Origin: a virus
Length of the DNA stretch: 64,000 bases
Virus genome (UHGV): UHGV-1493261
Reading direction: 5' to 3' (one strand)
Of this stretch, positions 1 through 64,000 are shown piece after piece. Both the position numbers and the translations under genes were made by a program. Position 1 is the first letter of the stretch. Each line of letters opens with the position of its first letter. Below the pieces are notes generated by a model that was not told the origin of the DNA, did not search any database, and worked only from the letters and a program-made list of their open reading frames with translations.

Positions 1-248
1 GTACGAGCTTCTGGAAGGGCTGGAACTCTTGCACGATGATGTCCAGCATACCCTTGTTACAAGTGGGAACGCTGGCCGACAACGTCACAGGTACAGTGCG
101 CACTTCTGGGTTCCAGAGTTCGGAAACAGAAATTATTGGCGTGACAAAGATGCGACAGCTCGTAAACAAGAGCATCGAGCATGCCAACAACAATCTACTG
201 ATCCCGCGCATCAGGGTCACAAAATATCTCCACAGTAAAGGTGCTATT

Positions 249-761
249 ATGTCCAACGTACAATTTAAGAACGAAAACCCTAATTTCGCGGCGTCCGATA
301 AGTGGCGTCTGACTATCGGAGACCTTGTACTCCTAACCCGTAACATCCATGACTTCAGTATACCAGGGGTGTACTCCGAAGGCATCGATGGTCCGTCTCC
401 TGGCGACGTGTTGGTTTCTATCCCATCAGAGCGTTTAACCTATGATCCCGTCGTATTTACTTTCGTTATCGATGAGGAGTGGAAATCATGGTTACAGATC
501 CACCAATGGATCACCAGCAACGTCGGCAAGGATTTGCCTGTCAGCAAGGACATTACCATTGAATTGCTGGATAACCTCAATCGACCGATTGGCCTCACTC
601 TCGTGCTGGAGGAAGCCCGCCCGACTGCTTTGGACAACGTACTGGTGGACGTAGACGCGGCTGTACCTCAGCTGGTGACGACAGTGACCTTCAAGTTCCA
701 ACAGCTGGTTCCACTATCTGGTGGGAAGGCGATTGATTCTAATCCACGAAATGCGGTATAA
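249..761 (+). CDS. tail tube protein-like (gp19 family); start uncertain
   Basis: Track ORF 36..761 is open in-frame to the window edge. Internal ATG 249 is preceded by AAAGG. From M249 (171 aa) the segment TYDPVVFTFVIDEEWKSWLQIHQW resembles T4 gp19 TFDDWTVTVMNDEAHDARQKFVDW as recalled. Length fits gp19. Confidence 0.45.
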   Translation: MSNVQFKNENPNFAASDKWRLTIGDLVLLTRNIHDFSIPGVYSEGIDGPSPGDVLVSIPSERLTYDPVVFTFVIDEEWKSWLQIHQWITSNVGKDLPVSKDITIELLDNLNRPIGLTLVLEEARPTALDNVLVDVDAAVPQLVTTVTFKFQQLVPLSGGKAIDSNPRNAV

Positions 762-791
762 TTCTATGACATTGACAAGCTGGGATATTTT

Positions 792-1244
792 ATGAAAGAA
801 CAACTACAGACAATGGCTACCGAGGACATCATGAACGAACTGGAGCCGCTGATCACAGTGGACCCAGAAGACATGAACCTTGACCAGATCTCGCTGAAAA
901 TCGGGCGCTCTTGGATGGCTGTACAGCGGCATTATCTGCGCGAGGGGCGTTATCTTGAATTTCTCAACGGGCGCTTCCGCCAGATCGATCTCTATCTGCG
1001 CCGCTACTATGCAGGGGAGTTGCCCCCTAACATCTACGCAGAGCGCCCCCTGAAGGTTCGCCCCCTGAAGTCTGACCTGGATACATGGGTCAAAGCAGAC
1101 GATGACTATGTGGAGTTGTCTGTTCTGTTACAAGAACAAAAAGCAAAAGTCAAGTTCATAGAGACTTGTTTGGATCGCCTGAACAAACTGGGATACGAAG
1201 TGAAAAATGCTATTGAGTGGAGAAAATATATTGATGGTGTATAA
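792..1244 (+). CDS. uvsY: UvsY-like recombination mediator
   Basis: 150 aa. YYAGE and C-terminal KSDLDTWVKADDDY...LQEQ...FIETCLDRLNKLGYEVKNAIEWRK align by eye with T4 UvsY (YYSG ... KSEMKTVLSADKD...LQYW...FCSGALDAIKSRGFAIKHIQDMR). GGGA RBS. Confidence 0.55.
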   Translation: MKEQLQTMATEDIMNELEPLITVDPEDMNLDQISLKIGRSWMAVQRHYLREGRYLEFLNGRFRQIDLYLRRYYAGELPPNIYAERPLKVRPLKSDLDTWVKADDDYVELSVLLQEQKAKVKFIETCLDRLNKLGYEVKNAIEWRKYIDGV

Positions 1245-1259
1245 CGAGGATCACACATA

Positions 1260-2006
1260 ATGGCATCTCTCCAGGATCTACGCAAGCTGAATGACTTCGA
1301 AAACCGTCATTACACATTCCAGCAATACGAACTTCCTCATAAGGAACTGGAGTGTGTTACGACGGAGAACGGTCGTCATTACGTTTCACCGTCTGGTGTT
1401 AAACTGACATCCGTCACGACTATGCTGGGACGCACTGGAGATCATGAATGGCTTGAGTCTTGGAGGAAGAAGCTGGGCGCAGAGGCCGCTGACCTTGAGA
1501 CTATGCGCTGTGCTGACCGAGGGGAGAAGCTGCACCTTGCGTGTGAACTGTATCTAAAGAACCGCCCAATGAAAGAAGTGTTGGAAGCGGCTGGCGAATA
1601 CATGTTCATGTTCAAGCAGCTGTTCCCTTACCTGAACAAGATGACAAAGATCTATGCTCAGGAGATCCCATTATATAGCGAGGTGCTTGGTCTTGCAGGT
1701 CGTGTAGACCTTATCGGGGTTTATGAGGGTAAACCTGCTGTCATCGACTTCAAGACATCGAACACCATGAAGACGCGGGGCATGATCGAGGATTACAGTA
1801 TCCAGCTGTGCTTATATTCGGTCATGTTCCAGCAGATGTTCGGCGTCAAGATCACCCGCCTCATCAACGTGATTGCCAACGAGTCTTCCCCTCTACCAAC
1901 CGTCATTGAGTTCAACCGTGATGACATTCTGACTAAGATGTTTGAGCGTGTTCGTCTGTATCATCGCATGGATAAAGAACAAAACGGAGTCTGGCCGGAT
2001 CACTAA
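1260..2006 (+). CDS. RecB-family PD-(D/E)xK nuclease
   Basis: 248 aa. GRVDLIGV ... AVIDFKTS ... QLCLYSVMF (D, ExK-like and QxxxY motifs). GAGGA RBS. Sits between uvsY and uvsW. Confidence 0.5.
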   Translation: MASLQDLRKLNDFENRHYTFQQYELPHKELECVTTENGRHYVSPSGVKLTSVTTMLGRTGDHEWLESWRKKLGAEAADLETMRCADRGEKLHLACELYLKNRPMKEVLEAAGEYMFMFKQLFPYLNKMTKIYAQEIPLYSEVLGLAGRVDLIGVYEGKPAVIDFKTSNTMKTRGMIEDYSIQLCLYSVMFQQMFGVKITRLINVIANESSPLPTVIEFNRDDILTKMFERVRLYHRMDKEQNGVWPDH

Positions 2007-2034
2007 ATACCCCATAATCCTTGGGAGATTTTGT

Positions 2035-3543
2035 ATGGCAGACATTCAGATTGTTAAGGTTAACGAAGTCCGCATGCGTTGCATCGCAGATCTTTCTATC
2101 AGGGAAGAACTTAATGACTACTTCAAATTCGAAGACCCGAACTTCGTTCCCAACCCCTTCTCTAAATGGGACGGGGTTGTCCGCCTATTTACCAAGTCAT
2201 CTGGTCTAATCGATATCGGTCTGCTGTTTGAGGTATTTAAGTTCTGTAAGAACAACGGATACACCATTGAACTGGATCCGGCACTGAAGTACATTCAGGA
2301 CATCCCAGATGAAGAAATCCGTGACTTCATCGACAGTCTGCATCCAAAGATCCGCACCGAAAATCACGAATATATCGATGCCGAGACTCGTGACTACCAG
2401 TACGACACCATTGCCAAGGCTATGCGTCAAACCAGATGCGTCTGTGAACTGGCTACGAGTGCCGGTAAGTCCTTTATTCTGTATGTCATGGCGCGGTACT
2501 ACAGGCGGCGCAGAGAAGCTCTCGAAAGTCCTCTGAAGACGCTTATCGTGGTGCCGTCAATCCACCTAGTCACTCAGCTGTACGACAACTTCGAAGAGTA
2601 TGCGCATGGCAGTGATTGGAAGCCCGTTGTTAACACCCAGCTGATTTTTGAGGGCGCGACAAAGGATATCAGCAAACCAATCGTCATCAGTACATGGCAA
2701 GGCATTCAAGACCAGCCGAAGGAATGGTTCCACCAGTTCGGTGATATCGTGGTGGACGAAGTGCACACCTCCAAGTCTGAGAAACTGTCTTACATCCTAA
2801 ACAACTGCATCTATGCCGACCAGCGCCTGGGGGTTACAGGTACGCTGGCGAACACCAAAGTTGCCGGGCTTCAGGTGGTGGCTCACTTCGGGGCGTACCA
2901 TAAGATCATCACGGCTCGCGACCTTATCAATCTCGGGTACGCCACTGACATCAAAGTGAAGATGATTCAGCTGAAGCACACTCCGGCGGATGCCGTTGGT
3001 CTGGACGGGGATTATTCCAAGGAAATAGAATACCTTATTACACACCAGTCCCGCAACGAACTGATCGCAAAGATGGCGCTGAATCTGAAAGGAAACGTGG
3101 CCATCATGTTCGAGCGTATTGATGGCCACATGATGGTCGTGTATGATATGCTGAGCGCAGTCAAGCCCAACGTGTTTGTCATCAACGGGGAAGTGAAGAT
3201 CGAAGACCGCCGCCACATACAGAAAGCGATGGAGGACGGAGAGGACATCACCCTGTTAGCATCATACGGAACAATGCAGCAGGGTGTGTCAATCAATAAG
3301 CTGCACCACCTTGTACTGGCACACCCGAGCAAGTCATATATCCGCGTCATACAGACATTGGGTCGTCTGATGCGTCAGCACTCCTCTAAGGACGTTGCGT
3401 GGATATGGGACTTAGTTGATGATGCATCGTATAACGCCAGCACGAACCACGCTCTTAGGCACTCTCATGAGCGTTACAAGTTTTACCTGGCAGAGCGCCA
3501 CCCTGTGGAGTTCATGAAGGTGGCGCTGGGTAATCACGATTAA
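2035..3543 (+). CDS. uvsW: UvsW-like SF2 DNA helicase
   Basis: Start moved to ATG 2035 (GGGAGA RBS) inside track ORF 1942..3543. Walker A ATSAGKS, DEVH box, and C-terminal LHHLVLAHPSKSYIRVIQTLGRLMRQHSSKDVAWIWDLVDD nearly matching T4 UvsW LHHVVLAHGVKSKIIVLQTIGRVLRKHGSKTIATVWDLIDD. Confidence 0.85.
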   Translation: MADIQIVKVNEVRMRCIADLSIREELNDYFKFEDPNFVPNPFSKWDGVVRLFTKSSGLIDIGLLFEVFKFCKNNGYTIELDPALKYIQDIPDEEIRDFIDSLHPKIRTENHEYIDAETRDYQYDTIAKAMRQTRCVCELATSAGKSFILYVMARYYRRRREALESPLKTLIVVPSIHLVTQLYDNFEEYAHGSDWKPVVNTQLIFEGATKDISKPIVISTWQGIQDQPKEWFHQFGDIVVDEVHTSKSEKLSYILNNCIYADQRLGVTGTLANTKVAGLQVVAHFGAYHKIITARDLINLGYATDIKVKMIQLKHTPADAVGLDGDYSKEIEYLITHQSRNELIAKMALNLKGNVAIMFERIDGHMMVVYDMLSAVKPNVFVINGEVKIEDRRHIQKAMEDGEDITLLASYGTMQQGVSINKLHHLVLAHPSKSYIRVIQTLGRLMRQHSSKDVAWIWDLVDDASYNASTNHALRHSHERYKFYLAERHPVEFMKVALGNHD

Positions 3544-3911
3544 TCTTGATTCACATAGGCGGGGGTGGCCTCGCCTTCATCAGATACTACGCCGAACAAT
3601 TTGTCCAGAGAAGCCAGACATTGTGAGTTCAGGTGTTCACTGATCGTATCCTTCAGCATTTGTTCACTACCCAATTTGAATGGCAGAACCTTCGCTTCGA
3701 TGCCGTTTTCAAACGTCACAACGCCGACATACAGACCAACTTTCAGGCCTGTCATCAAGCCAAGGGGGACAAATCGCGGTTCCGATGGTAAGTTCTTGTC
3801 TGACGCCAGCTGTGTCAGATAAACTGGGGTGCTTGTGACAAATTGCCCTGCGGTGAGGATGGCGTCTGGCTTACTGCATCCGACCGCATATAATCCTACG
3901 AACTGTTTCAT
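3540..3911 (-). CDS. hypothetical protein
   Basis: 123-aa minus-strand ORF convergent with uvsW. GAGAG RBS about 9 nt upstream of ATG. Protein-like composition, no recognised motif. Confidence 0.4.
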   Translation of the reverse strand: MKQFVGLYAVGCSKPDAILTAGQFVTSTPVYLTQLASDKNLPSEPRFVPLGLMTGLKVGLYVGVVTFENGIEAKVLPFKLGSEQMLKDTISEHLNSQCLASLDKLFGVVSDEGEATPAYVNQD

Positions 3912-4074
3912 ATATTACTCTCGTGTGTTGGTTAACATGACATACATATTATTTCGCGTGCATGTTTAGACCAAATAAATTAATTTTGCTGTTGAATAAA
4001 AACTGCTTTCTTGTTGAACAATGGCGTGGTATTATACGAGTTGTGAGCGTTAGCGAACAACGAGTATTTGTTTT

Positions 4075-4094
4075 ATGAGCGAAGCGAATAGGAT
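4075..4094 (+). repeat. 20-mer ATGAGCGAAGCGAATAGGAT, copy 1
   Basis: Exact 20-nt match to the reverse complement of 49249-49268. Both copies are directly preceded on the + strand by TATTTGTTTTA. Confidence 0.7.
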
Positions 4095-4101
4095 TAATAA
4101 A

Positions 4102-4140
4102 GATTATTATCTTTAATAAAGGTTATTATCTTTAATAAAG
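4102..4140. repeat. AT-rich tandem direct repeat (2 x 19-20 bp, plus partial third copy)
   Basis: TTATTATCTTTAATAAAG at 4104-4121 and again at 4123-4140; partial copy ATTAATAAAG at 4093-4102. In the 360-bp intergenic region upstream of gp45. Confidence 0.7.
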
Positions 4141-4272
4141 TCCATAAATGCCGAAGGCATTTATTATAACGCGTAGCGCAATTTGCCACTTGTTCTATAA
4201 GCAAAACACAGCGATACTAGATTGCGTCAAACATGACTTGAATCCCCCACTATATTTTGAGGATACATACAA

Positions 4273-4941
4273 ATGCAAGAGATCACTCTCTCCGAACGTA
4301 CACTTCAGTTGCTGGCCAACTTTGAGACCATCAACCCATCTATCGTTCTGACACCGGGCAAGATGCTGCGCAGTATTAATGATTCTTCTACTGTGATCGC
4401 CGTGGCGCAGATCGAAGAAGACTTCCCGTTTGAGTTCCCGATTCTGGACCTGACCAAACTTCTGGCCATCCAGCGCCTACCTTCCTTCAAAGGTGCCAAA
4501 GCCGAATTTCATCAGGACTACATCCTGTTGAAAGGTGAAAGCTCTCAACTGCAGTTCTGGCGCTCCGCCAAAGAACTGACTGTGGTCCCGGCCGACACCA
4601 TCGAACTGCCTTCCGTCGACTTTGAAGCGATCATCACTCCAGAGAAGATGAAAGAACTGACCCGCGCCTGTTCTACCCTCGGACACAAGACTGTGCGCCT
4701 GGTTGCTCAGGGTGGCAAAACACGCCTGGTTGCAACCACCACTACCCTAGACAACTCCAACAACTACACTGTTGAGCTGGGCGAAACCGCACTGCCGGAC
4801 TTCGTAATGCCGCTGGATGTTGCCAACCTGAAAATGATCGAAGGCAACTACACTCTGCGTGCATGTGCTGATCTACAGATGGTGAACTTCCAATCATCCG
4901 ACGCGACGATCAATTACTTCGTCGGCGCACAGATTGAGTAA
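4273..4941 (+). CDS. gp45: sliding clamp (gp45-like)
   Basis: 222 aa, GAGGA RBS. N-terminus LSERTLQLLANFETINPSIVL parallels T4 gp45 LSKDTTALLKNFATINSGIML. Immediately followed by the clamp loader genes. Confidence 0.75.
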   Translation: MQEITLSERTLQLLANFETINPSIVLTPGKMLRSINDSSTVIAVAQIEEDFPFEFPILDLTKLLAIQRLPSFKGAKAEFHQDYILLKGESSQLQFWRSAKELTVVPADTIELPSVDFEAIITPEKMKELTRACSTLGHKTVRLVAQGGKTRLVATTTTLDNSNNYTVELGETALPDFVMPLDVANLKMIEGNYTLRACADLQMVNFQSSDATINYFVGAQIE

Positions 4942-4961
4942 TCAATCTCCAGCCTGATGCT

Positions 4962-5000
4962 ATAATGTGTGGGCGGGGCGTTCCCCGCCTATTTGAAATG
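4962..5000 (+). promoter_or_regulatory. TATAAT / GC hairpin / ATTTGAAAT cassette upstream of gp44
   Basis: TGcTATAAT (4962-4967), hairpin GGGCGGGGCGTTCCCCGCC (4972-4990), TATTTGAAAT (4991-5000), then GAGG RBS and ATG 5022. Confidence 0.5.
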
Positions 5001-5021
5001 ATTCTTCTACACGAGGCTGAA

Positions 5022-6011
5022 ATGTCTAATATCACTATCGTTTCCGACCAGTACGCATGGGAAAACAAGTACCGCCCTGACAACCTGGACGAGATTATCA
5101 TCCCTCAAGACGTCCGCGCTAAAATCCATGGCTACATCACCAGCGGCAACGGCAACATCCCGTCTATGCTGTTCTACTCCCCTCAGCCTGGTACTGGCAA
5201 GACTACCTCTGCTCTGGCCGTGTGTAATGAAATCGGCTGTAAGCAACCACTGATGATCAACGCATCCCTGGACAACAGCATCGACGTTATCCGTGACCGC
5301 GTGATTCAGTACTCTACTGGTGTGAGTGTATTCGGTGGCCGCAAAGTCGTTATTCTCGACGAAGTAGAGCGTCTGTCTATGGCGGCACAGGAGTCGCTGA
5401 AGGGTATTGTGGAGAAAGTCTCCAAGAACTGTTCATTCATCCTGACCACCAACGCCAAGCAACGCGTGAACGAACCTCTGCGCTCTCGTTGCCGTGAAAT
5501 CGACTTTATCTGGAACGAGCAGGAAGCACTGGAAGTTCAGAACAAGTTCTGTTTGCGTTGCGTTGAAATCCTCCGCGCCGAAGGTGTTGAGTTCGTTCCC
5601 CAGGTTCTGGCTGCTATCGTTAAGCGCCATTTCCCCGATAATCGCCGCATTATGGGCACCCTGCAGGATAACGTCACCACCTATGGCAAGATTGACGAAC
5701 GCGCCCTGGCTGTGCTGAAAGCAGGCGATATGGGCACGCTGGTCGGTATGCTGAAGACTGAAGATTGGGCTGGTATGAAGCAATGGGTGACTGACAACCA
5801 GAACTACATCACAGAAGACTTCTATTCTCGCTTCTTCCAATTCTGTGTACCACAGGATAAAGAGAAGCCGACGATGGTTAAGAACGAGTCTATCCCAGAT
5901 CTGGTCTGTGTCTGTGGTCAGTCACAAATCGAACATCGTCAGGTGGGTGATGTGTGGCTTCACGCCGTTTATTTCCTGACCAACGTCATGCTCAACATTA
6001 AGTGGAAGTGA
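5022..6011 (+). CDS. gp44: clamp loader large subunit (gp44-like AAA+ ATPase)
   Basis: Start at ATG 5022 (GAGG RBS) inside track ORF 4965..6011. ENKYRPDNLDEIIIPQD vs T4 EQKYRPSTIDECILPAF; Walker A GTGKTT; ILDE Walker B; SRC-like SRCREI. Confidence 0.85.
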   Translation: MSNITIVSDQYAWENKYRPDNLDEIIIPQDVRAKIHGYITSGNGNIPSMLFYSPQPGTGKTTSALAVCNEIGCKQPLMINASLDNSIDVIRDRVIQYSTGVSVFGGRKVVILDEVERLSMAAQESLKGIVEKVSKNCSFILTTNAKQRVNEPLRSRCREIDFIWNEQEALEVQNKFCLRCVEILRAEGVEFVPQVLAAIVKRHFPDNRRIMGTLQDNVTTYGKIDERALAVLKAGDMGTLVGMLKTEDWAGMKQWVTDNQNYITEDFYSRFFQFCVPQDKEKPTMVKNESIPDLVCVCGQSQIEHRQVGDVWLHAVYFLTNVMLNIKWK

Positions 6012-6015
6012 TACG

Positions 6016-6438
6016 ATGGCCGCTCCTGCACTGTTCGATTTCCGCAACGCGCTCATGGAAACGAAGGAAGATATCCTCCGCACGACTGACCCAGAAGTGT
6101 TGAAGGCATTTGACCCGTTCATGATCCGGCGCTGTTTTGCTCAGAGTAAGGACACACTGGTAACGGCAGAGCAGTTGAATAAACTGCACGCCATCACGCC
6201 ATGGATGCAATGGTCATATGCCTTTTACACCATTCCGGCTCGGAAACGCTACGACAAATGGTCTAAGAAAGGTCCGATTGATCCTGACGTGAAGTTACTC
6301 TCAGAGTACTTCTACATCAGCATGGAGAAGGCATCGGAGTACGTCCGTTTCTTGCCGAAGGAAGTTCTGGCCGAGATACGCGAGAAGATGGGACGTACTG
6401 AGCTGAACGCCAAAGCGAAACCGCGCAAGGCTAAGTAG
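6016..6438 (+). CDS. gp62: clamp loader small subunit (gp62-like)
   Basis: 140 aa directly after gp44. ARKRYDKWSK resembles T4 gp62 RGKRYGKWAK. Synteny 45-44-62-regA. Confidence 0.65.
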   Translation: MAAPALFDFRNALMETKEDILRTTDPEVLKAFDPFMIRRCFAQSKDTLVTAEQLNKLHAITPWMQWSYAFYTIPARKRYDKWSKKGPIDPDVKLLSEYFYISMEKASEYVRFLPKEVLAEIREKMGRTELNAKAKPRKAK

Positions 6439-6467
6439 TTCAAACTATTGTAAAAGGGGAATGAGTC

Positions 6468-6932
6468 ATGGCGCGTAATACGCTAGACATATTGAATATT
6501 TCAGCAGTCAACGATGAGGCCAGCATCGTTGATTGTATGGTTGAAGTTCAATTGAACCAAGATCGGCCAGGTATATTCCTGGGGATCAAGGAAACACTGA
6601 GCCGGATTGGGGTAAACACGCGCCAAGAGCCGAATACTCTGTATCAGACTTGCCATATTCTTCATAAGTGTGGTAAGTATTATATCGTCCACTTTAAGCA
6701 TCTATTTATGCTGGACGGGCATTACAACGGATTTAACCGCGAAGATGTCCTGAGGATGAACCGAATCATCAAGCTGCTGGAGCAGTGGAACATGGTGAAG
6801 GTCATTCATCCCGAGCAGGTCACCGAAGCCGCCGATATGTCACGCATTAAAGTGGTTAAACACGATCAGGTTCCTGAATGGAAGCTGGTCCCAAAATACA
6901 TTATCCGGCCCACAAAGGCCAAAAGCGAATAA
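6468..6932 (+). CDS. regA: RegA-like translational repressor
   Basis: LYQTCHILHKCGKYYIVHFKHLFMLDG and EWKLVPKY match T4 RegA LYQSCHILQKKGLYYIVHFKEMLRMDG and EWKLVPKY. AAGGGGAA RBS. Confidence 0.8.
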   Translation: MARNTLDILNISAVNDEASIVDCMVEVQLNQDRPGIFLGIKETLSRIGVNTRQEPNTLYQTCHILHKCGKYYIVHFKHLFMLDGHYNGFNREDVLRMNRIIKLLEQWNMVKVIHPEQVTEAADMSRIKVVKHDQVPEWKLVPKYIIRPTKAKSE

Positions 6933-6948
6933 CTGGAGTCTCTAAATC

Positions 6949-7821
6949 ATGACAACTACATTTTCTAAGAACGTGAATCTGAATCTGGCTTTCGGTAATG
7001 CAAAGGGCGACGTCACATCGCCTGACTTTGGTAAGATCCGCAATCAGGCGAAACTGGTGCTGGAAGAGACCCGCGAACTGCTGGAAGCGGCGTTCTTTGA
7101 CCATGATGTGAAGGTGGAATTCACTGCAACTCCACGAGTCCTGAAAGAACCTGTTGTTGTCGACATCAAAGGCATTATGCGCCAGATCATGGATGCCCAT
7201 GGCGACATCACAACAGTCAACGACGGTGTGGCTCATATTGCTGGTTTCGACGGTGACGAATGCCTACAGCGCGTGTATGCCTCTAACATGAGCAAGTTCG
7301 TCCGCAATGAAGGTGAAGTTGTTCCAGCGCTGGAGTATTACTACAACAAAGGCTTCCCACGCGAAAGTCTACGCATCGAAGGGGAATTCCCTCAGGCATG
7401 CATCAAAGTGGTGGACACCATCACCGTCGACGGCAAAGAATACCCGGCTGGCAAGTTCCTGAAGAACATGGCAACCTTCAAAGAGCCTGACTTCTCTGAT
7501 ATGTTGACCACCGAGCCTAAGCGCCAGATCACCGAAATCATTCTGACGGGCACGGCTACCCCAGGTCGACTCAGTTCTAACGAACATGCTGGTGTTGCCT
7601 ACGCGCCGTTCGATTTTATTGACGAGATCGTAGGATACACCAAGATGGGCTTCCAGGCGTTCTCTGGTGAAACAATCGAGAGTTATATTCCTGTGTTTGT
7701 TTTCAATGAAGACAACTTCCCAACTCTGCCGTTGATCTGGGGTGAATGGAAAGCCAACGTTCGTATCTATGTGTCCAGCCCAGTACAATCATCTATCACC
7801 CAACTGACCCGTATCGATTAA
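6949..7821 (+). CDS. hypothetical protein; possible N-terminal MazG-like NTP pyrophosphohydrolase motif
   Basis: 290 aa, TGGAG RBS. N-terminal KLVLEETRELLEAAFF resembles the MazG EExxELxEA helix. Remainder unassigned. Confidence 0.5.
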   Translation: MTTTFSKNVNLNLAFGNAKGDVTSPDFGKIRNQAKLVLEETRELLEAAFFDHDVKVEFTATPRVLKEPVVVDIKGIMRQIMDAHGDITTVNDGVAHIAGFDGDECLQRVYASNMSKFVRNEGEVVPALEYYYNKGFPRESLRIEGEFPQACIKVVDTITVDGKEYPAGKFLKNMATFKEPDFSDMLTTEPKRQITEIILTGTATPGRLSSNEHAGVAYAPFDFIDEIVGYTKMGFQAFSGETIESYIPVFVFNEDNFPTLPLIWGEWKANVRIYVSSPVQSSITQLTRID

Positions 7822-7843
7822 GATATACAGTTATTCACTAAAC

Positions 7844-7876
7844 AACAGAGGCTATAATGGCCTCTGTTTTCTTATT
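7844..7876 (+). terminator. rho-independent terminator with TATAATG loop
   Basis: ACAGAGGC / loop TATAATG / GCCTCTGT followed by TTTCTTATTCT, after the stop at 7821. Confidence 0.6.
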
Positions 7877-7889
7877 CTGTGAGGATACC

Positions 7890-9086
7890 ATGAAAGACAA
7901 AGCCCTGGACGTCCCGTACTGCGGTGTCCGCGAAGAAAAGATAAAGTCGGCCAAACCGGTTCTCAGTCCGACCCATACCCGCCTGTCTTACGAATGGATG
8001 CGCGATCGTTATCAGATCCACGTCAAGAAGGACGTCCAGCGCCTTCCTGCTCCTTGGACTGATAATCCCATATTACGCCAGGTTAAATTCTGTAACGTCC
8101 GGAGAGAGCACGACAGGCAGTCTCTCAACCTGATCAATAACATTGTCAAGAACGATGCTCTGGGCATGGCAGACAAGATGTTCAACTGCGTGTTGTTCCG
8201 CATGTTCAACCTCTGGGATCCGATCCAGGCTATCGGCGGCGCGATGACGATCAAAGAATTCGCCAAGATCAACCTCGATGCAACCCGCGAACGACTTCAG
8301 AAGTTCGAGGCCGACGGCGGTAAAGTATTCACCAATGCCTTCAACACGGGCGGTCTGAAGCAATGCCTGGCTTTCCCTGAGATGGTTGTCAACCACAAGG
8401 AGCAGCGCTTCGGTGGGATGATGGTGAATCTGATCTGTAAAGACGGTTCAACCCAGAACATGGATTATAAAGAAGCCAAGGCGATAGCCGAAGCAGAGCC
8501 GGACTTCTACACCATCGAAGGTTGGGAACCGTACATGCCAATGCGTGTCATCCGCTCCCTGAAGGCATTCGTCAACAAGTATCCAAATTATTTCCATGAC
8601 CTGCTGCGCCTTGATACGCCTTTGGAAGTATACCAGCGCATGTACGACGACATCGAAGGGCTTGGTCCATTCCTGGCCTATCAGATCTGGGTTGATTTCA
8701 CGTACATTCCTGGATATCCTTTCAGTGAGAACCACTTCACGGTTGCTGGACCAGGCTGTCGCGCAGGGATTGATCTTCTGTTCCTGAACAAAGACGGTAT
8801 GACCCACGAAGAATGCATCTTCTGGTTGCGGGACAATCAGGACGCAGTTTATGGTCCTCTTGGGTATAACAGGGAAGAATTTTGGTCTGAGGAAGAGCCT
8901 TGGGATCGCCATTTAAATATAATGGCAGGAGAAAATATGTTTTGTGAACTTCAGAAATATACCCGTTGTGTAGAGGCCATACAGCAAGGTAAAAAACCGC
9001 GCGGGAAGGTTGGATACGATGGGGAAGGACGACCTAAAGCGACGACATCTGGTTCTAAAAACCTACTAAATTTATTTAAAAAGTAA
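7890..9086 (+). CDS. hypothetical protein (aromatic-rich, about 399 aa)
   Basis: Start at ATG 7890 (GAGGA RBS) downstream of the terminator hairpin at 7844-7876. Track ORF 7857 begins inside that hairpin. No recognised motif. Confidence 0.55.
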   Translation: MKDKALDVPYCGVREEKIKSAKPVLSPTHTRLSYEWMRDRYQIHVKKDVQRLPAPWTDNPILRQVKFCNVRREHDRQSLNLINNIVKNDALGMADKMFNCVLFRMFNLWDPIQAIGGAMTIKEFAKINLDATRERLQKFEADGGKVFTNAFNTGGLKQCLAFPEMVVNHKEQRFGGMMVNLICKDGSTQNMDYKEAKAIAEAEPDFYTIEGWEPYMPMRVIRSLKAFVNKYPNYFHDLLRLDTPLEVYQRMYDDIEGLGPFLAYQIWVDFTYIPGYPFSENHFTVAGPGCRAGIDLLFLNKDGMTHEECIFWLRDNQDAVYGPLGYNREEFWSEEEPWDRHLNIMAGENMFCELQKYTRCVEAIQQGKKPRGKVGYDGEGRPKATTSGSKNLLNLFKK

Positions 9087-9145
9087 CTTACTTTGTGAGT
9101 TAATAAAGTATATTATAACAGGAACTTTCATTTGGAGTTCCTGTT

Positions 9146-10075
9146 ATGTTTTACGAATTATTGATTTCTAAAGGCGGTAAACCGCATTTTATCAAGAAGT
9201 ATTTGAGGATGATTCAATCTTTCAAATATTCTGATGGTGACTACACTGAATTACACCACATCCTTCCCAAGAGCATGTTCCCTGAATATTCTAAAGATAA
9301 GATCAATTTGGCAAGACTTACTGGCAGGCAACATTATCTTGCCCATGTGTGTTTGGCCTTGGCTTTCCCGAATTCTGATATGGTATATGCTGTTATTTTG
9401 ATGAGCCGTGGGGGTAGGTATACACCAACGGGTATAAAATTTAATTCTCACCTTTACGAAAAGTTAAGGAAAGAATTTGGACAAAGAATATCCAAACTCA
9501 CAAAGGGTGTCTCTAAATGCGTCGGGGCAAACAACCCAATGTATGGGAGAAGAGGAAAGAATAATCCCCAATATAGATATAAGAGAACTCCAGAGCAAGT
9601 CAAGAAAATTACCAAAGGATTGATGAAAATCCATGAAAGGATGGCTTCTGATCCTGAATATAAAAGGCGGGTTTTAGAGAAACGCCGCGCCAACATGGAT
9701 TTAGAACAATTTTCTGAACGTGCCAGGAAAGCTAAACTTGGGGAACTTAATCCAAATCATGGCAAAGATATTACCAACACGTTTACCCCTGAACAACGAC
9801 AGAAACAAATAGAAGGTATTAGAAAAGCCCATTTATCAAAAATGCCCTGGGAGAAACCGCGTTGGTCTGATGAAAAGGACATGTATTGGGCGAAAGCTGA
9901 TAAATTCCTTGAAGCAATGAAAACAATGAAAAGAGCGGAAGCCCTCATGCATGTGTACGGAACAAAGGATTTGAAGGCTTTTAATGCGACAAACAGCATT
10001 ATCGAACGTTTCAATAGAGGGTGGGAACCTTTGAAATGTCCTAAATGGACAGAACGATACGGTTCTTCTGAATAA
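9146..10075 (+). CDS. HNH homing endonuclease with NUMOD-like repeats
   Basis: ELHHILPKSMFPEY...NLARLTGRQHYLAHV (HNH motif); NPMYGRRGKNNPQY and NPNHGK repeats. Visibly AT-rich codons compared with flanking genes. Free-standing between conserved genes. Confidence 0.8.
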   Translation: MFYELLISKGGKPHFIKKYLRMIQSFKYSDGDYTELHHILPKSMFPEYSKDKINLARLTGRQHYLAHVCLALAFPNSDMVYAVILMSRGGRYTPTGIKFNSHLYEKLRKEFGQRISKLTKGVSKCVGANNPMYGRRGKNNPQYRYKRTPEQVKKITKGLMKIHERMASDPEYKRRVLEKRRANMDLEQFSERARKAKLGELNPNHGKDITNTFTPEQRQKQIEGIRKAHLSKMPWEKPRWSDEKDMYWAKADKFLEAMKTMKRAEALMHVYGTKDLKAFNATNSIIERFNRGWEPLKCPKWTERYGSSE

Positions 10076-10138
10076 AGATTCCCTTTACTTCGTTCTTCAA
10101 TAACTCAATCCAGCGTATATTGACCTCACTTAAACGAA

Positions 10139-10178
10139 GCGCCCTGGCAAACGGGGCGCACATTTGAACTGAAACAGG
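10139..10178 (+). promoter_or_regulatory. GC hairpin / ATTTGAA cassette
   Basis: Hairpin GCGCCC-loop-GGGCGC (10139-10159) then ACATTTGAACTGAAAC and GGAAGATTACATCATG 10190. Confidence 0.4.
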
Positions 10179-10189
10179 AAGATTACATC

Positions 10190-12208
10190 ATGTCAGATTT
10201 TAAGTCCTTCGCAGTAGCTGTCAACAATAACGTGCTGGCCATGTCAGCAACTGGTCTGTTCATGACCAACATCGATAAAGATGCTCTGTGGGATCTGTAT
10301 CTGTCTTCTTTCCCTGCTGGCACTAACCCGCTTTATCGTGAGCGTACCGAGCACGACTGCACCTGCTGTAAACAATTCATCCGTAACATTGGCGGTGTGG
10401 TCACCATCGACTCCGACCTGAACGTGATCTCTATCTGGGATAACATTCAGCTGGGTAACGAATACGACGTTGTCTCTGCGGCGCTGTCAGCGTATGTTAA
10501 GCAGCACGCAATCGTCGACGTGTACTTCAACGACACCAAGAAAGTTGGTGTTGAGTCGAATCACGAAATGAAAGACGGTATTGTCCGCACCTACAACCAC
10601 TTCCACACCGACCTGCTGGGTAGCTATGTTCTGCGGGCAGATACCATCGCTTCTAAGAAGGGTGAAATCCGCCAGGCGATTGAAGTGTTTGAGCGCGGCC
10701 TGCGCGAACTGTCTCTGGAATCGGCTGAAATCGTCCTGGAACTGATCGATCAGAATTCTCTGTATCGCGGTGAAGAGCACAAAGCGGCAGTGCAGGCGTT
10801 CGTGGTGAACAAGACCATGTACGAACAAACTGCAGAAGAGAAACGCGCTCTGTGGGCTTGGCGCACTGGCTACCGTGCAAACGGTCATACCCCTCACGGC
10901 ATTCGTAATACCGTGATTGGCTCTCTGCTGGTAGACCTCAATGAAGGCCGGGATCTGGAAACCGCCGTGAAGTCCTTTGAAGCCAAAGTCGCTCCGACGA
11001 ACTACAAGCGCCCGACTGCGCTGGTGACAAAGTCGATGATCGAAAACGCGCAGAAAGAAGTCGAAGCGCTGGGTCTGACTGATTCGCTGGGTCGCCGTTA
11101 TGCCGTGTATGACGATCTGACCATCAACAACGTTCTGTTCGCCGATCTGGCAGCGCAGAAGAAGATGGACCCGTTTGCTCAACTGGCGTCTGAAGTGAAG
11201 ACTCCGACCAAGTCCCTGGATAAGGTTGAAGAGATCACCATCGACGACTTCCTGGCCAACGTGTTGCCAAAGGCGCATTCCATGGAAGTGCTGGTTGAGA
11301 ACTCTCACATTGGCAACCTGATGTCTCTGATCGCTCCGGCGAACCCAGATGCACCTAACCTGTTCAAGTGGAACAACGGCTTCAGCTGGTCATACAACGG
11401 TGAAGTGGCAGACTCCATCAAAGAGCGCGTGAAGACCGCTGGTGGCAACGTTGACAGCTTCCTCCGTGTGTCACTGGCTTGGCATAACAACGACGACCTG
11501 GATCTGAGCCTGAACGATCCTCTTCACAACCACGTGTACTTCCGCAACCGTCGTTCGTCAACAGGTGCAACCCTGGACATCGATATGAACGGTATGGATG
11601 GCATTGACCCAAATCGCCGTCCGGTGGAGAACATCTTCTTCAGCGATGAACGCAAGCTACGTGACGGGAATTATGAGTTCTATGTCACCAACTACAACAA
11701 GCGTGAAACCTGTGACGTTGGCTTCGAAATCGAAGTCGAATACAAAGGCCAGACCAAGCGCTTCTCACATCCTGGTCTGGGTAACAAAGATCGCACGTTG
11801 GCTGTTGTGGTTCAGGTTCGCGCTGGTCAGGTAGTAGACATCCGTTCCACCCTGAAAGACGACGAACGCTCTCAGGAAATCTGGGGTATCAAGACTGCTA
11901 CCTTCCAGAAAGTACAGCTGGTCCTGAATTCACCAAACCATTGGGACGGCGAGCAGACGGGCAACAAGCACGTGTTCTTCATCCTGGAAGGTTGCGCCAA
12001 CCCTGTGGGCACCCGTGGCTTCTACAACGAATATCTGAAGCCGGAACTGGATAAACACCGCAAGGTTTTTGAAATGTTAGGTGGTAAGATTAAAGTACAG
12101 CCAAGCACTGAGCAGCTGTCCGGTCTGGGCTTCTCTACCACCCAACGCAACCACGTGTTCGTGAAGGTGAGCGGCTCGTTCAACCGCACTGTGAAAGTTG
12201 TGTTCTAA
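10190..12208 (+). CDS. hypothetical protein (672 aa)
   Basis: Long ORF with strong initiation context GGAAGATTACATCATG and upstream GC hairpin plus ATTTGAA element. No GHKL motifs, so not rIIA-like. Function unknown. Confidence 0.7.
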   Translation: MSDFKSFAVAVNNNVLAMSATGLFMTNIDKDALWDLYLSSFPAGTNPLYRERTEHDCTCCKQFIRNIGGVVTIDSDLNVISIWDNIQLGNEYDVVSAALSAYVKQHAIVDVYFNDTKKVGVESNHEMKDGIVRTYNHFHTDLLGSYVLRADTIASKKGEIRQAIEVFERGLRELSLESAEIVLELIDQNSLYRGEEHKAAVQAFVVNKTMYEQTAEEKRALWAWRTGYRANGHTPHGIRNTVIGSLLVDLNEGRDLETAVKSFEAKVAPTNYKRPTALVTKSMIENAQKEVEALGLTDSLGRRYAVYDDLTINNVLFADLAAQKKMDPFAQLASEVKTPTKSLDKVEEITIDDFLANVLPKAHSMEVLVENSHIGNLMSLIAPANPDAPNLFKWNNGFSWSYNGEVADSIKERVKTAGGNVDSFLRVSLAWHNNDDLDLSLNDPLHNHVYFRNRRSSTGATLDIDMNGMDGIDPNRRPVENIFFSDERKLRDGNYEFYVTNYNKRETCDVGFEIEVEYKGQTKRFSHPGLGNKDRTLAVVVQVRAGQVVDIRSTLKDDERSQEIWGIKTATFQKVQLVLNSPNHWDGEQTGNKHVFFILEGCANPVGTRGFYNEYLKPELDKHRKVFEMLGGKIKVQPSTEQLSGLGFSTTQRNHVFVKVSGSFNRTVKVVF

Positions 12209-12252
12209 ACCTGATTTGAAATTGTGTCCCATTCATCATTGAGGATAGTAAA

Positions 12253-12624
12253 ATGTTTGATAAAGTAACCCGTCTGAAACTGCGCTTCGAGTCTAACAAA
12301 GGTCTGCTGTCTGTTGAGCAGGTCTGGGACCTGAGCCTGACCGCTCTGAACGAAATGGCGAAAAGCCTGAGCCGTCAGGTGAAGGCAGCGGAAACCGATG
12401 AAGAAGATTTCATTGGCACCAAAAGCAACGTTGACTCCGAACTGCAGCTGCGCTTCGACGTTGTCAAGCACATCATCGGCGTTAAGCTGAAAGAACGTGA
12501 CGACAGCAGAGACGCGGCAGAGCGTAAGGCGAACAACCAGGTTATCCTGGAGCTGATCCAGCGTAAGAAACAGCAAGAGCTGGAAAGCAAATCTGTTGAA
12601 GAACTGGAAGCGCTGCTGAAATAA
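12253..12624 (+). CDS. hypothetical coiled-coil protein
   Basis: 123 aa, GAGGA RBS, followed by a rho-independent terminator at 12647-12675. The overlapping minus ORF 12205..13050 looks antisense. Confidence 0.55.
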   Translation: MFDKVTRLKLRFESNKGLLSVEQVWDLSLTALNEMAKSLSRQVKAAETDEEDFIGTKSNVDSELQLRFDVVKHIIGVKLKERDDSRDAAERKANNQVILELIQRKKQQELESKSVEELEALLK

Positions 12625-12646
12625 CCCTGTTGGCCTCGGCCTGAGC

Positions 12647-12675
12647 AACCCCGCCATGTGCGGGGTTTCTTTTGG
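12647..12675 (+). terminator. rho-independent terminator
   Basis: CCCCGC / loop CATGT / GCGGGG then TTTCTTTTGG, after the stop at 12624. Confidence 0.6.
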
Positions 12676-12684
12676 ACAAAGAAT

Positions 12685-13059
12685 ATGAAACCTGTTATAT
12701 GTGATTACTGTGGCCTCCCAGCCGAATTCGTCGGTGGTGATGTTCTCTACCCTCATCGCCCTGACCTCCGTAATCTGAAGTTCTGGGTTTGCACCCCGTG
12801 TGATGCCCGTGTCGGTTGCCATGCCCATGGCGGCGGCAGACAACCTTTGGGAAGGATGGCGAATGCCGCTCTCCGTGCCGAGAAGCAAAATGCCCATAGA
12901 TCGTTTGACCCATTGTGGAAAAGCGGAGAGAGGAGCAGGAGCGACGCTTACAGTTGGCTGGCGCATAAGCTGGGGATAAAGAAGCGTGAGTGTCATATTG
13001 GTTTGTTCGATATCGACATGTGCCGTAAAGTAGTGGAGGTCTGTAAACAAATATCATAG
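12685..13059 (+). CDS. zinc-finger protein (Cys-rich)
   Basis: Start at ATG 12685 inside track ORF 12658. CDYCG...CTPCDARVGCH Cys/His cluster. Weak RBS. Confidence 0.45.
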   Translation: MKPVICDYCGLPAEFVGGDVLYPHRPDLRNLKFWVCTPCDARVGCHAHGGGRQPLGRMANAALRAEKQNAHRSFDPLWKSGERSRSDAYSWLAHKLGIKKRECHIGLFDIDMCRKVVEVCKQIS

Positions 13060-13067
13060 GATAACAC

Positions 13068-13940
13068 ATGACAAATCGTACTGGCATAAAACTCACTCCT
13101 GAAGTCCTGAAGTCACATATCGCTGAGGTGATTTACGAAGACCGCGAAGTCGGCGGTCACCGGGCTATCACTTGTCATTTCAAGATGGATAACGGCTTCG
13201 TCGTTCACGGCACCAAGCCCAGCACATCCATAGACCCGGCCAACTTCGATGAAGCCCTGGGCAAAGAGATTTCCTACAATAACACCTTCGACCAGCTGTG
13301 GCAGCTGGAGGCGTACCGGGCGCTTGTTGAACAAGATCTGTTGGCCAAAGCCACGGAAACGGCAGAGATACAGATCGATCAATACGCTGTTGAACGTAGC
13401 GCCCTCTGTCCGGCCTATCACCTCGGCTTCAATGTGATGGTTCAGGAAGTGATGTTCAAAGCGGAAAATGGTGAGCGCTTCTTGGCATCTTTCGTTTGTG
13501 GGCCGGATGACATGGAACTTGTTGTTGAATCTCACAACGCCAAATCTCGTAAGGCTGTTAGTGATTTCCTGCGCGCCAACTCCAAACTCGATCTCACTTA
13601 TTCGCCATTGGTTCTGCGCATCGCCAAGATTTGTCATGAAGCCAACCGCGCATACTGCAAGTCTATTGGTGACGACTCTCAACTGCCTTGGGAACAATCT
13701 CCGGCCTGGCAGCGTGAGAGCGCTTGCAAAGGTGTTATCTTCCATCTCACTGGTGATCGTAAGCCCAGCGAATCGCATGAGAGATGGATGGCGGAGAAGG
13801 AGTCTGAGGGATGGGTGTATGGCCCAGTCAAAGACCCTCAGACCAAGCAACACCCTTGCATGGTTCCGTATGGAGAACTCCCGGTACAACAACGCTCCAA
13901 AGATTATATTTTCAAATCCATTGTAGACTCCTTTAAATAA
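13068..13940 (+). CDS. RyR-domain protein
   Basis: C-terminal HERWMAEKESEGWVYGPVKDPQTKQHPCMVPYGELPVQQRSKD matches the ryanodine-receptor (RyR) repeat pattern (W..GW.YG...D...K.HP.L.PY..L). N-terminal 200 aa unassigned. Confidence 0.6.
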   Translation: MTNRTGIKLTPEVLKSHIAEVIYEDREVGGHRAITCHFKMDNGFVVHGTKPSTSIDPANFDEALGKEISYNNTFDQLWQLEAYRALVEQDLLAKATETAEIQIDQYAVERSALCPAYHLGFNVMVQEVMFKAENGERFLASFVCGPDDMELVVESHNAKSRKAVSDFLRANSKLDLTYSPLVLRIAKICHEANRAYCKSIGDDSQLPWEQSPAWQRESACKGVIFHLTGDRKPSESHERWMAEKESEGWVYGPVKDPQTKQHPCMVPYGELPVQQRSKDYIFKSIVDSFK

Positions 13941-13974
13941 GCTCTGAATAATATTTCAACCTGTCAATAATATA

Positions 13975-14010
13975 ATGCCCGGTTATATTCAATCGGGCAT
14001 TTTTATTATA
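13975..14010 (+). terminator. rho-independent terminator
   Basis: ATGCCCG / 12-nt loop / CGGGCAT then TTTTATTAT. Preceded by TATAAT at 13971-13976. Confidence 0.55.
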
Positions 14011-14090
14011 TTAATTGGCATCAATACCGCCTGTCGTAATATAATAGTCCCATGTTGAAATAGTTGGGAAATATAACTCACGAGAGCCTG

Positions 14091-14267
14091 ATGACCGACA
14101 ACAAATTAAAACGCGCCGGACTTGATTGTCTTGACAATTCATTCCGCCCCAGTGATGTTCTGGTCGCCCAAATGGAAAACAACCGGGATTTCATTGAAAC
14201 TATGCTGGAGAACGCCGACGCGAACTCCAAACACTCCAAAGCCCAAAAAGGTCAAAACGATGATTGA
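14091..14267 (+). CDS. small hypothetical protein (58 aa)
   Basis: ATG 14091 after GAGAG; charged helical peptide; stop overlaps the start of the vWA gene by 8 nt. Below the 60-aa cut-off from this start. Confidence 0.3.
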   Translation: MTDNKLKRAGLDCLDNSFRPSDVLVAQMENNRDFIETMLENADANSKHSKAQKGQNDD

Positions 14268-16461
14268 GTCATTAACATTTAAGAATGCGGTTGCGACCGT
14301 CGCGCCGTCTAACCATGTAATCGTTGTGGATATCTCCGGTTCCATGTATCGTTCACTTCCAGAAGTCCGTAAGCATCTGAAGGAGAACCTGCCTTCCCTG
14401 GTGAAACCCGAAGATACTGTGAGCATCCTTTACTTTTCATCTCGCGGTGATTTCGGAACGGTATTTGCCGGACGTCAGATCGGTGTCGCATCTGACCTGA
14501 GCGAGCTGAATAAGCTGATCGACCGTTTCCTGCAACCATCCGGCTGTACTGGTTTTGTTGAGCCATTGAAACTGGCGATGGATACTGCGCGCGGCCTGAA
14601 GAAACCCGGCTACGTCAACAACCTGGCATTCATGACCGATGGTTATGACAACTGCTGGCGCTCCAATGAAATCCTGGATACCGCCGAAAAACTTCCTTCC
14701 GCGTTCGACAACGTTACATTCATCGAATACGGCTGGCACTGTAACCGTGAACTGCTGGCGCAGATGGCCGAACGCTCTGGTGCAACCCACGTTTTCGCCG
14801 AAGGTCAGACTGAATATCAGACCGAGCTGGAAAACGTGCTGAAGTCATCAGTGCCGAAGGTGAAAGTTGATGTCCCAGTCATCTACACCCATGCCATCTA
14901 CGTCGAAAACGGTGTGGCAACAGTACTGGCGGTGCAGGACGATGACGCTCACCCGGTCGGTTATGTGAGCATCCCTGAGAGCGTCACCAAGCTGTGGGTT
15001 GTAAACCCTAACATGATCGACCAGATGGATAGCCTGACGGACATCCAGGCGGCATACGTGCTGGCGTTCTACGGCGTACACACTATGGACGCAGATCTGG
15101 TTTGGGCTGCGCTGAAGAAGACGGGCGACGTTCGCTTCATCAAACAGTACAGCAACTGCTTCACCAAGCAGGACTACTCCAACATCAAGAACGATCTGAC
15201 CCAGGCCATCGTTGATGACCAGCTGCGCGGCGTTGACGGTATTGACTATGACCTGGTTCCAGCTGAAGATGCGACCACCGTCGTTGATGTGCTGACGTAC
15301 CTGGCTGAAGCTGGTGTGCCTGTTGCTACCAAGCATCCGATGTTCTCCTATAAGAGTATCGGGCGCGGTACGGTTCAGAAAACCGACGACACCGAAGACA
15401 AGCTGGCAGAACAGATCGCGAATGCTCAGTCCAAAGAAGAGCGTAAAGCCCTGGCTCTCAAGCTGGCAGAACACGAAGAGTGGAACCCGACGTTCGAACC
15501 TACCAACGACCTGGGTGTTGTGCCAATCAGCGATTTGGTCTATAATTCCGAACGCCCGAACATCAGTGTGCGTACAATTCAACACGGTACTGTGGCTGTG
15601 CCTGAATTCGCACAGAAGAAGTTTGGCCTGCCTGAAGAACTGGATACTTTCCAGTGGCGCAACTACACCATCGTCAAAGATGGTATCATCAACGTGAAGA
15701 CCCTGCCGTTCAAGGCTGATATCGAAGTTGTACAGAAGCTGATCGAAATGGGCGTCCACGTGTTTGGTGGTCCGGAAGTGTTCATCTTGAACCTGGAAAG
15801 CGTACCGCTGGTCAACCGCGCCATGGTCAAGAACATCAGTGCTGCTCAGTTCTTTGCGGATAATGTCCGTCTGGAAGCCCTGAAAGGCAAGCAGAAGGTG
15901 CTGAAGTTCTATCGAGACGCCCTGGTTGGTAAGGGTAACGCCAAAGGCCTGGCAGTACAGTACGGCGCTGAGGCGGCCGAGTTCCTGTCCTCCTATGGCA
16001 TCCGCGATTACGGCTTCTCACCGAAGACTGAGACCAAAGAGTCTACCGACTTCTACATGAGCCGTGAGCTGAACGTGAAGATCGCTGGCGCTTCTTCTCT
16101 ACCGTCTATCGCAGCGGTACAGAAGAAGATAGCCGAGAACAAGAAACTCAATGCTGGTGACTTGTTCATCGCCAATGCGCTGAAGGAGTACGAAGCATTC
16201 GTGAAGTCTCCTATGATCACTGCCGTGCCTGAAGCCTTACAGAAACATCTGATCGAAAACTGGATCGACGCTGCTGCCAAGGCGGCCATCACCGAAGTCC
16301 GTGCTCTGAACAAGACGCTGTCTAAAGTGGTGTATGGTATCGTTGCTGGTCATGGCTGGTTCACCGACCTCGACCTGGAAGAGTCCACCATGGAAGTTGA
16401 AGTGGATGGGGTGAAGTACAAGGTCACTGCCGAACTGGCAGAGAAAGAAATCAAAATCTAA
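14260..16461 (+). CDS. vWA-domain protein (MIDAS motif), 733 aa
   Basis: Start at ATG 14260 (AAAGG RBS) inside track ORF 14122. N-terminal VIVVDISGSM...ILYFSSRGD...FMTDG fits a von Willebrand A fold with DxSxS MIDAS. About 500 aa C-terminal unassigned. Confidence 0.7.
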   Translation: MIESLTFKNAVATVAPSNHVIVVDISGSMYRSLPEVRKHLKENLPSLVKPEDTVSILYFSSRGDFGTVFAGRQIGVASDLSELNKLIDRFLQPSGCTGFVEPLKLAMDTARGLKKPGYVNNLAFMTDGYDNCWRSNEILDTAEKLPSAFDNVTFIEYGWHCNRELLAQMAERSGATHVFAEGQTEYQTELENVLKSSVPKVKVDVPVIYTHAIYVENGVATVLAVQDDDAHPVGYVSIPESVTKLWVVNPNMIDQMDSLTDIQAAYVLAFYGVHTMDADLVWAALKKTGDVRFIKQYSNCFTKQDYSNIKNDLTQAIVDDQLRGVDGIDYDLVPAEDATTVVDVLTYLAEAGVPVATKHPMFSYKSIGRGTVQKTDDTEDKLAEQIANAQSKEERKALALKLAEHEEWNPTFEPTNDLGVVPISDLVYNSERPNISVRTIQHGTVAVPEFAQKKFGLPEELDTFQWRNYTIVKDGIINVKTLPFKADIEVVQKLIEMGVHVFGGPEVFILNLESVPLVNRAMVKNISAAQFFADNVRLEALKGKQKVLKFYRDALVGKGNAKGLAVQYGAEAAEFLSSYGIRDYGFSPKTETKESTDFYMSRELNVKIAGASSLPSIAAVQKKIAENKKLNAGDLFIANALKEYEAFVKSPMITAVPEALQKHLIENWIDAAAKAAITEVRALNKTLSKVVYGIVAGHGWFTDLDLEESTMEVEVDGVKYKVTAELAEKEIKI

Positions 16462-16465
16462 TCCA

Positions 16466-16493
16466 ACGGGCGGGTTGCCCCGCCTTTCTTTGG
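16466..16493 (+). terminator. GC hairpin with T-tract between vWA and ACP-like genes
   Basis: GGGCGGG / TTG / CCCCGCC then TTTCTTTGGG. Same hairpin family as the cassettes at 4972 and 17206. Confidence 0.45.
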
Positions 16494-16503
16494 GAGAAGT
16501 AGC

Positions 16504-16830
16504 ATGAGCAGTAAACCAACATATGTTGAAGTCATGCGTCATCTGGCTCAGTACGCCACTGACAATTTGAACTTAGATGCAGATGAGGTGAAATACCCAG
16601 ACGTCAAGAAAATGATTGACGGCGAAGTTGTCATAGACGATGCGTTGGACAAGTTTGCAGGCCTCCGCACCAAGAAAGATCTGGGTGGTGACGAACTCGA
16701 TACCATCGAAATCGTGATGGACCTGGAAGAAGAGTTCAACGTCGAAATCGACGACGGTTGGCTAGGTAGTAAAGGCGATGACCCGACCATGGGTGAACTC
16801 GCTGAACTCGTGGTTGCCCTGCGCAAATAA
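16504..16830 (+). CDS. acyl-carrier-protein-like protein lacking the phosphopantetheine serine
   Basis: DLGGDELDTIEIVMDLEEEFNVEID aligns with E. coli ACP [25 protein letters not shown] but has DELD in place of DSLD. GGGAGA RBS. Terminator at 16837-16866. Confidence 0.6.
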   Translation: MSSKPTYVEVMRHLAQYATDNLNLDADEVKYPDVKKMIDGEVVIDDALDKFAGLRTKKDLGGDELDTIEIVMDLEEEFNVEIDDGWLGSKGDDPTMGELAELVVALRK

Positions 16831-16836
16831 CAGAAG

Positions 16837-16866
16837 TCCCCAACAAACGTTGGGGATTTTTACTTT
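16837..16866 (+). terminator. rho-independent terminator
   Basis: TCCCCAAC / AAAC / GTTGGGGA then TTTTTACTTTT, after the ACP-like gene. Confidence 0.65.
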
Positions 16867-16872
16867 TAGGGG

Positions 16873-16902
16873 GTTTACTTCCTCTAAGGAATGTCCTATT
16901 AT
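16873..16902 (+). promoter_or_regulatory. sigma70/T4-early-like promoter (GTTTAC-N18-TATTAT)
   Basis: GTTTAC at 16873-16878, TATTAT at 16897-16902, upstream of gene 16954. Confidence 0.45.
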
Positions 16903-16953
16903 TCAATAACTGGCGAACGATGGGTTCACCGGGTTGAAAGGTAAGATTATATC

Positions 16954-17193
16954 ATGAAGAACAAAATGGTCGAAACTTCAGTAGAGATTGATCGCAATTG
17001 GGGATTGCTCCGCGCTAAAGGGTTCCGTCGTGTGTATGCGACCAAAGAAGTCTACGCACAGCGCCGTGACGTTATCATCAGCAAGAAAGGCAAAGAGTGG
17101 GTTGCTGAAGAAGTTGATGTCGAGACAGGCATCGTAGGAAAGGTAAAGGCCAAGGCCGTGATCCTCTTCGCTCTTCTGAAGCACATCAGTTAA
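16954..17193 (+). CDS. small basic hypothetical protein
   Basis: 79 aa. Initiation context AAGATTATATCATG. Upstream GTTTAC-N18-TATTAT promoter-like element. Confidence 0.5.
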   Translation: MKNKMVETSVEIDRNWGLLRAKGFRRVYATKEVYAQRRDVIISKKGKEWVAEEVDVETGIVGKVKAKAVILFALLKHIS

Positions 17194-17196
17194 TTC

Positions 17197-17240
17197 TATA
17201 ACTTTGGGCGGGGTATGATTACCCCGTCTATTTGAAATGC
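17197..17240 (+). promoter_or_regulatory. TATAAC / GC hairpin / ATTTGAAAT cassette
   Basis: TATAAC (17197-17202), hairpin GGGCGGGGTATGATTACCCCGTC (17206-17228), TATTTGAAATG (17229-17239), then AGGAACTATACCATG. Confidence 0.5.
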
Positions 17241-17252
17241 AGGAACTATACC

Positions 17253-17759
17253 ATGACCGATCAACAAATTCAAGATTTATTTTACCTCGTCCATGATAAG
17301 TCCCACATCATGCGCCCCGGTACTGTTTCCCCTGCCGTCCGTGATCTGGTGCAAGAATTGCGCGAACCACAGACGACCACACTTTATCGCGGGTTGCCTA
17401 AAGAGGACGTTGCGCGTTTAGAGATGATGTTTGAACGAGGCGACATGTTCCAGACATGGGATTCTTGCCTTAGCTTCAGTGAACTGAAGCATGTGGCCAA
17501 AAAATTTTCTAAATCGTACGGAACCCAAGCTGTTGCCCGCATTTGTTACAAACATCGAAACAGACTCCCGGAGGGGCTTAATGTCTATGGTTCTCTAGAA
17601 AAATTTGTGAACAAAGGCGATGAATCAGAAATGGATATGCTGGACTTGGCGTCCATGGAGAAAGAATGGATATTCTGCCAGCCTCGCGTCATACCAGTTT
17701 CAAGAAAAATGGCAACAGACGGGACGATGGTTTTTACCGTATCACTTGTTACTCTATAA
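17253..17759 (+). CDS. hypothetical protein
   Basis: Start at ATG 17253 with context AGGAACTATACCATG. Track start 17232 is a TTG inside the ATTTGAAAT element. 168 aa. Confidence 0.55.
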   Translation: MTDQQIQDLFYLVHDKSHIMRPGTVSPAVRDLVQELREPQTTTLYRGLPKEDVARLEMMFERGDMFQTWDSCLSFSELKHVAKKFSKSYGTQAVARICYKHRNRLPEGLNVYGSLEKFVNKGDESEMDMLDLASMEKEWIFCQPRVIPVSRKMATDGTMVFTVSLVTL

Positions 17760-17760
17760 C
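17732..17760 (+). promoter_or_regulatory. promoter-like element (TTTTAC-N17-TATAAC)
   Basis: TTTTAC 17732-17737 and TATAAC 17755-17760 with 17-nt spacer, inside the 3' end of gene 17253..17759, 5 nt before hairpin 17765-17786. Confidence 0.4.
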
Positions 17761-17764
17761 CCAC

Positions 17765-17796
17765 GGCGGGGTATGATTACCCCGCCCATTTGAAAC
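17765..17796 (+). promoter_or_regulatory. GC hairpin / ATTTGAAAC cassette
   Basis: Hairpin GGCGGGGTATGATTACCCCGCC (17765-17786) and CATTTGAAAC (17787-17796), then GAGACTATATCATG. Confidence 0.5.
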
Positions 17797-17810
17797 CAAG
17801 AGACTATATC

Positions 17811-18185
17811 ATGAAAAAGTTAATCCTCGCTGTTGCCCTGCTGGGCGCTTCCTTTGCTGCTGTTTCCGCTCCTCCTGTCATTACCGGGGTGTCTACCAAC
17901 GGTGTTTATGCTTTCAAGGCGTATGGTCAAGACCTCGTTCTGTATAAGAACGGGAAGATGATTGAGCGCTGCGTATCAGAAGACGTGAATCGTGGGATCG
18001 ACAATCAGGGTAGCCCATACGTCCTGGACATCTATGCCTGCTCCAACGGGACGAAGTCCTTTGGTGTCAAGACCTTTGGCAACGTCGCCGTCGGCGGCTG
18101 GGGCTTCATGATCGAAACCCGCAACCACCAACCGGTCAAGACCATGCAAGAAGAGTTCTTGATCTCTGTCGGGGGTACGTTATGA
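17811..18185 (+). CDS. exported small protein (signal peptide)
   Basis: Start at ATG 17811 (GAGACTATATCATG). MKKLILAVALLGASFAAVSA then PPV: typical Sec signal peptide with AxA site. Two Cys in mature part. Confidence 0.55.
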   Translation: MKKLILAVALLGASFAAVSAPPVITGVSTNGVYAFKAYGQDLVLYKNGKMIERCVSEDVNRGIDNQGSPYVLDIYACSNGTKSFGVKTFGNVAVGGWGFMIETRNHQPVKTMQEEFLISVGGTL

Positions 18186-18469
18186 CACCATCAGAGAGAA
18201 GTTCTATCAAGGAGATGATCAGAGACAAGGCGTGTGTTGGCCATACTCAGTCAGAGAACATCTTGCGCCTGATGGTAATAAAGAACGATATCGATAACAG
18301 CCGATTCCAAACAGCGTTGTATGGCATGCTGGAGTTTATATCGCGGTCATCTGATCTTGGCACGGTCCGATATCTTGATGATCTAACCAAGCTGTTGAAC
18401 ACGGGCGGGGAAACTTTCGACACCGCTCGTATCCTGATTGACGGTGGACCTGAAGAAGACGAGGTATAA
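18182..18469 (+). CDS. hypothetical protein
   Basis: 95 aa. ATGA start/stop overlap with the upstream gene. Confidence 0.45.
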   Translation: MTPSERSSIKEMIRDKACVGHTQSENILRLMVIKNDIDNSRFQTALYGMLEFISRSSDLGTVRYLDDLTKLLNTGGETFDTARILIDGGPEEDEV

Positions 18470-18470
18470 T

Positions 18471-18629
18471 TTGGATAAAGAATTGGTTTGGGAAATTGTG
18501 AAGGGTGTCCTAGTGATAATTGCGGTGGTTTTCATCTTGGGTGGGAACTTCTTCTATTGGTTATTCCGATCCGACCAGAAACGTCGCGAACGCAAGGAGA
18601 AAGAGAGAAAGGATCGATGGATGCGCTAA
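18471..18629 (+). CDS. small single-pass membrane protein (TTG start, tentative)
   Basis: In-frame TTG 18471 is 8 nt after GACGAGG. Peptide VWEIVKGVLVIIAVVFILGGNFFYWLF followed by a basic tail. Under 60 aa from this start. Confidence 0.3.
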   Translation: MDKELVWEIVKGVLVIIAVVFILGGNFFYWLFRSDQKRRERKEKERKDRWMR

Positions 18630-18661
18630 CTAAGGGATAACCCTATATCCCGAGGTGTGTC

Positions 18662-19111
18662 ATGTTCCTTACATCCTTTATTGACTGGTTGAACATCATT
18701 AACGGCCTGAGGATCCCTGTTGGGAACCTCGGGCTTTCTCGTTCTTCTATGCCGCAAATCGATGCCGACAAACAAGAAGATTTTCACAAATATCTTGAAG
18801 ACAACGGCGTGTCCATAGATGCTGCGCAAGTGCCCATCAAAATGCTTCGTCTTACCCAGAACGAAATCAACAAGATGAAGGTCTGGAAGATTATGAAGCA
18901 GATCAGAAATAAGAAACCTATGGGTCGAGTTTGGGTGTCTTCTGACAATTACGTTGTTGACGGTTCTCACCGATTTGTCGCTGCGTTGAACATGGACGGC
19001 AAACAGCGCATGAAGGTCTACAAAGTTGATTTACCAGCGATGGAATTTGTTAAACTCGCTAAACAGTTTCAGGGTGTGCGATACAGAACGGTCAGCGATA
19101 CCCGTTTCTGA
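18662..19111 (+). CDS. ParB/Srx-like nuclease domain protein
   Basis: VPIKMLRLTQ ... YVVDGSHRFVAALN matches the ParB N-terminal domain (DGxHR) signature. GAGGTG RBS. Confidence 0.5.
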   Translation: MFLTSFIDWLNIINGLRIPVGNLGLSRSSMPQIDADKQEDFHKYLEDNGVSIDAAQVPIKMLRLTQNEINKMKVWKIMKQIRNKKPMGRVWVSSDNYVVDGSHRFVAALNMDGKQRMKVYKVDLPAMEFVKLAKQFQGVRYRTVSDTRF

Positions 19112-19190
19112 ATACGATAGTTTATTGAATCCCTTTACTCATCATGGTGAGCCGCCTATCATTTCATCCAATGAAATAAGGAGAATCACC

Positions 19191-19877
19191 ATGAAACGTT
19201 TAATCCTCGGGGTTGTGCTGGCTGGTCTGGCATTACCCGCCGCTGCCAAGCTGAACTCCACAGGTGATAAACTGTGGTCCGACCTTTCCTATTGTGCTGG
19301 GTTCTCCCAGGCGGTTGCTATCGACAAGTCTGGTTCCATAGAGAACTTCGCTGAACTCTGGAACACAGGCAACGTCTCCACCGCTGTCATCAATGCCGGA
19401 ATTGAGTTCAACCGTTACAAACAGGGAGCCTATAACCTCAAGGGCTACCTCAATGACGACGAATTTAACCGTGGAGGCATGGAGGCTGGCGATTTGATCA
19501 TGACTGGGCGTATGGGCACCCAAGGCCGAATGACCGTAAGACAGTGCCGTTCGCTCCCTTCTCCGGCATTACAGAAGGGTGTGCAGATAGGCCGCCGTCA
19601 CCTGAACCTCATCAACGATGGCAACCAGTGCATCAAAGTATTCGAATACAGCGCTACGCAGACCTCTGATCGCGTCCTGAAGAAGGAATGGCGCACTCGC
19701 GCTCTCGGTCTCAGAGCCTGGCTGGTTGAGAACGATTATTACTTTGAAGACAGGGTTCAGAACGGTCTGAAAGACCTGGCCACGAATCTGAGCGTGAACC
19801 TTGATGATCCTCGCATGTCGCGCGAACTCCAGCAGACTCGTGTTGACTGCGACAATATGATGAAGGAGAACGAGTGA
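19191..19877 (+). CDS. exported protein (signal peptide)
   Basis: Start at ATG 19191 (AAGGAG RBS) inside track ORF 19026. MKRLILGVVLAGLALPAAA then KL signal peptide. Confidence 0.55.
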   Translation: MKRLILGVVLAGLALPAAAKLNSTGDKLWSDLSYCAGFSQAVAIDKSGSIENFAELWNTGNVSTAVINAGIEFNRYKQGAYNLKGYLNDDEFNRGGMEAGDLIMTGRMGTQGRMTVRQCRSLPSPALQKGVQIGRRHLNLINDGNQCIKVFEYSATQTSDRVLKKEWRTRALGLRAWLVENDYYFEDRVQNGLKDLATNLSVNLDDPRMSRELQQTRVDCDNMMKENE

Positions 19878-20203
19878 TGAAATGTAAAATCCTGCTCTTG
19901 TTGGTACTGATAGCCGGGTGTGTAAACGCCGCGCCACCGTCCAAACTGAACACATGTGTGGCATGGATGGAGACGTATCAGCAGTTCCACCCAGATGACA
20001 AAGATACATCTATCCTCTTGTCTGACTTCGAGGGAGAGCTGAAGCGCCTTGATCTGTTCAGTGTTGATCAGATAGAGAATGCGCTGGATCTTCCCATGAT
20101 GCTGACTGCGGCTGACAACAGTTCACAAACGAAGAAAGACCTGATGTATTGCCGGGGGATTGCCCAGGACTTTGTCGGATTTCAAAATAAAGTTTCGGGT
20201 TAA
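19877..20203 (+). CDS. lipoprotein (lipobox LIAGC)
   Basis: ATG 19877 overlaps the upstream stop (TGATG), AAGGAG RBS. MKCKILLLLVLIAGC: signal peptide ending in a lipobox cysteine. Confidence 0.55.
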   Translation: MKCKILLLLVLIAGCVNAAPPSKLNTCVAWMETYQQFHPDDKDTSILLSDFEGELKRLDLFSVDQIENALDLPMMLTAADNSSQTKKDLMYCRGIAQDFVGFQNKVSG

Positions 20204-20243
20204 AATTTTAGCTCTACATTGTGAACTGAAGGAATACACTGTG

Positions 20244-21110
20244 ATGCTCCTGACCAAAACAATCGCTGCAGCGATTATCGAAAAGAATAAGGCTTTTGCC
20301 CCCAACGCAGCCAAAGTTATGTTGGTACACGAAGACGCTCGCGTGATCTTCGCCGAGAAGTTCGAGATGGGCGCGAAGTTCTGGTATGCCGACAACTTAC
20401 GTGAGAGCAAACTTCAGGGTATCATCCACAAACTGACTCTGGTCGCCAAGCGTAATGACCAGGGTGACTGGGTCGGCGTTTCTGACTTCAGTACGAAGAT
20501 CACCCCAAAGGCTCCACTTTCTCGTCAAGAGCGCATTCTGGAAGCCCAGGAAAAGCTGCGTGCGGCTCGGAGTACCCCAAAGGCGAAACCAGATGCAAGC
20601 CCTGTCATCAAGCCAGCGGTTGTTCCTAAGTCCAAATACCTCCCGCCCGTGAGTCAAAAGGCTGTGGAGCAATTGGTTGAGAAGCGCAAGGGTGACGTTG
20701 TGATGAAGTCTGACTCTTCAGTGGAGCCGTTCAAGCCGGATCCAGCAGAAGTACAGGCGCTGGCAGAAAAGGTAAAGAATTCACAATTCATTTCCCTGCG
20801 TGAACTTGAACCGCCTACTCGCCGTCGTATCGCCAACGAGCTGTTTGTGTCGTTCAGGTCGGATGGCAAGATCGTCCTGTGCAAAGCCCTGCGCGATGCA
20901 ATCCCTTGGACAACTCTGAACATGATGGTCACTCGCGACTTCAAGCGTTTTGGTATCATGCAAGGCAAGGACTACAACGTGAACCAGAGTGGGACTTATG
21001 TTAATCGCGCCATGTGTGACAAACTGACCTTCCCAGAAGATACTGGAACGATCCGTGTCGTTCTGAATTGGGACGACAAGCTGAACATGTATGTTGGCGA
21101 TTTCCAATAA
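20244..21110 (+). CDS. hypothetical protein
   Basis: Start at ATG 20244 (AAGGAA RBS) inside track ORF 20160. 288 aa, Pro/Lys-rich linker in the middle. Confidence 0.5.
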   Translation: MLLTKTIAAAIIEKNKAFAPNAAKVMLVHEDARVIFAEKFEMGAKFWYADNLRESKLQGIIHKLTLVAKRNDQGDWVGVSDFSTKITPKAPLSRQERILEAQEKLRAARSTPKAKPDASPVIKPAVVPKSKYLPPVSQKAVEQLVEKRKGDVVMKSDSSVEPFKPDPAEVQALAEKVKNSQFISLRELEPPTRRRIANELFVSFRSDGKIVLCKALRDAIPWTTLNMMVTRDFKRFGIMQGKDYNVNQSGTYVNRAMCDKLTFPEDTGTIRVVLNWDDKLNMYVGDFQ

Positions 21111-21121
21111 TCAATAACCTC

Positions 21122-21160
21122 GGGCGGCTTATCATAAAGCTGCCCTTTCATTTGAGTGAC
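21122..21160 (+). promoter_or_regulatory. GC hairpin / ATTTGAG cassette
   Basis: Hairpin GGGCGGCTTATCATAAAGCTGCCC (21122-21145) and TTCATTTGAGTG, then ACTATATCATG 21167. Confidence 0.4.
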
Positions 21161-21166
21161 TATATC

Positions 21167-21829
21167 ATGGAAAAACTTTATTCTATTATCGTCGGTCCTG
21201 ATCCTGACGGATTATTCTTCGCCCCGTTGTCTTATATTGCCCACGCCCGTATCGGCAGCCATTACGCATATTGCACACGTGGCCACGACGGTTCCAATAT
21301 CCTCCATTATAGCCGCCTGAACGATTTCCTGGCACTTCAACCAGAAGATGTTGTGCTGGCGCGTCGCGTGTTCATCGACTTCAACGCTATGCACAACAAC
21401 GAAATTGACGCTCGCTATCATGCCATGCGTTCTATGGAAGGGGGAGACTGCATTTATCGTATCGACCATTTTAGTGAGTTTACCCAATCTATTGATTGGT
21501 TCGTTTCAGAAAAGACGTTGGGTGAAAGAATCGTCACAACTCCGTGGGCACATGCGGAACAACTTCGTGTGTCTACCGATGCGTACAAAGAAGTCGACAA
21601 TCTGTGCAACAAGTTCCGCATCTCTGTGACCTGTAATCAAGACCCGGGCGAAGAGATACAATGGACAGCCGAGTCTCCTCATTTCAGTGGCCTGGTGATG
21701 ACGGCCGAAACCCGTTCCCGTGCTGTTGTCCAGTTAGTACTCTGGGCGTTCTACCAGCGCACCCCGTTCTCATACATGGGACAGAAAGAGATTGATGAAC
21801 TCCTGAAGTCTCACGCGGTGGAGGTGTGA
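21167..21829 (+). CDS. hypothetical protein
   Basis: Start at ATG 21167 with context GACTATATCATG, preceded by a GC hairpin and ATTTGAG element. 220 aa. Confidence 0.5.
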   Translation: MEKLYSIIVGPDPDGLFFAPLSYIAHARIGSHYAYCTRGHDGSNILHYSRLNDFLALQPEDVVLARRVFIDFNAMHNNEIDARYHAMRSMEGGDCIYRIDHFSEFTQSIDWFVSEKTLGERIVTTPWAHAEQLRVSTDAYKEVDNLCNKFRISVTCNQDPGEEIQWTAESPHFSGLVMTAETRSRAVVQLVLWAFYQRTPFSYMGQKEIDELLKSHAVEV

Positions 21830-21830
21830 T

Positions 21831-22268
21831 ATGGCTGGCGTATGGTGTGATGTCTTGCTGGTTCGTTACAGCGTAAATGGGAGCACGCAAGTGTGTTCTG
21901 CTTTCTATCCGGTCCCGTTCTCTTCCGGTGGCCTGACGGTTCAGCGAGTTCTTGATATTGAGGCAGATCTGAACACGAAGCCATATATCGGTGATACACA
22001 AGTGTTGGGATACGATCTTCTGAACGAAATGTTGATCGATGAAGATCGTGTAGAAACCATTGTTAGCCGTCAAGAAATGGAGGTCTTGATGAAACCGGAA
22101 GGCACCGAAAAGACTGAAGTTCAAACGATGTCTGTGCCTGTCGCGCCAACACAGGAACGCCTTGATGCCATTGCTGGATTATTCACGTATGGATTTTGTG
22201 ATGATCGCATGGCTCGTGGTATCTATGCCGCCGCACTGGGCGTTGAGAAACAAACGGAGCAAATATGA
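21831..22268 (+). CDS. hypothetical protein
   Basis: 145 aa, GGAGG RBS. Confidence 0.45.
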   Translation: MAGVWCDVLLVRYSVNGSTQVCSAFYPVPFSSGGLTVQRVLDIEADLNTKPYIGDTQVLGYDLLNEMLIDEDRVETIVSRQEMEVLMKPEGTEKTEVQTMSVPVAPTQERLDAIAGLFTYGFCDDRMARGIYAAALGVEKQTEQI

Positions 22269-22534
22269 GCACAAAGACTGTAATCGTGTGGGGAGTCGGT
22301 ATGGGGCGTTGTTGTCCTCACAAGACGATCACATTCACACAGGATGACCGTGTAGAAATCTCTCGCATCGAGACAGCCGAAGCACCTGTTGGGGATTCAA
22401 TGATCAGAACTCCGGTGTCCCGTGTGCAGGTATTGCGCCCAGTAGTTGAGGTCATTTGCGAAGATTGCGGACAGCGCGGCACCATGATGTTGGAAGAGAA
22501 TTCTGATGAAGAAATCGTGGTGAAAGGCTATTAA
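22265..22534 (+). CDS. small Cys-containing hypothetical protein
   Basis: 89 aa. ATGA overlap with the upstream gene. CC...CEDC pattern suggests a possible zinc ribbon. Confidence 0.4.
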   Translation: MSTKTVIVWGVGMGRCCPHKTITFTQDDRVEISRIETAEAPVGDSMIRTPVSRVQVLRPVVEVICEDCGQRGTMMLEENSDEEIVVKGY

Positions 22535-22624
22535 TTCCGCTTTATTCAATATGTTTTGTTAGTTAAACTGTAGTCCTCTTGTAGTGAACATGAAAGTAAA
22601 CATTAACCCAACGGAGAAATCCAG

Positions 22625-22903
22625 ATGAATCGTACTGAATTTGTTGCCCACATTGCTTCGACCCAGAATATCACCAAAGGCGAAGCGGAGAAAGTGGTGG
22701 CATCCTTTATCGACGGTGTTAAAACTGCAGTTGCTGCAGGCGCATCTGTACAGCTGGTCGGCTTCGGTGCGTTCGAAGTGAAACACCAAGAAGCGCGTGA
22801 AGGTCGCAACCCTCTGAACGGCCAGACCATTCAGATCGCGGCGAAAAACGTTGTGAAATTCAAAGTGGGCGAAGGTCTGAAGAACGCTGCCAACGGCAAG
22901 TAA
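22625..22903 (+). CDS. HU/IHF-family DNA-binding protein
   Basis: 92 aa. ITKGEAEKVV...VQLVGFGAFEVKHQEAREGRNPLNGQTIQIAAKNVVKFKVGEGLK closely parallels E. coli HU ([45 protein letters not shown]). Terminator at 22953-22985. Confidence 0.85.
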   Translation: MNRTEFVAHIASTQNITKGEAEKVVASFIDGVKTAVAAGASVQLVGFGAFEVKHQEAREGRNPLNGQTIQIAAKNVVKFKVGEGLKNAANGK

Positions 22904-22952
22904 TTCTATCTGACGCGCGGCCAGGCTCTGCAATCAGGGCATGGCAAAAGAG

Positions 22953-22985
22953 AAAGCCGGAGTACAATGCTCCGGCTTTTTCGTT
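22953..22985 (+). terminator. rho-independent terminator
   Basis: GCCGGAG / TACAATG / CTCCGGC then TTTTTCGTT, after the HU-like gene. Confidence 0.65.
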
Positions 22986-23031
22986 CTTGGGGATCGGGTA
23001 AACTATAGGCAAATCCCATAGGAGGAAGAAA

Positions 23032-24750
23032 GTGACAGCATTCAACCAATATACCAAGGCGCTTGACGGCGTCGGACCAGTCAGCATAGACCGCATCAAG
23101 TCTCTTGCCACTGAGTTCTTCCCGTATGACACCGCCAACCCCGGCCAGATGGAATGCATCGTTGAAGCCATTGATGCCCTTGTGAATAAGAAATTCAAAC
23201 ACGTGATCATCGAGGCTCCGACTGGTGTAGGTAAATCCCTCATCGGCACTACCATCCATAACGTGCTTCGCCATTTGGTTCTTGAGCACAACCCGTATGG
23301 TCAGTTCCGCACGTCTATCACGACGCCGACCAAAGGTTTACAGGATCAGTATGCAGCAGAGAAAGCCGTGGCGATAGACATCCTGAAGGGCAAGAAGAAC
23401 TACCGTTGCCACATCAGTCCCGACCTATACTACAACGCCATTCAGTGCCGTATGGCATGCCGTGATGGCCACTGTAGTAAGAATCGTTGCCCATATGTTC
23501 AGGCGCGTCGACAGTGGACCGACGTCTCCTCCTTGCGCTGCACCAACGCCGCCATGATGGTGGAGATGTGCACGACGATCTGTATGAAGCCGGAAAACCG
23601 CGCCGATATGCTGATCCTTGACGAGTGTCATAAGATGCCCTCTACGCTCCTAGAGCATACTATCATGGAATACAACACAAAGGCTGTGGAAGGGCTGCTT
23701 ACGATCCCCGAGGGAGTGCCTATCGTGGAGACCATCAAGGATATCATCATCCGCACAGAGAACTATGAATTGGGCAAGCTGTATTCCCTGTCTGGTGAGA
23801 TGCATGCGATATTTGATGAACTGCACGGCAAGGTTGAAGCCCTGTTGGAAACTCTTGAGGAACTGGTAGAGGACGAGCGCCTGACTGAAGCCCAGGTGAT
23901 GAAGCTGTCTGATATTATTGATACTCTTCACAACCTCAGCGACTACTGTGGTATCATGGGGCAGACCAACGCCAGCACTTTCATCGTACAGGAGAAGGAC
24001 AAGGGTATGATTCAGTTCAAGCCTGTCATCGCCTCTGATGTATCCCAGTTCGGTCTGTTCCGCAAGGGTGACTACCACGTCCACATGTCGGCGACCATTT
24101 GTGGGATTGACTCGTACGCCCGGTCACTGGGTATCCGTGAGGGTGAGTACCACAAGATACAGATCGGCAACCCTATCCCGATTGAGAACCGGAAAGTCAA
24201 CTACATGCCCATCATGAAGATGACGGCGAACATGGGTGACTACGAGATGAAGAAGCTGGCTGAATACGTGGATGAGATTATCGCGTTCCACCCTGGACAG
24301 TCTGGCATCATTCACACAGTCAGTTATGACCGCGCCCTGGCTCTACAGAAGTTCAGTAAGTACCGGAATATGATTCACGTTCCTCGTACTCGTAAGGCTC
24401 TGATGGACATCATGGAACACGCGTTCAGGACGAAGACGCCTTGTGTCATCGCCAGTCCGGCCATGGAAGAGGGGTATGACTTCAAAGGCGATTATAGTCG
24501 ATTTCAGATCTTGATCAAGGTGCCATACGATTACCTTGGTGATCCTCTGGTGGCCCACGTCAACAGTGTGGACCCATCGGCGTACTTCAGGATGGCGGTA
24601 CTGCGTATCGTTCAGATGTGTGGGCGTTCTGTCAGGGGCGTGAATGACTGGGCTGCGACATACATCCTTGATTCTTCTTTTGAATCACTGATGATGCGCA
24701 ACCCAGAGTTCTTCCCCGCTTGGTTCACTGATGCCGTGTTTGAGGTTTAG
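23032..24750 (+). CDS. DinG/XPD-like Fe-S helicase
   Basis: GTG start after AGGAGGAA. Walker A EAPTGVGKS, DECH box (LILDECH), four-Cys cluster (C...C...C...C) between motifs. Confidence 0.7.
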   Translation: MTAFNQYTKALDGVGPVSIDRIKSLATEFFPYDTANPGQMECIVEAIDALVNKKFKHVIIEAPTGVGKSLIGTTIHNVLRHLVLEHNPYGQFRTSITTPTKGLQDQYAAEKAVAIDILKGKKNYRCHISPDLYYNAIQCRMACRDGHCSKNRCPYVQARRQWTDVSSLRCTNAAMMVEMCTTICMKPENRADMLILDECHKMPSTLLEHTIMEYNTKAVEGLLTIPEGVPIVETIKDIIIRTENYELGKLYSLSGEMHAIFDELHGKVEALLETLEELVEDERLTEAQVMKLSDIIDTLHNLSDYCGIMGQTNASTFIVQEKDKGMIQFKPVIASDVSQFGLFRKGDYHVHMSATICGIDSYARSLGIREGEYHKIQIGNPIPIENRKVNYMPIMKMTANMGDYEMKKLAEYVDEIIAFHPGQSGIIHTVSYDRALALQKFSKYRNMIHVPRTRKALMDIMEHAFRTKTPCVIASPAMEEGYDFKGDYSRFQILIKVPYDYLGDPLVAHVNSVDPSAYFRMAVLRIVQMCGRSVRGVNDWAATYILDSSFESLMMRNPEFFPAWFTDAVFEV

Positions 24751-25514
24751 TAACCCGCAACGAAGGACAGATGGCACTTGACATTCGGTTCCAACGACGT
24801 CACAGAAACCGTCATATTGTCCGTATCTTGGCTGAAGTCAATGGTGGCGAGAGGTTTGGTCTGAATATGGTTATAGACACTGTAGATCAGATCCTCGCCA
24901 CGATACCCTACCTTCCCATCGGTGTCTTGCCAATGACCCAGTGTCTCATCGTAGACATGCACTCTGAACTCGATCATATGGAAGAGTGCCTTGGGGATGT
25001 CCTTGAGTACGCTGGTGCCAACCACGGGAATCTCTATACTGGAATCATTGGAGTTCCCTTCATAGACCGAAGCCCATGCAAAGGTAGGATCACCCCCAGC
25101 AACAGGGGTTCGCTTCCAGTATTGGAATTCTGGGTTGCCCGAAGCGTTCTTCTGAAGTAGAATGACCTCACCACCTTTGAAGTTCGAGGTATCGATGTCG
25201 CCTCGCTGAAGTTCATCTGCTGGAGATCCAATAAATTTCCAACCTTCGCGATCCAGTAAAGACTTATAATAGTCGGTGAACACGTTGCTGTCTTCTGCAT
25301 CGTTGATGGCATCTTTGAGACCTTGGCCTGTCACCATCTCGTTGAGCTTCAACCACATGTTCTTGACAGCAGACGCTGCTGCGACTTGTCCAGCAGTCCC
25401 ACCTGCAGCATAATCATAGATGATATCTTCTGACTTGATAGCATCATAGATAGAGAGGAGCAATTGCTCAATCTGCGGGGCGGTGAGACTGAAACGATAT
25501 GCGCGGGGTGCCAT
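24747..25514 (-). CDS. late-expressed virion structural protein (unassigned)
   Basis: Start at minus ATG 25514 (AGAGGA RBS) inside track ORF ending 25673. Exact TATAAATA late promoter 35 nt upstream on the - strand. 256 aa, Gly/Ser/Thr-rich. Confidence 0.55.
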   Translation of the reverse strand: MAPRAYRFSLTAPQIEQLLLSIYDAIKSEDIIYDYAAGGTAGQVAAASAVKNMWLKLNEMVTGQGLKDAINDAEDSNVFTDYYKSLLDREGWKFIGSPADELQRGDIDTSNFKGGEVILLQKNASGNPEFQYWKRTPVAGGDPTFAWASVYEGNSNDSSIEIPVVGTSVLKDIPKALFHMIEFRVHVYDETLGHWQDTDGKVGYRGEDLIYSVYNHIQTKPLATIDFSQDTDNMTVSVTSLEPNVKCHLSFVAGY

Positions 25515-25549
25515 AGTTTCATTCCTCTTTCTATAAAACCAGTTTGGGA

Positions 25550-25557
25550 TATTTATA
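25550..25557 (-). promoter_or_regulatory. T4-type late promoter TATAAATA
   Basis: Exact TATAAATA on the - strand, 35 nt upstream of the ATG at 25514. Confidence 0.6.
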
Positions 25558-25559
25558 TC

Positions 25560-26087
25560 ATGATAGAAATTTATTCTGACGGGGGTTCTAACCCGAAGAC
25601 CAACCAGGCCGCAGGCTGGGCATTTGTCATCAGGCCAATAACGGGTATGCAATGGAAGGTGTTCTTCGGCCATCTACCTCCCCCGTCCACCAACAATATC
25701 GCCGAGTTGTTGGGCGTGACCAACGCATTGAAGCTACTGTGGGCATTCTCAGGAAAGGGTGAGCGCAGAATACCAAAGGCAACAATTTGGTCTGACAGCC
25801 AATACACCATCAAGAGTGTCACCGAATGGCGAACGAAGTGGGAGTATCAGGGGTTCCCAGAAAAGAACGTTGAACTCATCAAAGATCTGTTCAGAATCTA
25901 TGATCTCGTTTGTTCAATCTGTGAAGTTGAACTAAAATGGGTTAAGGGTCATGCGGGGCACGAAGGCAACGAACTTGCCGATGACTGGGCCACAGCAGCC
26001 AAAAACGACAGCAACTTCCTGATTGAGAATGACAATATCTCGGTGAAGAAGGTTGTTGGATCTTTTGATGAATTTATCGGTATCTGA
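25560..26087 (+). CDS. RNase HI-type ribonuclease H
   Basis: Start at ATG 25560 inside track ORF 25464. IEIYSDGG...WSDSQY...WVKGHAGHEGNELADDWA match E. coli RnhA motifs (TDGS, TDSQY, VKGHAGHPENERCDELA). Confidence 0.85.
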   Translation: MIEIYSDGGSNPKTNQAAGWAFVIRPITGMQWKVFFGHLPPPSTNNIAELLGVTNALKLLWAFSGKGERRIPKATIWSDSQYTIKSVTEWRTKWEYQGFPEKNVELIKDLFRIYDLVCSICEVELKWVKGHAGHEGNELADDWATAAKNDSNFLIENDNISVKKVVGSFDEFIGI

Positions 26088-26098
26088 GGGCTATCATA

Positions 26099-26890
26099 AT
26101 GGGAATGAACTTCGTGGACAGAGGGGAGAATGTCGTCAAATATTTCACAGACGAAGATAACGAGCGTGTCATCAGCATCCTGCGTGATTGGATCCCTGCT
26201 CGTAAGAAGGCTCTGGCTGAAGGCACCAGGCTTCCAAAGATCCCCAACTATGTTGCTCTACAGGTCCAGCGCATCATCACCAAGATGAGCACCCGCTACA
26301 ACTATCGCGACTATCCCTTCCGTGAAGACATGGTCTCTGAAGCAATAGTCAACATATTGCGCTACCTCCACACATTTGACGTCGAACACATTGGAAAGAA
26401 AGGGAAGATCAACTTCTTCTCTTGGGTGACCATGTGTGCTGATCGATCATTTGCTCGTAAACTGAACATCGAAGAAGAGCACACGTACATTAAATTGCGC
26501 TCATTTGAAGAGGCGGGTGGGTTCGCAGGCCTGGCAGACGACCCCGACTTCCAACAAGAGATCTTTGTTGACGCGACAGGGATTGGTATGGACTTCCGTG
26601 AGCGTATCGGCAACTTTGAGAACAAAAAGGACGCTCAAAGACAGAAGGAGCGAGAGAAGGTGGAGGCAGCTCGTCTCGCAGAATCGAATAAAAAGATTGC
26701 GAAAGGCATACTTCAATACATGGCGCAGGCTAAGAATACGGTAACAGCGCAGGCCGAAGACAATTCAGATCAGGACTTTGGCAAAACCCAATTCAATCTG
26801 GAAGATGATATCTGTGCGATGGAACCAGATTGGGAAGCCCTCAAACAAAGATTAGAAGAACGGGAGAAAAAGAATAATGGCGATTGCTAA
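26099..26890 (+). CDS. gp55: late sigma factor (gp55-like), tentative
   Basis: 263 aa immediately upstream of gp47/gp46, as in T4. Weak resemblance to the gp55 core (F..Y...M...LH.FD spacing). Exact TATAAATA late promoters in the window make a gp55-type factor plausible. Confidence 0.45.
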   Translation: MGMNFVDRGENVVKYFTDEDNERVISILRDWIPARKKALAEGTRLPKIPNYVALQVQRIITKMSTRYNYRDYPFREDMVSEAIVNILRYLHTFDVEHIGKKGKINFFSWVTMCADRSFARKLNIEEEHTYIKLRSFEEAGGFAGLADDPDFQQEIFVDATGIGMDFRERIGNFENKKDAQRQKEREKVEAARLAESNKKIAKGILQYMAQAKNTVTAQAEDNSDQDFGKTQFNLEDDICAMEPDWEALKQRLEEREKKNNGDC

Positions 26891-27992
26891 AATCGGCGAT
26901 CTGCATATCGGGAGCCGTAATGGTTCCCGTTACGTTCGCGACTTCATCAAGAACTACCTCATCAATTATTTCATCCCTGAACTTGCCGACTCTGATATCA
27001 AAGAGGTCTGGCAGTTCGGTGATACGTTTGATGTCCGCAAATTCATGTACGGTCGTGACAAAGACTGGCTGAAGGATGAACTCACCCCTGCGTTGAAAGC
27101 GGCTGGTATCAAGTGGAATGGCATCGTGGGCAACCATGACATCACCCTGGAAGAGTCCAACCGCATCAACTGGCCATCCTACCTGAACGAACTCGACCCG
27201 GATGTGTACTGCTATTACAGCGAACCGACCGAAGTGATGATCGAGGGTGTCAAGACTCTGCTGCTGCCTTGGATCAACAAGGAGAACTATGATGCGTCTA
27301 TTAAAGCGATACAGGATACAGACGCCGAGTACTGTTTTGCGCATCTGGAGCTGGCGGGGTTCAAAATGTACCAGTCTTCTACTTGTGATCACGGTCAGAT
27401 CGACGTTGCGCTGCTTTCCAAGTTTACCAGGGTCGACACGGGGCATTTCCATACCCGTTCGATGGAAGGTAACATTCAATATATTGGGACTCCGTATCAC
27501 CTGAACTGGGAAGACTACAAAGACGGGACCAATCGTGGCTTCTATGTAGACGACATGCGTGGTGGTGAGATCTTTATCCCGAACGCCGAGCACCAGACGC
27601 TGTTCCGCTATGTGGAATATGATTACACCAAGTTGTCCTCTGATGAAGAAGGTAATTGGATCGACCCGGAATGGTTGAACACAGGCTTGGGTATTGAAGG
27701 GCAAATCGTTAAGGTTATTGTACAGAACCGTGACAATGCTAAGCATTATGAAAAGTTCTGTGATGCCATGAAGCGATGCAAGTGTATTGACTACAACTTC
27801 ATCGACCGGACGATTACTGTTGCTGCCGAGAAGGTTGAGGTCACCGAAGAGATGGTGGCGACCGATGCGGTGGAAGTCCTGAAGAAGGATATCCGCGCCG
27901 GGAACAACATTCAGCGCCCCGACAACGTCTGTAAACTGGCAGAGCACTTCTATAATGCTGCCCAACAACGCCTGAACAAACTGGATGCATAA
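26877..27992 (+). CDS. gp47: Mre11-like nuclease (gp47-like, SbcD family)
   Basis: Metallophosphatase motifs GDLHIG, GDTFD, GNHD. GGAGAA RBS. Followed directly by the Rad50-like gene. Confidence 0.85.
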   Translation: MAIAKIGDLHIGSRNGSRYVRDFIKNYLINYFIPELADSDIKEVWQFGDTFDVRKFMYGRDKDWLKDELTPALKAAGIKWNGIVGNHDITLEESNRINWPSYLNELDPDVYCYYSEPTEVMIEGVKTLLLPWINKENYDASIKAIQDTDAEYCFAHLELAGFKMYQSSTCDHGQIDVALLSKFTRVDTGHFHTRSMEGNIQYIGTPYHLNWEDYKDGTNRGFYVDDMRGGEIFIPNAEHQTLFRYVEYDYTKLSSDEEGNWIDPEWLNTGLGIEGQIVKVIVQNRDNAKHYEKFCDAMKRCKCIDYNFIDRTITVAAEKVEVTEEMVATDAVEVLKKDIRAGNNIQRPDNVCKLAEHFYNAAQQRLNKLDA

Positions 27993-30330
27993 CATGACTC
28001 AGAGCACAGATATCTTGACCAAATTTGGTAATCTTTTGAAGGAAGCCGACGCCCCGGTCGAGGTTGAAGTCCCATTTGAAGTGCGTAACGTTGTTACACA
28101 CAAACTGACCTTCCGCAAAGGCCGCGCCAAGAACTTCCGCTCCATCGGCAATCAGTTCATGGAGATTGATTATCAGCGCAACCCGGCCACCCTTGTCACT
28201 TCTGATGACAACGGCGCGGGTAAATCCACTATGCTGGTATGGCTGCTGTTTTTCGTACTGTACAACGACACGTACAGTAAGAAGGAGAAGAAGGCAGGCC
28301 TGGTTAACTCACAAAGCCGCAAGGAATGTGTGGGTGAGGTGGAGTTTGCCTGCCGTGGTAGCGAATGGAAGGTTCGCCGTGGCATTAAACCTGACTTTGT
28401 TGAAGTCTACCAGATGGTGGACGGCAAGTGGTTGAAGATCGATAACGAAGCAGCCAAGGCCGACATGAACAAGTACATCGTGAACCTCATCGGTGTAGAC
28501 CAGAAGATGTTTGAGAACTCTCTGGTGCTGGGTAAAGAGAAGTTCATTCCGTTTACGGAGATGTACACTGCCGACCGTCGCGCCATGGTGGAGACAATTT
28601 GGGACTTGGGCTTCTTCAGCCTGATGAACGAAGATGTCAAGGCCGCCATCAAAAAGGCAAATGCAACGCTGGACTCCATATCTAACGAATGCGCACTGAA
28701 GGTTATTGACCACACCAACAAGAAGACGCAGCTTCAGCAGATCGAGCAATCCAACGCCCTGATCCAACAGCAGTCGGCCGATATCCTTGTACAGCAACAG
28801 GAAGCCCTGAATTCCCTGGATGCTGACATCGCTTCCCAGAACGAAGAGCGCACCCGCCTCACTGCGGTTGAGTTAGAAGCCACCCAGGAAATGAAGACGG
28901 TAGAAAACCGCCTGCATGATGAATCCATGGTGGAGATCGAGGCTGTCAAGAAAGACTTTGATACCAAGATCCAGGCGGTGAAGGACGCCGCGCAGGACAA
29001 GGCTGACGATTATGAGCGCATCGAAGTGTCTACTGCGGAGCATGATCTTCAGGTCTTGCGTGACCGCGCCTTTACAGTGGCCGAACGCAAGAACACCCTG
29101 CTGACCGAGCGCAACACAAACCTGGACGCTCTGAACGCTGCTATTCAGCGCCGCCAGCAGGGTGAGAACTTCCGCATCAAGTTCCAGACCGAAATGGATG
29201 GCCACCAGTCGGCCATCAAGCGCTTCCACGACATGGGGACTTGCCCAACATGTACCCAACTGGTGTCTGATGACACCAAGGCGCGGATTGAGAGTGAGTA
29301 CAATCCTCAGATCCAGGAACTACAGTCGAAGTTAGATCAACTGGACAAAGTTACCGCCGATATCAATGTCCTGATCGATGACCACAAAGCCCAGGACGAC
29401 AAGTTGGTTGCTGACATTGCTGTGTTGGATGCTGAACTGGATGCAATGCGCAAGCAGGCCGACGAAATCGTTGACAACATCAAGCAGCTGCGCCGTGATA
29501 TTCAAGGTTTTCATGATGCCGCCACGATTGAGTGTAATTCGCTGAACCGTGAATGCCAACAGAAGATCCTTGACATCCGTAAGGCACTGAACGTTCGTTT
29601 TGAAGACATCACTGCGTCACTACAACAAACGCGAGAGAATGCCGTCAGCGGGATTAAAGCCGTCGATGATAAGATCGCCGAGCTGAAAGCCCGTCGTGCT
29701 CCTCTCGTGGCGTCTATTGCCGATCTGGAGCGTAAACTGGCTGTACAGCCAACACCTACCACCGACCTAGAGAACTCTATCGCTGCGTTGGAGGGTGAAC
29801 TGGAGGATCTATACCAGCGCCGCGAGGATGCCGACCAGGAACTCCAGGACTTACAGCACCTGCTGTTCTTCTTGAAAGATGACCAGACCAAGGCGCGTAT
29901 CATCGCCCTGTATCTGCCATTCCTCAATAGCAAGATCAACGAGTATCTTGAAGCCCTCAACATGTTCTTGGACATCGTTGTTGACGATACCTTTGAGATC
30001 ACCATGAGCGCAGCAGGCCGCAAAGGACAGAGTATCTTCTCCCTGTCTACTGGTCAGCGCAGTCGTCTGAACCTGGCTGTGACATTAGCCCTGCGCGATG
30101 TGGCTAACCTCAAGGCGTCTGTACAATGTAACCTGTTCGTGCTGGACGAGATCCTTGAGAACATGAGCGAGCGCGGGGTGCAGGAATCGGTTGAGATGTT
30201 GAAGCATAAGTTCGGCGGGAACAACCTGTTTGTCATCAGCCAGCGTGAGCAGGAGTTCCAGGAATACTTCCAACACAATATTCGCTATGGCCTGCGCAAC
30301 GGCCTGACCGAAGTTATCAAGAAGGATTGA
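27985..30330 (+). CDS. gp46: Rad50-like ATPase (gp46-like, SbcC family)
   Basis: Walker A DDNGAGKST, long coiled coils, CPTC zinc hook, signature LSTGQRSRLNLA, Walker B FVLDE. Alternative start at ATG 27994. Confidence 0.85.
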   Translation: MHNMTQSTDILTKFGNLLKEADAPVEVEVPFEVRNVVTHKLTFRKGRAKNFRSIGNQFMEIDYQRNPATLVTSDDNGAGKSTMLVWLLFFVLYNDTYSKKEKKAGLVNSQSRKECVGEVEFACRGSEWKVRRGIKPDFVEVYQMVDGKWLKIDNEAAKADMNKYIVNLIGVDQKMFENSLVLGKEKFIPFTEMYTADRRAMVETIWDLGFFSLMNEDVKAAIKKANATLDSISNECALKVIDHTNKKTQLQQIEQSNALIQQQSADILVQQQEALNSLDADIASQNEERTRLTAVELEATQEMKTVENRLHDESMVEIEAVKKDFDTKIQAVKDAAQDKADDYERIEVSTAEHDLQVLRDRAFTVAERKNTLLTERNTNLDALNAAIQRRQQGENFRIKFQTEMDGHQSAIKRFHDMGTCPTCTQLVSDDTKARIESEYNPQIQELQSKLDQLDKVTADINVLIDDHKAQDDKLVADIAVLDAELDAMRKQADEIVDNIKQLRRDIQGFHDAATIECNSLNRECQQKILDIRKALNVRFEDITASLQQTRENAVSGIKAVDDKIAELKARRAPLVASIADLERKLAVQPTPTTDLENSIAALEGELEDLYQRREDADQELQDLQHLLFFLKDDQTKARIIALYLPFLNSKINEYLEALNMFLDIVVDDTFEITMSAAGRKGQSIFSLSTGQRSRLNLAVTLALRDVANLKASVQCNLFVLDEILENMSERGVQESVEMLKHKFGGNNLFVISQREQEFQEYFQHNIRYGLRNGLTEVIKKD

Positions 30331-30332
30331 TC

Positions 30333-30497
30333 ATGAACTACGAACAAATTAAACTCGCAATCCTGGTCTTTGCATGCATCATTGACATCGTTGCGTTTTC
30401 TCGTGAAGTCGAAAGGAAAAACTACCTGAAAGCACTGGGGTATCTCGGGTTCTCTGTCTGGTTCTGTTATCTACTTGCAGGTCAAATCCTGAAATGA
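30333..30497 (+). CDS. small membrane peptide (54 aa)
   Basis: ATG 30333 just after the gp46 stop. MNYEQIKLAILVFACIIDIVAF...LGFSVWFCYLLAGQILK: two hydrophobic segments. Stop overlaps the next ATG as ATGA. Not in track (under 60 aa). Confidence 0.4.
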   Translation: MNYEQIKLAILVFACIIDIVAFSREVERKNYLKALGYLGFSVWFCYLLAGQILK

Positions 30498-30823
30498 AAG
30501 TCGTCCACTTCAAGAAGGAGCCATATGACGTCTACATTGGTCGGCCTGGTAAATGGGGGAACCCGTTTGAGGTCAAAGACCATGGACGAGGCGTCTGTAT
30601 CGAACTGTTTGAGGACGACCTGTATGTGCGCCTGATTGAAGGGGATATCACTGAGGATGAACTCCTTGATCTTGACGGGAAGGTATTGGGGTGCTGGTGT
30701 AAGCCGCGCCCCTGTCACGGAGATGTTTACGTCAAAGTCATTGGTCGTATTAAACTATTCCGCAAGCTGGGTAAATCCTTTACCGAACACCTGAGACAAA
30801 CGTATGTCAGAAAACAAAGATGA
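30494..30823 (+). CDS. DUF4326-like protein
   Basis: GRPGKWGNPF ... LGCWCKPRPCHGD matches the DUF4326 signature (WGNPF ... CWC.P..CHGD). Confidence 0.55.
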   Translation: MKVVHFKKEPYDVYIGRPGKWGNPFEVKDHGRGVCIELFEDDLYVRLIEGDITEDELLDLDGKVLGCWCKPRPCHGDVYVKVIGRIKLFRKLGKSFTEHLRQTYVRKQR

Positions 30824-31088
30824 AATTCAGGAATCCTGTGACATTGCTGTGGAGATATGGAATCGCAGGAATCCTCATTACCAAGTGACCGTCACTCTGA
30901 ATCGTTATCTTGAGCAGGGCGGCCTGATTGTGGTTGATGCTGTACTCGCTTTCAACAAGTACCAAGATATGCAGATCCTGGACGGCAACTTTACCGTCGC
31001 GACCAAGACGGCATGGGATGACCCTCTACAGTTCGTCTATGGCTGGCTGGAGTGTATCGAGGAATCCTACCACCTCATCTACGAATGA
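30804..31088 (+). CDS. hypothetical protein
   Basis: 94 aa. Overlaps the upstream gene by 20 nt. Terminator at 31095-31129. Confidence 0.45.
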   Translation: MSENKDEIQESCDIAVEIWNRRNPHYQVTVTLNRYLEQGGLIVVDAVLAFNKYQDMQILDGNFTVATKTAWDDPLQFVYGWLECIEESYHLIYE

Positions 31089-31094
31089 GGCTGA

Positions 31095-31129
31095 AGGGCA
31101 CTAAATATCACGTGCCCTTTATCTTTTAA
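31095..31129 (+). terminator. rho-independent terminator
   Basis: AGGGCAC / 10-nt loop / GTGCCCT then TTATCTTTT. Confidence 0.55.
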
Positions 31130-31184
31130 CCCCTGTCAGGAGGCTCAATCGAGCTGCAAGTCGACAAACATAAGGAACGCCATC

Positions 31185-31799
31185 ATGACGATGACAACGT
31201 TGAAGGCCATGGCCTTGTCCGTGACCTTTACCATTGCCAGCGGGAATGTGCACGCTTCCCAAAATACAAGTCAATGTGGTTATAATTTCTCCGAGCAACA
31301 ACTTAATACGATGGCAACCGCCTATCACGTAGGCAAGACACAAGATCTTGGCTACACTCTGGCCGCCATATCTTGGCGAGAGAGCCGCGCTGGTGAAGAT
31401 GTAGTGTCAATGCGATACGGCCTCAAGGCGGCCAACATGGGAGCCTTTCAGAACAAGGTGAAGACAGTTGGTGATCGCGAAGGTTGTAAGAATCGCAAGT
31501 GCTATGCCAATGTCGCCATAAAGTTGCTGACCGACCAAGAATATGCCGCGCAAGCCGCCCTCGATGAGATGCAGTTCTGGCTGACCTATCACAATCAGAA
31601 TATCCGCAAATCCCTCTCCTCTTACAATGCTGGCTTCGCCCGTAATCCTGCATCGAACGCTTATGCTGCCGACGTCGTGAAGAAAGCTAAATATCTTCAG
31701 AAATGTGTGTCTTTCGAAGGCCGGACCATCTCCGAGGTAGATCCTCAGGTGATCGCCATGAACAAGCACACAATAGAGAAACTGAAGAGGACAAGATAA
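31185..31799 (+). CDS. exported protein, possible lytic transglycosylase-like
   Basis: Signal peptide MTMTTLKAMALSVTFTIASGNVHA. ISWRESRAG ... GAFQ ... SYNAG loosely resemble SLT motifs (ES...GA.GLMQ, AYNAG). AAGGAA RBS. Confidence 0.45.
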   Translation: MTMTTLKAMALSVTFTIASGNVHASQNTSQCGYNFSEQQLNTMATAYHVGKTQDLGYTLAAISWRESRAGEDVVSMRYGLKAANMGAFQNKVKTVGDREGCKNRKCYANVAIKLLTDQEYAAQAALDEMQFWLTYHNQNIRKSLSSYNAGFARNPASNAYAADVVKKAKYLQKCVSFEGRTISEVDPQVIAMNKHTIEKLKRTR

Positions 31800-32437
31800 T
31801 GAACATCACTCCATCTCAGGCCGGATATGAACATATCTTGGTCTTCATTGCTCTACAGGGTGCGAAGGAAGGCATCATCGTATCCGAGTACTCAGGCACG
31901 GTTCGCCTTGCTGATTATGTCGCACCGGAGGCATTTATCAAGAAGTGTATTGACGCATGGTGCCTCTATGCCCTCAGCACATACCCTGCTCCTCCTGATG
32001 GCGAGCTGTTGTTTACTGTACCGACTCCAGCTGCTGGCGATACGGACGCGATCTTTGCCGATATGCTGGCCAAGGGGTATCTGGTGTATGACCTCACCCA
32101 CGATGTCTACTCCTTTACTTCGCTGAACACCGTGTTTGGATTCACCATCACATCTGAAGCCAACATCCCTGACTGGGGTATCTTGGCATGGGGTGTTGAC
32201 GGCCTGGGTGCAACCTACGCATCTTCTGACGTCGGTGCAGTTCTGATTGATGAGGGTGTCACCATGGAGCAGTACCTTGCCCAGTTCCCTCAGCACAATA
32301 TCACAGGCAGCGACATCATTTTGGTCCAGCCTGGCGCTATCGCTCTCCCCCGTTTGGTGGGTGGATGGAATCCTCGGCTGAAGGACATCATCGCAGGTAT
32401 TCGATCCCACATTCCGGTTGTGAATCCGACGCCGTAA
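31799..32437 (+). CDS. hypothetical protein
   Basis: Start at ATG 31799 (GAGGA RBS, TAATG overlap) inside track ORF 31703. 212 aa. Confidence 0.5.
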   Translation: MNITPSQAGYEHILVFIALQGAKEGIIVSEYSGTVRLADYVAPEAFIKKCIDAWCLYALSTYPAPPDGELLFTVPTPAAGDTDAIFADMLAKGYLVYDLTHDVYSFTSLNTVFGFTITSEANIPDWGILAWGVDGLGATYASSDVGAVLIDEGVTMEQYLAQFPQHNITGSDIILVQPGAIALPRLVGGWNPRLKDIIAGIRSHIPVVNPTP

Positions 32438-32451
32438 AAATAATTCAATAA

Positions 32452-32478
32452 AAGGGGCTTTCGCCCCTTTACTTCTTC
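32452..32478 (+). terminator. rho-independent terminator
   Basis: AAGGGGC / TTTC / GCCCCTT then TACTTCTTC. Confidence 0.6.
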
Positions 32479-32544
32479 AATATCCTTCCCTATACTTCAT
32501 TCCATAAGCAGTACGACACCAACTTGAAAAGCAGGAACTATATC

Positions 32545-32862
32545 ATGACACAACTCAAGAACTTCACAGCCGATGACATGTTTGCCTTCCAGGGTGCTGA
32601 GCACTTTGCTGACGGCTCCGTACCTCGCATCTACTACTTCTCCGACGAAGAGATGGAAGCGTTCTTCGACCTGATGGAAAAGGACTACGAACCAGGCGAC
32701 TTCGTTTATATCATCCATCACGCTGAAGGACTGACCTTGGGTTGGACGGCCAACAACGAACCAGAAGAAGTAAACTTCCCTGAAGGTATCATGTCAGAGC
32801 GCGTCGAATATCTACTGGAAGCCCTGGACCCCACACCCTCCCGCTCTGGGCGATGTCTGTAG
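32545..32862 (+). CDS. hypothetical acidic protein
   Basis: Start at ATG 32545 with context AGGAACTATATCATG. 5' leader homologous to that of gene 46262. Confidence 0.5.
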   Translation: MTQLKNFTADDMFAFQGAEHFADGSVPRIYYFSDEEMEAFFDLMEKDYEPGDFVYIIHHAEGLTLGWTANNEPEEVNFPEGIMSERVEYLLEALDPTPSRSGRCL

Positions 32863-32954
32863 CCCAAGTTCAAAAATAAGATAAGGGGGCTGACGCTCCC
32901 TTTTGGTTTCGCTAATTAGAAGAAACCGCCGTTAATTCAGTCAGGAGATATAAA

Positions 32955-35669
32955 ATGTCAAAGCTAAGTTTCCTCCAGTTCATGCAGGAAAGAGATCAGT
33001 TGGACGAAGCGTTCAACTCCGCTCCGTATGAGCTGACTATGGGTAAGAAGAACGCAGGCGATGTGTTCTTCACCTTCGTCGACGAAGATGAAAAGGAATA
33101 CCGTATTCAGTTCTATACCCCTCAGGGGCTGGGCAAGAGCGTTCGTCAGGTTTTCATCGGTCAGAAGCGCGGCTCCGTCTATCCTGACGCCATCGCTCGC
33201 TTCAAGAACCCAATGCGCGTTATCGCTTCCATGATCGAAGCGACCAAACAATTCATGGCGACTCCTCTGGGCAAGACCATCGATGGCTTTGCTGTCAACT
33301 TCTCGAAGAAAGCGCTGGATCGCGGTATGACCCTAATTCCTAAGATCATCCGCCAGTCCGGCCTGAAACAAAAACTGAATGTCATGGACCTGACCTACGC
33401 GCCTGTCCCTGACCGTGGTTATGTGTGGCTGGTCCGCAAGGGTAAAGATCCGGCTCAGGTATTCGACGGTCCGAAGATGCAGGGTATCACCTGGGATGAT
33501 CCAGACAAGGTCGGCGACGTTCCGGTTCAGAATAATACTTCGGATGTGGGAGTTGGGGCTGGTTCTTCTGAAATCGAAGTCAACCGCGAGTGGTACAACA
33601 GCTCGGACACTGGTCTGGAGTTGAAGAGCGGGCGAGACCCGATTCGTGGAAACTACGTCCGCCTGATAAGCGGTTCGAAAGAAGTAGCCGCATTCTATGG
33701 TTATGATTTTGACAAATATCCAGACGGGACTGAGGTATCTTGGAATATGAAGCGCGGCTTCACCAACCAAGACTTGGTCGGTGCGTCCATGACCAAACAG
33801 AAGAAAGGCATGTACGATCAGTACACTTTCAAGAAAGGTGCTCAGATAATTCTGGTGGTGGACGTTGACACCAGCAATGACACCAGCAATGACACCAGCA
33901 ATGACAACGGTTGGAAACTCACAAAAGCCGATGCCACTCAACCAATGTTAGTATGGGCGGGGAAAGAAAAAGGTCGCTTAGTCACGGCAAATATCGCTCC
34001 CCACTACAATGAGCCGGGCGTGTATGTTGGCGCATACATGAATGAGAAACCTGTGCGTGGGCAAAGTGCTGATTTCATTGCTCGTCAGTTGAAATTACCA
34101 CAAGTCCCTATCAGTATCCTGAATGATTTCACCACGGCGTCCACAAAATTTTGGAAAGGTTCTCAGCAGAAGTCCGCGCCAGCTGACTCTAACACCACAA
34201 TCGGGGCAACCAGTATCGATCAATTGCGTGACAGCGGTTTCATCGCTCGTGTTCTGGGTATCATTGATGCCAACATTGACCAGAAAGCAAGCCATCTCCC
34301 AGGGGAAAGCATTAAGAAGATCGGACAGGCACGTTATCAAACTAAAGGTGGTCTGGTGATCATCGTCAGCTTCGATTCAGTCGATGGCAAGAATCTGACC
34401 TACAACGTGTTCTCTGAAATCGAAACTCAGCCTGGTGTCATCTCTGGCGATGCTCGTCTGGTGGCAAACAAAATCATGGAAACGATCACACACGTGGCCA
34501 AACATCAGTACACTGGCAAATGGGAAATTAGCGCAGTGCCAACAAGCGCTCCATACCCTATCAAAGCCATTCGCCGTTCTCGGGGCTGGGGTTATGTGGA
34601 AACCGCAAACTGGACTCTGAAAGTGTCCGACGCTGTCCTGAATCGTGTGAAGCCAGGGAACACTGCTCTGCTGGAACTCATCAAAGAACCTCCTCGTGGC
34701 AAGCACCTGCTGGTAATCATCCCAGAGAAGGGCGACAAGACCCTGATGCTGAAAGATCGTATTAGCGGGGCCATCTATGGTTCTATCGACCTGAATGCCC
34801 AGGGTGCTGATATGGTCAACTCTGGAACCCTGAAGATGCCACGCAACGCCATGGTGTTTGGCGAGACTGTCAACGGTATGTCTATCACTTGGTCTGGAAT
34901 CAATTTCCCGAAAACTGGGAAGTATGATGGTGCTGTATTGACCACGAATGTGACCTATTACTACGACAAAGGAAAAGTCGCGTTCACACCGATGATCTCC
35001 CAGAAAGGGCGGCTGCTGAACAATCCGAAGACATATGAACTTCCTTTGAATAAAGACATTGTTCAGGCATTGATCGATGAAATTTCTTCTAAAATGGAAA
35101 TGATATCTCGGAATATGCAAACTCTGAAAAGCACGTCGCATAATCCGAAACAAGTATTTTTGGACGACATTTCTGTTGACAACAACGGTTCAGTCCTTTG
35201 GCGCGGGTACGACATGGCGGATCGCCGCACTAATGATTTTATGTTGGGTATCCTGTCCAAAGAAACCGAGAGACTGGAGAAAGAGTCGAGTACTGCGAAG
35301 AAGACTGGTGCCGACCTTGCGGCATACGCCGACTCCATCCGCGACAACGCACCAAAAGGTCGCGACCTGGATTGGCAGATCTATGCAAGCCGTGATGGTC
35401 AGACTCTGAACGTGGACTGGGATATCACCTTCCGCCGCAACACAACTGAAGGGGCATATCGCGAGTTCAAAGCTCAGATTGACCGCGCCAACCAGTACCT
35501 GCAGACTCTGTACCGGGATGCGAAGTCCAAGGGTTACAACCCGACTGAACCAAACCTGATGACTCTGGCTAGCGCCCAGCAGTCTGACCAGTGGTCACAA
35601 GACAACGGGGAAAGCGCATACAGCGAGTACGAGCAGTCCCTGGGTGGAAACATGCAGATCAAGATCTGA
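32955..35669 (+). CDS. large hypothetical protein (904 aa) with internal DTSN tandem repeat
   Basis: AGGAGA RBS. No recognised catalytic motif. Perfect 12-nt x3 DNA repeat at 33867-33902 encoding (DTSN)3. Confidence 0.7.
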   Translation: MSKLSFLQFMQERDQLDEAFNSAPYELTMGKKNAGDVFFTFVDEDEKEYRIQFYTPQGLGKSVRQVFIGQKRGSVYPDAIARFKNPMRVIASMIEATKQFMATPLGKTIDGFAVNFSKKALDRGMTLIPKIIRQSGLKQKLNVMDLTYAPVPDRGYVWLVRKGKDPAQVFDGPKMQGITWDDPDKVGDVPVQNNTSDVGVGAGSSEIEVNREWYNSSDTGLELKSGRDPIRGNYVRLISGSKEVAAFYGYDFDKYPDGTEVSWNMKRGFTNQDLVGASMTKQKKGMYDQYTFKKGAQIILVVDVDTSNDTSNDTSNDNGWKLTKADATQPMLVWAGKEKGRLVTANIAPHYNEPGVYVGAYMNEKPVRGQSADFIARQLKLPQVPISILNDFTTASTKFWKGSQQKSAPADSNTTIGATSIDQLRDSGFIARVLGIIDANIDQKASHLPGESIKKIGQARYQTKGGLVIIVSFDSVDGKNLTYNVFSEIETQPGVISGDARLVANKIMETITHVAKHQYTGKWEISAVPTSAPYPIKAIRRSRGWGYVETANWTLKVSDAVLNRVKPGNTALLELIKEPPRGKHLLVIIPEKGDKTLMLKDRISGAIYGSIDLNAQGADMVNSGTLKMPRNAMVFGETVNGMSITWSGINFPKTGKYDGAVLTTNVTYYYDKGKVAFTPMISQKGRLLNNPKTYELPLNKDIVQALIDEISSKMEMISRNMQTLKSTSHNPKQVFLDDISVDNNGSVLWRGYDMADRRTNDFMLGILSKETERLEKESSTAKKTGADLAAYADSIRDNAPKGRDLDWQIYASRDGQTLNVDWDITFRRNTTEGAYREFKAQIDRANQYLQTLYRDAKSKGYNPTEPNLMTLASAQQSDQWSQDNGESAYSEYEQSLGGNMQIKI
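33867..33902 (+). repeat. perfect 12-nt x3 in-frame tandem repeat (GACACCAGCAAT)
   Basis: Encodes DTSN-DTSN-DTSN inside the 904-aa ORF. Confidence 0.8.
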
Positions 35670-35676
35670 TCATCGA

Positions 35677-35694
35677 AAGCCCCTTCGGGGGCTT
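35677..35694 (+). terminator. terminator-like hairpin abutting late promoter
   Basis: AAGCCCC / TTCG / GGGGCTT directly followed by ATAAATAA (TATAAATA at 35694-35701). Confidence 0.45.
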
Positions 35695-35701
35695 ATAAAT
35701 A
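35694..35701 (+). promoter_or_regulatory. T4-type late promoter TATAAATA
   Basis: Exact TATAAATA on the + strand, 25 nt upstream of ATG 35726, abutting the terminator hairpin of the 904-aa gene. Confidence 0.5.
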
Positions 35702-35725
35702 ACTGAAATCCCCGAGGAGATTAAG

Positions 35726-36031
35726 ATGAAACCGTTTATCGAATATTTTAAAGAACAAGCCGCTAAACCTCAGACCCATGCTGGTGTCCAGGGTAAGACC
35801 GTATCCATCACCAAGCAAGCTGACGGCACCCAGTGGTGTTCCGGCGCTACCGTGACCCAGATCACTCCTGACAATCAGGCGGATGTCTACAACCTGGAGT
35901 TAACCAACGGCAACACCATCAAGGTGAAGCTGACCCCAGACCAGACTCACGGTATCTCCCAAGGTCAGGAAGTCGTTGCTGTCCATGACGGTTTCGAATT
36001 CTTCTTTGGCAAGCCTGCCGACAAAGACTAA
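35726..36031 (+). CDS. hypothetical protein, probably late-expressed
   Basis: 101 aa, GAGGAG RBS. Exact TATAAATA on the + strand 25 nt upstream. Confidence 0.5.
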   Translation: MKPFIEYFKEQAAKPQTHAGVQGKTVSITKQADGTQWCSGATVTQITPDNQADVYNLELTNGNTIKVKLTPDQTHGISQGQEVVAVHDGFEFFFGKPADKD

Positions 36032-36061
36032 GTGAAACCATCAAGATGACTCTTGATCATA

Positions 36062-36093
36062 ATCCCCCTAAATACAGGGGGATTTCTTTTTCT
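36062..36093 (+). terminator. rho-independent terminator
   Basis: ATCCCCC / loop / GGGGGAT then TTCTTTTTCTG, between stop 36031 and ATG 36106. Confidence 0.6.
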
Positions 36094-36105
36094 GAGGACA
36101 ACATC

Positions 36106-36459
36106 ATGGTCAATGCGAGTATTTTCATCAACCGTGGACTGCTTGCTATAGCCCACTCTCATGCCTTGCACTTCGTTACAACGTCCTATGCCAAGCACAA
36201 GGCACTCGGGGAGTTCTACGGGGATCTAGAGGACTTGCTGGACACGTTTACCGAAGCATACATCGGTGCAGGTGGTCAGTATGTTCCATCATTCGAGAAT
36301 ATCAAATTGTACAACCCAGACCCTATCTCCTATATTAACAGTGTGGTGATAGACGTCGATGGCATCTACAAGCAGTGTGACTCCCACCTTCAGAGCACTC
36401 TTGACGATATCAAGACACTGTGCTATCAGACGATCTACAAACTGAAGCAGCTGTCGTAA
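36106..36459 (+). CDS. hypothetical protein, possible ferritin/Dps-like helical fold
   Basis: Start at ATG 36106 (GAGGACAACATCATG) downstream of the terminator at 36062-36093. HSHALHFVTTSYAKHKALGEFYGDLEDLLDTFTEAYIGAGG loosely resembles Dps helix A/B. Confidence 0.45.
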   Translation: MVNASIFINRGLLAIAHSHALHFVTTSYAKHKALGEFYGDLEDLLDTFTEAYIGAGGQYVPSFENIKLYNPDPISYINSVVIDVDGIYKQCDSHLQSTLDDIKTLCYQTIYKLKQLS

Positions 36460-36516
36460 GTCAATACGAAATAAAGGCATATAATTTTGCTCATTATTCA
36501 CCAAAAGGAAAGGACA

Positions 36517-37128
36517 ATGAGCAAAATCTTTATCCCGTCACACCGCGAAGGATGTGAAATCGCGGCCAACTACCTGCGCGGTCGCATGAACTGCGGCGCT
36601 GTCTTCATCGAGCCAAATTCGTTTGACAACAAAGAATCACCTGATGCCATCGGGTTCCGTTCCGGCGGTTGCTCTATCCTGATGGAAGTGAAGGTGTCTC
36701 GCTCTGATTTCCTTACCGACAAGAAGAAGCCTCATCGCATGGATCCGACGACGGGCATGGGCGCATACCGCTTTTATGTCTGCCCTCAGGACGTGATCAG
36801 GGTTGAAGACCTACCACCGAAGTGGGGGCTGTTCTACTTCACACCCCGCAAGTCCCTGATGCCAGTTCATGTGCCAGACATGCGGTACTCTTTATTGTCA
36901 TCACCAGATCATTATCAGAAGTACCTTGATGAACAGATCAAGAGAGGAAGAACCGTTACTCGGCATATGCGCAGCTACATGGAACTCCTCGAAGGCTTCG
37001 CCCACTTTGAGCGCAACACTGCCGGGGAGCAGAATATCCTGTATGGGGCTTGGCGCCAACTGTGTATAGCTCAAAGTCGTGGTGTAGACTATACTGTGAC
37101 CGAAGTGTTCCAGAGGCCGAAGATCTAA
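36517..37128 (+). CDS. hypothetical protein, possible PD-(D/E)xK nuclease
   Basis: Start at ATG 36517 (AAGGAAAGGA RBS). PDAIGFRSGGCSILMEVKVS gives a D...E.K arrangement. Stop overlaps the HNH gene start (TAATG). Confidence 0.45.
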   Translation: MSKIFIPSHREGCEIAANYLRGRMNCGAVFIEPNSFDNKESPDAIGFRSGGCSILMEVKVSRSDFLTDKKKPHRMDPTTGMGAYRFYVCPQDVIRVEDLPPKWGLFYFTPRKSLMPVHVPDMRYSLLSSPDHYQKYLDEQIKRGRTVTRHMRSYMELLEGFAHFERNTAGEQNILYGAWRQLCIAQSRGVDYTVTEVFQRPKI

Positions 37129-37784
37129 TGAACTATCAAAAAATTCATGACGCTATAATAACCAGAGCCAGGGATAGAATTTTAACTGGTTACAAGGAAA
37201 AACACCACGTCATCCCTCTATCTCTTGGTGGTGAAGACAGGAACTACAATAAAGTTTCTCTCACAGCATCTGAACATTATATTATTCATCTTCTGTTGGC
37301 AAAAATTCACGGCGGGGTAATGGTCAGCGCATTTAAAAAGATGCGCCACTTGACCTCTAATCCTCCAAACAATAAAGAATTTGCCGCCAGGAGGGAATTG
37401 TTGTGTACGACAGCCGGAGAGAAAGCGAAAGATCCACAAAAACGGAAAAATCATTCTCTGAAAATGAAGGGTAGAAACCATACAGAATCTACCAAATTGT
37501 CAATATCTAATTCCATGACTGGGGAGAATAACCCAATGAAGGGGATACCTGCATGGAGGAATCCGACCAACATCAGCCGAGGAACCCATAAAAATTGGTT
37601 GGCGGCTGGAGAAATTTATGACTTGTACATCACAGGGAAATTTTTAAGAGTTATCGACCTCTTCAATGCTTGCAAATTGCCGACATCATACGGAACGGTT
37701 TCCACCATAAAAACAAAATTGGAATTGGGTTGGAAACCAAGGAAAGACGCGGATTGGTTGCAATTCTATGAGGAACACAAATGA
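37128..37784 (+). CDS. HNH homing endonuclease
   Basis: Start at ATG 37128 inside track ORF 37050. HHVIPLSLGG...N...SEHYIIHLL (HNH); GENNPMKG NUMOD-like. AT-rich codons. Inserted immediately upstream of the primase gene. Confidence 0.75.
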   Translation: MNYQKIHDAIITRARDRILTGYKEKHHVIPLSLGGEDRNYNKVSLTASEHYIIHLLLAKIHGGVMVSAFKKMRHLTSNPPNNKEFAARRELLCTTAGEKAKDPQKRKNHSLKMKGRNHTESTKLSISNSMTGENNPMKGIPAWRNPTNISRGTHKNWLAAGEIYDLYITGKFLRVIDLFNACKLPTSYGTVSTIKTKLELGWKPRKDADWLQFYEEHK

Positions 37785-38839
37785 AATTTCTCGACGAACA
37801 ATTCATAAATTACGTTGCTCCCAGACTCGATAAATTCAAGTGGGAACGTGTTGGGTCTGTCGCAAATTTTAGATGCCCGCTTTGTGGAGATTCTCTCAAA
37901 AGTGCTAATAAGCGACGCGGTTATTTTTTCTTCGATCGAGATAATGATTGCTTTCGGTTCAAATGTCATAATTGCCATAACATGAATGGCTGGTCATTTG
38001 AGTTCTGGCTGAAGAAGTTCGACGAACGCCTCTCAACAGAGTACAACATGGAGAAGTTCCGTCTGCTGGGTGATACTTCGGGCAGACCACTTCCTTCCCT
38101 GAAGCCGTTGCCAAAGCTGACACAGACCGCCCGTATTGGCTCAGTGGCGGCAAAACGCGACGAGAGCCTCCTCGGCAATATGCTACGACTTGATCTGCTA
38201 CCGCCTGACCATAAGGCTCGACAGTACGTACAGTGGCGTGGACTGCCGGATAGCACTTTGTCCCTCCTGTATTACACACAGCACTTCCGCCAGGATCTAC
38301 TCCAGTTCGAAACGAACCCTGAGAAGCAGCTGAAAATTCCCGATGACGAGCGCCTGGTAATCCCATTCTGGACTCAGGATGGTCGCATGAAGATCGTTCA
38401 GGGGCGTGCATTCGACAAGAATGCGACACTGCGCTACGCAACAGTCAAGCCCAAGGATGAAGACACTAAGGTCTATGGTGAAGACCGGGTGAACATTCAC
38501 AAAACCAAGCTGGTTGTGGAAGGTCCGATTGACAGCCTGTTCCTACCCAACTGTCTTGCATCGGCCGACGCTGATCTACTGAGCGTGAAGGGTGACATTT
38601 ATATCCCTGATAATCAGTACCGGAACCCGCAGGTATGTGATGGCATTCAGAAGATGATAGATAAAGGTGTCAAGGTCGTCCTCTTCCCGCCGAATATTCC
38701 GTGGAAGGACATCAATGATATGGTCATGCCTTCGAAGGGTAACATGGCCATACGAGACCTCCTGAAGCTGATCGCCCAGAACGTCTACCAGGGGATGGCT
38801 GCATCACTGCAATTTGCTGAACTGAGGAAAGTGAGATGA
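37781..38839 (+). CDS. gp61: DNA primase (gp61-like)
   Basis: FRCPLCGDS zinc ribbon; LVIPFW, KVYGEDRV, VEGPIDSLF match T4 gp61 (RCPVCGDS, LVIPIYN, KIYGVERV, LEGPIDSLF). GAGGAA RBS. Confidence 0.85.
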   Translation: MKFLDEQFINYVAPRLDKFKWERVGSVANFRCPLCGDSLKSANKRRGYFFFDRDNDCFRFKCHNCHNMNGWSFEFWLKKFDERLSTEYNMEKFRLLGDTSGRPLPSLKPLPKLTQTARIGSVAAKRDESLLGNMLRLDLLPPDHKARQYVQWRGLPDSTLSLLYYTQHFRQDLLQFETNPEKQLKIPDDERLVIPFWTQDGRMKIVQGRAFDKNATLRYATVKPKDEDTKVYGEDRVNIHKTKLVVEGPIDSLFLPNCLASADADLLSVKGDIYIPDNQYRNPQVCDGIQKMIDKGVKVVLFPPNIPWKDINDMVMPSKGNMAIRDLLKLIAQNVYQGMAASLQFAELRKVR

Positions 38840-39042
38840 CATTAGAAGAACTGAACAAACTGGACGACGGGGAGATCGTGCGGGGGTACTTGAAATCTCG
38901 TGAGGGGTATGTCCTATCTGGGGAAGAGTCTCCGAGTTTCATCCACGGCTGGAAGAATGGTCAGGTGGACTTCCATGGGGTTCCCATCAGTGCTGAGCAG
39001 GCCGAATTGGCTCGCGAGTTTGTAAGATTTCGCCCGAACTAA
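38836..39042 (+). CDS. hypothetical protein
   Basis: 68 aa. ATGA overlap with primase. Terminator at 39071-39095. Confidence 0.4.
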   Translation: MTLEELNKLDDGEIVRGYLKSREGYVLSGEESPSFIHGWKNGQVDFHGVPISAEQAELAREFVRFRPN

Positions 39043-39070
39043 AACTTTTTACTTCACATTACTTCCCTCC

Positions 39071-39095
39071 AGGCCTCGTCGAATGAGGCCTTTTA
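39071..39095 (+). terminator. rho-independent terminator
   Basis: AGGCCTC / GTCGAAT / GAGGCCT then TTTTAAAAT. Confidence 0.6.
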
Positions 39096-39133
39096 AAATA
39101 CTTCAAAAATATTTTAAAAAATTATTGAAAAGA

Positions 39134-39166
39134 CTTTACTATTCAATAATAGCGCACTATTATAAT
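39134..39166 (+). promoter_or_regulatory. sigma70/T4-early-like promoter (CTTTAC-N18-TATTATAAT) with A/T-rich UP region
   Basis: AAAATATTTTAAAAAATTATTGAAAAG then CTTTAC (39134-39139) and TATTATAAT (39158-39166), followed by GC hairpin 39175-39191. Confidence 0.5.
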
Positions 39167-39235
39167 TCACATAGGGCGGTAACACACCGCCGAATGAAAG
39201 TGAAACGCACCAACTACATTATGAGGAATTACATC

Positions 39236-39724
39236 ATGGCTACTACCAAAACTCTGATCACCAACGGCACCATCTCTTTCGAACTGAACACCGAAGTTGC
39301 TAAAGTTGAAATGTTCCGCATAGCTCAGGCAGCTGGCTTCACTGGTGGCAAAACTTCCTTCATGAACCTACTGAACGGTAAAGTGAAAGCGACTAACGGC
39401 TTCACCCTGGTAGAGCAGGTTGTGGTTGATAAAGCTGTGGTTGCTAAGACTGCCGACAAAGTTGGTATGCTGAAAAGCCTGGGCCACGACATCCGCATTG
39501 TCGAAGCAAACACCGAAACTTACGGCACCATCGTAGTCGGTAAAGGTCGCATCCAGCTGAACCCGCTGAACAACGGTTCCTTCTCTGTGATGGTCTTCCC
39601 TAAGAAGGGCTACGACAACACCGACATCGTGAAAGCTGCTGGTGGCGAAGCAAAAGCTCAGTACGTCAAAATGGGTAAACTGAGCGCCGACGCAGTTGAA
39701 GCTCTGGTGAGCAAACTGGCGTAA
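39236..39724 (+). CDS. hypothetical protein with strong expression signals
   Basis: Start at ATG 39236 with context GAGGAATTACATCATG. Upstream CTTTAC-N18-TATTAT promoter, A/T-rich UP region and GC hairpin. 162 aa, Ala/Gly/Val/Lys-rich. Confidence 0.55.
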   Translation: MATTKTLITNGTISFELNTEVAKVEMFRIAQAAGFTGGKTSFMNLLNGKVKATNGFTLVEQVVVDKAVVAKTADKVGMLKSLGHDIRIVEANTETYGTIVVGKGRIQLNPLNNGSFSVMVFPKKGYDNTDIVKAAGGEAKAQYVKMGKLSADAVEALVSKLA

Positions 39725-39732
39725 CCGGTGAC

Positions 39733-39765
39733 GGGGGAGGTGACTCCCCTCCTTTCAGGTTTTTG
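39733..39765 (+). terminator. rho-independent terminator (GGGGGAGG-GTGA-CTCCCC hairpin)
   Basis: Hairpin immediately after stop 39724, then CCTTTCAGGTTTTTGG. Near-identical hairpin at 62672-62689. Confidence 0.55.
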
Positions 39766-39778
39766 GTAGGAGACCATC

Positions 39779-39967
39779 ATGTCACAAGCAATTATCCACC
39801 CCTCTTCAGGCGCTCTCTGGGTAGCCAGCCGCATTCCTAACAAAGTCTTCCCTCAGTTCCAAGAGGAGCTAGAGCAAGCGATGTTGTCCGTGTTGGAAAA
39901 ATACGGATACGACACTGAAGTTCGTGCTTCCTTTGGTGAAATCATGCCCGTGGTGGTGACCCGATGA
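39779..39967 (+). CDS. small hypothetical protein
   Basis: 62 aa, GGAGA RBS, follows the terminator at 39733-39765. Confidence 0.35.
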   Translation: MSQAIIHPSSGALWVASRIPNKVFPQFQEELEQAMLSVLEKYGYDTEVRASFGEIMPVVVTR

Positions 39968-40164
39968 AACTGACTCTAGATCAGTTGGCCAGAGCCTCTT
40001 GCGCCCATCTCAAAGAAGTGACGGGTAAAGTATGGACACCATCCGTAATCACTTCTGCTGGGATGATCATGCTAACATCTGAGTCTTCCGTTCTGACTCT
40101 GTTTTATAGGGAACGAGAAGGTAGTTGGGCAGCTCGGCCTAGTGACAAAACCAAAGAAGAGTGA
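39964..40164 (+). CDS. small hypothetical protein
   Basis: 66 aa. ATGA overlap with the upstream ORF. Confidence 0.35.
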   Translation: MKLTLDQLARASCAHLKEVTGKVWTPSVITSAGMIMLTSESSVLTLFYREREGSWAARPSDKTKEE

Positions 40165-40275
40165 ATCCGCTGTTGGTGCTTATAACGCCATGAAGCGTGA
40201 CTTTGGTCCGATGATAGCCAAGTACAACACCATGCTGGAATCTATGTAGTCTCAACCCCTATGAGAGGAAACAAA

Positions 40276-40578
40276 ATGTTACACGGCAGCGAACAATCAA
40301 CCAAGATCGCAAAAGATGCAGCTCAGCAATTGGAAGCCCATACCTCCAAGGAATGGAAGGTCGTGGGTAACTCATTCTCTCAAATCACTCTGATGAACGG
40401 GAACGTCTACGTCGACCACCTGATTTCTACTGGTGCTTGGCGAGCAGGGATTCAGGATTTCTGGATCGAAGACCTCGCTGGCGAGTACCTGAGTTCTCCG
40501 ATTGAGGCTTATGACAGCCTGAAAGTCGCTGTCAAAGAACATCTGAAAGAACTTCAAGAAGTTTCAGACAGTCTGTAG
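40276..40578 (+). CDS. hypothetical protein
   Basis: Start at ATG 40276 (GAGGAA RBS) inside track ORF 40261. 100 aa. Confidence 0.45.
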   Translation: MLHGSEQSTKIAKDAAQQLEAHTSKEWKVVGNSFSQITLMNGNVYVDHLISTGAWRAGIQDFWIEDLAGEYLSSPIEAYDSLKVAVKEHLKELQEVSDSL

Positions 40579-40643
40579 TACCGCAATTCCTCAAGTTCAC
40601 TTTCACTTTAAATACCTCTGCATTCATTGTGGAGGTATTTCTT

Positions 40644-41438
40644 ATGGCCATTCTAAAACTTGGCAACCGTGGCACTGAAGTGAAGGCACTTCAGAATAGC
40701 CTCAACAAAATCGGCTTCACCCTCGTCGCTGATGGTATCTTTGGCAAGGCAACAGAGAACGCTGTCAAGACTGTTCAGGCGGGTGCGGGGCTTGTCATTG
40801 ATGGTATCGTGGGTCCAAAGACCTCCTATGCTATTCGCAACGCCGGAGACGCCCATCAGGATCATCTAACTGAGTCAGACCTGATTGATGCTGCTAACGA
40901 TCTGGGTGTTGACCTCGCCTCTGTCAAGGCGGTGAATCAGGTTGAGTCACGCGGTACGGGCTTCACCAAGTCAGGTAAGATCAAGACATTGTTTGAGCGC
41001 CACATCATGTATAAGAAGCTGACGGCGAAGTTCGGGCAGGCTCGGGCGAATGCCATGGGACATATGTACCCGACGTTGGTCAGCCCTTCCGCAGGCGGGT
41101 ACACGGGTGGCGACGCGGAGTTGGATCGACTTCATGCAGCGATCAACATCGACGAGGATTGTGCGTACGAGAGTGCCTCATACGGCCTCTTTCAGATCAT
41201 GGGCTTCAACTGCCAGGTCTGTGGGTATGCCAACGCCAAGGAGATGTTCAACGACTTCCTGACAGGCGAACGCGCTCATTTGATGGCATTCGTGAAGTTC
41301 ATCAAGGCTGACGCCAAGCTCTGGCAGGCTCTGAAGGACAAGAACTGGGCTGAGTTTGCGCGGCGCTATAATGGTCCGGCATATGCCAAGAACCAGTACG
41401 ACACGAAGCTCGCTGCTGCATACCGCAGCTTCAGTTAA
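40644..41438 (+). CDS. endolysin: peptidoglycan-binding domain plus N-acetylmuramidase-like domain
   Basis: Start at ATG 40644 (GGAGG RBS). N-terminal LKLGNRGTEVKALQNSLNKIGF...DGIFGKATENAVK...DGIVGPKT (PG_binding_1 repeat). C-terminal VNQVESRGTGF ... YGLFQIMGFN muramidase-like motif. Terminator at 41443-41470. Confidence 0.7.
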   Translation: MAILKLGNRGTEVKALQNSLNKIGFTLVADGIFGKATENAVKTVQAGAGLVIDGIVGPKTSYAIRNAGDAHQDHLTESDLIDAANDLGVDLASVKAVNQVESRGTGFTKSGKIKTLFERHIMYKKLTAKFGQARANAMGHMYPTLVSPSAGGYTGGDAELDRLHAAINIDEDCAYESASYGLFQIMGFNCQVCGYANAKEMFNDFLTGERAHLMAFVKFIKADAKLWQALKDKNWAEFARRYNGPAYAKNQYDTKLAAAYRSFS

Positions 41439-41442
41439 CTCA

Positions 41443-41470
41443 AAGGCCGGAAACGGCCTTTTCTTTATCC
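41443..41470 (+). terminator. rho-independent terminator
   Basis: AAGGCCG / GAAA / CGGCCTT then TTCTTTATCC, after the endolysin gene. Confidence 0.65.
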
Positions 41471-41539
41471 AATCCTCAGGTATGCTGGGTTGTCACCTTA
41501 ATTAGAGGTGATGACACCCTGAGATATAGGAAGGTTCCC

Positions 41540-42382
41540 ATGCAATCTGCCACCAAAGTTGTAAGTAAGAAGCCAGCGGGCAAGACCAAGTCAGCACGTA
41601 AGAAGGAGACAATCCAGAAAGAAGATGACTGGATGAAGTTCTCTAAAGGTGACTTCAGAATCGCTCCGTTCAATGGCCTCTCAGAAAATCAGAACCTCGC
41701 GTATCAATCTGCTCTTGAAGAAAACCTCACCATCGCAATCGGTCCGGCAGGCACAGGTAAATCGTACTGTGGTGCCTCAGCCGCCGCCAAGCTCCTGATC
41801 GATAAAGTAGTCAGCAAGATCGTCATCACGCGCTCTCCGCTACCAACAGGCCAGACTGCAGGCTTCCGCCCTGGCGACACATACGAAAAGCTGATGCCAT
41901 ATCTGATGCCCCTGATTCAGACGCTGAAGAAGGTGCTGAAGACTGACACAGGTAGCGACGGTTTCTTCAACTATCTGTGGGAGAAGCGGATCATTGAGAT
42001 CCAGGATCTGGAGACCATCAAGGGGATGACCTTCGACGACACCTTCCTGATCATTGAAGAAGCGCAGGAATGTGATATGGAGCAACTGAAGAACCTACTG
42101 ACCCGCGCATCCGACTCGACTTACATCTTTGTCAACGGTGACATCAAACAGTCTAACAAGCGCCTGCGTGAAAGCGCCCTGGAAAAGTACGTCAGTTCCT
42201 TCCGCGACTTCAACACCAAGCTGGAGGCCGGAACCCTGAAGATCGATGGTGTTGGCGTCGGTGATGAGTACCCTGAATGGGTTCAACCGTTCAGTATCAT
42301 CGAGTTCGACAAGTCTGACCGCAACGGGCGCGGCGACTTCACCCGCCTGATGCTGGAAGTCAACGATCTGTACGACATTTAA
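41540..42382 (+). CDS. phoH: PhoH-like ATPase
   Basis: Walker A GPAGTGKS, PhoH-like GFRPGD...EKL, IIEEAQ Walker B-like. Confidence 0.8.
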   Translation: MQSATKVVSKKPAGKTKSARKKETIQKEDDWMKFSKGDFRIAPFNGLSENQNLAYQSALEENLTIAIGPAGTGKSYCGASAAAKLLIDKVVSKIVITRSPLPTGQTAGFRPGDTYEKLMPYLMPLIQTLKKVLKTDTGSDGFFNYLWEKRIIEIQDLETIKGMTFDDTFLIIEEAQECDMEQLKNLLTRASDSTYIFVNGDIKQSNKRLRESALEKYVSSFRDFNTKLEAGTLKIDGVGVGDEYPEWVQPFSIIEFDKSDRNGRGDFTRLMLEVNDLYDI

Positions 42383-42465
42383 GTAACTCGCCAACCCTCC
42401 CCGCCGCCTTCAATCTACGAGGGCGGCGTATAATAAAACCTGCGTAAACAAACCCGAGGAACACC

Positions 42466-44748
42466 ATGATTAACGTTATAAAACGTGACGGATCTTCTGT
42501 CCCATTTGATATTGAGAAACTACACGCAGTCGTAGACCGCGCATGTGATGGCTTGCCTGGTGTATCAATGTCAGAGGTGATCGCTGCATCGAAGATTCAG
42601 TTCACCGACAACATGAGAACAGATCGCATTCAGGATATCCTCATCCAGGCTGCAGCTTCACTGATCTCTGTAGAGAAACCCAACTACCAGTATGTGGCCG
42701 CTCGCCTGAAGTCATATGATCTGCGCAAGGCTGTCTATGGCCAGTACAAGCCGCCTCACCTGCTGGATATCTTCGTCAAGAACATCAAACAGCGCGTGTA
42801 TGATCGTGAGTTCCTTGATCTCTACACGACCGAAGAGTTCAACGAACTGAACGATGTTATCAACCACAAACGTGACAAGAACTTCACCTGGGCGGCCATG
42901 GGTCAGCTGACAGAGAAGTATCTGCTGCGTGACCGTTCCAAGAAGGACAGCAAGATCTTCTACGAAACCCCTCAGGTCATGTACATGGGCATCGCCATGG
43001 CGTTGTTCTCTAACTGGGACAGAGACAGCCGCCTGGAAATGGTTAAGAAGTTCTATGAATATGCCAGCACAGGCAAGTTCAGTCTTCCAACCCCGATTAT
43101 GGCAGGCGTTCGTACTCCTACCCGTCAGTTCAGTTCCTGCGTGTTAATCAAGACTGATGACACCCTGAACTCTATCAACGCAACAGCCAAGACCATCGTT
43201 GACTATGTGTCCAAACGTGCGGGTATCGGCTTCGACGTCGGGGCTATCCGTGGGATTGGTAGTCCTATTCGCGGCGGAGAAATGGTTCACACAGGCCTGA
43301 TCCCGTTCATCAAGTACCTCACTGGCGCACTGAAGTCGTGCTCTCAGGGCGGCATTCGTGGTGGTGCGGCAACAGCATACATCCCTCTGTGGCATTACCA
43401 GTTCGATGACGTCGTTGTTCTGAAGAACAACCGTGGTACTGAAGAAAACCGCGAACGCCGTATCGACTATGGCATTCAGATCAACCGCGTGATGTTTGAG
43501 CGCCTGGTTGCCAAGCAGCCTCTGTATCTGTTCGACCCGAAAGACAACCGCGAAATGTATGAAGCATACTTCGCTGACGTTGACAAGTTCCGTACTCTGT
43601 ATGAGAACATGATCAAGGCCGCTGATGCTGGTTTGGTTCGTGCTAAAAAGTTGCAGGCAGAAGAGGTGTTCCAGATGCTGTTAGACCAGCGTTCAGACAC
43701 AGGCCGCATCTACATCGCATTTGTCGATCACATGAATGAATACAGTCCATTCAACCTAGACACGATTTATTCTTCAAATCTTTGTTTAGAAATCGCCCTG
43801 CCGACCCGTGAGTTTGAGCAGTACAACGATGAAAACGGGCGCGTGGCTCTGTGCACCCTGGCTTCCTTCAACCTGACAGCGTTCGAAGATCCTACGGAAA
43901 TGGAAGACGTGGCGTTCGTGTTGGTGTCTGCGCTGGACATGCTGTTGGAATATCAGGACTATCCAGCGATTCAGGCTCGTAAAGCTGTTGAAGACTATCG
44001 TCCTCTGGGTGTTGGTATCGTGAACGTGGCTCACTTCCTGGCCAAGAACTTCACGGGTTATGGCTCACCAGCTGGTCTTGAAATGCTGGATGCGTGGATG
44101 GCACACCTGCACTTCTATCTGGTCAAGGCGTCCAACCGTCTGGCTATGAAGTTCGGTGCTTGCAAACGCAGAACCATCCACAATAATGGGCAGGTCACCG
44201 CCGACCTTCAGCCGCTTCCACTTGATATCCTACCAAATGGCAAGAAGCCGGAAGGGATGGCATACGGGCTGGATTGGGATGAGTTGAAGGATAATCTGAA
44301 GACCTATGGTATCCGCAACGCCACTCTGCTGGCAGTAGCCCCTACCGAAAGCTCCTCACAGGTCCTCAACGCAACGAACGGTATTGAGCCACCGAAGGGC
44401 TTGGTGAGCATCAAGGGTAGCAAGGACGGCACTTATAAGCAGGTCGTCCCGGACGTTGAGACCCTTGGACCGATGTATGACCTCAAGTGGGACCTGGACT
44501 GTATTGAGTACCTGAAGACCGCTGCTGTCATCCAGCGCTGGGTTGACCAGTCCATCAGTACCAACACGTGGTATGACCCAGAGAAGTACCCTGACAGCAA
44601 GATCCCTCGCGCCAAGATGATGCAGGATATCCTGTCGTTCTATATGTGGGGTGGCAAGACTCTGTATTACAACACAAACAAGGACGCCAAGGAAGACGAA
44701 GAGCTGAAGCAGGCTGAGGAAACTCAGTGCGATAGCTGTGTTGTATAA
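42466..44748 (+). CDS. nrdA: ribonucleotide reductase large subunit (class Ia NrdA)
   Basis: 760 aa. N-terminal ATP-cone (VIKRDGS...FD..K), active-site region NLCLEI and C-terminal Cys pair CDSC. Length and layout as E. coli NrdA. Confidence 0.9.
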   Translation: MINVIKRDGSSVPFDIEKLHAVVDRACDGLPGVSMSEVIAASKIQFTDNMRTDRIQDILIQAAASLISVEKPNYQYVAARLKSYDLRKAVYGQYKPPHLLDIFVKNIKQRVYDREFLDLYTTEEFNELNDVINHKRDKNFTWAAMGQLTEKYLLRDRSKKDSKIFYETPQVMYMGIAMALFSNWDRDSRLEMVKKFYEYASTGKFSLPTPIMAGVRTPTRQFSSCVLIKTDDTLNSINATAKTIVDYVSKRAGIGFDVGAIRGIGSPIRGGEMVHTGLIPFIKYLTGALKSCSQGGIRGGAATAYIPLWHYQFDDVVVLKNNRGTEENRERRIDYGIQINRVMFERLVAKQPLYLFDPKDNREMYEAYFADVDKFRTLYENMIKAADAGLVRAKKLQAEEVFQMLLDQRSDTGRIYIAFVDHMNEYSPFNLDTIYSSNLCLEIALPTREFEQYNDENGRVALCTLASFNLTAFEDPTEMEDVAFVLVSALDMLLEYQDYPAIQARKAVEDYRPLGVGIVNVAHFLAKNFTGYGSPAGLEMLDAWMAHLHFYLVKASNRLAMKFGACKRRTIHNNGQVTADLQPLPLDILPNGKKPEGMAYGLDWDELKDNLKTYGIRNATLLAVAPTESSSQVLNATNGIEPPKGLVSIKGSKDGTYKQVVPDVETLGPMYDLKWDLDCIEYLKTAAVIQRWVDQSISTNTWYDPEKYPDSKIPRAKMMQDILSFYMWGGKTLYYNTNKDAKEDEELKQAEETQCDSCVV

Positions 44749-44780
44749 ATTGGTCTAAACCTACTACCGTTATATCATCA

Positions 44781-44806
44781 GGGGTGAGAGATCACCCCTT
44801 ATTAAT
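44781..44806 (+). terminator. terminator-like hairpin after nrdA
   Basis: GGGGTGA / GAGA / TCACCCC then TTATTAATC. Confidence 0.45.
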
Positions 44807-44818
44807 CAGGAAAGAAAC

Positions 44819-45922
44819 ATGAGCGAACAGAAACAATTCTCCGTATTCGACCCAAGCTCGGACAACACTGGTCTACCGTTCTTCGGTGACCCAGTGAGCA
44901 TCCAGCGTTACGATGTCGTGGCCTGGCCATTCGTACAGAAGTGGTATGAGAAAGGTCTCAGTCAATTCTGGCGTCCTGAAGAGGTGGACATCACCAAGGA
45001 CAAGGCAGACTTCGCTACTCTGAACGAAGCAGAGAAACATGTCTACTTCAGCAACCTGAAGCGCCAGACCATGCTGGACTCTATCCAGGGTGCGGCTCCG
45101 TTCGAGGCGTTTGGTCCATGGGCGTCTACCCCTGAAATGCAGTTTGCTGTCCTTGAATGGACGCGCCAGGAAGCCATTCACTCTTTATCGTACACCCACA
45201 TTTTGCGCAATACTGTGAACGATCCAGGTATCGTGTTTGACCACGTACTGGATGTTGTGGAGATCGTGGACTGTGCTCACCAGATCAGTGTGTACTACGA
45301 TGACATGGTACAGTACAGTGGCATGCGTATGGCCGGACGCATCTTCACCCGAGAAGATCTGATGAATGCCAAACGCGCATTCTGGCGTGCTCTGTTTGCT
45401 GCCAACACACTGGAAGGCATCCGCTTCTACGTGTCCTTTGCATGCTCTTGGGCATTCACACAGTTCCAGAAGAAGATGGAAGGCAATGCCAAAATCATTC
45501 GACAGATCGCCCGTGATGAGCAGGATCACCTGATCCTGACCCAGACGCTGCTAAACCGCCTGCCTGGTATGGACCCCGACTTTGCAATCATCCGTGAGGA
45601 ACTGCGTGGTGAGATGACCCAGATGTTCCTGGACGTGGTCCATCAGGAGAAGGAGTGGGCGAACTACCTATTCAAAGACGGTTCCATCCTGGGGCTGAAC
45701 GCCAAGATCCTTCATCAGATGGTAGACTGGCTGGCAACCCACCGGATGGGCGCTATCGGGCACCCATATCCCGGTGAACCTCGCAAGGAGAACCCAGTCC
45801 CATGGATTAATGACTGGCTAGATAATAAGGCAATGCAGTACGCGTTGCAGGAAGCGGAAGCTCCTGATTATCTGATGGGTGTACTGACTGGTTCGGTATC
45901 CGATGGCCTCAAATTCGCTTAA
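44819..45922 (+). CDS. nrdB: ribonucleotide reductase small subunit (NrdB)
   Basis: 367 aa. Iron-ligand helices (EAIHS..Y, EGIRFY, DEQDH), as in class Ia R2. Confidence 0.9.
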   Translation: MSEQKQFSVFDPSSDNTGLPFFGDPVSIQRYDVVAWPFVQKWYEKGLSQFWRPEEVDITKDKADFATLNEAEKHVYFSNLKRQTMLDSIQGAAPFEAFGPWASTPEMQFAVLEWTRQEAIHSLSYTHILRNTVNDPGIVFDHVLDVVEIVDCAHQISVYYDDMVQYSGMRMAGRIFTREDLMNAKRAFWRALFAANTLEGIRFYVSFACSWAFTQFQKKMEGNAKIIRQIARDEQDHLILTQTLLNRLPGMDPDFAIIREELRGEMTQMFLDVVHQEKEWANYLFKDGSILGLNAKILHQMVDWLATHRMGAIGHPYPGEPRKENPVPWINDWLDNKAMQYALQEAEAPDYLMGVLTGSVSDGLKFA

Positions 45923-45931
45923 AGGTGAGAA

Positions 45932-46156
45932 ATGATTACGATCTATTCCAAACAAGGTTGCGCTCAGTGTGTAACAGCCGAAAATCTGTGCAAAATGAAA
46001 GGGCTGGAACACAAGATCCTCAAGCTGGACAAAGATTACCGGCTGGAAGAACTTCAGCAGTTGACGGGTAAGCCGCGCGTGTCGATGCCTGTAATCGTCC
46101 TCGCTGACCAGACCGTGACCGACGTTAATGGACTCGCCGCCAGCCTTAAACGCTGA
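45932..46156 (+). CDS. nrdC: glutaredoxin-like NrdC
   Basis: 74 aa. MITIYSKQGCAQC with CxxC active site. Directly downstream of nrdB. Terminator at 46163-46190. Confidence 0.7.
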   Translation: MITIYSKQGCAQCVTAENLCKMKGLEHKILKLDKDYRLEELQQLTGKPRVSMPVIVLADQTVTDVNGLAASLKR

Positions 46157-46162
46157 CAAGCC

Positions 46163-46190
46163 AAAGCCCCTCATTGAGGGGCTTTACTTC
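46163..46190 (+). terminator. rho-independent terminator
   Basis: AGCCCCTC / ATT / GAGGGGCT then TTACTTC, after nrdC. TATAAT at 46191-46196 follows. Confidence 0.6.
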
Positions 46191-46261
46191 TATAATCCCT
46201 GCGCTTATACTTCCCAGTAATTCATTGGCATTCGCCACAAATTGAAAGCGGGAACTATATC

Positions 46262-46723
46262 ATGACAAACAAAGTACTCACCAACCCACTGCACAACTTC
46301 GGTTACATTCAACTCCCTCTGGTGATCGACACCCTGTACGCCGACGACAAAGAAGAGATCTGCTGGTCACCCACCGCACTGATTGAACGCGAAATCTTCA
46401 AGTCTGTTGTTGATGTCATGTTCCGTATCGGTCGCAATGGACCTCTGGTCTACCTCGGCAAGGTGACTGAGTTGAAGACAAGCCACAACGAACGCTTCCT
46501 TCGTATCGATACAACGGGGTGCTCTCAGCAGGACTTCAACACACTACGTAACTATGTACTGATCAACCGTCCGGTCAGCCAGCACCGCCCGTACCTGACG
46601 TCAATGCACATCGACAATTTCATCACCGACGTGCACCTCCGCGCCGAAACCCTTCATGAAGAGGAAACAGGCCGAGCTATCGACACAGTCTTAAATATGG
46701 TTGTGATCACCCTGGCGGAGTAG
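46262..46723 (+). CDS. hypothetical protein
   Basis: 153 aa. Initiation context GGGAACTATATCATG. Confidence 0.5.
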   Translation: MTNKVLTNPLHNFGYIQLPLVIDTLYADDKEEICWSPTALIEREIFKSVVDVMFRIGRNGPLVYLGKVTELKTSHNERFLRIDTTGCSQQDFNTLRNYVLINRPVSQHRPYLTSMHIDNFITDVHLRAETLHEEETGRAIDTVLNMVVITLAE

Positions 46724-46728
46724 TCCTC

Positions 46729-47079
46729 ATGCAAGATTACAAAGAGCTGAGCATGCAGCTGGCAGTCCCCATACCCGACAAAGATTTATACCAGAACCTG
46801 CATCATCTGATGTCTGAAGGACACATGCTGTCATTGCAGTCTGAGGATGGAACTCAGATCGGTTATGCCACCAGTTGCGTGGTCTACGACAAACCAGGAG
46901 ACGAAGAGCGCGGACAGGTCAGTGTGGGTTCCAGATTTGTGTTGAACAAGAAGCTGGAGGGATCAGTGGTTGACGTCAGGCCGATGATTATCCTCTACCA
47001 CTTCAACGGTAAAGAGATGTTCAGGTTATTGAGCCACTTCATGTTAGTCGTGGCTCCGGCATTCAGGACGAAATTCTAA
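46729..47079 (+). CDS. hypothetical protein
   Basis: 116 aa, GGAG RBS. Converges on the gp25-like gene. Confidence 0.45.
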   Translation: MQDYKELSMQLAVPIPDKDLYQNLHHLMSEGHMLSLQSEDGTQIGYATSCVVYDKPGDEERGQVSVGSRFVLNKKLEGSVVDVRPMIILYHFNGKEMFRLLSHFMLVVAPAFRTKF

Positions 47080-47456
47080 TTCGTCCTTTTCAACCACACG
47101 GTGTCTGTTATTGGATCTGGATTGTTGACCACATAGAATGTGATGGTAACGCCCAGAGAATGGTAATCCTCTGACAGACTCACCGTGACTTCTTCTACCT
47201 CTGCTCTGGGTTCATACAGGGCGATAGCGTCCTCTACTTTGTTCCTCACGTCTACCTGGATAGTCGGTGTCGTGTTTTCGCCCAGCAGCCCATAAAGCCC
47301 CGCGCCGATCCCAGGATAAGTAGGCCAATCCCCAACCGAAGACATGACGATATTCCGCACGGATTGTAAGACAGCATACACACCTGATTTCATGGTGACA
47401 TCTTTGGTCACCGGATGCATGCCGAACTTCAGATCGACATCTTTATACTCTTTCAT
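47076..47456 (-). CDS. gp25: baseplate wedge protein (gp25-like, GPW family)
   Basis: 126 aa. GDWPTYPGIGAGLYGLLGENTTP...ALYEPRAEVEEV...FYVVNNPDPI parallels T4 gp25 (GSRPFDPEFGCDLSDQLFENMTP...RNYEPRIDKLAV...FSVIDNPDDI). GAGAGGA RBS. Confidence 0.75.
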   Translation of the reverse strand: MKEYKDVDLKFGMHPVTKDVTMKSGVYAVLQSVRNIVMSSVGDWPTYPGIGAGLYGLLGENTTPTIQVDVRNKVEDAIALYEPRAEVEEVTVSLSEDYHSLGVTITFYVVNNPDPITDTVWLKRTN

Positions 47457-47529
47457 TTCGCGATCCTCTCAGGATGCCTATAAGGAGCAGAGAGACGTGC
47501 TGCCCCTCTGCCACCAAACTTATACCAAC

Positions 47530-49140
47530 TTACTCTTTGGTGCCGAAATTACCACCATTGTCTTTTAATTCTGCCTTGATGTCAATCTCACCCGGACCCG
47601 TAGGGGATGCAGGGGTTGCACCTGACAGAGAAGAAGCGCGACCAGCACCTTCGGCATATATGATGTTACCATTGATCGTCTGAGCGACAGTCAGTTTGTC
47701 AGCGATTATCTCAGTCGTTAGAATCTTAGGAACCTTCAATGTCCCGCCGACCTCCAGAGTCTCGCAGATAATGCGCAGAATATTCTGCGCTTGCATTTCC
47801 GCTAGGTCACTGAATTTCATCAGCGCTGTGCCCGCAACCACATTTGAGTAGTTGTTGGAATGCAAATGATAGACCTCACCTGTCTTGCGCTGAACTTCAG
47901 TTCCTTTGACCGTCAGGTTGTGGTCCCCGCCGACATAATAACGCTTGTTGAACATCGTCAGGTCATAGTGGTCTTTGACGGACTTGTTGACCACATCACC
48001 ATCCGGCAACATTTGCTTGTAAGACCCAGACTTATGCATCCAATGAAGACGTTCACCACCAGGGGTGTCATCCACTTCCATAATATGCCCAGCTCGGGAC
48101 ACCATGACGTTATTGTACGGGTATTTGGAGCCACCCGCAGCCGGAACTATGGTCTCTCCAGTGTTGTCAATATCCCGCACTCGCCCAGTGGGAGCCGGAG
48201 TCGGTTGTTCCTTTGGAGTACGATCTGGGATAGGTTCTGACCATTTACCATTCTGCTGAGCAGGCAAGGCTGTGGCTGTGTTAGCAGGACCAGGCCAACG
48301 ATACCCCAAGACCGAAGAACGTCTGAAACGACTGACCTTCACTGAATCGGATTGGTTGCCACCAATACACCAGACATAGTTTTCATCGAACTTCTGTACA
48401 AACGCCACGTGTCCAAATGTAGGGTTGTTACCACGCCGGAAGACTACGATAGCACCATATTGTGGTGCTGACAGTGGAGTGCCCCATGTAAGGTAAGATC
48501 GGGCAAGAGCGGAGCGTGTAGACGTGTATCCAGCCTGTATCATAACCCAACCCACGAACGCCGCACACCACGACACTTCATCTTCAGAAGCACCAAGGGA
48601 GGTTGTCTTGTGATATTCTATAATGCGCGGGTTGTTGTTGAACTTTCCGGCATACTCCTTGATACCCAATTCGCCACGAGCGATTGTCATCCACTTCTCT
48701 GGATCATACCCACCAACAGGTGGTTGTGGATCTGGTTGTGGTTCGTCTTCTTGTTTCACAGGAACGTCAGTGACAGCGTTGTACGCCTGACGTTCTACAG
48801 ATTGAACGACCTGCCCGAGAGCCAGCGGGTTTGTGTCGGCGCCATCAGTAGGGCTTGAACCAGTCCAAGTCCAGGTGATGCGTAAATTCTGGTATGCTTC
48901 GTCAAGGGCGAACCCCATAACCTCAGTGCCAGGAATGATACCCGTTGGAGACCAACCTAAACCAGCAGAGGAGGCATTTGAAGCAGGCATCAGTACCTTC
49001 GCCCATGGGAGTTTGTCTGTAGGCAGGAGGACGGGATCGTCGGTGTGTACGCCATATATGCGGACGGCGACGCGCCCGTTTTGGTCTGGATCGTTGACAT
49101 CTTCAACGGTGCCGTAAAACCATCTCATATTGTCTAACAT
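47530..49140 (-). CDS. gp5: baseplate hub / tail-associated lysozyme-like protein (gp5-like)
   Basis: 536 aa. N-terminal OB-like FYGTVEDVNDPDQNGRVAVRIYGVH; central peptidase/lysozyme-like block (EYAGKFNNNPRIIEYH...SWCAAFVGWV...GHVAFV); C-terminal repetitive region. CATAAATA 35 nt upstream of ATG on the - strand. Confidence 0.75.
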   Translation of the reverse strand: MLDNMRWFYGTVEDVNDPDQNGRVAVRIYGVHTDDPVLLPTDKLPWAKVLMPASNASSAGLGWSPTGIIPGTEVMGFALDEAYQNLRITWTWTGSSPTDGADTNPLALGQVVQSVERQAYNAVTDVPVKQEDEPQPDPQPPVGGYDPEKWMTIARGELGIKEYAGKFNNNPRIIEYHKTTSLGASEDEVSWCAAFVGWVMIQAGYTSTRSALARSYLTWGTPLSAPQYGAIVVFRRGNNPTFGHVAFVQKFDENYVWCIGGNQSDSVKVSRFRRSSVLGYRWPGPANTATALPAQQNGKWSEPIPDRTPKEQPTPAPTGRVRDIDNTGETIVPAAGGSKYPYNNVMVSRAGHIMEVDDTPGGERLHWMHKSGSYKQMLPDGDVVNKSVKDHYDLTMFNKRYYVGGDHNLTVKGTEVQRKTGEVYHLHSNNYSNVVAGTALMKFSDLAEMQAQNILRIICETLEVGGTLKVPKILTTEIIADKLTVAQTINGNIIYAEGAGRASSLSGATPASPTGPGEIDIKAELKDNGGNFGTKE

Positions 49141-49174
49141 ATTGAGTTCCGGTTGTCAAACAAGGATTTGAAGG

Positions 49175-49182
49175 TATTTATG
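49175..49182 (-). promoter_or_regulatory. late promoter-like CATAAATA
   Basis: 7/8 match to TATAAATA on the - strand, again exactly 35 nt upstream of the gp5-like ATG at 49140. Confidence 0.45.
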
Positions 49183-49248
49183 CGCAGCTGATTTTGCCTT
49201 ATATACTATAGGAAGCTCTGCTTCCGTTCATTTTATTTGTTTTATTCG

Positions 49249-49268
49249 ATCCTATTCGCTTCGCTCAT
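49249..49268 (-). repeat. 20-mer ATGAGCGAAGCGAATAGGAT, copy 2 (inverted)
   Basis: Reverse complement of 4075-4094, located in the 510-bp intergenic region between the gp5-like and zinc-ribbon genes. Confidence 0.7.
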
Positions 49269-49486
49269 CAAACCGCCCTATGCGGGCAGCACCATTCCAA
49301 TGCCATGGAGGCATAAGGGCGAGGCAATAACTGTACACCCCAGAACACTCCTTGAAAAATGGTATTTTACTGACAATCTGATTCAAAACAAACAAACACC
49401 AACAAATGACTCGGGAACAAGCCCATTATAGCAATTTCAGGTAAAGAGAGTGCGTGTTAACCGATTTTACAGTTAAGCCAATAAAA

Positions 49487-49504
49487 ATCCCGCCGAAGCG
49501 GGAT
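49487..49504 (-). terminator. rho-independent terminator (minus-strand orientation)
   Basis: ATCCCGC / CGAA / GCGGGAT with A-run 49483-49487 on the + strand, i.e. U-run on the - strand downstream of the minus gene ending 49653. Confidence 0.55.
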
Positions 49505-49652
49505 TACTGTTTCTTAGACAACCTGACCTTGAGGGCTTCGGTTAACAAGTCAAGATGCCATGGCATCGACTCGTTGATTTCAAATATGCTATAGCCGTGT
49601 AACTTCAATTCATCACACATCACGAAGTAGGATAATAAATCAGTTTCAAACA

Positions 49653-50459
49653 TTAAATGAAAATTTCATTAATACTATTGAATTCGATTTTGTGCTCCTT
49701 ACCACATTTCGGACACTTGATCGAACTCTTGTAGTGGATGCGCGGTATTTTGTGGAAGAAGTTCTTCGTAATGCTGTCAATAACATCTGATTCGATGTTA
49801 TCCTTCACCCACTCAACAAACGCTTCTTTCACACGGCGGCGCTCAGTAGCCTCTTCCGGAGTGATTCCGATTTCTTCAGGATTCTCAACCTTCCACACCT
49901 GACCGTCATCATCGTACAGACAGTCGATAAAGGTGGCCAGCATCATCTCAACGCTTGCAGCATCAGACAGTGCCGTAGCGTCCGAGAAGGAAGGTTGGCG
50001 CATCTTGAGGTGATATCCACCTGGCAAGTCAAACGTCTCCCGGAAGCCGTCCTGAGCAATGCATTTGACGTTGTTCAACGGGATAGGTAGAGTCAGTTCC
50101 TGCTCACAGGGAACCATCTGACGCTTTTCTTGACCATCTCCCAGATCGATCGTTTCTTCAATCTGATTATTGCACTTATAACGAATCTTCATCAATTCAC
50201 CGATGGAGATCATGCGCATGCGGATGAACACTTCCTCAACAACGCCGATTGGCAGTTTACTGAAAGGTGCGCCTGCATTTACACACTCGCTAAAGAGACT
50301 CTCCATCATGGCCGCGCGTTCTTCAATCGGCGTTTGCGGATCTGACACCTGAAGTAATAAAGTTTGTTGCCCCGCAGTAAAGGCGCGATATTTGATCACA
50401 GTAGGCCAAAAGTCGCTTTTATATGTCTTTTCTGTTCTGGGCAATGATGGTAAATTCAT
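49653..50459 (-). CDS. hypothetical protein with C-terminal zinc ribbon; possible baseplate hub component by position
   Basis: Start at minus ATG 50459 (GGAGAT RBS) inside track ORF ending 50573. C-terminal CPKCGKEHKIEF. Adjacent to gp5/gp25 on the same strand. Terminator at 49487-49504. Confidence 0.45.
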   Translation of the reverse strand: MNLPSLPRTEKTYKSDFWPTVIKYRAFTAGQQTLLLQVSDPQTPIEERAAMMESLFSECVNAGAPFSKLPIGVVEEVFIRMRMISIGELMKIRYKCNNQIEETIDLGDGQEKRQMVPCEQELTLPIPLNNVKCIAQDGFRETFDLPGGYHLKMRQPSFSDATALSDAASVEMMLATFIDCLYDDDGQVWKVENPEEIGITPEEATERRRVKEAFVEWVKDNIESDVIDSITKNFFHKIPRIHYKSSIKCPKCGKEHKIEFNSINEIFI

Positions 50460-50508
50460 AATGTATCTCCACGGTATATTGTAAGAGTAATTATAACGAG
50501 GAATGAAA

Positions 50509-51033
50509 ATGCGCGGATTTTGTTTTAGTGAAATAGGCAAAGAACTGTCTATACAATATCCCGATCCCAACACAGACTTCTTTATCTTCCTGACCGATTA
50601 TGCCAAGAAAGAGAATATCCTCCATGTGGCAATGAAACACGAAGATTATAAGTTCTGTCGGCTGGGTGTCAAAGACCTGCTGCGTTATGGTCTACAAGTG
50701 GTCATCGTAGACCCATACTACAGCCCTATCGACGATGAAGAAGTTCTACCCGTATATGTTCACCGCAACATCAATACATTGGACAAGCATTATCCAGATT
50801 GTATTGTCATCGGCGAACTCATCTCGTATTATCATCGTGTGCGAAAGCTAGAACAGATTAAAAGTTATTTTCAAGAGGGTGTTGGTCAATATAAGATGAA
50901 TGCCCTTAGTAGTGGATGGATGGTGCTGTCTTCAGCAGGCAGTGCTGACTATATTAAGATGCGTGTCTACCAATACGTTGTGGAGCGCGATTATGAACTG
51001 GAGAAAAGTAATGCAAAACGAAAAACCCGTTGA
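50509..51033 (+). CDS. hypothetical protein
   Basis: ATG 50509 is 6 nt after GAGGAA. Divergent from the minus gene at 50459 across a 49-bp promoter region containing TTATAAC. Confidence 0.45.
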   Translation: MRGFCFSEIGKELSIQYPDPNTDFFIFLTDYAKKENILHVAMKHEDYKFCRLGVKDLLRYGLQVVIVDPYYSPIDDEEVLPVYVHRNINTLDKHYPDCIVIGELISYYHRVRKLEQIKSYFQEGVGQYKMNALSSGWMVLSSAGSADYIKMRVYQYVVERDYELEKSNAKRKTR

Positions 51034-51502
51034 ACGTGCTCCGATTGAGGAAGTACAACAACACGTCCTGGACCTTATGAAACACACAGTTTCTGATGCC
51101 GAAGGTAAAGTGCCGGATGAGTTCATCGGTGCGTTCGATCAGGTGGCTTTCGATACCGAAGGAGTTCCTTTGATCCAGACGATCGCTGGTATGGTTTTGT
51201 TTGAACCAAAAGCAGTAGAAAATGGCGTAATCGTCTACTCAGCCAACATCGGTGTGGACGGTGAGTCCCTGTCTCTCGAAGTTAGCAACATTGCTAAGTA
51301 CCTGATCAAGTGTGGTTATGATCTGCAGGTTGTGTCAGCCCACTACATCGATCCTCAGGGGCAGATCTCCTACGGTGATGAAGCGCGCAAAGTGAAACGC
51401 CACATTGACACTACCGTGATCCTGCAGAGTATCCAACAGATGCAGAAGAACCTGGACCACCCTGGTCTGATCCTGCCTGATAGCAAAATCATCACCCGTT
51501 AA
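51011..51502 (+). CDS. hypothetical protein
   Basis: Start at ATG 51011 (GGAGAA RBS) inside track ORF 50900. 163 aa, acidic. Confidence 0.45.
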   Translation: MQNEKPVERAPIEEVQQHVLDLMKHTVSDAEGKVPDEFIGAFDQVAFDTEGVPLIQTIAGMVLFEPKAVENGVIVYSANIGVDGESLSLEVSNIAKYLIKCGYDLQVVSAHYIDPQGQISYGDEARKVKRHIDTTVILQSIQQMQKNLDHPGLILPDSKIITR

Positions 51503-51553
51503 CCCGGCGTAAATAGCCCATACACCAATGAAACTTCGTTATGGGCTATTTAC

Positions 51554-52144
51554 ATGAAATATTGCGGAATCGACTACTCCTATGGCTGTCCATCCCTGTG
51601 CTTCTGGGATGATAAAGACCCTCTTGATTTTGATCATCTGCGCTTCTACGCATATTATACTGTGGAGAAGTACTGCACTCAGATTCGTCAGAACATCCTT
51701 ATCATGAAGCAACCGAAGTGGGAGACCCCAGAAGAACGCTTCTATAACATCTGTAAATGGGCTGAGGCTGTCCTGTTGACTGAGAAGCCGGATGCGATCA
51801 CTCTTGAAGGGTATGCTATGGGCAACTCTAAGAACTCCAACAACATATGCCAGACCGCAGAGAATACCTCTCTGTTGAAGCAAGCCCTGCGCCGTAACAA
51901 TTTCGACTTCCAGATCGTGACGCCATCCCATGTGAAGAAGATGTTCACCGACAAGGGCAACGCGGATAAACACGCCATGATCGCTCACTTCGAGTCACTG
52001 TTCAATGTTAGCATGCGCGGTATAATGGATATGTTGGAAGTTAAGGATCCTAAGCCAATCGATGACCTCGTGGATTCGTTTGCGATAATGGCTTGTGGCT
52101 CTTACTTCATTGAGAATAATCCAGACTTCAACAGAGGTGTATGA
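51554..52144 (+). CDS. RuvC-like Holliday junction resolvase (tentative)
   Basis: N-terminal CGIDYSYG (RuvC GIDPG-like Asp), central ITLEGYA (Glu), C-terminal DDLVDSFAIMA (RuvC DxxDAxA-like). Confidence 0.5.
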   Translation: MKYCGIDYSYGCPSLCFWDDKDPLDFDHLRFYAYYTVEKYCTQIRQNILIMKQPKWETPEERFYNICKWAEAVLLTEKPDAITLEGYAMGNSKNSNNICQTAENTSLLKQALRRNNFDFQIVTPSHVKKMFTDKGNADKHAMIAHFESLFNVSMRGIMDMLEVKDPKPIDDLVDSFAIMACGSYFIENNPDFNRGV

Positions 52145-52455
52145 TGGTCGATTATTGGTTGTTGGCGAACTTCCTGACGTTCGCCTTGTTGTTAGTGGTT
52201 GTCTTGGTCTGGGTGAAGTCGTTCTTCACTCTGGTTCATGCGTATGTGTACCAGATCAACTTCTACACACTGTCCCCACATCGTGACACGAACGTTCGTG
52301 CCGATCAACAGGCCGAGGCTATCCTCTCATATCAGTTCATCCACATGCGCGATAAAATGATCAAGCGTGTAGTGTTTTCTACAGTGATGTTGCTGGTTAT
52401 CATTATGGTACGTTTCGTGCTGACAACCGTGGGGGTGTTCCATGCCGCTGTATGA
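52141..52455 (+). CDS. small membrane protein (two predicted TM helices)
   Basis: ATGA overlap with the upstream stop. LLANFLTFALLLVVVLVWV and VVFSTVMLLVIIMVRFVLTTV hydrophobic segments. Confidence 0.45.
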   Translation: MMVDYWLLANFLTFALLLVVVLVWVKSFFTLVHAYVYQINFYTLSPHRDTNVRADQQAEAILSYQFIHMRDKMIKRVVFSTVMLLVIIMVRFVLTTVGVFHAAV

Positions 52456-52687
52456 TTATCAATGCAAGGGCTGTGGTAACGAGGTGACACTGCGTAAATC
52501 TATTGCAGATCGCCATGAGCCTGAATCCAACCCCTGCACTGAGTGCGGAGGGGAGATTAAAATGATCGTGGGTGCTCCCAAGATTGTCTCTGGGGTGAAG
52601 GGACCACAATCAGCTCCAGACGGCTTCAAGGACGTCTTGCGTACGATAAAGAAGGGTTCGGGTAAGGGGAACACAATCGATGTCTGA
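52442..52687 (+). CDS. FmdB-family zinc-ribbon protein
   Basis: MPLYDYQCKGCG ... CTECGG: CxxC...CxxC zinc ribbon with the FmdB-like MP.Y.Y.C N-terminus. Confidence 0.5.
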   Translation: MPLYDYQCKGCGNEVTLRKSIADRHEPESNPCTECGGEIKMIVGAPKIVSGVKGPQSAPDGFKDVLRTIKKGSGKGNTIDV

Positions 52688-52925
52688 CGAAAAACAGCCA
52701 GCGCTTGTGATGACACCAGAATTATTTTCTGAAATCGTCCTACTACGCGCCGCCCAAACCAAGGATAGTATCCTTGAGACTCTGGCAGCTGTCTGTGAAG
52801 AGAACGACATAGACGAGACCAAAGTCAAAAAGATGATTACAGCACCATTGTTGTCACGACTGACAGCTGAGTGCTCCGATGCGCGCCTGATCAAAGACGC
52901 GCTAAAGTCCAAGAAATTAGTGTAG
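52680..52925 (+). CDS. hypothetical protein
   Basis: 81 aa, overlaps the upstream ORF by 8 nt. Confidence 0.4.
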   Translation: MSDEKQPALVMTPELFSEIVLLRAAQTKDSILETLAAVCEENDIDETKVKKMITAPLLSRLTAECSDARLIKDALKSKKLV

Positions 52926-52932
52926 GTCTATT

Positions 52933-53172
52933 ATGAGCAAAGAATCAATTTACAGCGCAATGAAAGCTGCCGAGTTTCTTCCTGGCGCAATGCGCTGGCG
53001 TGTGGGTAGCCTGAACGAGAATGCTGACCAGACGGATCGTATTCGTTACGTTACCCCTGATGGTCGCTCATATGTCGTTGAGTATCACACGCACGACGAA
53101 GGCAAGAAGACGTTTTCGGACGTGTTCGACATTATTGAAATTGACCCAGCAAATCAAGTGCTTAAAGGTTAA
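52933..53172 (+). CDS. hypothetical protein
   Basis: 79 aa. Followed by the long gp32 leader. Confidence 0.4.
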   Translation: MSKESIYSAMKAAEFLPGAMRWRVGSLNENADQTDRIRYVTPDGRSYVVEYHTHDEGKKTFSDVFDIIEIDPANQVLKG

Positions 53173-53271
53173 TTCAATGTAAAATCGGGGTATAATTACC
53201 CCGCTTTGTAGTAAACTGAAAATACATGCAACAGAATAGCCCTGAGGGGCGGAAATAGAGGAAATTAAGAA

Positions 53272-54288
53272 ATGGGTAATTTATTCGAACGTCTGAAAGC
53301 GTCCCGTGGTCAGCAAACTGAAGCAATGCAGGCGCGTCTTGCACAGCAAGGCCAGAAATCCGGTTTCCAGAAGGATCCTCGCATCTGGAAATGGACTTGG
53401 AACAAAGATGGTATCTCCGAGAACATCATCCGCTTCCTGCCAGTCCCGCTGGTAGATCTCAAGGCACAGGAAGAAGGAACGATCGATAAAGATCAGATCC
53501 TCACCCCTTGTGCCATGATCATGAAGCATCAGTTCCAGGGACCTGGTGGTTGGTACATTGAGAACTCACCTCAGACGTTCGGCAACGACGATCCGGTGCG
53601 CGACCATGACCGTCCGCTGTGGGCGCAGCAGAAAGAAACAAACGACGAAAAGCTGAAGGACATCCTGAAGAAACGTCTGCCCGACACCAAATACTACGCT
53701 AACATCCTGGTGATTAAAGATGTCAACGTACCGGAAAACAACGGCAAGGTCTTCCTGCTGGAATTTGGTAACGCCATCAAGAAAATCCTGGATCAGGCAC
53801 AGAATCCTAAGTTCCCAACCGACCCTAAATTCGATCCGTTCGATCTGTGGGAAGGTGCCAACCTGAACCTGAAGCTCTTTGGCGAGCAGAAGAAGTTTGG
53901 GAACTGGGAAGGTCTGGTGGCAAACTTCAGTAAGGTGGTGTGGGAGAACCCTGCCCCGCTGAGTGATGACGAAGCGTATATGGAAGACGTCTGGTCTCGC
54001 GAGCACAGCCTGTTTGAATTCTTCAATCCGGCTAACTTCAAAGACTACGACACCCTGGAAAAGCGCCTGCGCAAAGTTCTGGCAATCCCTGATGACCAGC
54101 CTCTGGTTGAAGGTGGTGCAGCCACGATGGCTCATGCTCCTAGCACCCAGACTACACATCAGCCAACTGCTCAAGACAGCCTGAAACAGCAACAGGCCGC
54201 GCCGTCGCAGGCTCAGACTCAGTCTCAACCAGATGCCAGAAACACGGCTTCCATTGACGACTTCGAGCGGTATCTCAAGTCTAACTGA
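53272..54288 (+). CDS. gp32: single-stranded DNA-binding protein (gp32-like)
   Basis: IRFLPVP, ANILVIKDVNVPENNGKVFLLEFG and WEGANLNLK parallel T4 gp32 ([40 protein letters not shown]). Acidic C-terminal tail. 100-nt leader with hairpin. Confidence 0.85.
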   Translation: MGNLFERLKASRGQQTEAMQARLAQQGQKSGFQKDPRIWKWTWNKDGISENIIRFLPVPLVDLKAQEEGTIDKDQILTPCAMIMKHQFQGPGGWYIENSPQTFGNDDPVRDHDRPLWAQQKETNDEKLKDILKKRLPDTKYYANILVIKDVNVPENNGKVFLLEFGNAIKKILDQAQNPKFPTDPKFDPFDLWEGANLNLKLFGEQKKFGNWEGLVANFSKVVWENPAPLSDDEAYMEDVWSREHSLFEFFNPANFKDYDTLEKRLRKVLAIPDDQPLVEGGAATMAHAPSTQTTHQPTAQDSLKQQQAAPSQAQTQSQPDARNTASIDDFERYLKSN

Positions 54289-54293
54289 TCAAC

Positions 54294-54320
54294 AAGCCAT
54301 CTTCGGATGGCTTTTTATTT
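54294..54320. terminator. bidirectional rho-independent terminator
   Basis: AAGCCATC / TTCG / GATGGCTT then TTTATTTT, between the convergent gp32 (+) and late gene (-). Confidence 0.65.
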
Positions 54321-55259
54321 TCCCATCACGTCTTTCAATATCCCCAACAGGCTTGTCTTCTCCGTCGCCGTCAGGTTATCGTTGCCCATGATGTCGCGAG
54401 AGATACCCACCGAGATGCGCTCGAAGTCCTGTATACTGATCCCAGCCAGGTTGTTTACAAGTTTGTCAAGCTGTTTGTAAGCCAGGAGAGCCTCTCCTGT
54501 GAAGTTCCCTTCTTTCACCTTGCGATAAAGCTGTCCAGCTTTTGAGGCCGCAGTTTCCCAGTCACCACTGGTAAGAGCGTCAGCAATGCCGAGAGGAAGA
54601 AAATCGCTGGAAAGGCTGCGTGTTTCATATTCTGTCTCCGAAAGCACTTTGTTGTAAGAGAAAGAAATGTTGTACTGGTTGAACTGGTCTGTGGCGCCTT
54701 TATCCAGCTCAATAGAACTGAAATTTATTGGGTGAGCCTCGACGATGTAGACGCGGTGGACCACTTGATCTTCGGTGTCAAGCTGTTCAATGCATATGTC
54801 AGTCACGAAGTCTTCGTAATATCCCATTTTGGTGGTGTGTGGATCAAAGATCAGACTCTTCCACTTGTCCATCACAGACTTCTCATAATAGTCATTGGCT
54901 AATAAGAATGACAAGTCGAGGTCGACGTTGGACTTGTTGTTCGGCATCTTGATGTGATTACCGTTGTTTGTCATTGGAGTGGTGTCGATACCAACCCCTG
55001 GCAATGAGGCAACCATACACATCATCTGAAGGGAACGGGACGTCTGGTTTGTCCCTCCAAAGAAAGCGTTTACAATACGGGCTGACTGCTTAAACAAGTC
55101 ACCAAAAGATGAATTGGTTCTGTACGCCTTTCCGTCATTAGCCAGAGTGGCATTGGAGTCAAAGATCCCTGGTGGTAGAGGGATGGTCACTCTGAAGCGG
55201 TTCTTGCGCGACAAGCCCCGCTGTAATATCTGTGTGATAAAATTGCGATAGTCTTCCAC
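54315..55259 (-). CDS. late structural protein, tail-tube/baseplate-tube-like (gp19/gp48/gp54 family), tentative
   Basis: GTG start 55259 after GGAG. Exact TATAAATA 35 nt upstream on the - strand. N-terminal RKNRFRVTIPLPPGI resembles the tube-protein N-terminus (RPNLFQVEI...ALPAGI in T4 gp19). Confidence 0.5.
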   Translation of the reverse strand: MEDYRNFITQILQRGLSRKNRFRVTIPLPPGIFDSNATLANDGKAYRTNSSFGDLFKQSARIVNAFFGGTNQTSRSLQMMCMVASLPGVGIDTTPMTNNGNHIKMPNNKSNVDLDLSFLLANDYYEKSVMDKWKSLIFDPHTTKMGYYEDFVTDICIEQLDTEDQVVHRVYIVEAHPINFSSIELDKGATDQFNQYNISFSYNKVLSETEYETRSLSSDFLPLGIADALTSGDWETAASKAGQLYRKVKEGNFTGEALLAYKQLDKLVNNLAGISIQDFERISVGISRDIMGNDNLTATEKTSLLGILKDVMGK

Positions 55260-55293
55260 GGTGAGGACTCCACTTAAATAAAATAACTGTTAT

Positions 55294-55301
55294 TATTTAT
55301 A
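55294..55301 (-). promoter_or_regulatory. T4-type late promoter TATAAATA
   Basis: Exact TATAAATA on the - strand, 35 nt upstream of the GTG start at 55259. Confidence 0.6.
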
Positions 55302-55312
55302 GGAGTTGACAA

Positions 55313-56017
55313 ATGGCAAAGAATGCAGCTGGCGAAGAAGATCCGTTGCTGTTTCCGGCCGAGATGGACGCCCCCGAGCTGGTCAAGCGTTACATCCGCA
55401 AGTACCGTCAACACTTCGGTCCAGAGGCGAAGCGTAACATCCGCCGTTCACATGTGTGGTTCATGGAGCGTGTGTCTAAGGACGCCAACCTGAGTCCCAA
55501 CCATATGAAACAGGCATTCGCTGATCATAAACGTCCGGTACAAGGTGTGCGGTATATAGTCGGGCGTATGTTCTATTTCAAATATGATGCTCTGACGAAG
55601 AATGAACTACCCTACTGGGATATGTACCCTCTGGTGTTCTTCTTCAACTTTGTCAAGGGTGATGGTATCACCTTTGGAGAGAAGGGTGTGACATACCTCT
55701 GGGGGCTCAACATGCACTACCTGCCACCGAAGCTCAGGCTGTTGGTGTTTGAGGATCTGATCAAGTTGCGTAACGAACGGGCATACCGCTCAAAGACGCG
55801 TCTGAAGCTCACCTGGGAAGCCCTGAAGCGCTTCGCCAACCATCCGCTGTACAATCACTGTGTGAAGCTGTACCGTGCCGATCAGTTCCGTTCACAGCTT
55901 TACGAGATTGAGCCACAGTACTGGGAGATCGTTCTCTTCATGCGCACTGCCCGCTTCCAGAAACAGAGCCAGATGTCTGTGTGGAAAGATGCACGTCGTA
56001 TGCATAAGAAGAAATAG
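55313..56017 (+). CDS. hypothetical basic protein
   Basis: 234 aa, AGGAG RBS. Divergent from the late gene at 55259. Confidence 0.5.
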   Translation: MAKNAAGEEDPLLFPAEMDAPELVKRYIRKYRQHFGPEAKRNIRRSHVWFMERVSKDANLSPNHMKQAFADHKRPVQGVRYIVGRMFYFKYDALTKNELPYWDMYPLVFFFNFVKGDGITFGEKGVTYLWGLNMHYLPPKLRLLVFEDLIKLRNERAYRSKTRLKLTWEALKRFANHPLYNHCVKLYRADQFRSQLYEIEPQYWEIVLFMRTARFQKQSQMSVWKDARRMHKKK

Positions 56018-56079
56018 TTCTATAACCCGTTCCGAGGGATAATTCGTGAACAGGTAATCCTAAATGATGAGGCTATAAC

Positions 56080-56829
56080 ATGTCACAAATTTATCGTATG
56101 TTCGGGTTAGAGTTTACCCCAGCTCGCCTTGATATGAAACTCCCAAATTTTGAAAAGAGTGGATTCGAAGTCGGTTGTGTTCTGGGTTTCGACCGAAACG
56201 GCAGATCCGTTCGTGAACAAAATATTTTCGATGTTCTGGGTGTGAAACCGGACAGTGAAACAGCAATCCGCTTCGAAGAGGACATCCGTTTTGGTCATTC
56301 CGACCTGTACGATTATGTCCGTGATGTGATCGCTGGTTATGAACACGCTAAAGCACACATGAAGATGGCCACCGATGCATGCCTGAAACTGGCGCATTGT
56401 CTGTACTTCTTTGGTCGTAAACATCAGAATCTCGATATGGTATTCCCATCGGAACTACTTGAACGCTTCTCTGAAACCGAATTCCTGCTGAAGCAAGCCG
56501 ACGGAGTTGCTGTCAAATCTAGTGAAGTATTCAAATACCCGATAAATCTGGTGTCTGGACATCTGCTGGTAGGGCGTGATCAGGTCGACCTGGCGATTCA
56601 TCCGGATATGGAGTATGATCAGAACTCCTGTCGTGCCATCCACAACTACGTAGGTGTCATTCTAGAAAACTTGTACTCAGCCATGGAAGAAGTGATGGCA
56701 GCAGAACAACAGGAAGATGTGATTCGTCGTATCCGCGAAGATATCGAAGGGAAGGTGAAACAGGATGTTCTGGTGGGATATCTACCAGAGCATTTCCCTG
56801 AAGTTCCAAACTTCTATCTGTCCAAATAA
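56080..56829 (+). CDS. hypothetical protein
   Basis: 249 aa. TATAAC immediately before the ATG; GAGG RBS. Confidence 0.5.
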   Translation: MSQIYRMFGLEFTPARLDMKLPNFEKSGFEVGCVLGFDRNGRSVREQNIFDVLGVKPDSETAIRFEEDIRFGHSDLYDYVRDVIAGYEHAKAHMKMATDACLKLAHCLYFFGRKHQNLDMVFPSELLERFSETEFLLKQADGVAVKSSEVFKYPINLVSGHLLVGRDQVDLAIHPDMEYDQNSCRAIHNYVGVILENLYSAMEEVMAAEQQEDVIRRIREDIEGKVKQDVLVGYLPEHFPEVPNFYLSK

Positions 56830-56849
56830 CTCCACTGTGAGAGGTGTGT

Positions 56850-57125
56850 ATGAAACGTTATCTGAAGCTGACGACTGTCCTTGAGTCGATCATAGAATAT
56901 TTCATCATGCAACACCTCCGCGCTGACAACATGCATTTAGACGGTTGCCTGACGTATGACCACAAGATCATTGTCCATTCTGTTGAAGTGGTGGATGATG
57001 ATCTGATGATTGCAAATGTAGAACACTGTCTGTTTGATGAGTCGGTTGATGCGTACTGCCAACCACGGTTCGCAAAAGTCGAGCTAACAAATTGTTGGCC
57101 GCCGGAAATGGTTTTTCTATATTGA
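56850..57125 (+). CDS. hypothetical protein
   Basis: Start at ATG 56850 (GAGAGG RBS) inside track ORF 56844. 91 aa. Confidence 0.4.
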   Translation: MKRYLKLTTVLESIIEYFIMQHLRADNMHLDGCLTYDHKIIVHSVEVVDDDLMIANVEHCLFDESVDAYCQPRFAKVELTNCWPPEMVFLY

Positions 57126-57216
57126 CGTAGAAAGTTAATATTCACGCAAGTTCGCGCTCCGCTTGGTCGCGCACCTTATAACACTAAGGTGTTAACTTTC
57201 TTTTCAATAAAAAGTA

Positions 57217-57244
57217 GTTTACATCTATGAAAATGCAGTATATT
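57217..57244 (+). promoter_or_regulatory. sigma70/T4-early-like promoter (GTTTAC-N16-TATATT)
   Basis: GTTTAC at 57217-57222, TATATT at 57239-57244, A-rich stretch AATAAAAAGTA upstream. About 70 nt upstream of gene 57315. Confidence 0.5.
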
Positions 57245-57314
57245 ATGTTCTCACTACACAGTCAGAACAACAATATGCCGCGGATACGGTCTTAATAACG
57301 AAAGGGTTTTTATT

Positions 57315-58154
57315 ATGTCATATATTCTTCATGTGGATTCTGGAACCAAAATTGAAATTGAAGGCAAAGACGTTGCGGCTATCCAGGCTGAAATCAAAGA
57401 AGCAGGTCTGATCATCGGAAACGTTACCCTGCGCCGTATGGTTGAAGGTGTTCTTCAGGCTGCCAACGGCTTCGAACTGATTGAAGGTCTGAGCGCCGAA
57501 GAGAAGGAAGAAACTCAGCAGGCTCTGGCGCAAGCCCAAGAGCAAGCCCAAGCTGAAGTATCCCTGAAAGTCGCTGAAACCGTTGATGCTGAAGCACCGA
57601 TCTCTGCCGATGCATGTGAAGCCCCAGTAGTGTCCGACGCCCCGGTAGACGCGGTTAAAGATGCAGTCAACGCGGCGCTGGAAGAAGGCAATCAGCCGTC
57701 CGACGCGAAAATCGGTTCCTTAGCGTCTTCTATGCTGAAAGAAGCATCGAAGGGTAAGACCCTGACCCCGCAGGCAGCGCTGGTAGAGCGTAAACGCCGT
57801 CACACCAAACGTGAGGAAATGGTTGACTTGGCTCGCGCTTCTAATCACGGTCCGGTCTTGGCGGCGATTGAAGCTGGTGTTGTCCCCGGTGTGTTCCTGA
57901 GCTATGTGAACCCAGACATGCGTTGGTTCCAGTTCCCGGTCACCGAACTGGCTAACCCTGAAAACCTTCACGCCCGCACCAATACGTATGTCGACGTTGC
58001 GCCTATCGTTTCCGGTGGCTGGGGCTTCAGTCTGTACGTGAACGGCAAGTCCTTCACCAAACGTCAGAAGATCAAAGAGTCTGATGCTGAGTCTCTGGTT
58101 AAGGCGATTAATGAATGGCTTCCACAGGCTCTGGCTGAAGCGAAAGCTGTGTAA
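57315..58154 (+). CDS. hypothetical protein with acidic Ala/Glu-rich linker
   Basis: 279 aa, AAAGGG RBS. Own GTTTAC-N16-TATATT promoter with A-rich upstream region at 57217-57244. Terminator at 58186-58217. Confidence 0.55.
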   Translation: MSYILHVDSGTKIEIEGKDVAAIQAEIKEAGLIIGNVTLRRMVEGVLQAANGFELIEGLSAEEKEETQQALAQAQEQAQAEVSLKVAETVDAEAPISADACEAPVVSDAPVDAVKDAVNAALEEGNQPSDAKIGSLASSMLKEASKGKTLTPQAALVERKRRHTKREEMVDLARASNHGPVLAAIEAGVVPGVFLSYVNPDMRWFQFPVTELANPENLHARTNTYVDVAPIVSGGWGFSLYVNGKSFTKRQKIKESDAESLVKAINEWLPQALAEAKAV

Positions 58155-58185
58155 ATTTAAGTTCAGAAACTGTTCAATAGATGAA

Positions 58186-58217
58186 GGGCTGCTATAATAG
58201 CAGCTCCTTTTGTTTTA
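58186..58217 (+). terminator. rho-independent terminator with ATAAT loop
   Basis: GGGCTGCT / ATAAT / AGCAGCTC then CTTTTGTTTTAT. TATAAT spans the stem-loop junction. Confidence 0.55.
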
Positions 58218-58229
58218 TCGGAGCAGTTT

Positions 58230-58889
58230 ATGTCCTACTCCCTGAAGGGGCTGATGAAGCGCCCCGTCCACACATTCTTTAAACCACCCGTCGTAAAGGG
58301 GATCTACCCAGCACGAGGGCAAATCTACTACGTCAAAGGCTCCAATGGTAGCGGTAAATCCACTGTGCCGTCTCAGCTGGCGGAGAGGGATCCTCAGGCG
58401 TATGTCGTGACCCATAACGGCAAGGTAATGCTGACTGTCTGTCCTTCGTTCAACGTGGTCTGTATCGGTAAATATGACAAGTCGAAGTCCAAGGGGGTTG
58501 ATTCCCTGAAGGACACTGAGCAGATGTTGTTCGCGTTGTCTATTGCTGACCAACCAGAATACTTGAAATATGATGTGATTTTCGAAGGTATCATTCCATC
58601 CACATTATTGAGTTCTTGGATCCCCCGTCTGACACGCCCACCACGTGAATTGGTTGTGCTCTTTATGGACACTCCTCTTGAAACGTGTATCACCCGCGTT
58701 AAATCACGTAACGGCGGTGTGGACTTCAATGAAAGTCTGGTGGTCGAGAAGTGGGAGAGAGTTCATGACCATCGTCAACGACATAAAGACTTGTTCCCTA
58801 CGGTGGCTGCGGGTATGATGAAGTCTCACGGCCTAACAGTAGACCAGGCTGTGATGGCATTCCTCTGTCGTGATTTTGGGAGTATCTGA
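58230..58889 (+). CDS. P-loop NTPase / putative kinase
   Basis: Walker A GSNGSGKST; hydrophobic strand then EG (VIFEG). Immediately upstream of and overlapping the TS-fold gene. Confidence 0.55.
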   Translation: MSYSLKGLMKRPVHTFFKPPVVKGIYPARGQIYYVKGSNGSGKSTVPSQLAERDPQAYVVTHNGKVMLTVCPSFNVVCIGKYDKSKSKGVDSLKDTEQMLFALSIADQPEYLKYDVIFEGIIPSTLLSSWIPRLTRPPRELVVLFMDTPLETCITRVKSRNGGVDFNESLVVEKWERVHDHRQRHKDLFPTVAAGMMKSHGLTVDQAVMAFLCRDFGSI

Positions 58890-59935
58890 TGGAAATCAAA
58901 GCAATAAACAACAATGACATGCTGAAACAGGCTGTCTTGGCTATCCGTGAATTCGGGATCGAATCTGATCCTGGTAATGCTGAAATCAATACTGATAGCA
59001 CCCGCTTCCTTGATGGCGTGACCATAACCGTCGCCGACATCCGTGACCGCTGGCTATCCGTTGAAGGTCGTAACTCATCGGCTATCGCCGCCATCGGCGA
59101 GACCTTCTGGGTTCTGTCCGGGCGCGATGACGTTCGCTTCCTGTCCCGCGTGTTGCCCCGCGCCGCCAACTTTTCCGACAACGGCCACACATGGCGAGCT
59201 GCTTATGGTCCGCGTCTGTACGCTCATGGTCAGCTGGATAGCGTTATCAACCGCCTGCGCAAGAATCCAAACACTCGCCAGGCGTACCTCACCATCTATG
59301 ATCCGGCTCTGGATTCAGATGCTGGTCTGGCGAAGTTCAGTGAGAGTGGCGAAGCAAAGACCAAGGACATGGTGTGTAACCTGGCTCTGTTGTTCGCCAT
59401 CGTTGAAGGTCGCCTGAACCTGACGGTTATCAATCGCTCACAGGATGTTCTGTGGGGTATGAGTTCAATCAACTTCATTGAGTTCTCTATTCTTCAGGAA
59501 GTGATTGCTCGGGTGTTGGATGTTGACGTCGGCCAGTACAAGCTCTTCTCCAACAATCTTCATTACTACAACAATGAAGTCAGCCAGAAGCAGCTGGGCA
59601 AGATCACGAAGGACACCAAAGTAGAAGCTGGGTTCATCAACTCCATGATCCACTTCACGAACGTGACCAACCAGAACCATATCCGCGATCTGTTCACTGG
59701 CGTGCTTGTTCATTGTGACTTCGGTAGCCCTTGGGAAACTGTTGTTGCCTTCCTGAAGGAGTATGATGCGGATCGCGGTCTGATTGTGCAGATGGCATAC
59801 TGCCTGCACTGCAAATTGAATAACAAGCTCATTAACCTGGACCTGATTCAGGATCATGGATTGAACACCGCGCTCACCCATTCTCCGGTTGACCGCAAGA
59901 TCGTTGATCCTAAGTTCCTGGAAGGTGTAGTATGA
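58889..59935 (+). CDS. thymidylate synthase-fold enzyme (TS or pyrimidine hydroxymethylase)
   Basis: NPNTRQAYLTIYDP (TS NPxSRR..xxxWNP-like) and MVCNLALLFAIVEGRLNLTVINRSQDVLWGMSSINFIEFSILQEVIA paralleling TS PPCHALCQFYV...[25 protein letters not shown]. 348 aa, longer than ThyA or T4 gp42. Confidence 0.75.
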   Translation: MEIKAINNNDMLKQAVLAIREFGIESDPGNAEINTDSTRFLDGVTITVADIRDRWLSVEGRNSSAIAAIGETFWVLSGRDDVRFLSRVLPRAANFSDNGHTWRAAYGPRLYAHGQLDSVINRLRKNPNTRQAYLTIYDPALDSDAGLAKFSESGEAKTKDMVCNLALLFAIVEGRLNLTVINRSQDVLWGMSSINFIEFSILQEVIARVLDVDVGQYKLFSNNLHYYNNEVSQKQLGKITKDTKVEAGFINSMIHFTNVTNQNHIRDLFTGVLVHCDFGSPWETVVAFLKEYDADRGLIVQMAYCLHCKLNNKLINLDLIQDHGLNTALTHSPVDRKIVDPKFLEGVV

Positions 59936-60501
59936 TGTACCCAAATCTTGAATTCTTTACGGGGCGCAAGCGTTCCGGTAAGGACTTCTGTTTGGAGTCC
60001 CTCATCAGATATCACCAACTACAGGGTGATATGGACATCCAGCGCCTTTCGTTCTCAGATGAACTGCGCCGGGTTGCCAACTTCATCTATCCATGGCTGC
60101 CAGCGGAGGTAGAGGATGCCGTGAAGGACGTTCCTTACGACCACCCTGATAACCCCAAGGGCTTAACCCCACGGCAGATCTGGCTTCATCTAGGCAGCGA
60201 TACGGGCTTACGTTACGTACAACCCGATCTGTTCCTGGCGTTCTTCAAGCGCTTCCAGCTTCCTCTGGTAGAGCAGAACCCCCACGTCCATTATATCGTG
60301 AGCGATCTGCGTACCCCTCAGGAATATGAATGGGCGCTGAGTACGAAATGTCCTATCACCCGTATTTCAAAGGCCGATCGTGCTGGTATCATAGAGGACG
60401 ATATAGAGGCTTTCATTGACCAAATGAAAGTGGACTACGAATTCCTCAATCCATTTGATGGTTGGGAACCGTTCGTTAAATTCTACGGAGAACGTAAATG
60501 A
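59932..60501 (+). CDS. deoxynucleoside monophosphate kinase (gp1-like)
   Basis: N-terminal FFTGRKRSGKDF matches T4 gp1 FLSGVKRSGKDT. 189 aa. ATGA overlap with the upstream gene. Confidence 0.6.
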   Translation: MMYPNLEFFTGRKRSGKDFCLESLIRYHQLQGDMDIQRLSFSDELRRVANFIYPWLPAEVEDAVKDVPYDHPDNPKGLTPRQIWLHLGSDTGLRYVQPDLFLAFFKRFQLPLVEQNPHVHYIVSDLRTPQEYEWALSTKCPITRISKADRAGIIEDDIEAFIDQMKVDYEFLNPFDGWEPFVKFYGERK

Positions 60502-61052
60502 TCACAGCAGGGCATATCAAAAGCCTGCTCGAACTCCAAAAGGCCACTAACGTGGCCTACTTTGGGGAAGAGTGGAAGAATGTATGGAGTCAGAACGCAG
60601 TTATCAACTCCATCTATCGTGAGTGGGCAGAGTTCCTTGATGAAACCACCCGTGACTGGAAGGTCTATGGCAACGACATCGGGTTTGACCATACGAACGC
60701 AGTTTATGAACTGGTGGACGTGGTACACTTCATGTTGTGCTTCATCCTTGTGGACCGCACCAAAGGTGAGATCGAAGAAGAATTTGAAGTCCTGAGTAAT
60801 CGCGAATTCACCCCATCTGCTTTGGGTGTTGTAGGGCATCGCAATGTTACGTACCGCCTTGGGCAATTCATGAACGATCCTTGCGTTGAGACTCTCATGT
60901 TCTTCCTGTCGTCTGCGTGTTCTTATATGGAGATCGACATTGAGACTTACATACTGGCGCACAAACGCAAGAACGATCGCAATCGTCTGCGTGCTTCTGG
61001 TGGTGCGGATTACGACAAGTCCGCAGAAACCCCTCTGACCCTGGAGTTCTAA
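60498..61052 (+). CDS. dCTPase/dUTPase-like all-alpha NTP pyrophosphatase (gp56-like)
   Basis: YELVDVVHFMLCF matches T4 gp56 FELVDIFHFVLNMF. EWAEFLDE acidic helix typical of MazG-like enzymes. Confidence 0.5.
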   Translation: MITAGHIKSLLELQKATNVAYFGEEWKNVWSQNAVINSIYREWAEFLDETTRDWKVYGNDIGFDHTNAVYELVDVVHFMLCFILVDRTKGEIEEEFEVLSNREFTPSALGVVGHRNVTYRLGQFMNDPCVETLMFFLSSACSYMEIDIETYILAHKRKNDRNRLRASGGADYDKSAETPLTLEF

Positions 61053-61594
61053 TGTTTACAGTCGTCGTTTCATACCATGCGGAGAACGCTGCTCAGGCAT
61101 CCTCCAAATTCGCCGAGCACATCATCGGCGGCGGCCATAATGTATTCCTTACCGAATACAACAGGCCTGTTAAACCGGGCGACGGTCTTTCGGCGACTGT
61201 TACGCATAAGATCGCCAGCGAGCAACCAGAGTCTCTGTTCAGAATGATCGAAGAGTATGCCAGTGGTGGCATCAAGATACCAGATGAACTGGTAGACGTT
61301 TATTTTGAAGGCTCGATCTATTATATCCACGCTATGCCAAAGGATGTAACCATTGAACAGATGATGTATATCCTGAATATAGCACTGAACACTGCGTGCA
61401 TCAACCGCACGAACTACAACAATCTGCGCAATATGTACCTAACCGACCGACATAATGAAGCACCGTCACCTATTGAGACGATGTCCCTGAAGAGCATCCA
61501 AGAGGCGGTTAACATTTTGTCCCAGAAGGTTATGGGTGTAGACTTACTAACGACGATTAACAACAAAGAGGAAGTGAAATGGCCAGTTCATTAA
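61052..61594 (+). CDS. hypothetical protein
   Basis: 180 aa. TAATG overlap with the upstream gene. Overlaps the uvsX start by 16 nt. Confidence 0.45.
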   Translation: MFTVVVSYHAENAAQASSKFAEHIIGGGHNVFLTEYNRPVKPGDGLSATVTHKIASEQPESLFRMIEEYASGGIKIPDELVDVYFEGSIYYIHAMPKDVTIEQMMYILNIALNTACINRTNYNNLRNMYLTDRHNEAPSPIETMSLKSIQEAVNILSQKVMGVDLLTTINNKEEVKWPVH

Positions 61595-62664
61595 TGGACC
61601 GCATGCTGAAGGTTGCTAAGAAACACGATGACCAGGCTTCAGTGCTGTCCCAATCAGACGCTCTGGAACCGTCTATCATCTGTTCTACTGGTATTCCCCT
61701 GATCGACATCGCATGGTCTGGGCGTATTGACGGCGGCCTGATCTCCGGTATCAAGATGATGGTGGGTGATTCCCGTACCTTCAAAACGATGTTCGGTCTG
61801 GTGGACGTCAAGGCGTACATGGACAAGTTCCCTGACGCTATCTGTGTATTTGCTGACTCGGAAAAGGGTGCCAACGCCGATTACTGGACCTCTATGGGCA
61901 TTGACATGGACCGCGTCCTGTACGTACCGATCGACAACGTTGAACAGACCAAGATCCGCTTGCTGCAGATCCTACAGGAAGTCAAGAAAGGCGACCATGT
62001 TATAATCTTCATCGACTCTATCAGCCAACTTCCCTCCACCAAGGAAGTTGAAGATGCGATCAAAGGGAACGACACTCAAGACATGACCCGCGCCCGTGCC
62101 CTCAACAGCTTCTGGCGTGTCATGACTCCCGAAATCAACAGCAAAAATCTCGTGTGTGTTTGGATCAACTCCTATTACGATGAGATCGGCAACCAATATG
62201 CCGAGCCTAACATCAAAGGTGGCAAACAGGGCTTCTTATCCTCCAACTTGATCTGGTTTATCACCCGTTCTCAGGTGAAGGAAGACAAAGATCTGCTGGG
62301 CTGGAACTTCAACATAAGCATCATGAAAGGTCGCCATGTCAAAGAGAAAGCCAAGCTCCCTGTGACGGTACTGTACAACGGTGGTATTGATCGCTGGAGC
62401 GGCCTGCTTGAGATCGCTCGTGCTCTGGGTTATGTTGATATGCCGTCTTCCGGCTGGTATGTGCGTACAGCCAAGGGTGGTTTCGATCCTGAGAAGGAAA
62501 AGAAATATCAGAAGCGTCAGATGGGTGATGATTTCTGGTATCCGCTGCTGGAGAATGTCAACTTCGCCGATGACGTGAAGAAAATGTTCGGTGTTTCTAA
62601 CGGTACTGTTATGCCTGCTAACATGCTGGAGCAAATGGACCATGTTATTAACACAAGCGAATAA
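61579..62664 (+). CDS. uvsX: UvsX-like RecA-family recombinase
   Basis: GDSRTFKT (T4 GPSKSFKS), VIIFIDSISQLPSTKEVEDA (T4 VVVFIDSLGNLASKKETEDA), DMTRARALNSFWR, VKEKAKLP. GAGGAAG RBS. Confidence 0.9.
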   Translation: MASSLMDRMLKVAKKHDDQASVLSQSDALEPSIICSTGIPLIDIAWSGRIDGGLISGIKMMVGDSRTFKTMFGLVDVKAYMDKFPDAICVFADSEKGANADYWTSMGIDMDRVLYVPIDNVEQTKIRLLQILQEVKKGDHVIIFIDSISQLPSTKEVEDAIKGNDTQDMTRARALNSFWRVMTPEINSKNLVCVWINSYYDEIGNQYAEPNIKGGKQGFLSSNLIWFITRSQVKEDKDLLGWNFNISIMKGRHVKEKAKLPVTVLYNGGIDRWSGLLEIARALGYVDMPSSGWYVRTAKGGFDPEKEKKYQKRQMGDDFWYPLLENVNFADDVKKMFGVSNGTVMPANMLEQMDHVINTSE

Positions 62665-62971
62665 CAGTGGAGGGGGAGGAGACTCCCCCAATAACTACAC
62701 AATCATCGACCCTGGTGCTGATCAGCTGGCGATTATCAAGATCACTTCTGGCAAATTCCGTGGAGTTCAATTCCGGTTCGGCAAGGTGGCCATCAACGAA
62801 GTGGACGGCGAACCCCGCCTGTCTTTCGTGACTGATATATTGAAGAAACCATTGCGTCTGATGTTTGTGAATTTGAAAGAAAATGACTTGTTCACTGAGG
62901 TGTCAGGGGATATCCTTGTAGATCTCATGCAGCGTAATGCTCAGGAATATAATAAATTTTTGGTGGGGTAG
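62642..62971 (+). CDS. hypothetical protein (ambiguous; may instead be leader of the helicase gene)
   Basis: ATG 62642 overlaps the uvsX 3' end. Would encode 109 aa with a Gly-rich N-terminus whose codons form the GC hairpin at 62672-62689. Sits where T4 gene 40 lies between uvsX and 41. Confidence 0.25.
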   Translation: MLLTQANNSGGGGDSPNNYTIIDPGADQLAIIKITSGKFRGVQFRFGKVAINEVDGEPRLSFVTDILKKPLRLMFVNLKENDLFTEVSGDILVDLMQRNAQEYNKFLVG

Positions 62972-62977
62972 TGGCCA

Positions 62978-64000
62978 ATGTTACTCGAATCTGTCGTGCT
63001 TTCACAGTTGATTTACAATGAAGATTACCAAAGAAAGATCCTGCCGTACCTGAAAGCCGATTATTTTGACAACGAAGGCGAAAAGGTCATCTTTGGTCTG
63101 ATTGACAGTTATACCTCAGAGTACAATGCCCGCCCGTCTGTCGAAGCACTATCTATAATTCTTGAACGGACAAAGCTGAACGAATATGTGTTTGACCAGG
63201 CGGTATCTGCCCTGGAGAACATCAACGACAACACCTTCAATGAAGAGTGGCTGGCGAAGGAAACCGAGGCTTGGGCGCGGCAAAAGGCCGTACACAACGC
63301 AATCAAGACCGCCGTCAACATCTACGGTGACGAGAAGCGCAAGGACGAGATGAACAACATCCCGACCATGTTGCAGGAAGCCCTGGCGATCCGGTTTGAT
63401 TCATACCTCGGTCACATCTATTGGGAGATGGCGGCAGAGCAGTATGACCACATGAACTCCAACGAGGCCAAGATCCCGTTCGCAGTTGAGATATTCAATA
63501 AGGCGACACGTGGTGGCGTTGGTAAGAAGACACTGAACATCGTAACAGGCGCGATCAACGCAGGTAAGACCACAACGCTGATTGACCTGACCGCAGGGTA
63601 CTCGGAGCAGGGGCTGAACGTCTTTGTCTTCACCCTTGAAGTGGCTGAGAACGTCTGGCGACACCGCCTTGATGCCCGTATCATGCGTCGCGACTTTGAG
63701 TCTTTAGAGAAACTCACAAGGCACGAGTATATTGCAACGATAGAGAAGCTCCGCAGTCGCCAAGATGGTGCGCCCAAGGGTGATATCGTCATCAAGGAAT
63801 ATCCTTCCGGTACTGGACACACAGGTTTATTCCGCCGCGATATCCTTGAGTACATCCAGGCAACTGGTCGTGCTCCCGATGTTATCGTTATTGACTATCT
63901 TGGCGAAGCTGCTTCCTCGCGCCTGCCTGCCCACCTGATGCAGAACACGAACGTCTATTACACGTCTGTGGCTCGTGAGTTTCGTGCGCTGGGATTTGAG
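62978..64000 (+). CDS. gp41: replicative DNA helicase (gp41-like, DnaB family), 3' truncated by window
   Basis: Open to window end (341 codons). GAINAGKTT Walker A, VIDYLG Walker B-like, overall layout matching T4 gp41. Not in the ORF track because no stop is reached. Confidence 0.85.
   Translation, partial: MLLESVVLSQLIYNEDYQRKILPYLKADYFDNEGEKVIFGLIDSYTSEYNARPSVEALSIILERTKLNEYVFDQAVSALENINDNTFNEEWLAKETEAWARQKAVHNAIKTAVNIYGDEKRKDEMNNIPTMLQEALAIRFDSYLGHIYWEMAAEQYDHMNSNEAKIPFAVEIFNKATRGGVGKKTLNIVTGAINAGKTTTLIDLTAGYSEQGLNVFVFTLEVAENVWRHRLDARIMRRDFESLEKLTRHEYIATIEKLRSRQDGAPKGDIVIKEYPSGTGHTGLFRRDILEYIQATGRAPDVIVIDYLGEAASSRLPAHLMQNTNVYYTSVAREFRALGFE

Follow-up and report, generated by a model that had tools for sequence, protein, structure and literature searches.

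The 64,000-nt viral DNA analyzed here (UHGV virus genome UHGV-1493261; the window) carries, directly 5' of its DNA primase gene, a putative free-standing HNH homing endonuclease gene of the T4 Mob type, an ortholog of the gene named F-LimV in Dickeya phages. We consider it very likely (probability of roughly 85%) that this gene is a precise insert that homes to the primase gene and carries with it a co-converted tract of that gene, and that the adjacent gene for a protein with a PD-(D/E)xK nuclease fold is a separate, resident gene. Megablast of positions 35700 to 39100 identified the window as a phage of the Ackermannviridae, subfamily Aglimvirinae. The best match was Escherichia phage YX22 (96.6% over the full length of the query), followed by Salmonella phage pSal-SNUABM-02 and then by 19 records of Dickeya Limestonevirus. 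In YX22, the closest genome, the HNH gene is still annotated as “hypothetical.”

The locus and its empty counterpart in related phages

The ORF listing and direct reading of the sequence place the PD-(D/E)xK, HNH, and primase genes in the same direction (Table 1), and related phage genomes have annotated counterparts of all three at equivalent positions. The stop codon of the PD-(D/E)xK gene shares one base with the HNH start (TAATG), and the HNH stop overlaps the primase ATG at 37781 as ATGA. An initial annotation, made from the sequence alone, had given the same coordinates and both overlaps, which we confirm. The GAGG upstream of the HNH start may function as a Shine-Dalgarno sequence, and an identical GAGG precedes the primase ATG in the HNH-less phages RPN242 and Ag3. 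For the primase, this role may be served by a GAGGAA within the HNH gene, at the equivalent place of which a sister cassette (see below) has AAGGAG.

Table 1. Features of the PD-(D/E)xK, HNH, and primase locus, in window coordinates
Feature	Position	Strand	Details
Upstream PD-(D/E)xK gene	36517..37128	+	ATG start; 203 aa; TAA at 37126-37128
GAGG, Shine-Dalgarno-like	37113..37116	+	11 nt 5' of the HNH ATG; read from the sequence
HNH gene (putative homing endonuclease)	37128..37784	+	ATG at 37128; 218 aa; TGA at 37782-37784
Insert relative to the RPN242/Ag3 empty site	37128..37780	+	Exactly 653 bp; from junction comparison and alignment gaps
GAGGAA, Shine-Dalgarno-like, for the primase	37770..37775	+	Within the last HNH codons; 6 nt before the primase ATG
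Primase gene (gp61-like)	37781..38839	+	352 aa; PHROG 47 “DNA primase,” 4.2e-78; annotated as primase in relatives
HNH-linked divergent tract, primase codons 4-67	37790..37981	+	Low identity and GC relative to RPN242
Conserved block MNGWSFEFWLKKF	37982..38020	+	Divergent tract stops abruptly here

Base composition changes sharply across the locus. GC content is 0.40 to 0.44 over approximately 37000 to 38000, compared with 0.49 for the whole window and ∼0.50 before the drop. By part, it is 0.52 in the upstream ORF, 0.41 in the HNH gene, 0.40 in the first 215 nt of the primase gene, and 0.52 in the primase remainder. A promoter and terminator scan of positions 35600 to 39200 gave counts no better than those for shuffled sequence, with no convincing promoter or terminator between the PD-(D/E)xK gene and the primase; the lack of a convincing promoter in this interval fits a promoter-less cassette.

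A comparison of the locus across related phages, proposed in the initial annotation as a check, found that the HNH gene is absent from near-identical relatives with a clean empty site. In Escherichia phage RPN242 and Shigella phage Ag3, which lack the HNH gene, the 203-aa ORF ends in a stop codon that directly overlaps the primase ATG, and the site reads TAATGAAATTT. The junction is ...GATCTAATGAAATTTCTT in both phages and ...GATCTAATGAAC[HNH]CACAAATGAAATTTCTC in the window; in longer context, ...CCGAAGATCTAATGAAATTTCTTGACGAG... at the empty site corresponds to ...CCGAAGATCTAATGAACTATC...[HNH]...GAACACAAATGAAATTTCTCGACGAA... in the window. The sequence 5' of 37128 is identical to that of the HNH-less phages. 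Based on the spacing of the HNH and primase ATGs, 653 bp apart, and the presence of AATGAA at both borders of the insert (37127 to 37132 and 37780 to 37785), the HNH gene has taken over the start context of the primase, namely, a GAGG 11 nt upstream followed by TAATG(A). Its overlap with the PD-(D/E)xK stop is the former TAATG junction between that gene and the primase. At the sequence level, these comparisons show that the insertion was precise and lies at the translationally coupled junction of the resident PD-(D/E)xK gene and the primase.

Identity of the two predicted nucleases

The HNH protein matched PHROG 655 (“homing endonuclease”) over its whole length (3.5e-53). Its only Pfam match was NUMOD3, at residues 115 to 139 (E = 1.1e-6; 28.8 bits against a cutoff of 20.4); the Pfam HNH models did not match, and NCBIfam matched neither this protein nor any other of the four tested, so that no curated HNH family model from Pfam or NCBIfam recognized it. 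The HNH motif itself is well conserved: HHVIPLSLGG...EHYIIH corresponds to residues 26 to 54, and alignments of 31 to 32 homologs revealed invariant E24, H26, H27, P30, N41, L45, H50, and H54, including the His...Asn...His catalytic motif. An AlphaFold2 (AF2) model places these residues in a strand-strand-helix at residues 24 to 61 (pLDDT above 93), the two strands and helix (beta-beta-alpha) surrounding an HNH motif, and the C-terminal half was modeled with low confidence. Single-sequence phmmer searches of the PDB with the HNH and PD-(D/E)xK proteins returned sub-threshold matches only, and family profiles were needed to reach PDB matches for both. The HNH family profile aligned to the HNH motif of McrA (6GHC; E = 1.1e-4) and also matched Cas8f-HNH fusions and a group II intron maturase.

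In tblastn searches, the HNH protein matched T-even MobE and MobD at 34 to 50% identity over the N-terminal 60 to 140 residues, with E values of 2e-12 to 1e-16 for MobE of T6 and RB5. The order of an HNH domain followed by NUMOD-type DNA-binding motifs, together with this similarity, is that of the Mob enzymes. The position of the gene is likewise Mob-like: it lies exactly between a stop and a start codon, in neither an intron nor an intein. An intron-encoded origin was considered and rejected, since Rfam at a permissive threshold reported no family in 35600 to 39200 and therefore no group I intron. Recent duplication within the genome was also rejected. In a tblastn search of the window, the sole match to the HNH protein was a weak relative at 9146 to 10075, an HNH/NUMOD3-like ORF of 309 aa (27% identity over 129 aa; E = 0.032).

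The initial annotation had described a second HNH endonuclease of the window directly 5' of the primase gene, with the above HNH motif and a NUMOD-like GENNPMKG. The ordinal is correct given the ORF at 9146 to 10075; both motifs are present, GENNPMKG inside the above-gathering NUMOD3 match; and the homing-type assignment is upheld by PHROG 655 and by orthology to the annotated F-LimV. LIMEstone1 ORF76 was named F-LimV in 2012 and described as MobE-like, free-standing, and of the HNH group, with a DNA primase downstream (Adriaenssens et al., PMC3296691), and the LIMEstone1 annotation places “F-LimV: homing endonuclease” between a 204-aa ORF and the primase. On the basis of that annotation and listing, the HNH gene already has a name in the literature. 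The HNH protein is 95.4 to 97.7% identical to the proteins of Dickeya phages and YX22. A literature search found no cleavage assay or biochemical characterization of F-LimV or its orthologs.

The upstream 203-aa protein falls into PHROG 631 (unknown function); its weaker matches include a “DNA repair protein” PHROG, and Pfam returned no match at E ≤ 0.1. It contains a textbook E...PD...ExK motif. The stretch PDAIGF...ILMEVKVS is present, with E40, D43, E57, and K59 invariant in 39 homologs, and across 52 database homologs the invariant set comprises H9, E40, D43, E57, K59, D64, D68, K71, and R74. The motif region, with its catalytic D...(D/E)xK residues, lies on predicted strands 44 to 48 and 52 to 58 of a restriction-endonuclease-like alpha/beta core in a confident AF2 model (pLDDT, 91.6; pTM, 0.87). 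The family profile matched 3DNX (SPO1766, MmcB-like; E = 1.8e-4) and, weakly, Cas4 SSO0001. The suggestion in the initial annotation that this protein has a restriction-endonuclease-like fold is borne out by the invariant E40/D43/E57/K59, the 3DNX match, and the AF2 model.

A few homologs reach the Pfam MmcB-like and Hjc models, below threshold; 3 of 39 matched PF06319 (MmcB-like) weakly (best E = 5.4e-4), and the window protein falls short of the PF06319 family threshold. It is a related branch of the MmcB-like family and not a formal member. Caulobacter MmcB has been described as an SOS-induced PD-(D/E)XK endonuclease with a protective role against mitomycin C (PMC9578287), and by analogy the phage protein probably acts in DNA repair or processing. 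It differs from the MmcB-like proteins (PF06319; 3DNX SPO1766; Caulobacter MmcB) in several respects: it shares only 20% identity with 3DNX, carries an additional three-helix region toward its C terminus (residues ∼130 to 187), is phage encoded, and is translationally coupled to the primase in HNH-less relatives. Two distant homologs (P0031 and P0035) have unknown phage-like genes as neighbors and are not adjacent to a primase.

A primase tract linked to the HNH gene and its transfer between phages

The primase gene downstream of the HNH gene begins with a divergent tract. This tract is 72.6% identical to RPN242 at the nucleotide level and the rest of the gene 94.5%. In sliding windows, identity to RPN242 is 95 to 100% on both sides of the divergent region, falls to 65 to 78% over primase nt 1 to 201, and then abruptly returns to 100%. 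Codons 4 to 67 differ from RPN242 at 46 of 64 positions, 39 of the differences being synonymous and 7 non-synonymous (Y11N, A13S, L39T, F51Y, N55H, H66N, and Q67N-type); the next difference is at codon 99. The tract has a GC content of 0.40, compared with 0.50 in the HNH-less allele, and encodes the CxxC...CxxC zinc ribbon (C32, C35, C62, and C65). A tract-only BLAST search returned 22 records with at least 95% identity, from Escherichia, Salmonella, and Yersinia phages and 19 Dickeya phage records. Other Ackermannviridae match the tract at ∼74%, with the exception of four special cases (PC3, PH4, A221, and ZQ1).

We considered whether the low-GC tract might be unrelated to the HNH gene and reflect local mutation bias or selection on primase translation initiation. 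Its position would allow this, since the 5' ends of genes often have atypical codon usage and mRNA structure. Yet the primase start directly adjoins an ORF in all 22 tract records (15 label this ORF a homing or HNH endonuclease and 7 hypothetical), synonymous divergence is saturated within the tract compared with a dS of 0.24 beyond an abrupt boundary, and the tract is 96 to 97% identical between genera whose flanks are ∼70 to 80% identical. An origin independent of the HNH gene is therefore extremely improbable. We instead interpret the tract, by comparison of alleles, as a presumptive co-conversion tract and the likely cause of target-site immunity.

Phages of other genera carry related cassettes at the same junction. 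A sister HNH gene (61 to 62% amino acid identity) is found there in the Klebsiella Taipeivirus phages Trex_ER12 and Magnus and in the Salmonella Kuttervirus phages Se-I, Se-J, and Se-N. From the last ∼15 to 20 nt of the PD-(D/E)xK gene to primase nt ∼205, Se-J is 96 to 100% identical to Trex/Magnus, whereas its flanks are 62 to 80% identical to the Klebsiella phages and 96 to 100% identical to the HNH-less CBA120. This difference indicates that the HNH gene and the primase 5' tract (∼205 bp) move as one cassette. When the PD-(D/E)xK, HNH, and primase genes of Se-J were used as the query, at least 80% of the query was covered by ∼10 of 181 Kuttervirus-type records, including the full cassettes of Taipeivirus, and the remaining records were without a full-length HNH gene. 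A third HNH allele (75% amino acid identity) is found at this site in L012, a metagenomic contig of 67 kb; the allele has a GC content of 0.38, and primase nt 1 to 201 in the same contig have a GC content of 0.41, compared with 0.53 for the rest of the gene.

The last diagnostic difference lies at primase nt 199 to 201 in the Aglimvirinae cassette and likewise in the Kuttervirus/Taipeivirus cassette, and in both the tract junction falls within nt 201 to 215, at the start of the MNGWSFEFWLKKF block. This block is the recombination junction; cleavage is predicted to occur near it or upstream of it. The shared end suggests a cut near nt 200, or equally a favored recombination point; alternatively, it could reflect one ancient event per lineage and not the position of the cut. 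The mobile segment extends from the HNH start to approximately primase nt 201 to 215, that is, into the primase and not upstream.

Other relatives record decay and loss. Salmonella phage allotria retains a 165-bp HNH remnant, produced by internal deletion, and a Taipeivirus-type primase tract. Escherichia phages PC3, PH4, A221, and ZQ1 have no HNH gene, and their primase 5' region is 91% identical to the window tract, with an Ag3-like patch at approximately nt 63 to 107. In the three of these examined for it (PC3, A221, and ZQ1), the PD-(D/E)xK gene is degraded, and the equivalent of window positions 36543 to 36960 is missing; the group shows that this gene is dispensable. At the same junction, Shigella phage Gloob and Salmonella phage Chennai have an unrelated ORF of ∼92 aa and a “sensitive”-type primase allele. 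We considered whether Gloob gp86 might be an HNH remnant and rejected this; it shows no similarity to the HNH gene and is a different small ORF, common to phage Chennai.

The initial annotation had also raised the idea that the two nuclease genes form one composite mobile unit and move together. The single base shared by the two ORFs (TAATG), the nuclease folds of both proteins, and the fact that both genes are missing or degraded in PC3, A221, and ZQ1 are compatible with such a unit, but the remaining comparisons argue strongly against it. HNH-less Aglimvirinae and Kuttervirus phages (RPN242, Ag3, CBA120, Gloob, and Chennai) have an intact, syntenic PD-(D/E)xK gene, its GC content is 0.52 compared with 0.41 for the HNH gene, the segment transferred in Se-J starts only ∼15 to 20 nt before its end, and the window 5' of 37128 does not differ from HNH-less phages. 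We therefore regard joint movement as highly improbable and conclude that the PD-(D/E)xK gene, whose GC content is host-like, is resident in Ackermannviridae and lies outside the transferred segment.

Among about 261 Ackermannviridae records matching the locus, an HNH gene at least 95% identical to that of the window is present in 21 phage records and one 60 to 80% identical in 13. All 19 Dickeya phage records carry the gene, whereas most Aglimvirinae and about 95% of Kuttervirus records do not; a patchy distribution among close relatives, combined with a recognizable empty site, is characteristic of Mob-type genes. Compared with the YX22 and LIMEstone1 orthologs, the HNH gene has a dN/dS of 0.15 to 0.19, indicating purifying selection on its coding sequence. 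Homing endonucleases of Dickeya phages have been described as conserved in some cases, decayed in others, and in others present in certain members only (PMC6267328). At this locus, comparative sequence data establish presence/absence polymorphism, tract linkage, cross-genus transfer, decay and loss, and purifying selection.

Purifying selection and fixed presence in Dickeya phages (19/19) could also be expected if the HNH gene had been domesticated for the benefit of the phage, for example, to exclude the markers of co-infecting competitors or degrade foreign DNA, and were not purely selfish. According to the homing-endonuclease literature, flanking markers can gain a selective advantage (PMC3296691, PMC6267328, and PMC2988022). 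Against this, the gene is absent from the majority of Aglimvirinae and nearly all Kuttervirus records, and it decays (allotria) or is lost (the PC3 group) without apparent harm. Domestication overlaps with homing and is compatible with it; as an account of the gene, we judge it distinctly unlikely.

Proposed homing mechanism and comparison with known systems

Under the favored explanation, homing to the primase with a co-converted tract, the primase would be the target gene of the HNH endonuclease. In a mixed infection with an HNH-less relative, the enzyme would nick or cut the relative's primase gene within its first ∼200 to 215 nt. The break would be resected and then repaired from the HNH-carrying genome, and repair would copy in the HNH gene together with the DNA that separates the insertion site from the cut. 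The low-GC, recoded codons 4 to 67 would protect the carrier's own primase allele from being cut. Cleavage by the enzyme, the location of the cut, and immunity are predicted by analogy with characterized systems. Free-standing endonucleases cut hundreds of base pairs from their own gene, which makes co-conversion of the intervening DNA obligatory (PMC2988022). The comparative evidence, drawn from alleles and not from a genetic cross, supports such co-conversion of flanking target-gene sequence.

The comparative series traces the life cycle of a homing endonuclease, from empty and filled sites through cross-genus transfer and internal deletion to loss with the tract retained, and narrows the predicted cut-site window to primase nt 1 to 215. 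Each of the three HNH alleles (100%, 75%, and 61% amino acid identity) is tied to its own primase zinc-ribbon coding tract and moves with it between phage genera. Beyond passive hitch-hiking, these associations could reflect an arms race between endonuclease and target site on the primase zinc-binding domain, in which homing would swap the template-recognition domain and alter replication priming in the recipient. We consider this extension unlikely; if true, the 7 amino acid changes seen here would lie in the domain that sets primase template recognition. For annotation, the HNH gene should be labeled as an F-LimV-type homing endonuclease and the upstream gene as a PD-(D/E)xK, MmcB-like nuclease-fold protein, and any comparison or typing of these phages should count the first 200 bp of the primase gene as acquired horizontally. 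The element belongs to a well-understood class, has been annotated before, and will not surprise specialists in phage mobile elements.

Among known systems, the intronless homing of T4 SegF/gene 56 and SegG/gene 32 matches the architecture of an HNH gene plus a ∼200-bp tract. The Seg enzymes cleave apart from their own gene, leading to co-conversion and localized marker exclusion (PMC2988022). They are GIY-YIG nucleases and not HNH enzymes, and the cleavage site here is only predicted.

A closer likeness is T4 MobE, encoded between nrdA and nrdB (Wilson and Edgell 2009, reviewed in PMC2988022), which has an N-terminal HNH domain with 34 to 40% identity over ∼130 aa to the window protein. Both genes are intergenic, lack a promoter of their own, and start by overlapping the upstream stop as UAAUGA; in T4, the overlap of mobE with nrdA has been interpreted as translational coupling (PMC2988022). 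In both systems, a neighboring essential gene of DNA metabolism is the target, with co-conversion of flanking DNA, which for the window we infer by comparison. The two differ in locus and target (nrdB in T4, the primase here), and their C-terminal halves are unrelated beyond the NUMOD3 region.

The nearest counterpart is F-LimV of Dickeya phage vB_DsoM_LIMEstone1. It represents the same gene, likewise placed with the 203/204-aa ORF on one side and the primase on the other, with a protein that is ∼95% identical, the same junction sequences, and a linked primase tract that is 96.5% identical. It comes from another host lineage; the window is nearest to Escherichia phage YX22 and RPN242-type Aglimvirinae, to whose flanking genes those of LIMEstone1 are only 87 to 92% identical.

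Features discussed in the text, by source and coordinates
Feature	Source	Coordinates	Strand	Remarks
gp86	Shigella phage Gloob	L007:3344-3628		
C133	Salmonella phage Chennai	L010:929-1204		
HNH-less locus	Escherichia phage PC3	L018:1554-2002		Same state in A221 (L019) and ZQ1 (L020)
HNH remnant ORF, 165 bp	Salmonella phage allotria	L009:915-1079		Annotated "homing endonuclease"
Third HNH allele locus	Metagenomic contig ERZ27263651 k141_99147	L012:2384-4715		
Other HNH, 309 aa	Window	9146-10075	+	HHILPKS...N...H; NNPMYG/NNPQY NUMOD3-like repeats
DUF5856/PHROG 858 protein	Window	36046-36459	+	Labeled "starvation-inducible transcriptional regulator" (Dps-like naming)
ORF upstream of the DUF5856 gene	Window	35726-36031		Compared with L003:1527-2345 and L004:1528-2346

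Recurrent insertion between the PD-(D/E)xK and primase genes

The junction between the PD-(D/E)xK gene and the primase gene, where the F-LimV-type HNH gene lies in the window, is occupied in Gloob by gp86 and in Chennai by C133, homologous ORFs of ∼92 aa with no relation to the HNH. The presence of this ORF there in both an Agtrevirus and a Kuttervirus marks the junction as a hot spot of recurrent insertion.

HNH-less, remnant, and divergent alleles

Escherichia phage PC3 and phages A221 and ZQ1 lack the HNH, and their PD-(D/E)xK gene is degraded, with an internal deletion of the counterpart of window positions 36543-36960. The 5′ tract of their primase gene still shares 91% identity with the low-GC, HNH-linked tract of the window and includes a patch at nt ∼63-107 that resembles the HNH-less relative Ag3. 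An intact primase ORF begins at L018:1797 in PC3; the records place the primase start at 1999, so that the zinc ribbon is lost from the annotation. In allotria, the remnant ORF is a Se-J/Taipeivirus-type HNH (the sister allele at this junction) shortened by internal deletion, and the linked primase tract is kept beside it.

The third HNH allele, from an uncultured Aglimvirinae-like phage, occupies the identical site and shares 75% amino acid identity with the HNH of the window. It is accompanied by its own low-GC primase tract, with ∼75% identity to the tract of the window and ∼75% to the HNH-less allele. The other HNH of the window, flanked by ORFs of 409 aa and 672 aa, shares only 27% identity with the HNH that starts at 37128, upstream of the primase gene, over 129 aa (E = 0.032).

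The DUF5856 gene and its upstream cassette

Upstream of the DUF5856 gene lies a single 101-aa ORF in the window, YX22, and RPN242, and two ORFs, of 189 aa and 80 aa, in LIMEstone1, Ag3, and Se-J. This stretch is another variable cassette, which accounts for the extra ∼490 bp in the LIMEstone1, Ag3, and Se-J records. The LIMEstone1 ortholog of the DUF5856 protein was reported as a confirmed structural (virion) protein, and the regulator label does not obviously agree with these LIMEstone1 proteomics.

Follow-up and report, generated by a model that had tools for sequence, protein, structure and literature searches.

A probable structured RNA element, conserved between two baseplate hub genes of Ackermannviridae phages

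Our analysis of a 64,000-nt stretch of the UHGV virus genome UHGV-1493261 (hereafter the window), which derives from an Agtrevirus-like phage of the Ackermannviridae, points to a structured RNA encoded on the minus strand of the long gap between two baseplate hub genes. We estimate at about 70% the probability that this gap encodes a functional minus-strand structured RNA element. Such an RNA would be new and previously undescribed, and it is most likely regulatory; its specific mechanism is much less certain than the RNA element itself. The first-pass annotation of this DNA had raised the possibility of a small RNA encoded in this region, and that possibility has gained support: in at least four genera, a fold of several helices is conserved, compensatory changes are numerous, and the strand signal is clear. 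The Ackermannviridae (ViI, CBA120, LIMEstone, Ag3, and their relatives) are widely sequenced and are used for biocontrol. We know of no RNA-based regulation described in this T4-related family, and the searchable literature contained nothing on Ackermannviridae transcriptomes or on this RNA. The single-copy, strongly constrained folded RNA in the gap is therefore a candidate for RNA-based regulation. If it binds a protein or a ligand, it would define a new regulatory RNA class; otherwise, it would still be a well-defined candidate for an Rfam family.

Genomic Setting of the Gap

The upstream neighbor of the element is a gp26-like baseplate hub gene (49653..50459, minus strand; phrog_150, E 4e-56), whose homologues carry the Pfam domain T4_baseplate. 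The downstream neighbor is a gp5-like baseplate hub/tail lysozyme gene (47530..49140, minus strand; phrog_430, E 3e-153), with the Pfam domains Gp5_OB and CHAP in the homologues of related contigs. These hub genes form a late island that is antisense to the flanking early genes. Positions 49141-49652 had been described as a 510-bp gene-free region. A long noncoding stretch does separate the gp5-like and gp26-like genes, but 49504-49653 is coding and the noncoding gap proper covers 49141-49503 (363 nt). Ranked on PQ306799.1, an annotated relative that is 99.5% identical, this 363-nt gap comes first among the 66 inter-CDS gaps in 49 kb, the runner-up being 257 nt long. It carries no annotation in the great majority of the ~270-280 matching phage genome records. 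Homing endonuclease genes are present elsewhere in these phages.

The coding part is orf49 (49504..49653, minus strand), a conserved 49-codon gene that matches phrog_9633 (E 2.9e-39) and, more weakly, phrog_634, the baseplate hub assembly catalyst family (E 4e-4). It is a real gene, already annotated in Ag3 and LIMEstone1, and its conservation at the protein level reaches Vibrio and Aeromonas relatives, which corrects the local annotation. The 38-aa ORF suggested earlier at 49504..49620 is real coding sequence but represents only the C-terminal part of orf49, as codons 1-11, upstream of that start, show protein-level conservation with synonymous changes. The start codon of orf49, non-AUG in most lineages and AUU in Kuttervirus, overlaps the gp26 stop codon (TAATG). 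This overlap accounts for the missing RBS, and through it the translation of orf49 appears to be coupled to that of gp26. At the other end, the stop codon sits within a terminator stem.

The rest of the gap showed no coding signal. The + strand ORF at 49237..49431 had been judged spurious and indeed is, since indels break its frame and no consistently open + frame exists round the core in the other lineages. Likewise, no reading frame conserved at the protein level was found in the 363-nt gap among the lineages compared, and ARAGORN predicted no tRNA or tmRNA gene in the whole window.

A Conserved Fold on the Minus Strand

A structure-blind MAFFT alignment of 28 distinct sequences was analyzed with RNAalifold, which predicted the helices P1, S1, H2, and H1. 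Together with the pseudoknot helix S2, these five counted helices span ~49211-49323 and are paired in 98.6% of the cells of the alignment, against 29-50% for slid controls. Changes on both sides of a pair occur at eight pairs and in 47 cells across the 28 sequences. The covariation score is 0.195 compared with 0.090 in shuffled alignments, and none of the 500 shuffles reached the observed value. The compensatory changes therefore go beyond the controls, as is generally asked of a conserved structured RNA. When read as minus-strand RNA, 99.7% of the cells pair, while the plus-strand reading gives 88.8%. The fold contains 85 G·U cells and no A·C cells, and this asymmetry places it on the minus strand, in the same sense as gp26, orf49, and gp5.

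The center of the fold is an invariant core (49292..49317, minus strand) that forms an H-type pseudoknot of S1 and S2. S1 (AUGCC/GGCAU; 49310-14 with 49300-04) is invariant, and its extension (49316-17 with 49297-98) varies from C-G to U·G in 8 of the 28 sequences. S2 (CCAU/AUGG) pairs 49305-08 with 49292-95. Its pair 49306/49294 is A-U in 14 distinct sequences and C-G in the other 14, with zero intermediates, and this swap requires at least three events on the gp26 tree. The two stems cross with feasible loops: S1 has 5 bp, L1 1 nt, S2 4 bp, and L3 4 nt.

The pseudoknot and the hairpin H2 are enclosed by the long-range helix P1, in which the 5′ strand CUCGC (49319..49323, minus strand) pairs with 49255-49259 (GCGAG or GCGAA). 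Four core pairs of P1 are 100% paired, and its sole variants are G·U pairs in the lineages L187 and L181. P1 is supported but not proven, as it shows no double-sided change; being invariant, P1 and S1 cannot be proven by covariation. H2 (49272..49290, minus strand; 7 bp, 49284-49290 with 49272-49278) is paired in 99% of the cells. Three of its pairs have changed on both sides (CCC/GGG, CCU/AGG, UCU/AGA, CAU/AUG), each by two or more events on the gp26 tree, with U-A, U·G, and C-G intermediates, and it contributes 47 G·U cells that pair in the minus-strand reading only.

The 3′ end of the RNA unit is closed by the hairpin H1 (49211..49225, strand not assigned; GGAAGC-TCT-GCTTCC), which is paired in 100% of the cells and has changed on both sides at four of its six pairs, with the stem variants GGATGC, GGCTGC, GGTTTGC, GACTGC, and GGCGGC. 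H1 has no G·U pairs and so gives no strand signal. On the + strand, H1 and the T-rich run behind it look like an intrinsic terminator; as a minus-strand terminator H1 is unconvincing, the minus-strand sequence after it being UAUAGUAU or UAUAGUAUAU, with no U-tract. Between P1 and H1 lies an unpaired A-rich linker (49226..49254, minus strand; AAUAAAACAAAUAAAAUGAAC..., T-rich on the + strand), for which helix searches of the alignment found no conserved pairing.

A candidate alternative helix, P0 (49337..49341 with 49321-49325, minus strand), overlaps the 5′ strand of P1. It is weak, with 68% of the cells paired and one C-G swap in L192; a matching hairpin is found in Serratia. A distal pairing of 49273-49278 with 49316-49321 had been spotted by eye in three genera. 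It was rejected in favor of the local H2, as it gives C·A in Ag3 and Taipeivirus and suffers insertions in the new lineages. A 5′ hairpin at 49408-49423 was also discarded, not being conserved. An exhaustive search for covarying helices over 49150-49512 recovered only S2, H2, and two implausible 4-bp runs, RNAalifold gave no structure for 49340-49485, and no conserved alternative terminator/antiterminator pair was found. The folding energy of the single sequence is unremarkable (z = -0.61 for the minus strand and -1.48 for the plus strand).

Conservation across Related Phages

The length and sequence of the gap are kept in Agtrevirus, Limestonevirus, Kuttervirus, and Taipeivirus, as well as in ~10 further lineages, with identities of ~93% in Limestonevirus, 71-74% over 286 nt in Kuttervirus, and ~72% in Taipeivirus. 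Unrelated sequence of variable length in the syntenic region, which the first-pass annotation had named as evidence against its own proposal, was not observed. The distance from the late promoter of gp5 to orf49 is 369-388 nt at 28 loci (the four named genera and Serratia) and is shorter, 289 nt, in Erwinia Bue1. Twelve Logan/ENA lineages also retain the gap, with ~520-575 nt between gp26 and gp5, and the core is retained wherever it is covered.

The block 49280-49339 is 97, 97, 83, 83, 80, and 78% identical to LIMEstone1, L024, two Kuttervirus loci, and two Taipeivirus loci, respectively, which equals or exceeds the identity of the flanking gp5 and gp26 coding DNA; the core at 49272-49323 is conserved to the same degree as the flanking structural genes. 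A 22-nt core pattern occurs once per genome and in these phages only (IMG/VR), and a covariance model of the element has a single match in the window (181.9 bits, E 1.6e-33). In the Serratia and Erwinia relatives, the flanks are retained but the pseudoknot core is replaced, and the core is therefore not indispensable family-wide. The central domain of the element appears to have been swapped in these lineages.

Scanning Rfam 15 (E up to 10) yielded no family at E < 0.1 or at its gathering threshold. The best scores, isrB with 22.4 bits (threshold 35) and rsmX with 21.4 bits (threshold 56), were driven by the terminator hairpin (49483-49578) and not by the core. Metagenome scans with the core pattern and a gp26 profile returned no usable match, and a search for host RNA mimicry gave none in 5,426 E. 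coli genomes.

Terminator and Promoter Signals

The structured unit lies downstream of the intrinsic terminator that ends the gp26-orf49 operon and upstream of the gp5 late promoter. That terminator (49478..49505, minus strand) consists of an 8-bp stem with a 4-nt loop (49486-49505) and a U5AUU tail (U-tract at 49478-49485). Its GC-rich stem and U-tract agree with the minus-oriented terminator noted previously; the stem covaries between lineages, and the terminator is annotated in LIMEstone1.

A near-consensus late promoter had likewise been proposed for gp5, and the evidence for this T4-type signal (49175..49182, minus strand; CATAAATA) has become stronger. ATAAATA is kept in every lineage covering the site, Serratia and Erwinia included, preceded by C, or by A in L056, L188, L190, and L192. 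The TATAAATA-like octamer thus reads CATAAATA or AATAAATA in every covering lineage and lies ~35 nt from the gp5 AUG. It is annotated in LIMEstone1 as a -10 late promoter and was predicted independently in Ag3 as Porf084 (PMC3121705). Homologues of gp55 and gp33 are encoded by this phage family (PMC3121705; also in the gene table of this study).

Other promoter-like sequences are less clear. A -10-like hexamer directly 3′ of H1 (49205..49210, minus strand), a candidate by sequence match, reads TATAGT in the window, TATAAT in most lineages, and TATTAT in L191. In some lineages, it forms a sigma-70-like pair with (T)TGAAC 5′ of H1, at a spacing of 15-18 nt. The upstream part of the gap (49345..49478, minus strand) is largely unstructured and, in the lineage alignment, shows the conserved blocks TAAAAACCATTTTTCAAGG (~49352-49370), TTTTGAAT (49381-49388), ACCTGAAATTGCTATAAT (49425-49441), and GCTTAACTGTAAAACAGGTTAA (49457-49478). 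At 49425-49433 on the minus strand, TGCTATAAT matches an extended -10 element and is a candidate promoter. The last base of its -10 varies (TATAAC, TATAAA, and TATATG in several lineages), the T being lost in Limestonevirus, Kuttervirus, and others, and this block does not recur as a motif within the window. A sigma-70 consensus scan found no site. MotA-box spacing, a sigma-54 -24/-12 match, and extra late promoters were considered, and all failed on inspection by eye. The combination of its own promoter and a Rho-independent terminator with a poly-U tail, as expected of Hfq-type trans-acting sRNAs, was not found for the element.

Alternative Explanations

The element could be a control module that acts at the DNA level on the + strand, with H1 as its terminator, followed by an AT-rich tract and then by a promoter or an activator site. 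This site would be a 20-mer (49248..49267, + strand; family consensus ACTCGCT(N)CGCTCG) that includes the 3′ strand of P1. The first-pass annotation had reported an inverted copy of this 20-mer, and the copy is real: 49248-49267 (+) and 4076-4095 (-) are identical at 19 of 20 positions, with 0 such matches expected by chance. The similarity extends to ~33 nt, and this 33-mer is the only complementarity to the core found elsewhere in the window. The second copy lies in site A (3912..4272, strand not assigned), the intergenic region that separates two divergent genes, one for a 123-aa protein (3540..3911, minus strand) and the other the sliding clamp gene gp45 (4273..4941, + strand); the module adjoins the gp45 and UvsW helicase genes. 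In site A, the motif is accompanied by a hairpin and an AT-rich tract, arranged as in the gap (site B), and the Serratia site-B sequence matches site A of Klebsiella phage May over 106 nt (E 2e-4). Covariance-model matches at site A are weak and lie on the gp45-directed strand in three genomes. The 20-mer marks a paralogy between part of the element and the gp45-upstream region, linking the RNA element to a second conserved noncoding module beside a replication clamp gene. A 14-mer of the motif gave mostly chance matches in IMG/VR and was uninformative.

In support of such a DNA module, the motif of site A lies upstream of a good sigma-70 promoter, which the LIMEstone1 annotators called a putative middle promoter, and H1 has a T-rich tail on the + strand. 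The module might be a middle promoter, or a T4-like origin primed, as at T4 oriE and oriF, by an early or middle transcript antisense to the late baseplate genes, the late hub-gene island being comparable in this respect to the T4 oriE region (PMC3016281). Like oriE, oriF, and oriG of T4, the gap is noncoding, has a promoter-like motif and an AT-rich tract, and lies in or beside late baseplate genes antisense to early transcription (PMC3016281). T4-like origins consist of a promoter with a DNA-unwinding element downstream that forms an R-loop or, in the oriE type, of iterons. The gap differs in that it shares no motif with the T4 origins and has no iterons, and in that the feature under selection is a folded single strand of minus polarity, which is not described for those origins; there is also no GC-skew inflection at the site. 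The would-be + promoter is also poor in the lineage of the window (GCACCA-N17-CATAAG), consistent with the empty promoter scan. The half-sites of H2, S2, and H1 change with complementarity kept, which is unlike protein-binding sites in DNA, and the excess of G·U over A·C cells argues for selection on a fold in the single minus strand. We therefore regard control at the DNA level as improbable as the main explanation, but it retains an outside chance; for the 20-mer and H1, the DNA and RNA readings are not mutually exclusive.

The minus strand of the conserved core could instead be translated into a micro-protein or a leader peptide (MPPWHW(N/K)G..., AUG at 49314), and its translation would melt the fold as in an attenuator. 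All 28 distinct sequences retain the AUG and the first 8 codons, the frame is open over 17-37 codons, and its stop often falls right after the 3′ strand of P1. But an open frame of ~20 codons arises by chance in ~38% of cases, (61/64)^20, the AUG is buried in the S1 stem, and the sequence upstream, CCUCGCCCUU, has no purine-rich Shine-Dalgarno. After codon 8, frame shifts make the peptides diverge even where the nucleotide sequences remain alike (L181 against Kuttervirus, L020 against L004), and the variable third positions at 49306 and 49294 always change together as a base pair. This makes a coding role quite unlikely, and a short RBS-bearing ORF that alters downstream pairing, the hallmark of leader-peptide attenuators, was not found here. 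A fold in single-stranded DNA, such as a primosome or primase loading site or a minus-strand recombination or packaging signal, appears less likely again. Covariation by itself cannot tell RNA from ssDNA, no clear promoter is present, and recombination-dependent replication provides abundant ssDNA in T4-like phages (PMC3016281). However, DNA hairpins tolerate G·T pairs poorly, while the fold has two invariant wobble positions and frequent U·G intermediates, and invariant loops in an H-type pseudoknot are a typical feature of RNA. To our knowledge, no ssDNA element of this kind is known in T4-like phages. Finally, the length of the gap for this genome and the homing endonuclease genes of these phages might suggest a neutral spacer or, as was also proposed at the outset, the decaying remains of a gene that was lost or mobile. 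This we find scarcely credible, given that length and sequence are conserved across genera with a core as conserved as the essential flanking genes, that compensatory changes are present, that neither an ORF remnant nor a frame is conserved at the protein level, and that each genome has one copy.

Possible Function and Comparison with Known Systems

Transcription from the predicted late promoter would begin downstream of the fold, and the main late mRNA of gp5 should therefore not carry the structured RNA, although longer transcripts might. The RNA would then be made from its own early/middle-type promoter, with TGCTATAAT at 49425-49433 as the candidate, or by read-through of the upstream terminator. 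The U-rich, unstructured stretch of ~130 nt upstream of the fold carries conserved sequence blocks, and the invariant pseudoknot might offer a binding surface for a protein or for the transcription or translation machinery. If the RNA is real, our tentative preference, held at somewhat less than even odds, is for a cis-acting role in which the element, as a protein-bound translational or antitermination operator, controls pre-late or read-through transcripts that run into gp5. A stand-alone small RNA acting in trans or as a decoy would be the next possibility, and one to be taken seriously. More speculative, and on balance unlikely, is a reading in which the element, conserved among the enterobacterial Ackermannviridae used in biocontrol, founds a new class of regulatory RNAs in phages. 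It would act as a pseudoknotted sensor or decoy and thereby time gp5 expression or protect the phage; its ligand might be a small molecule or a specific protein, with RNA polymerase, the ribosome, baseplate-hub proteins, and host defence factors as examples.

Antitermination has a precedent in the put RNAs of phage HK022, cis-acting RNAs of two hairpins that cause processive antitermination. Like them, the element is a phage RNA domain of ~70-110 nt with two hairpins that has a further hairpin (H1) and late genes downstream, and by analogy late-gene expression could depend on read-through here as well. Unlike the element, the put RNAs have neither a pseudoknot nor a closing helix, they share no sequence or Rfam similarity with it, antitermination by the element is putative, and H1 is not convincing as a minus-strand terminator. 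The element also resembles the orphan phage RNA motifs (motif-type families of Rfam), which are defined by intergenic conservation and covariation alone within one phage group; unlike those, it is absent from Rfam 15 and from the searchable literature.

The pseudoknot of the T4 gene 32 mRNA leader is the operator for translational autoregulation in T4-like phages. Our element differs from it in several respects: the two share no sequence similarity, the pseudoknot here forms part of a larger domain that P1 closes and that contains a second hairpin, the neighbors are baseplate genes and not the gene for an ssDNA-binding protein, and the element lies upstream of the next gene's predicted late promoter and so would be outside the main mRNA. 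Both are nevertheless H-type pseudoknots with a first loop of 1 nt, noncoding and on the sense strand of the neighboring genes, and, as in the gene 32 pseudoknot, the loop nucleotides of the element are highly conserved, suggesting a protein-binding surface.

An unannotated gap in the baseplate-hub island

The region is 99-99.7% identical to the Agtrevirus-like Escherichia/Salmonella phages YX22, vB_CECAV_050, and A221, 95.5% to Shigella phage Ag3, and ~94% to Dickeya Limestonevirus. Here a late island of four genes, gp25, gp5, orf49, and gp26 (47076-50459), is encoded on one strand and all the early/middle genes flanking it on the other. The gp5-like hub/lysozyme gene (47530..49140, minus) adjoins the gap, and its product carries a CHAP-type hydrolase domain in place of the T4 lysozyme domain (Pfam Gp5_OB + CHAP in homologues); the gp26-like hub gene (49653..50459, minus) adjoins orf49. 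The first-pass annotation had described a 510-bp gene-free region between them. The gap is indeed long, but only 363 nt (49141-49503) are free, 49504-49653 being a gene. It is still the longest of the 66 inter-CDS gaps in 49 kb of the annotated near-identical phage PQ306799.1, where the runner-up measures 257 nt.

Our analysis uncovered in this gap a structured RNA element not described before, presumably transcribed, which contains a pseudoknot, is present family-wide, and occurs in a single copy. Within the hub gene island it has a terminator on one side and a late promoter on the other. We found it to be conserved, base-paired, assignable to one strand, unique, and without conservation at the protein level. 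The feature noticed in the first pass is real and of more interest than had been supposed. The landmarks reported there also held: the terminator, minus-oriented with its U-tract, has a covarying stem (49486-49505), and the gp5 late promoter CATAAATA (49175-49182, minus), also predicted independently, reads ATAAATA in every lineage covering the site, its first base being C, or A in four lineages. The inverted 20-mer (49248-49267) has a second copy on the other strand at 4076-4095, 19/20 identical with 0 expected by chance, and the similarity extends to ~33 nt. The + strand ORF in the gap is spurious, as suspected.

A conserved fold on the minus strand

The minus strand of 49200-49372 was aligned with MAFFT in 37 copies, 28 of them distinct, without structural information, helices were predicted with RNAalifold, and S2 was added afterwards as a crossing helix. 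The fold comprises the long-range helix P1 (49319-49322 with 49256-49259; CUCGC/GCGAG), S1 (49310-14 with 49300-04, plus 49316-17 with 49297-98; AUGCC/GGCAU), the pseudoknot S2 (49305-08 with 49292-95; CCAU/AUGG), H2 (49284-90 with 49272-78; 7 bp), all on the minus strand, and H1 (49220-25 with 49211-16; 6 bp). Pairing was kept in 98.6% of the 807 cells of the alignment, and eight pairs (47 cells) showed changes in both partners. For covariation the fold scored 0.195; shuffles scored 0.090 ± 0.007, and none of 500 reached the observed value; with partners slid by 1-3 columns, 29-50% of cells paired. H2 occurs as CCC/GGG, CCU/AGG, UCU/AGA, and CAU/AUG, plus U·G intermediates, and H1 as GGAAGC, GGAUGC, GGCUGC, GGUUUGC, and GACUGC, with GGCGGC in Erwinia. 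S2 is CCAU/AUGG in 14 distinct sequences and CCCU/AGGG in 14, the mixed form in none. On a gp26 NJ tree the S2 swap requires at least three events and the H2 swaps at least two each. P1 and S1 are invariant save G·U variants, and because the sequence there does not vary further these helices are plausible rather than proven. Upstream, 49345-49485 holds conserved sequence blocks but no conserved helix was found in it.

Cells pair in 99.7% of cases when the sequence is taken as minus-strand RNA and in 88.8% when it is taken as plus-strand RNA; G·U occurs in 85 cells and A·C in none. Single-sequence folds of the minus strand are 8-20 kcal/mol more stable in every lineage, although for the window itself the minus-strand folding energy does not stand out from that of shuffles (z = -0.61). 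H1 is uninformative on strand, since its variants are all Watson-Crick.

Distribution in the family

The gap lacks annotation in most of 270 matching records, yet it is conserved: identity is ~93% for Limestonevirus, 71-74% for Kuttervirus (across 286 nt), and ~72% for Taipeivirus (across the left half). In all these genera, as in Serratia phages, 369-388 nt separate the late promoter from orf49; Erwinia Bue1 has 289 nt. Sliding identity of 49280-49339 to six loci from four groups (97/97/83/83/80/78%) equals or exceeds that of adjacent coding DNA. A gp26 protein search returned ~20 further clusters in Logan/ENA assemblies. Contigs were taken from 12 clusters, 10 spanning gp26 to gp5 with a gap of ~520-575 nt including orf49, and the core is kept in every contig covering its position; one (L193) ends at the gp26 stop. 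At least 10 gp26 clusters, of 52-74% identity, come from assemblies without a named phage (L181-L192), which points to several Ackermannviridae genera not yet sampled; the hub-island layout is shared by all.

A covariance model of the alignment has a single hit in the window (E 1.6e-33) and also detects the syntenic sites in Erwinia (43 bits) and Serratia (~30 bits), the latter two through flanks only because other hairpins replace the pseudoknot and H2. These Serratia Miltonvirus phages and Erwinia Bue1 keep the late promoter, motif, upstream blocks, and terminator, while the S1/S2/H2 core is swapped for the hairpins AGACGG...CCGUCU and UAUC...GAUA. Three places in Serratia genomes match the Serratia version of the gap. 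The model had no match in Vibrio and Aeromonas loci, where the gap is only 100-200 nt. In IMG/VR the invariant 22-nt core pattern is confined to these phages, at one site per genome, and the JGI metagenome set has no occurrence of it. Rfam holds no matching family, no tRNA was found, 5,426 E. coli genomes showed no similarity, and the literature searched contained neither Ackermannviridae transcription maps nor this RNA.

The orf49 gene

The 38-aa minus-strand ORF proposed earlier is real, but the gene has 49 codons (49504-49653, minus; phrog_9633, E 2.9e-39), and its start overlaps the gp26 stop (TAATG), which accounts for the lack of an RBS remarked on both in the first pass and by the Ag3 annotators. 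Its product has a weak similarity to the family of baseplate hub assembly catalysts. It is already annotated in Ag3 and LIMEstone1; many GenBank records carry a shorter 42-aa ORF only, or nothing. The 5' end of the gene (49621-49655, minus) opens with AUG only in the Agtrevirus/Limestonevirus group and three other lineages. Codons 1-11, (M/I)FE(T/I)DLLSYFV, are kept with synonymous Leu/Tyr/Phe changes. In the other lineages AUU, AUC, or AUA stands at the overlap with the gp26 stop, and the N-terminal conservation persists: the next 10 codons, FE(T/I)DLLSYFV, are still kept with synonymous changes. The implication is either termination-reinitiation at a non-AUG codon or a frameshift that fuses orf49 to gp26.

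Expression and alternative readings

We infer that the element is transcribed, and likewise where its transcript starts and ends. The block TGCTATAAT (49425-49433, minus) matches an extended -10, with C, A, or G as last base in Limestonevirus, Kuttervirus, and several other lineages; a consensus scan gave no sigma-70 promoter. Instead of starting at such a candidate promoter, the transcript may arise by reading through the upstream terminator. The RNA is probably regulatory, either for the hub genes, binding a protein or machinery, or in trans.

Every copy has an open minus-strand ORF, MPPWHW(N/K)G..., from AUG 49314. No Shine-Dalgarno sequence precedes it, S1 pairing takes up its AUG, its C-terminal end diverges via frame shifts while the nucleotides remain similar, and its two variable third positions are both sides of one S2 base pair. 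Translation is very improbable, and we regard this ORF as a by-product of RNA constraints.

A DNA function, as a + strand terminator-promoter or origin-like module, seems unlikely and would concern mainly H1, the AT-rich tract, and the motif. It draws on site A (3912-4272), the intergenic stretch from which a 123-aa gene and the sliding clamp gene gp45 diverge, conserved family-wide (77-79% in Kuttervirus; loci L058 1190-1320, L059 430-560, L179, and L180), where the order of motif (ACTCGCT(N)CGCTCG), AT-rich tract, and hairpin is that of the gap. In Serratia the similarity is longer, the gap matching site A of Klebsiella phage May over 106 nt. In site A a good sigma-70 promoter follows the motif, its -35 overlapped by a second motif copy, and the LIMEstone1 annotators placed a putative middle promoter there (PMC3296691). 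H1 on the + strand looks like a terminator. T4 oriE lies among baseplate genes, with early and late transcription in opposite directions (PMC3016281), and the late island here is comparably antisense to its flanking genes. DNA sites, however, do not keep complementarity while their sequence changes, and the wobble asymmetry points to a minus-strand fold.

Some minor observations were made. gp25 and a convergent + strand gene overlap by 4 nt at the 3' end of the latter, and no terminator separates the two, so early + strand transcription may run antisense through gp25 and gp5, up to H1. A perfect TATAAATA lies in Erwinia Bue1 (L026 ~3925-3945), opposite in strand to the baseplate genes and directly before the terminator; it may be a chance match within an AT-rich tract. 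Just upstream of the site A motif (~4094-4140, minus) is a ~19-nt tandem repeat, CTTTATTAAAGATAATAAC, in ~2.5 copies, with one copy fewer in LIMEstone1.

Follow-up and report, generated by a model that had tools for sequence, protein, structure and literature searches.

Three intergenic hairpins in this phage genome, at positions 7844-7868, 53186-53203 and 58186-58206, probably each nest a promoter for the downstream gene within a terminator for the upstream gene, and a fourth, at 21122-21145, probably does the same. In all four the -10 hexamer is placed at the apex of the stem-loop. Judging from comparison with related phages, the nesting of hairpin and promoter is best read as a space-saving arrangement and not as an exotic hairpin promoter. 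The first-pass annotation of the window (the whole 64,000-nt stretch of DNA that was analysed, to which all positions refer; the features described are on the + strand) had noted TATAAT hexamers in hairpin loops and had offered two explanations, either that each element doubles as a terminator and a -10 element or that the -10 sequence is presented in an extruded or single-stranded hairpin. The first explanation is supported at 7844, 53186 and 58186. In each case a promoter box typical of the phage family lies at the right distance, the orientation of the hexamer is conserved, and the stems change by compensatory or G.U substitutions; T-tracts follow the hairpins at 7844 and 58186.

By sequence, the window derives from an Agtrevirus-group phage of the Ackermannviridae, as opposed to a genuine T4-type phage. 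Over 4 kb around the 53186 site, it matches Escherichia phages PC3/PH4/A221 at 98.7% and Shigella phage Ag3 at 93.7%. The window encodes homologues of gp32, gp33, gp55, gp45, gp44/62 and others; nearly all of its genes are on the + strand, and they belong to the part of the genome devoted to replication and nucleotide metabolism. The comparison set comprises about 45 loci (labelled L below) from about 20 related genomes, built on three anchor genes, with gp32 identity ranging from 99% to 54%. Comparison with Ag3 (phiSboM-AG3, NC_013693) covered 150 of 158 kb. An Rfam scan of the whole window returned no family that reaches the gathering score. The literature searched contained no transcript 5' or 3' ends, transcription start sites, Term-seq or RNA-seq data for Ackermannviridae.

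All five stem-loops listed in the first-pass annotation were recovered by sequence inspection and folding. As RNA, they have predicted free energies of -12.6 to -19.2 kcal/mol (z of -3.2 to -5.4 relative to shuffled sequences). The stems are 7-11 bp long, GC-rich and on the sense strand, and they lie 14-35 nt past the upstream stop codon, as is expected of terminators. The hexamers had been described as being in or across the loop. They do sit at the apex, but the hexamer is purely loop in only one of the five hairpins; in the other four it is formed by two closing T-A/A-T pairs and a loop of 3-4 nt.

The hairpin at 7844-7868 (AACAGAGGC/TATAATG/GCCTCTGTT, -15.8 kcal/mol) is located between a stop codon at 7819-7821 and an ATG at 7890, and is followed by a good T-tract (TTCTTATTCT). 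The hairpin at 53186-53203 (CGGGGTA/TAAT/TACCCCG, -12.6 kcal/mol) separates a 79-aa ORF (stop codon at 53170-53172) from the gp32 ATG at 53272, and its tail is a weak T-tract (CTTTGT). The hairpin at 58186-58206 (GGGCTGCTA/TAA/TAGCAGCTC, -15.6 kcal/mol) is followed by a good T-tract (CTTTTGTTTT). The other two carry TATGAT, one at 17207-17228 (GGCGGGGTA/TGAT/TACCCCGTC, hexamer at 17214-17219) and one at 17765-17786 (GGCGGGGTA/TGAT/TACCCCG(T/C)C, hexamer at 17772-17777), and their T-tracts are weak (TCTATTTG, CATTTG). We identified an additional case, overlooked in the first pass, at 21122-21145 (GGGCGGCTT/ATCATA/AAGCTGCCC). It has TATCAT at 21130-21135 and a good T-tract tail (TTTCATTT), and corresponds to Torf131 of Ag3.

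How surprising is the presence of TATAAT in three such hairpins? Our inventory contained 25 intergenic GC-rich hairpins on the + strand, with 378 hexamer positions; the 7844 hairpin was absent from it, the gene model having begun the 7890 gene at an ATG inside the 7844 loop. Against the three TATAAT hairpins observed, the density of the hexamer over the whole window predicts 0.15 (P(>=3) = 5e-4) and the elevated intergenic density predicts 0.56 (P = 0.02). The excess, which the first-pass annotation had called unlikely by chance, is real, yet it is modest against the intergenic enrichment of TATAAT, and the test is post hoc. The 16-mer GGGGTAT[A/G]ATTACCCC occurs three times (0.04 expected), at 53186, 17209 and 17765, and these sites are not independent events because this cassette core is common to them.

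The modest excess is one of the points in favor of a simpler account, in which the hairpins are plain intrinsic terminators and their TATAAT-like loops are compositional accidents, AT-rich apices with T-A/A-T closure giving TATNAT. The terminator list of Ag3 likewise includes TAT-rich loops (TATCAT twice, TATATA and TATATT). We consider this account unlikely, given the upstream sequences and the behavior of the loops in relatives.

A TTGACA-like -35 hexamer was sought 16-18 nt upstream of the -10, and the best candidates matched at no more than 3/6 positions at all hairpin sites. Similarly, a scan with the canonical sigma-70 consensus called none of the hairpin promoters. The -10 sequences at 7853, 53191 and 58193 are exact sigma-70 TATAAT hexamers, and TGn is present at 58193 and 4961 only. 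When every TATAAT on the + strand was tabulated, those in intergenic regions were without a -35 but frequently had TCAAT or TTCAAT 12-14 nt upstream. This box, at about -31 to -27, is nearer to the -10 than a canonical sigma-70 -35 would be. Two other readings were rejected. A potential MotA box, TGCTTA at 53159-53164, is 26 nt from the -10 and thus too far from it, and ATCAA in the box, considered as an IHF-like sequence, was a misfit at most sites on inspection.

The motif formed by the two boxes is believed to have been described first by Adriaenssens et al. in the proposal of the genus 'Viunalikevirus' (Arch Virol, 2012). TTCAAT[N14]TATAAT is the published family motif of the Ackermannviridae (PMC7283392). 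That paper gives motif positions only, and mentions neither overlap with terminators, nor an N12-15 range, nor nesting in loops.

In the window, TCAAT-N12-14-TATAAT has eight matches, all on the + strand, where 0.09 are expected. The spacings cluster sharply at N12-15, and do so on the coding strand alone; the histogram is otherwise empty, and the same peak is seen in 47 non-identical instances from related loci. Allowing up to one mismatch yields 18 matches on the + strand versus two on the - strand, compared with 2.06 in shuffled sequences. Most of the former (14/18) are intergenic, 37-107 nt upstream of a start codon; at two exceptions to this range the start codon in the gene model is unreliable. 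Across 150 kb of Ag3 there are ten exact matches versus 0.29 expected, all co-oriented with downstream genes. The late structural genes of Ag3 (100-134 kb) contain no match, and one lies at the edge of the block, at 134997. Both boxes of the motif are conserved at orthologous sites across genera.

The motif coincides with the hairpins in a consistent way. Upstream of gp32, TTCAAT (53173-53178) is followed, after a 12-nt spacer, by the TATAAT (53191-53196) inside the hairpin. At 58186, the box TTCAAT (58173-58178) gives an exact match to the published N14 motif with the TATAAT at 58193-58198, which has TGn directly upstream and is 31 nt upstream of the ATG at 58230. By sequence, each of these two loop hexamers (53191, 58193) is the -10 half of the family motif. 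At 7844, a variant box, TTCACT (7834-7839), is separated by 13 nt from the TATAAT in the loop (7853-7858), and at 21122 the box is an exact TCAAT (21111-21115, N14). Accidental loops would not be expected to have a family box at N12-15, as is the case at each of the three TATAAT sites. Further instances of the published motif were identified at 42409 and 52001. The sequences at 17195 and 17753 read TCTAT...TATGAT, two mismatches in total (for the left hairpin, TCTAT at 17195-17199 with N14), and it is doubtful on sequence grounds that they belong to the motif.

The position of the hairpin relative to the promoter varies. In the first register, the -10 is in the loop, as at 7853, 21130, 53191 and 58193 and at position 148144 of Ag3, where AGGGGGA-TATAAT-TCCCCCT occurs after the DNA polymerase gene. 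In the second, the upstream box is in the loop (42409 and 46171). The terminator hairpin at 42402-42428, upstream of nrdA and equivalent to Torf095 of Ag3, has TTCAAT (42409-42414) in its loop and TATAAT (42429-42434) directly after its 3' arm. The hairpin AAAGCCCCTC/ATT/GAGGGGCTTT (46163-46196) has a box-like TCATT at its apex, which is TCAAT in relatives, and the TATAAT of this module (46191-46196) is 5 nt past the stem. A third register, with the hairpin just downstream of the -10, was found at 4972, 39175 and 10139. The module at 4941-4989, in which ATCAAT-N14-TGcTATAAT (4941-4966) is followed by GGCGGGG/CGTT/CCCCGCC (4972-4989), is a counter-example to a fixed geometry. At 13977-13999 the hairpin is upstream of the whole promoter, and at the motif sites 36480 and 52021 there is no hairpin. 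Across all registers, the GC-rich arms never overlap the AT-rich boxes. Given that the register varies among promoters of the same class, the hairpin structure is not what presents the -10.

Comparison of gp32 loci leads to a similar view. Agtrevirus-like and Limestonevirus-like genomes retain CGGGGTATAATTACCCCG at this site, and L018 and L019 have GCGGGGGTATAATTACTCCCGC, with a longer stem, one G.U pair and N14. In ten Kuttervirus-like loci the sequence is CGCAGTATAATTACACCG and the stem has decayed (-2.8 kcal/mol, z about 0), but TCAAT-N12-GTATAATTAC is unchanged despite the loss of the stem. The sequence GTATAATTAC is invariant in 19/19 aligned orthologues, including the stemless ones, and the TCAAT box is conserved in L004-L019 and reads TTAAT in the most distant genomes, L020 and L021. 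Because the motif is intact in the stemless Kuttervirus-like loci, the gp32 promoter motif does not need the hairpin.

These results bear on the possibility of structure-dependent promoters, in which a hairpin or cruciform offers a single-stranded -10, like the early promoters of phage N4 or the Frpo promoters of plasmids. Palindromes with the -10 in the loop do exist at >=4 loci, also in distant lineages, and their 7-9 bp stems and 3-7 nt loops are close to N4 hairpins in size. The phage DNA is also reported to be hypermodified (PMC5889632). We nonetheless consider such promoters very unlikely here. The motif persists without a hairpin at the Kuttervirus gp32 site and at window positions 14040, 36480 and 52021, and elsewhere the hairpin is in different registers. 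Where a stem variant creates G.T, the opposite strand of a cruciform would have to accommodate A.C mismatches in its arm. An N4-like mechanism is further disfavored by the annotation of Ag3, which, over 150 of its 158 kb, includes neither a virion RNA polymerase nor any other phage RNA polymerase. The Frpo type of promoter has its -35 and -10 in the duplex stem, whereas here the -10 is in the loop. Overall, the extruded or single-stranded hairpin suggested in the first-pass annotation is not supported.

The 7844 site is identical in most lineages, and TATAAT is kept in about 20/22 orthologues. Its box, at 7834, reads TTCAAT in L042-L046 and TCAAT in L036 and L039. The latter two loci have a different stem, GAGGAGC/GCTCCTC versus CAGAGGC/GCCTCTG, with three compensatory pairs; despite the new stem, the loop TATAAT, the upstream TCAAT and the downstream T-tract are all retained. 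These pairs were read directly, and column-wise covariation counting on the alignment was set aside because one extra nucleotide in the L036/L039 loop displaces the 3' arm. The pattern indicates that the pairing, the loop hexamer and the box at 7844 are each under selection. At 58186, all lineages retain the hairpin, TGcTATAAT and TCAAT, with two G.U-type variants in the stem. TATAAT is present there in 17/18 orthologues, although the orthologues are phylogenetically related and the 58186 stem hardly varies, so that the conservation counts for this site are not counts of independent events.

Single-side stem substitutions produce G.U 20 times versus A.C six times. This bias would be expected for pairing in the sense-strand RNA and would be unfavorable for a two-stranded cruciform. 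The substitutions also bear on whether the palindromes are operators, at which a dimeric regulator, from phage or host, would bind over the -10 and turn the promoters off or on. Inverted repeats centred on the -10, the core 16-mer shared by three sites, and the annotation of putative regulators in relatives are compatible with operators. However, the half-sites are entirely different among 7844, 58186, 21122 and 53186, and the arms in L036/L039 are unrelated but complementary sequences. Preference for G.U implies RNA pairing over sequence identity, and T-tracts occur after the stems. Operator function is thus very unlikely as an explanation of the palindromes.

Ten control terminator-like hairpins of the window keep their stems, and their loops vary freely. 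Some control loops invert exactly, from aaac to gttt (16837), from attta to taaat (10139) and from tacaatg to cattgta (22953). Unlike the control loops, the three TATAAT loops have the hexamer in the same orientation across relatives. Conservation of orientation separates the TATAAT loops from the controls, because inversion would be neutral for an RNA hairpin and ruinous for a -10. It is true that the TACAAT loop at 22953 is inverted in Ag3, as accidental loops might be. Against accident, 7844, 53186 and 58186 retain both the hexamer and its direction where control loops drift, and the hexamer outlives the loss of the gp32 stem and the complete replacement of the 7844 stem. The hairpin with the TACAAT loop (22953-22979) was overlooked in the first pass; its TACAAT is probably a chance occurrence, because of the inversion in Ag3.

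The two TATGAT hairpins belong to a duplicated cassette. The segments 17195-17255 and 17750-17813 are direct repeats, copies of a ~60-nt cassette with the order box-like TCTATAA, hairpin, ATTTGAAA, Shine-Dalgarno sequence and ATG. Between the copies is a 168-aa ORF (17253-17759), identified in just three related genomes. Ag3 lacks this ORF and has a single cassette, the left half of which matches the first copy and the right half the second. The loop at 17765 behaves like those of the controls, with TATGATTA replaced in relatives by TAATCATA (an exact inversion) or TATCTTTG, and in this respect it favors compositional accident. About 20 loci whose stems differ have retained the TGAT loop of 17207, a count made unreliable by cross-matching of paralogues. 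A promoter role for both TATGAT hairpins is doubtful from the sequence comparison.

We return to the proposed nesting of terminator and promoter, which could operate as follows. In the RNA, the GC-rich stem and downstream T-tract would end or attenuate incoming transcripts of the upstream gene. In the DNA, the palindrome's AT-rich apex would act as the -10 of TTCAAT-N12-15-TATAAT, with the upstream box just 5' of the stem. With the -10 at -12 to -7, initiation would fall about 7 nt beyond it, where the 3' arm ends. The predicted starts are at about G53203 (the final base of the gp32 hairpin) and at about 58203-58206 and 7865-7866. Transcripts from the embedded promoter could not form the terminator, because a start at the end of the 3' arm leaves out the 5' arm. 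In this manner the module would insulate neighboring genes within an intergenic space of 50-100 nt. The predicted 5' UTRs are about 25-30 nt long at four of five sites and about 69 nt for gp32. Where a terminator and a promoter are compressed, a box would fall in the loop, since the GC-rich stem cannot overlap the AT-rich box. We infer the termination activity and the start sites from sequence, and likewise that some form of the polymerase, or a factor, reads the TCAAT box.

Placement of the 53186 hairpin in the gp32 leader, as in the first-pass annotation, would be correct for read-through transcripts only, given that the embedded promoter is predicted to initiate at the final base of the hairpin. 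The gp32 leader from this predicted start to the ATG folds no more stably than shuffled sequences (z = -0.02).

Several features weaken this simple picture, specifically the poor T-tract at 53186, the loss of the hairpin in Kuttervirus-like phages and the hairpins at 4972, 39175 and 10139, which fall within predicted transcripts. The corresponding promoters, at 4961, 39161 and 10116, do not fit the logic of escape from the terminator. Alternatively, the promoters could be real and the hairpins could be mainly 3'-end stability or processing elements or partial attenuators, especially at 53186, 17207 and 17765. The weak T-tracts at these three sites, the lack of a T-tract after the gp32 hairpin of L018 (CTGTGAAAG) and the in-transcript hairpins are all in keeping with such roles. 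The T-tracts at 7844, 58186 and 21122 are good, however, and the authors of the Ag3 annotation scored all of these hairpins as rho-independent terminators. As a general explanation, stability or processing elements seem improbable. The 53186 hairpin itself may attenuate transcription or stabilize RNA instead of terminating efficiently, because its T-tract is weak and is absent in L018.

Another possibility is that the nesting is itself a regulatory device, whereby the palindrome extrudes or breathes and pre-melts the -10, a phage factor reads TCAAT, and the ending of incoming transcripts and the start of new ones, within a single stretch of ~25 bp, are mechanically coupled and switched over time. 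We view this as quite unlikely. If true, it would constitute, on hypermodified and supercoiled DNA, an analogue of MotA/AsiA-like sigma appropriation in a family whose member Ag3 has no annotated MotA/AsiA homologue (1-150 kb).

The nested modules resemble, in part, the promoter-early stem-loops (PeSLs) reported from the T4-type phages RB49/phi1, PST/T4 and nt-1/KVP40 (Arbiol et al. 2010, PMC2839356; Comeau et al. 2014, PMC4122927). As in PeSLs, an intergenic cassette combines a GC-rich stem-loop terminator (often G(n)-loop-C(n) in PeSLs), a promoter, a Shine-Dalgarno sequence and a start codon, and cassettes are repeated through the non-structural part of the genome. Also as in PeSLs, duplicated copies flank a variable ORF, here the one at 17253-17759, with one hybrid cassette in Ag3. 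However, the stem-loop of a PeSL is upstream of an AT-rich region and of the -35 and -10, whereas here the stem wraps the -10 or the upstream box. The promoter sequences differ as well (TTCAAT-N12-15-TATAAT here, TTGACA-N17-TATAAT in PeSLs), as do the phages, Ackermannviridae here versus T4-type. Assignment to the PeSLs was rejected on geometry, although the cassettes flanking an indel are a shared trait.

T4 middle promoters offer a second comparison. They have a MotA box centred near -30 and a TAnnnT -10, and depend on sigma appropriation by MotA/AsiA (PMC2988021). Like them, the promoters described here have a good -10, no -35 and a box at a position, about -31 to -27, that matches that of the MotA box. 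They are similarly located upstream of genes for replication and nucleotide metabolism, namely gp32, the clamp loader, nrdA and the thymidylate synthase operon, which are typical of the T4 'middle' set. Unlike the MotA box, with TGCTT in (a/t)(a/t)(a/t)TGCTT(t/c)A, the box here is TCAAT, and the annotation of Ag3 (1-150 kb) includes no homologue of MotA or AsiA. The promoters do not fall in the MotA-dependent middle class, and the likeness is an analogy of box position only.

A short hairpin associated with a promoter is shared with the N4 virion RNA polymerase promoters and with Frpo. Unlike in N4, the hairpin here is dispensable and variable in register, and no phage RNA polymerase is annotated (Ag3, 1-150 kb). 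Promoters of the Frpo/ssi type form a long imperfect hairpin that reconstitutes the -35 and -10 as duplex; here, the stems of 7-11 bp contain no promoter boxes and the -10 is in an unpaired apex. Accordingly, neither an N4-type hairpin promoter nor a single-stranded DNA promoter (Frpo/ssi) describes these sites.

Some of the overlap was already recorded in the annotation of Ag3. Table S2 of Anany et al. (2011, PMC3121705) lists orthologues of the hairpins as the rho-independent terminators Torf075, Torf069, Torf131 and Torf138. Torf075 (cggggtataattaccccgctttgt) is the counterpart of the 53186 hairpin, and the stem of Torf138 is GGCGAGG/CCTCGCC. The predicted promoter Porf067 'TTcAatagatgaaggggcTGcTATAAT' (TTcAat...TGcTATAAT, an extended -10) overlaps the coordinates of Torf069, which is the 58186 hairpin (PMC3121705), and Porf237 is the -10-in-loop site at 148144 (PMC3121705). 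A dual promoter and terminator call was thus already present, without comment on the overlap. Promoters in that annotation were fitted to TTGACA-N15-18-TATAAT, and those of gp32 and 7844 were uncalled. The components, a family promoter motif and annotated terminators, are already known; the nesting rule and the evidence from loop orientation may be new.

For phages of this family, when the apex of a GC-rich intergenic hairpin contains TATAAT or TCAAT, that sequence probably represents one half of the family promoter motif, and calls of a terminator and a promoter at the same coordinates need not be an annotation conflict. Conservation of loop orientation across relatives provides an inexpensive computational test for DNA-level function within an RNA structure. 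Together, a terminator and a promoter appear to be compressible to about 45 nt, which may help in designing compact synthetic insulators and in engineering biocontrol phages of the Ackermannviridae. The promoters that lack a -35 and have a box near -30 are defined sites at which to test for a factor that would read TCAAT.

The copied unit appears to be larger than a hairpin. Several hairpins are followed on their 3' side by a common translation-initiation module, ATTTGAAA, a gap of ~3-6 nt and (A/G)GGAACTATA(C/T)CATG (4990-5000, 17229-17255, 17787-17813 and 46235-46264). This shared arrangement indicates, at the level of sequence, that entire intergenic cassettes were copied, rather than hairpins alone. 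In the region 17195-17813, two copies of a ~60-nt regulatory cassette flank an ORF of 168 aa (17253-17759); Shigella phage Ag3 has a single hybrid cassette there and lacks this ORF. In the related locus L024, the product of the next gene likewise begins MTDQ..., suggesting that the region holds a tandem array of small paralogous genes.

The nesting of promoter boxes in terminator hairpins may be a habit shared by late-type boxes. In L020 and L021, the loci from the most distant relatives in the gp32 comparison, the apex of the gp32-leader hairpin (GCGGGTA/TAAATA/TATCCGC, ~9905-9925) holds TATAAATA, the T4 late-promoter consensus. Within the window, the terminator at 35677-35694 passes straight into CTTATAAATA (region 35677-35701). 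A scan of 44-64 kb found a sole canonical consensus promoter, a perfect sigma-70 match (TTGACA-N16-TATAAT, 12/12) on the minus strand at 50645-50672; it lies in the divergent intergenic region at ~50.5 kb and faces the gp26 baseplate hub gene. At 2003-2013 there is an exact copy of CTAAATACCCC, the other published motif of the family (the second); it overlaps the terminal stop codon of the ORF at 1260-2006 and lies a short distance before the helicase gene.

The gp32 5' UTR contains a further element, ACAGAATAGCC(C)-tetraloop-(G)GGCGGA, immediately 5' of the Shine-Dalgarno sequence. Its hairpin in the window is GCCC/UGAG/GGGC (53239-53250, within 53232-53262). The element is kept across all lineages compared, down to a gp32 identity of 54%, and is present in two copies in L020 and L021; its tetraloop varies (UGAG, CGAG, GAAG, CCUG or UUAU). 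This element, which is unlike the pseudoknot of T4, is a candidate operator through which gp32 would regulate its own translation.

Comparison of window hairpins with their orthologues also revealed four sites at which the terminator loop is exactly inverted between related phages and the stem is the same: attta to taaat (10139-10159), aaac to gttt (16837-16856), tatgatta to taatcata (17765-17786) and tacaatg to cattgta (22953-22979). Exact inversion within intact stems suggests that palindrome-mediated loop flipping is frequent among these terminators.

Relatedness to the window phage also differs from gene to gene. On IMG/VR contig 3300045988_107072, the source of both L004 and L033, gp32 is 99% identical to that of the window, whereas the protein of the gene at 7890-9086 is only 76% identical; other contigs have the opposite pattern. 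Such discordant identities within contigs indicate probable mosaic recombination between co-circulating Ackermannviridae.
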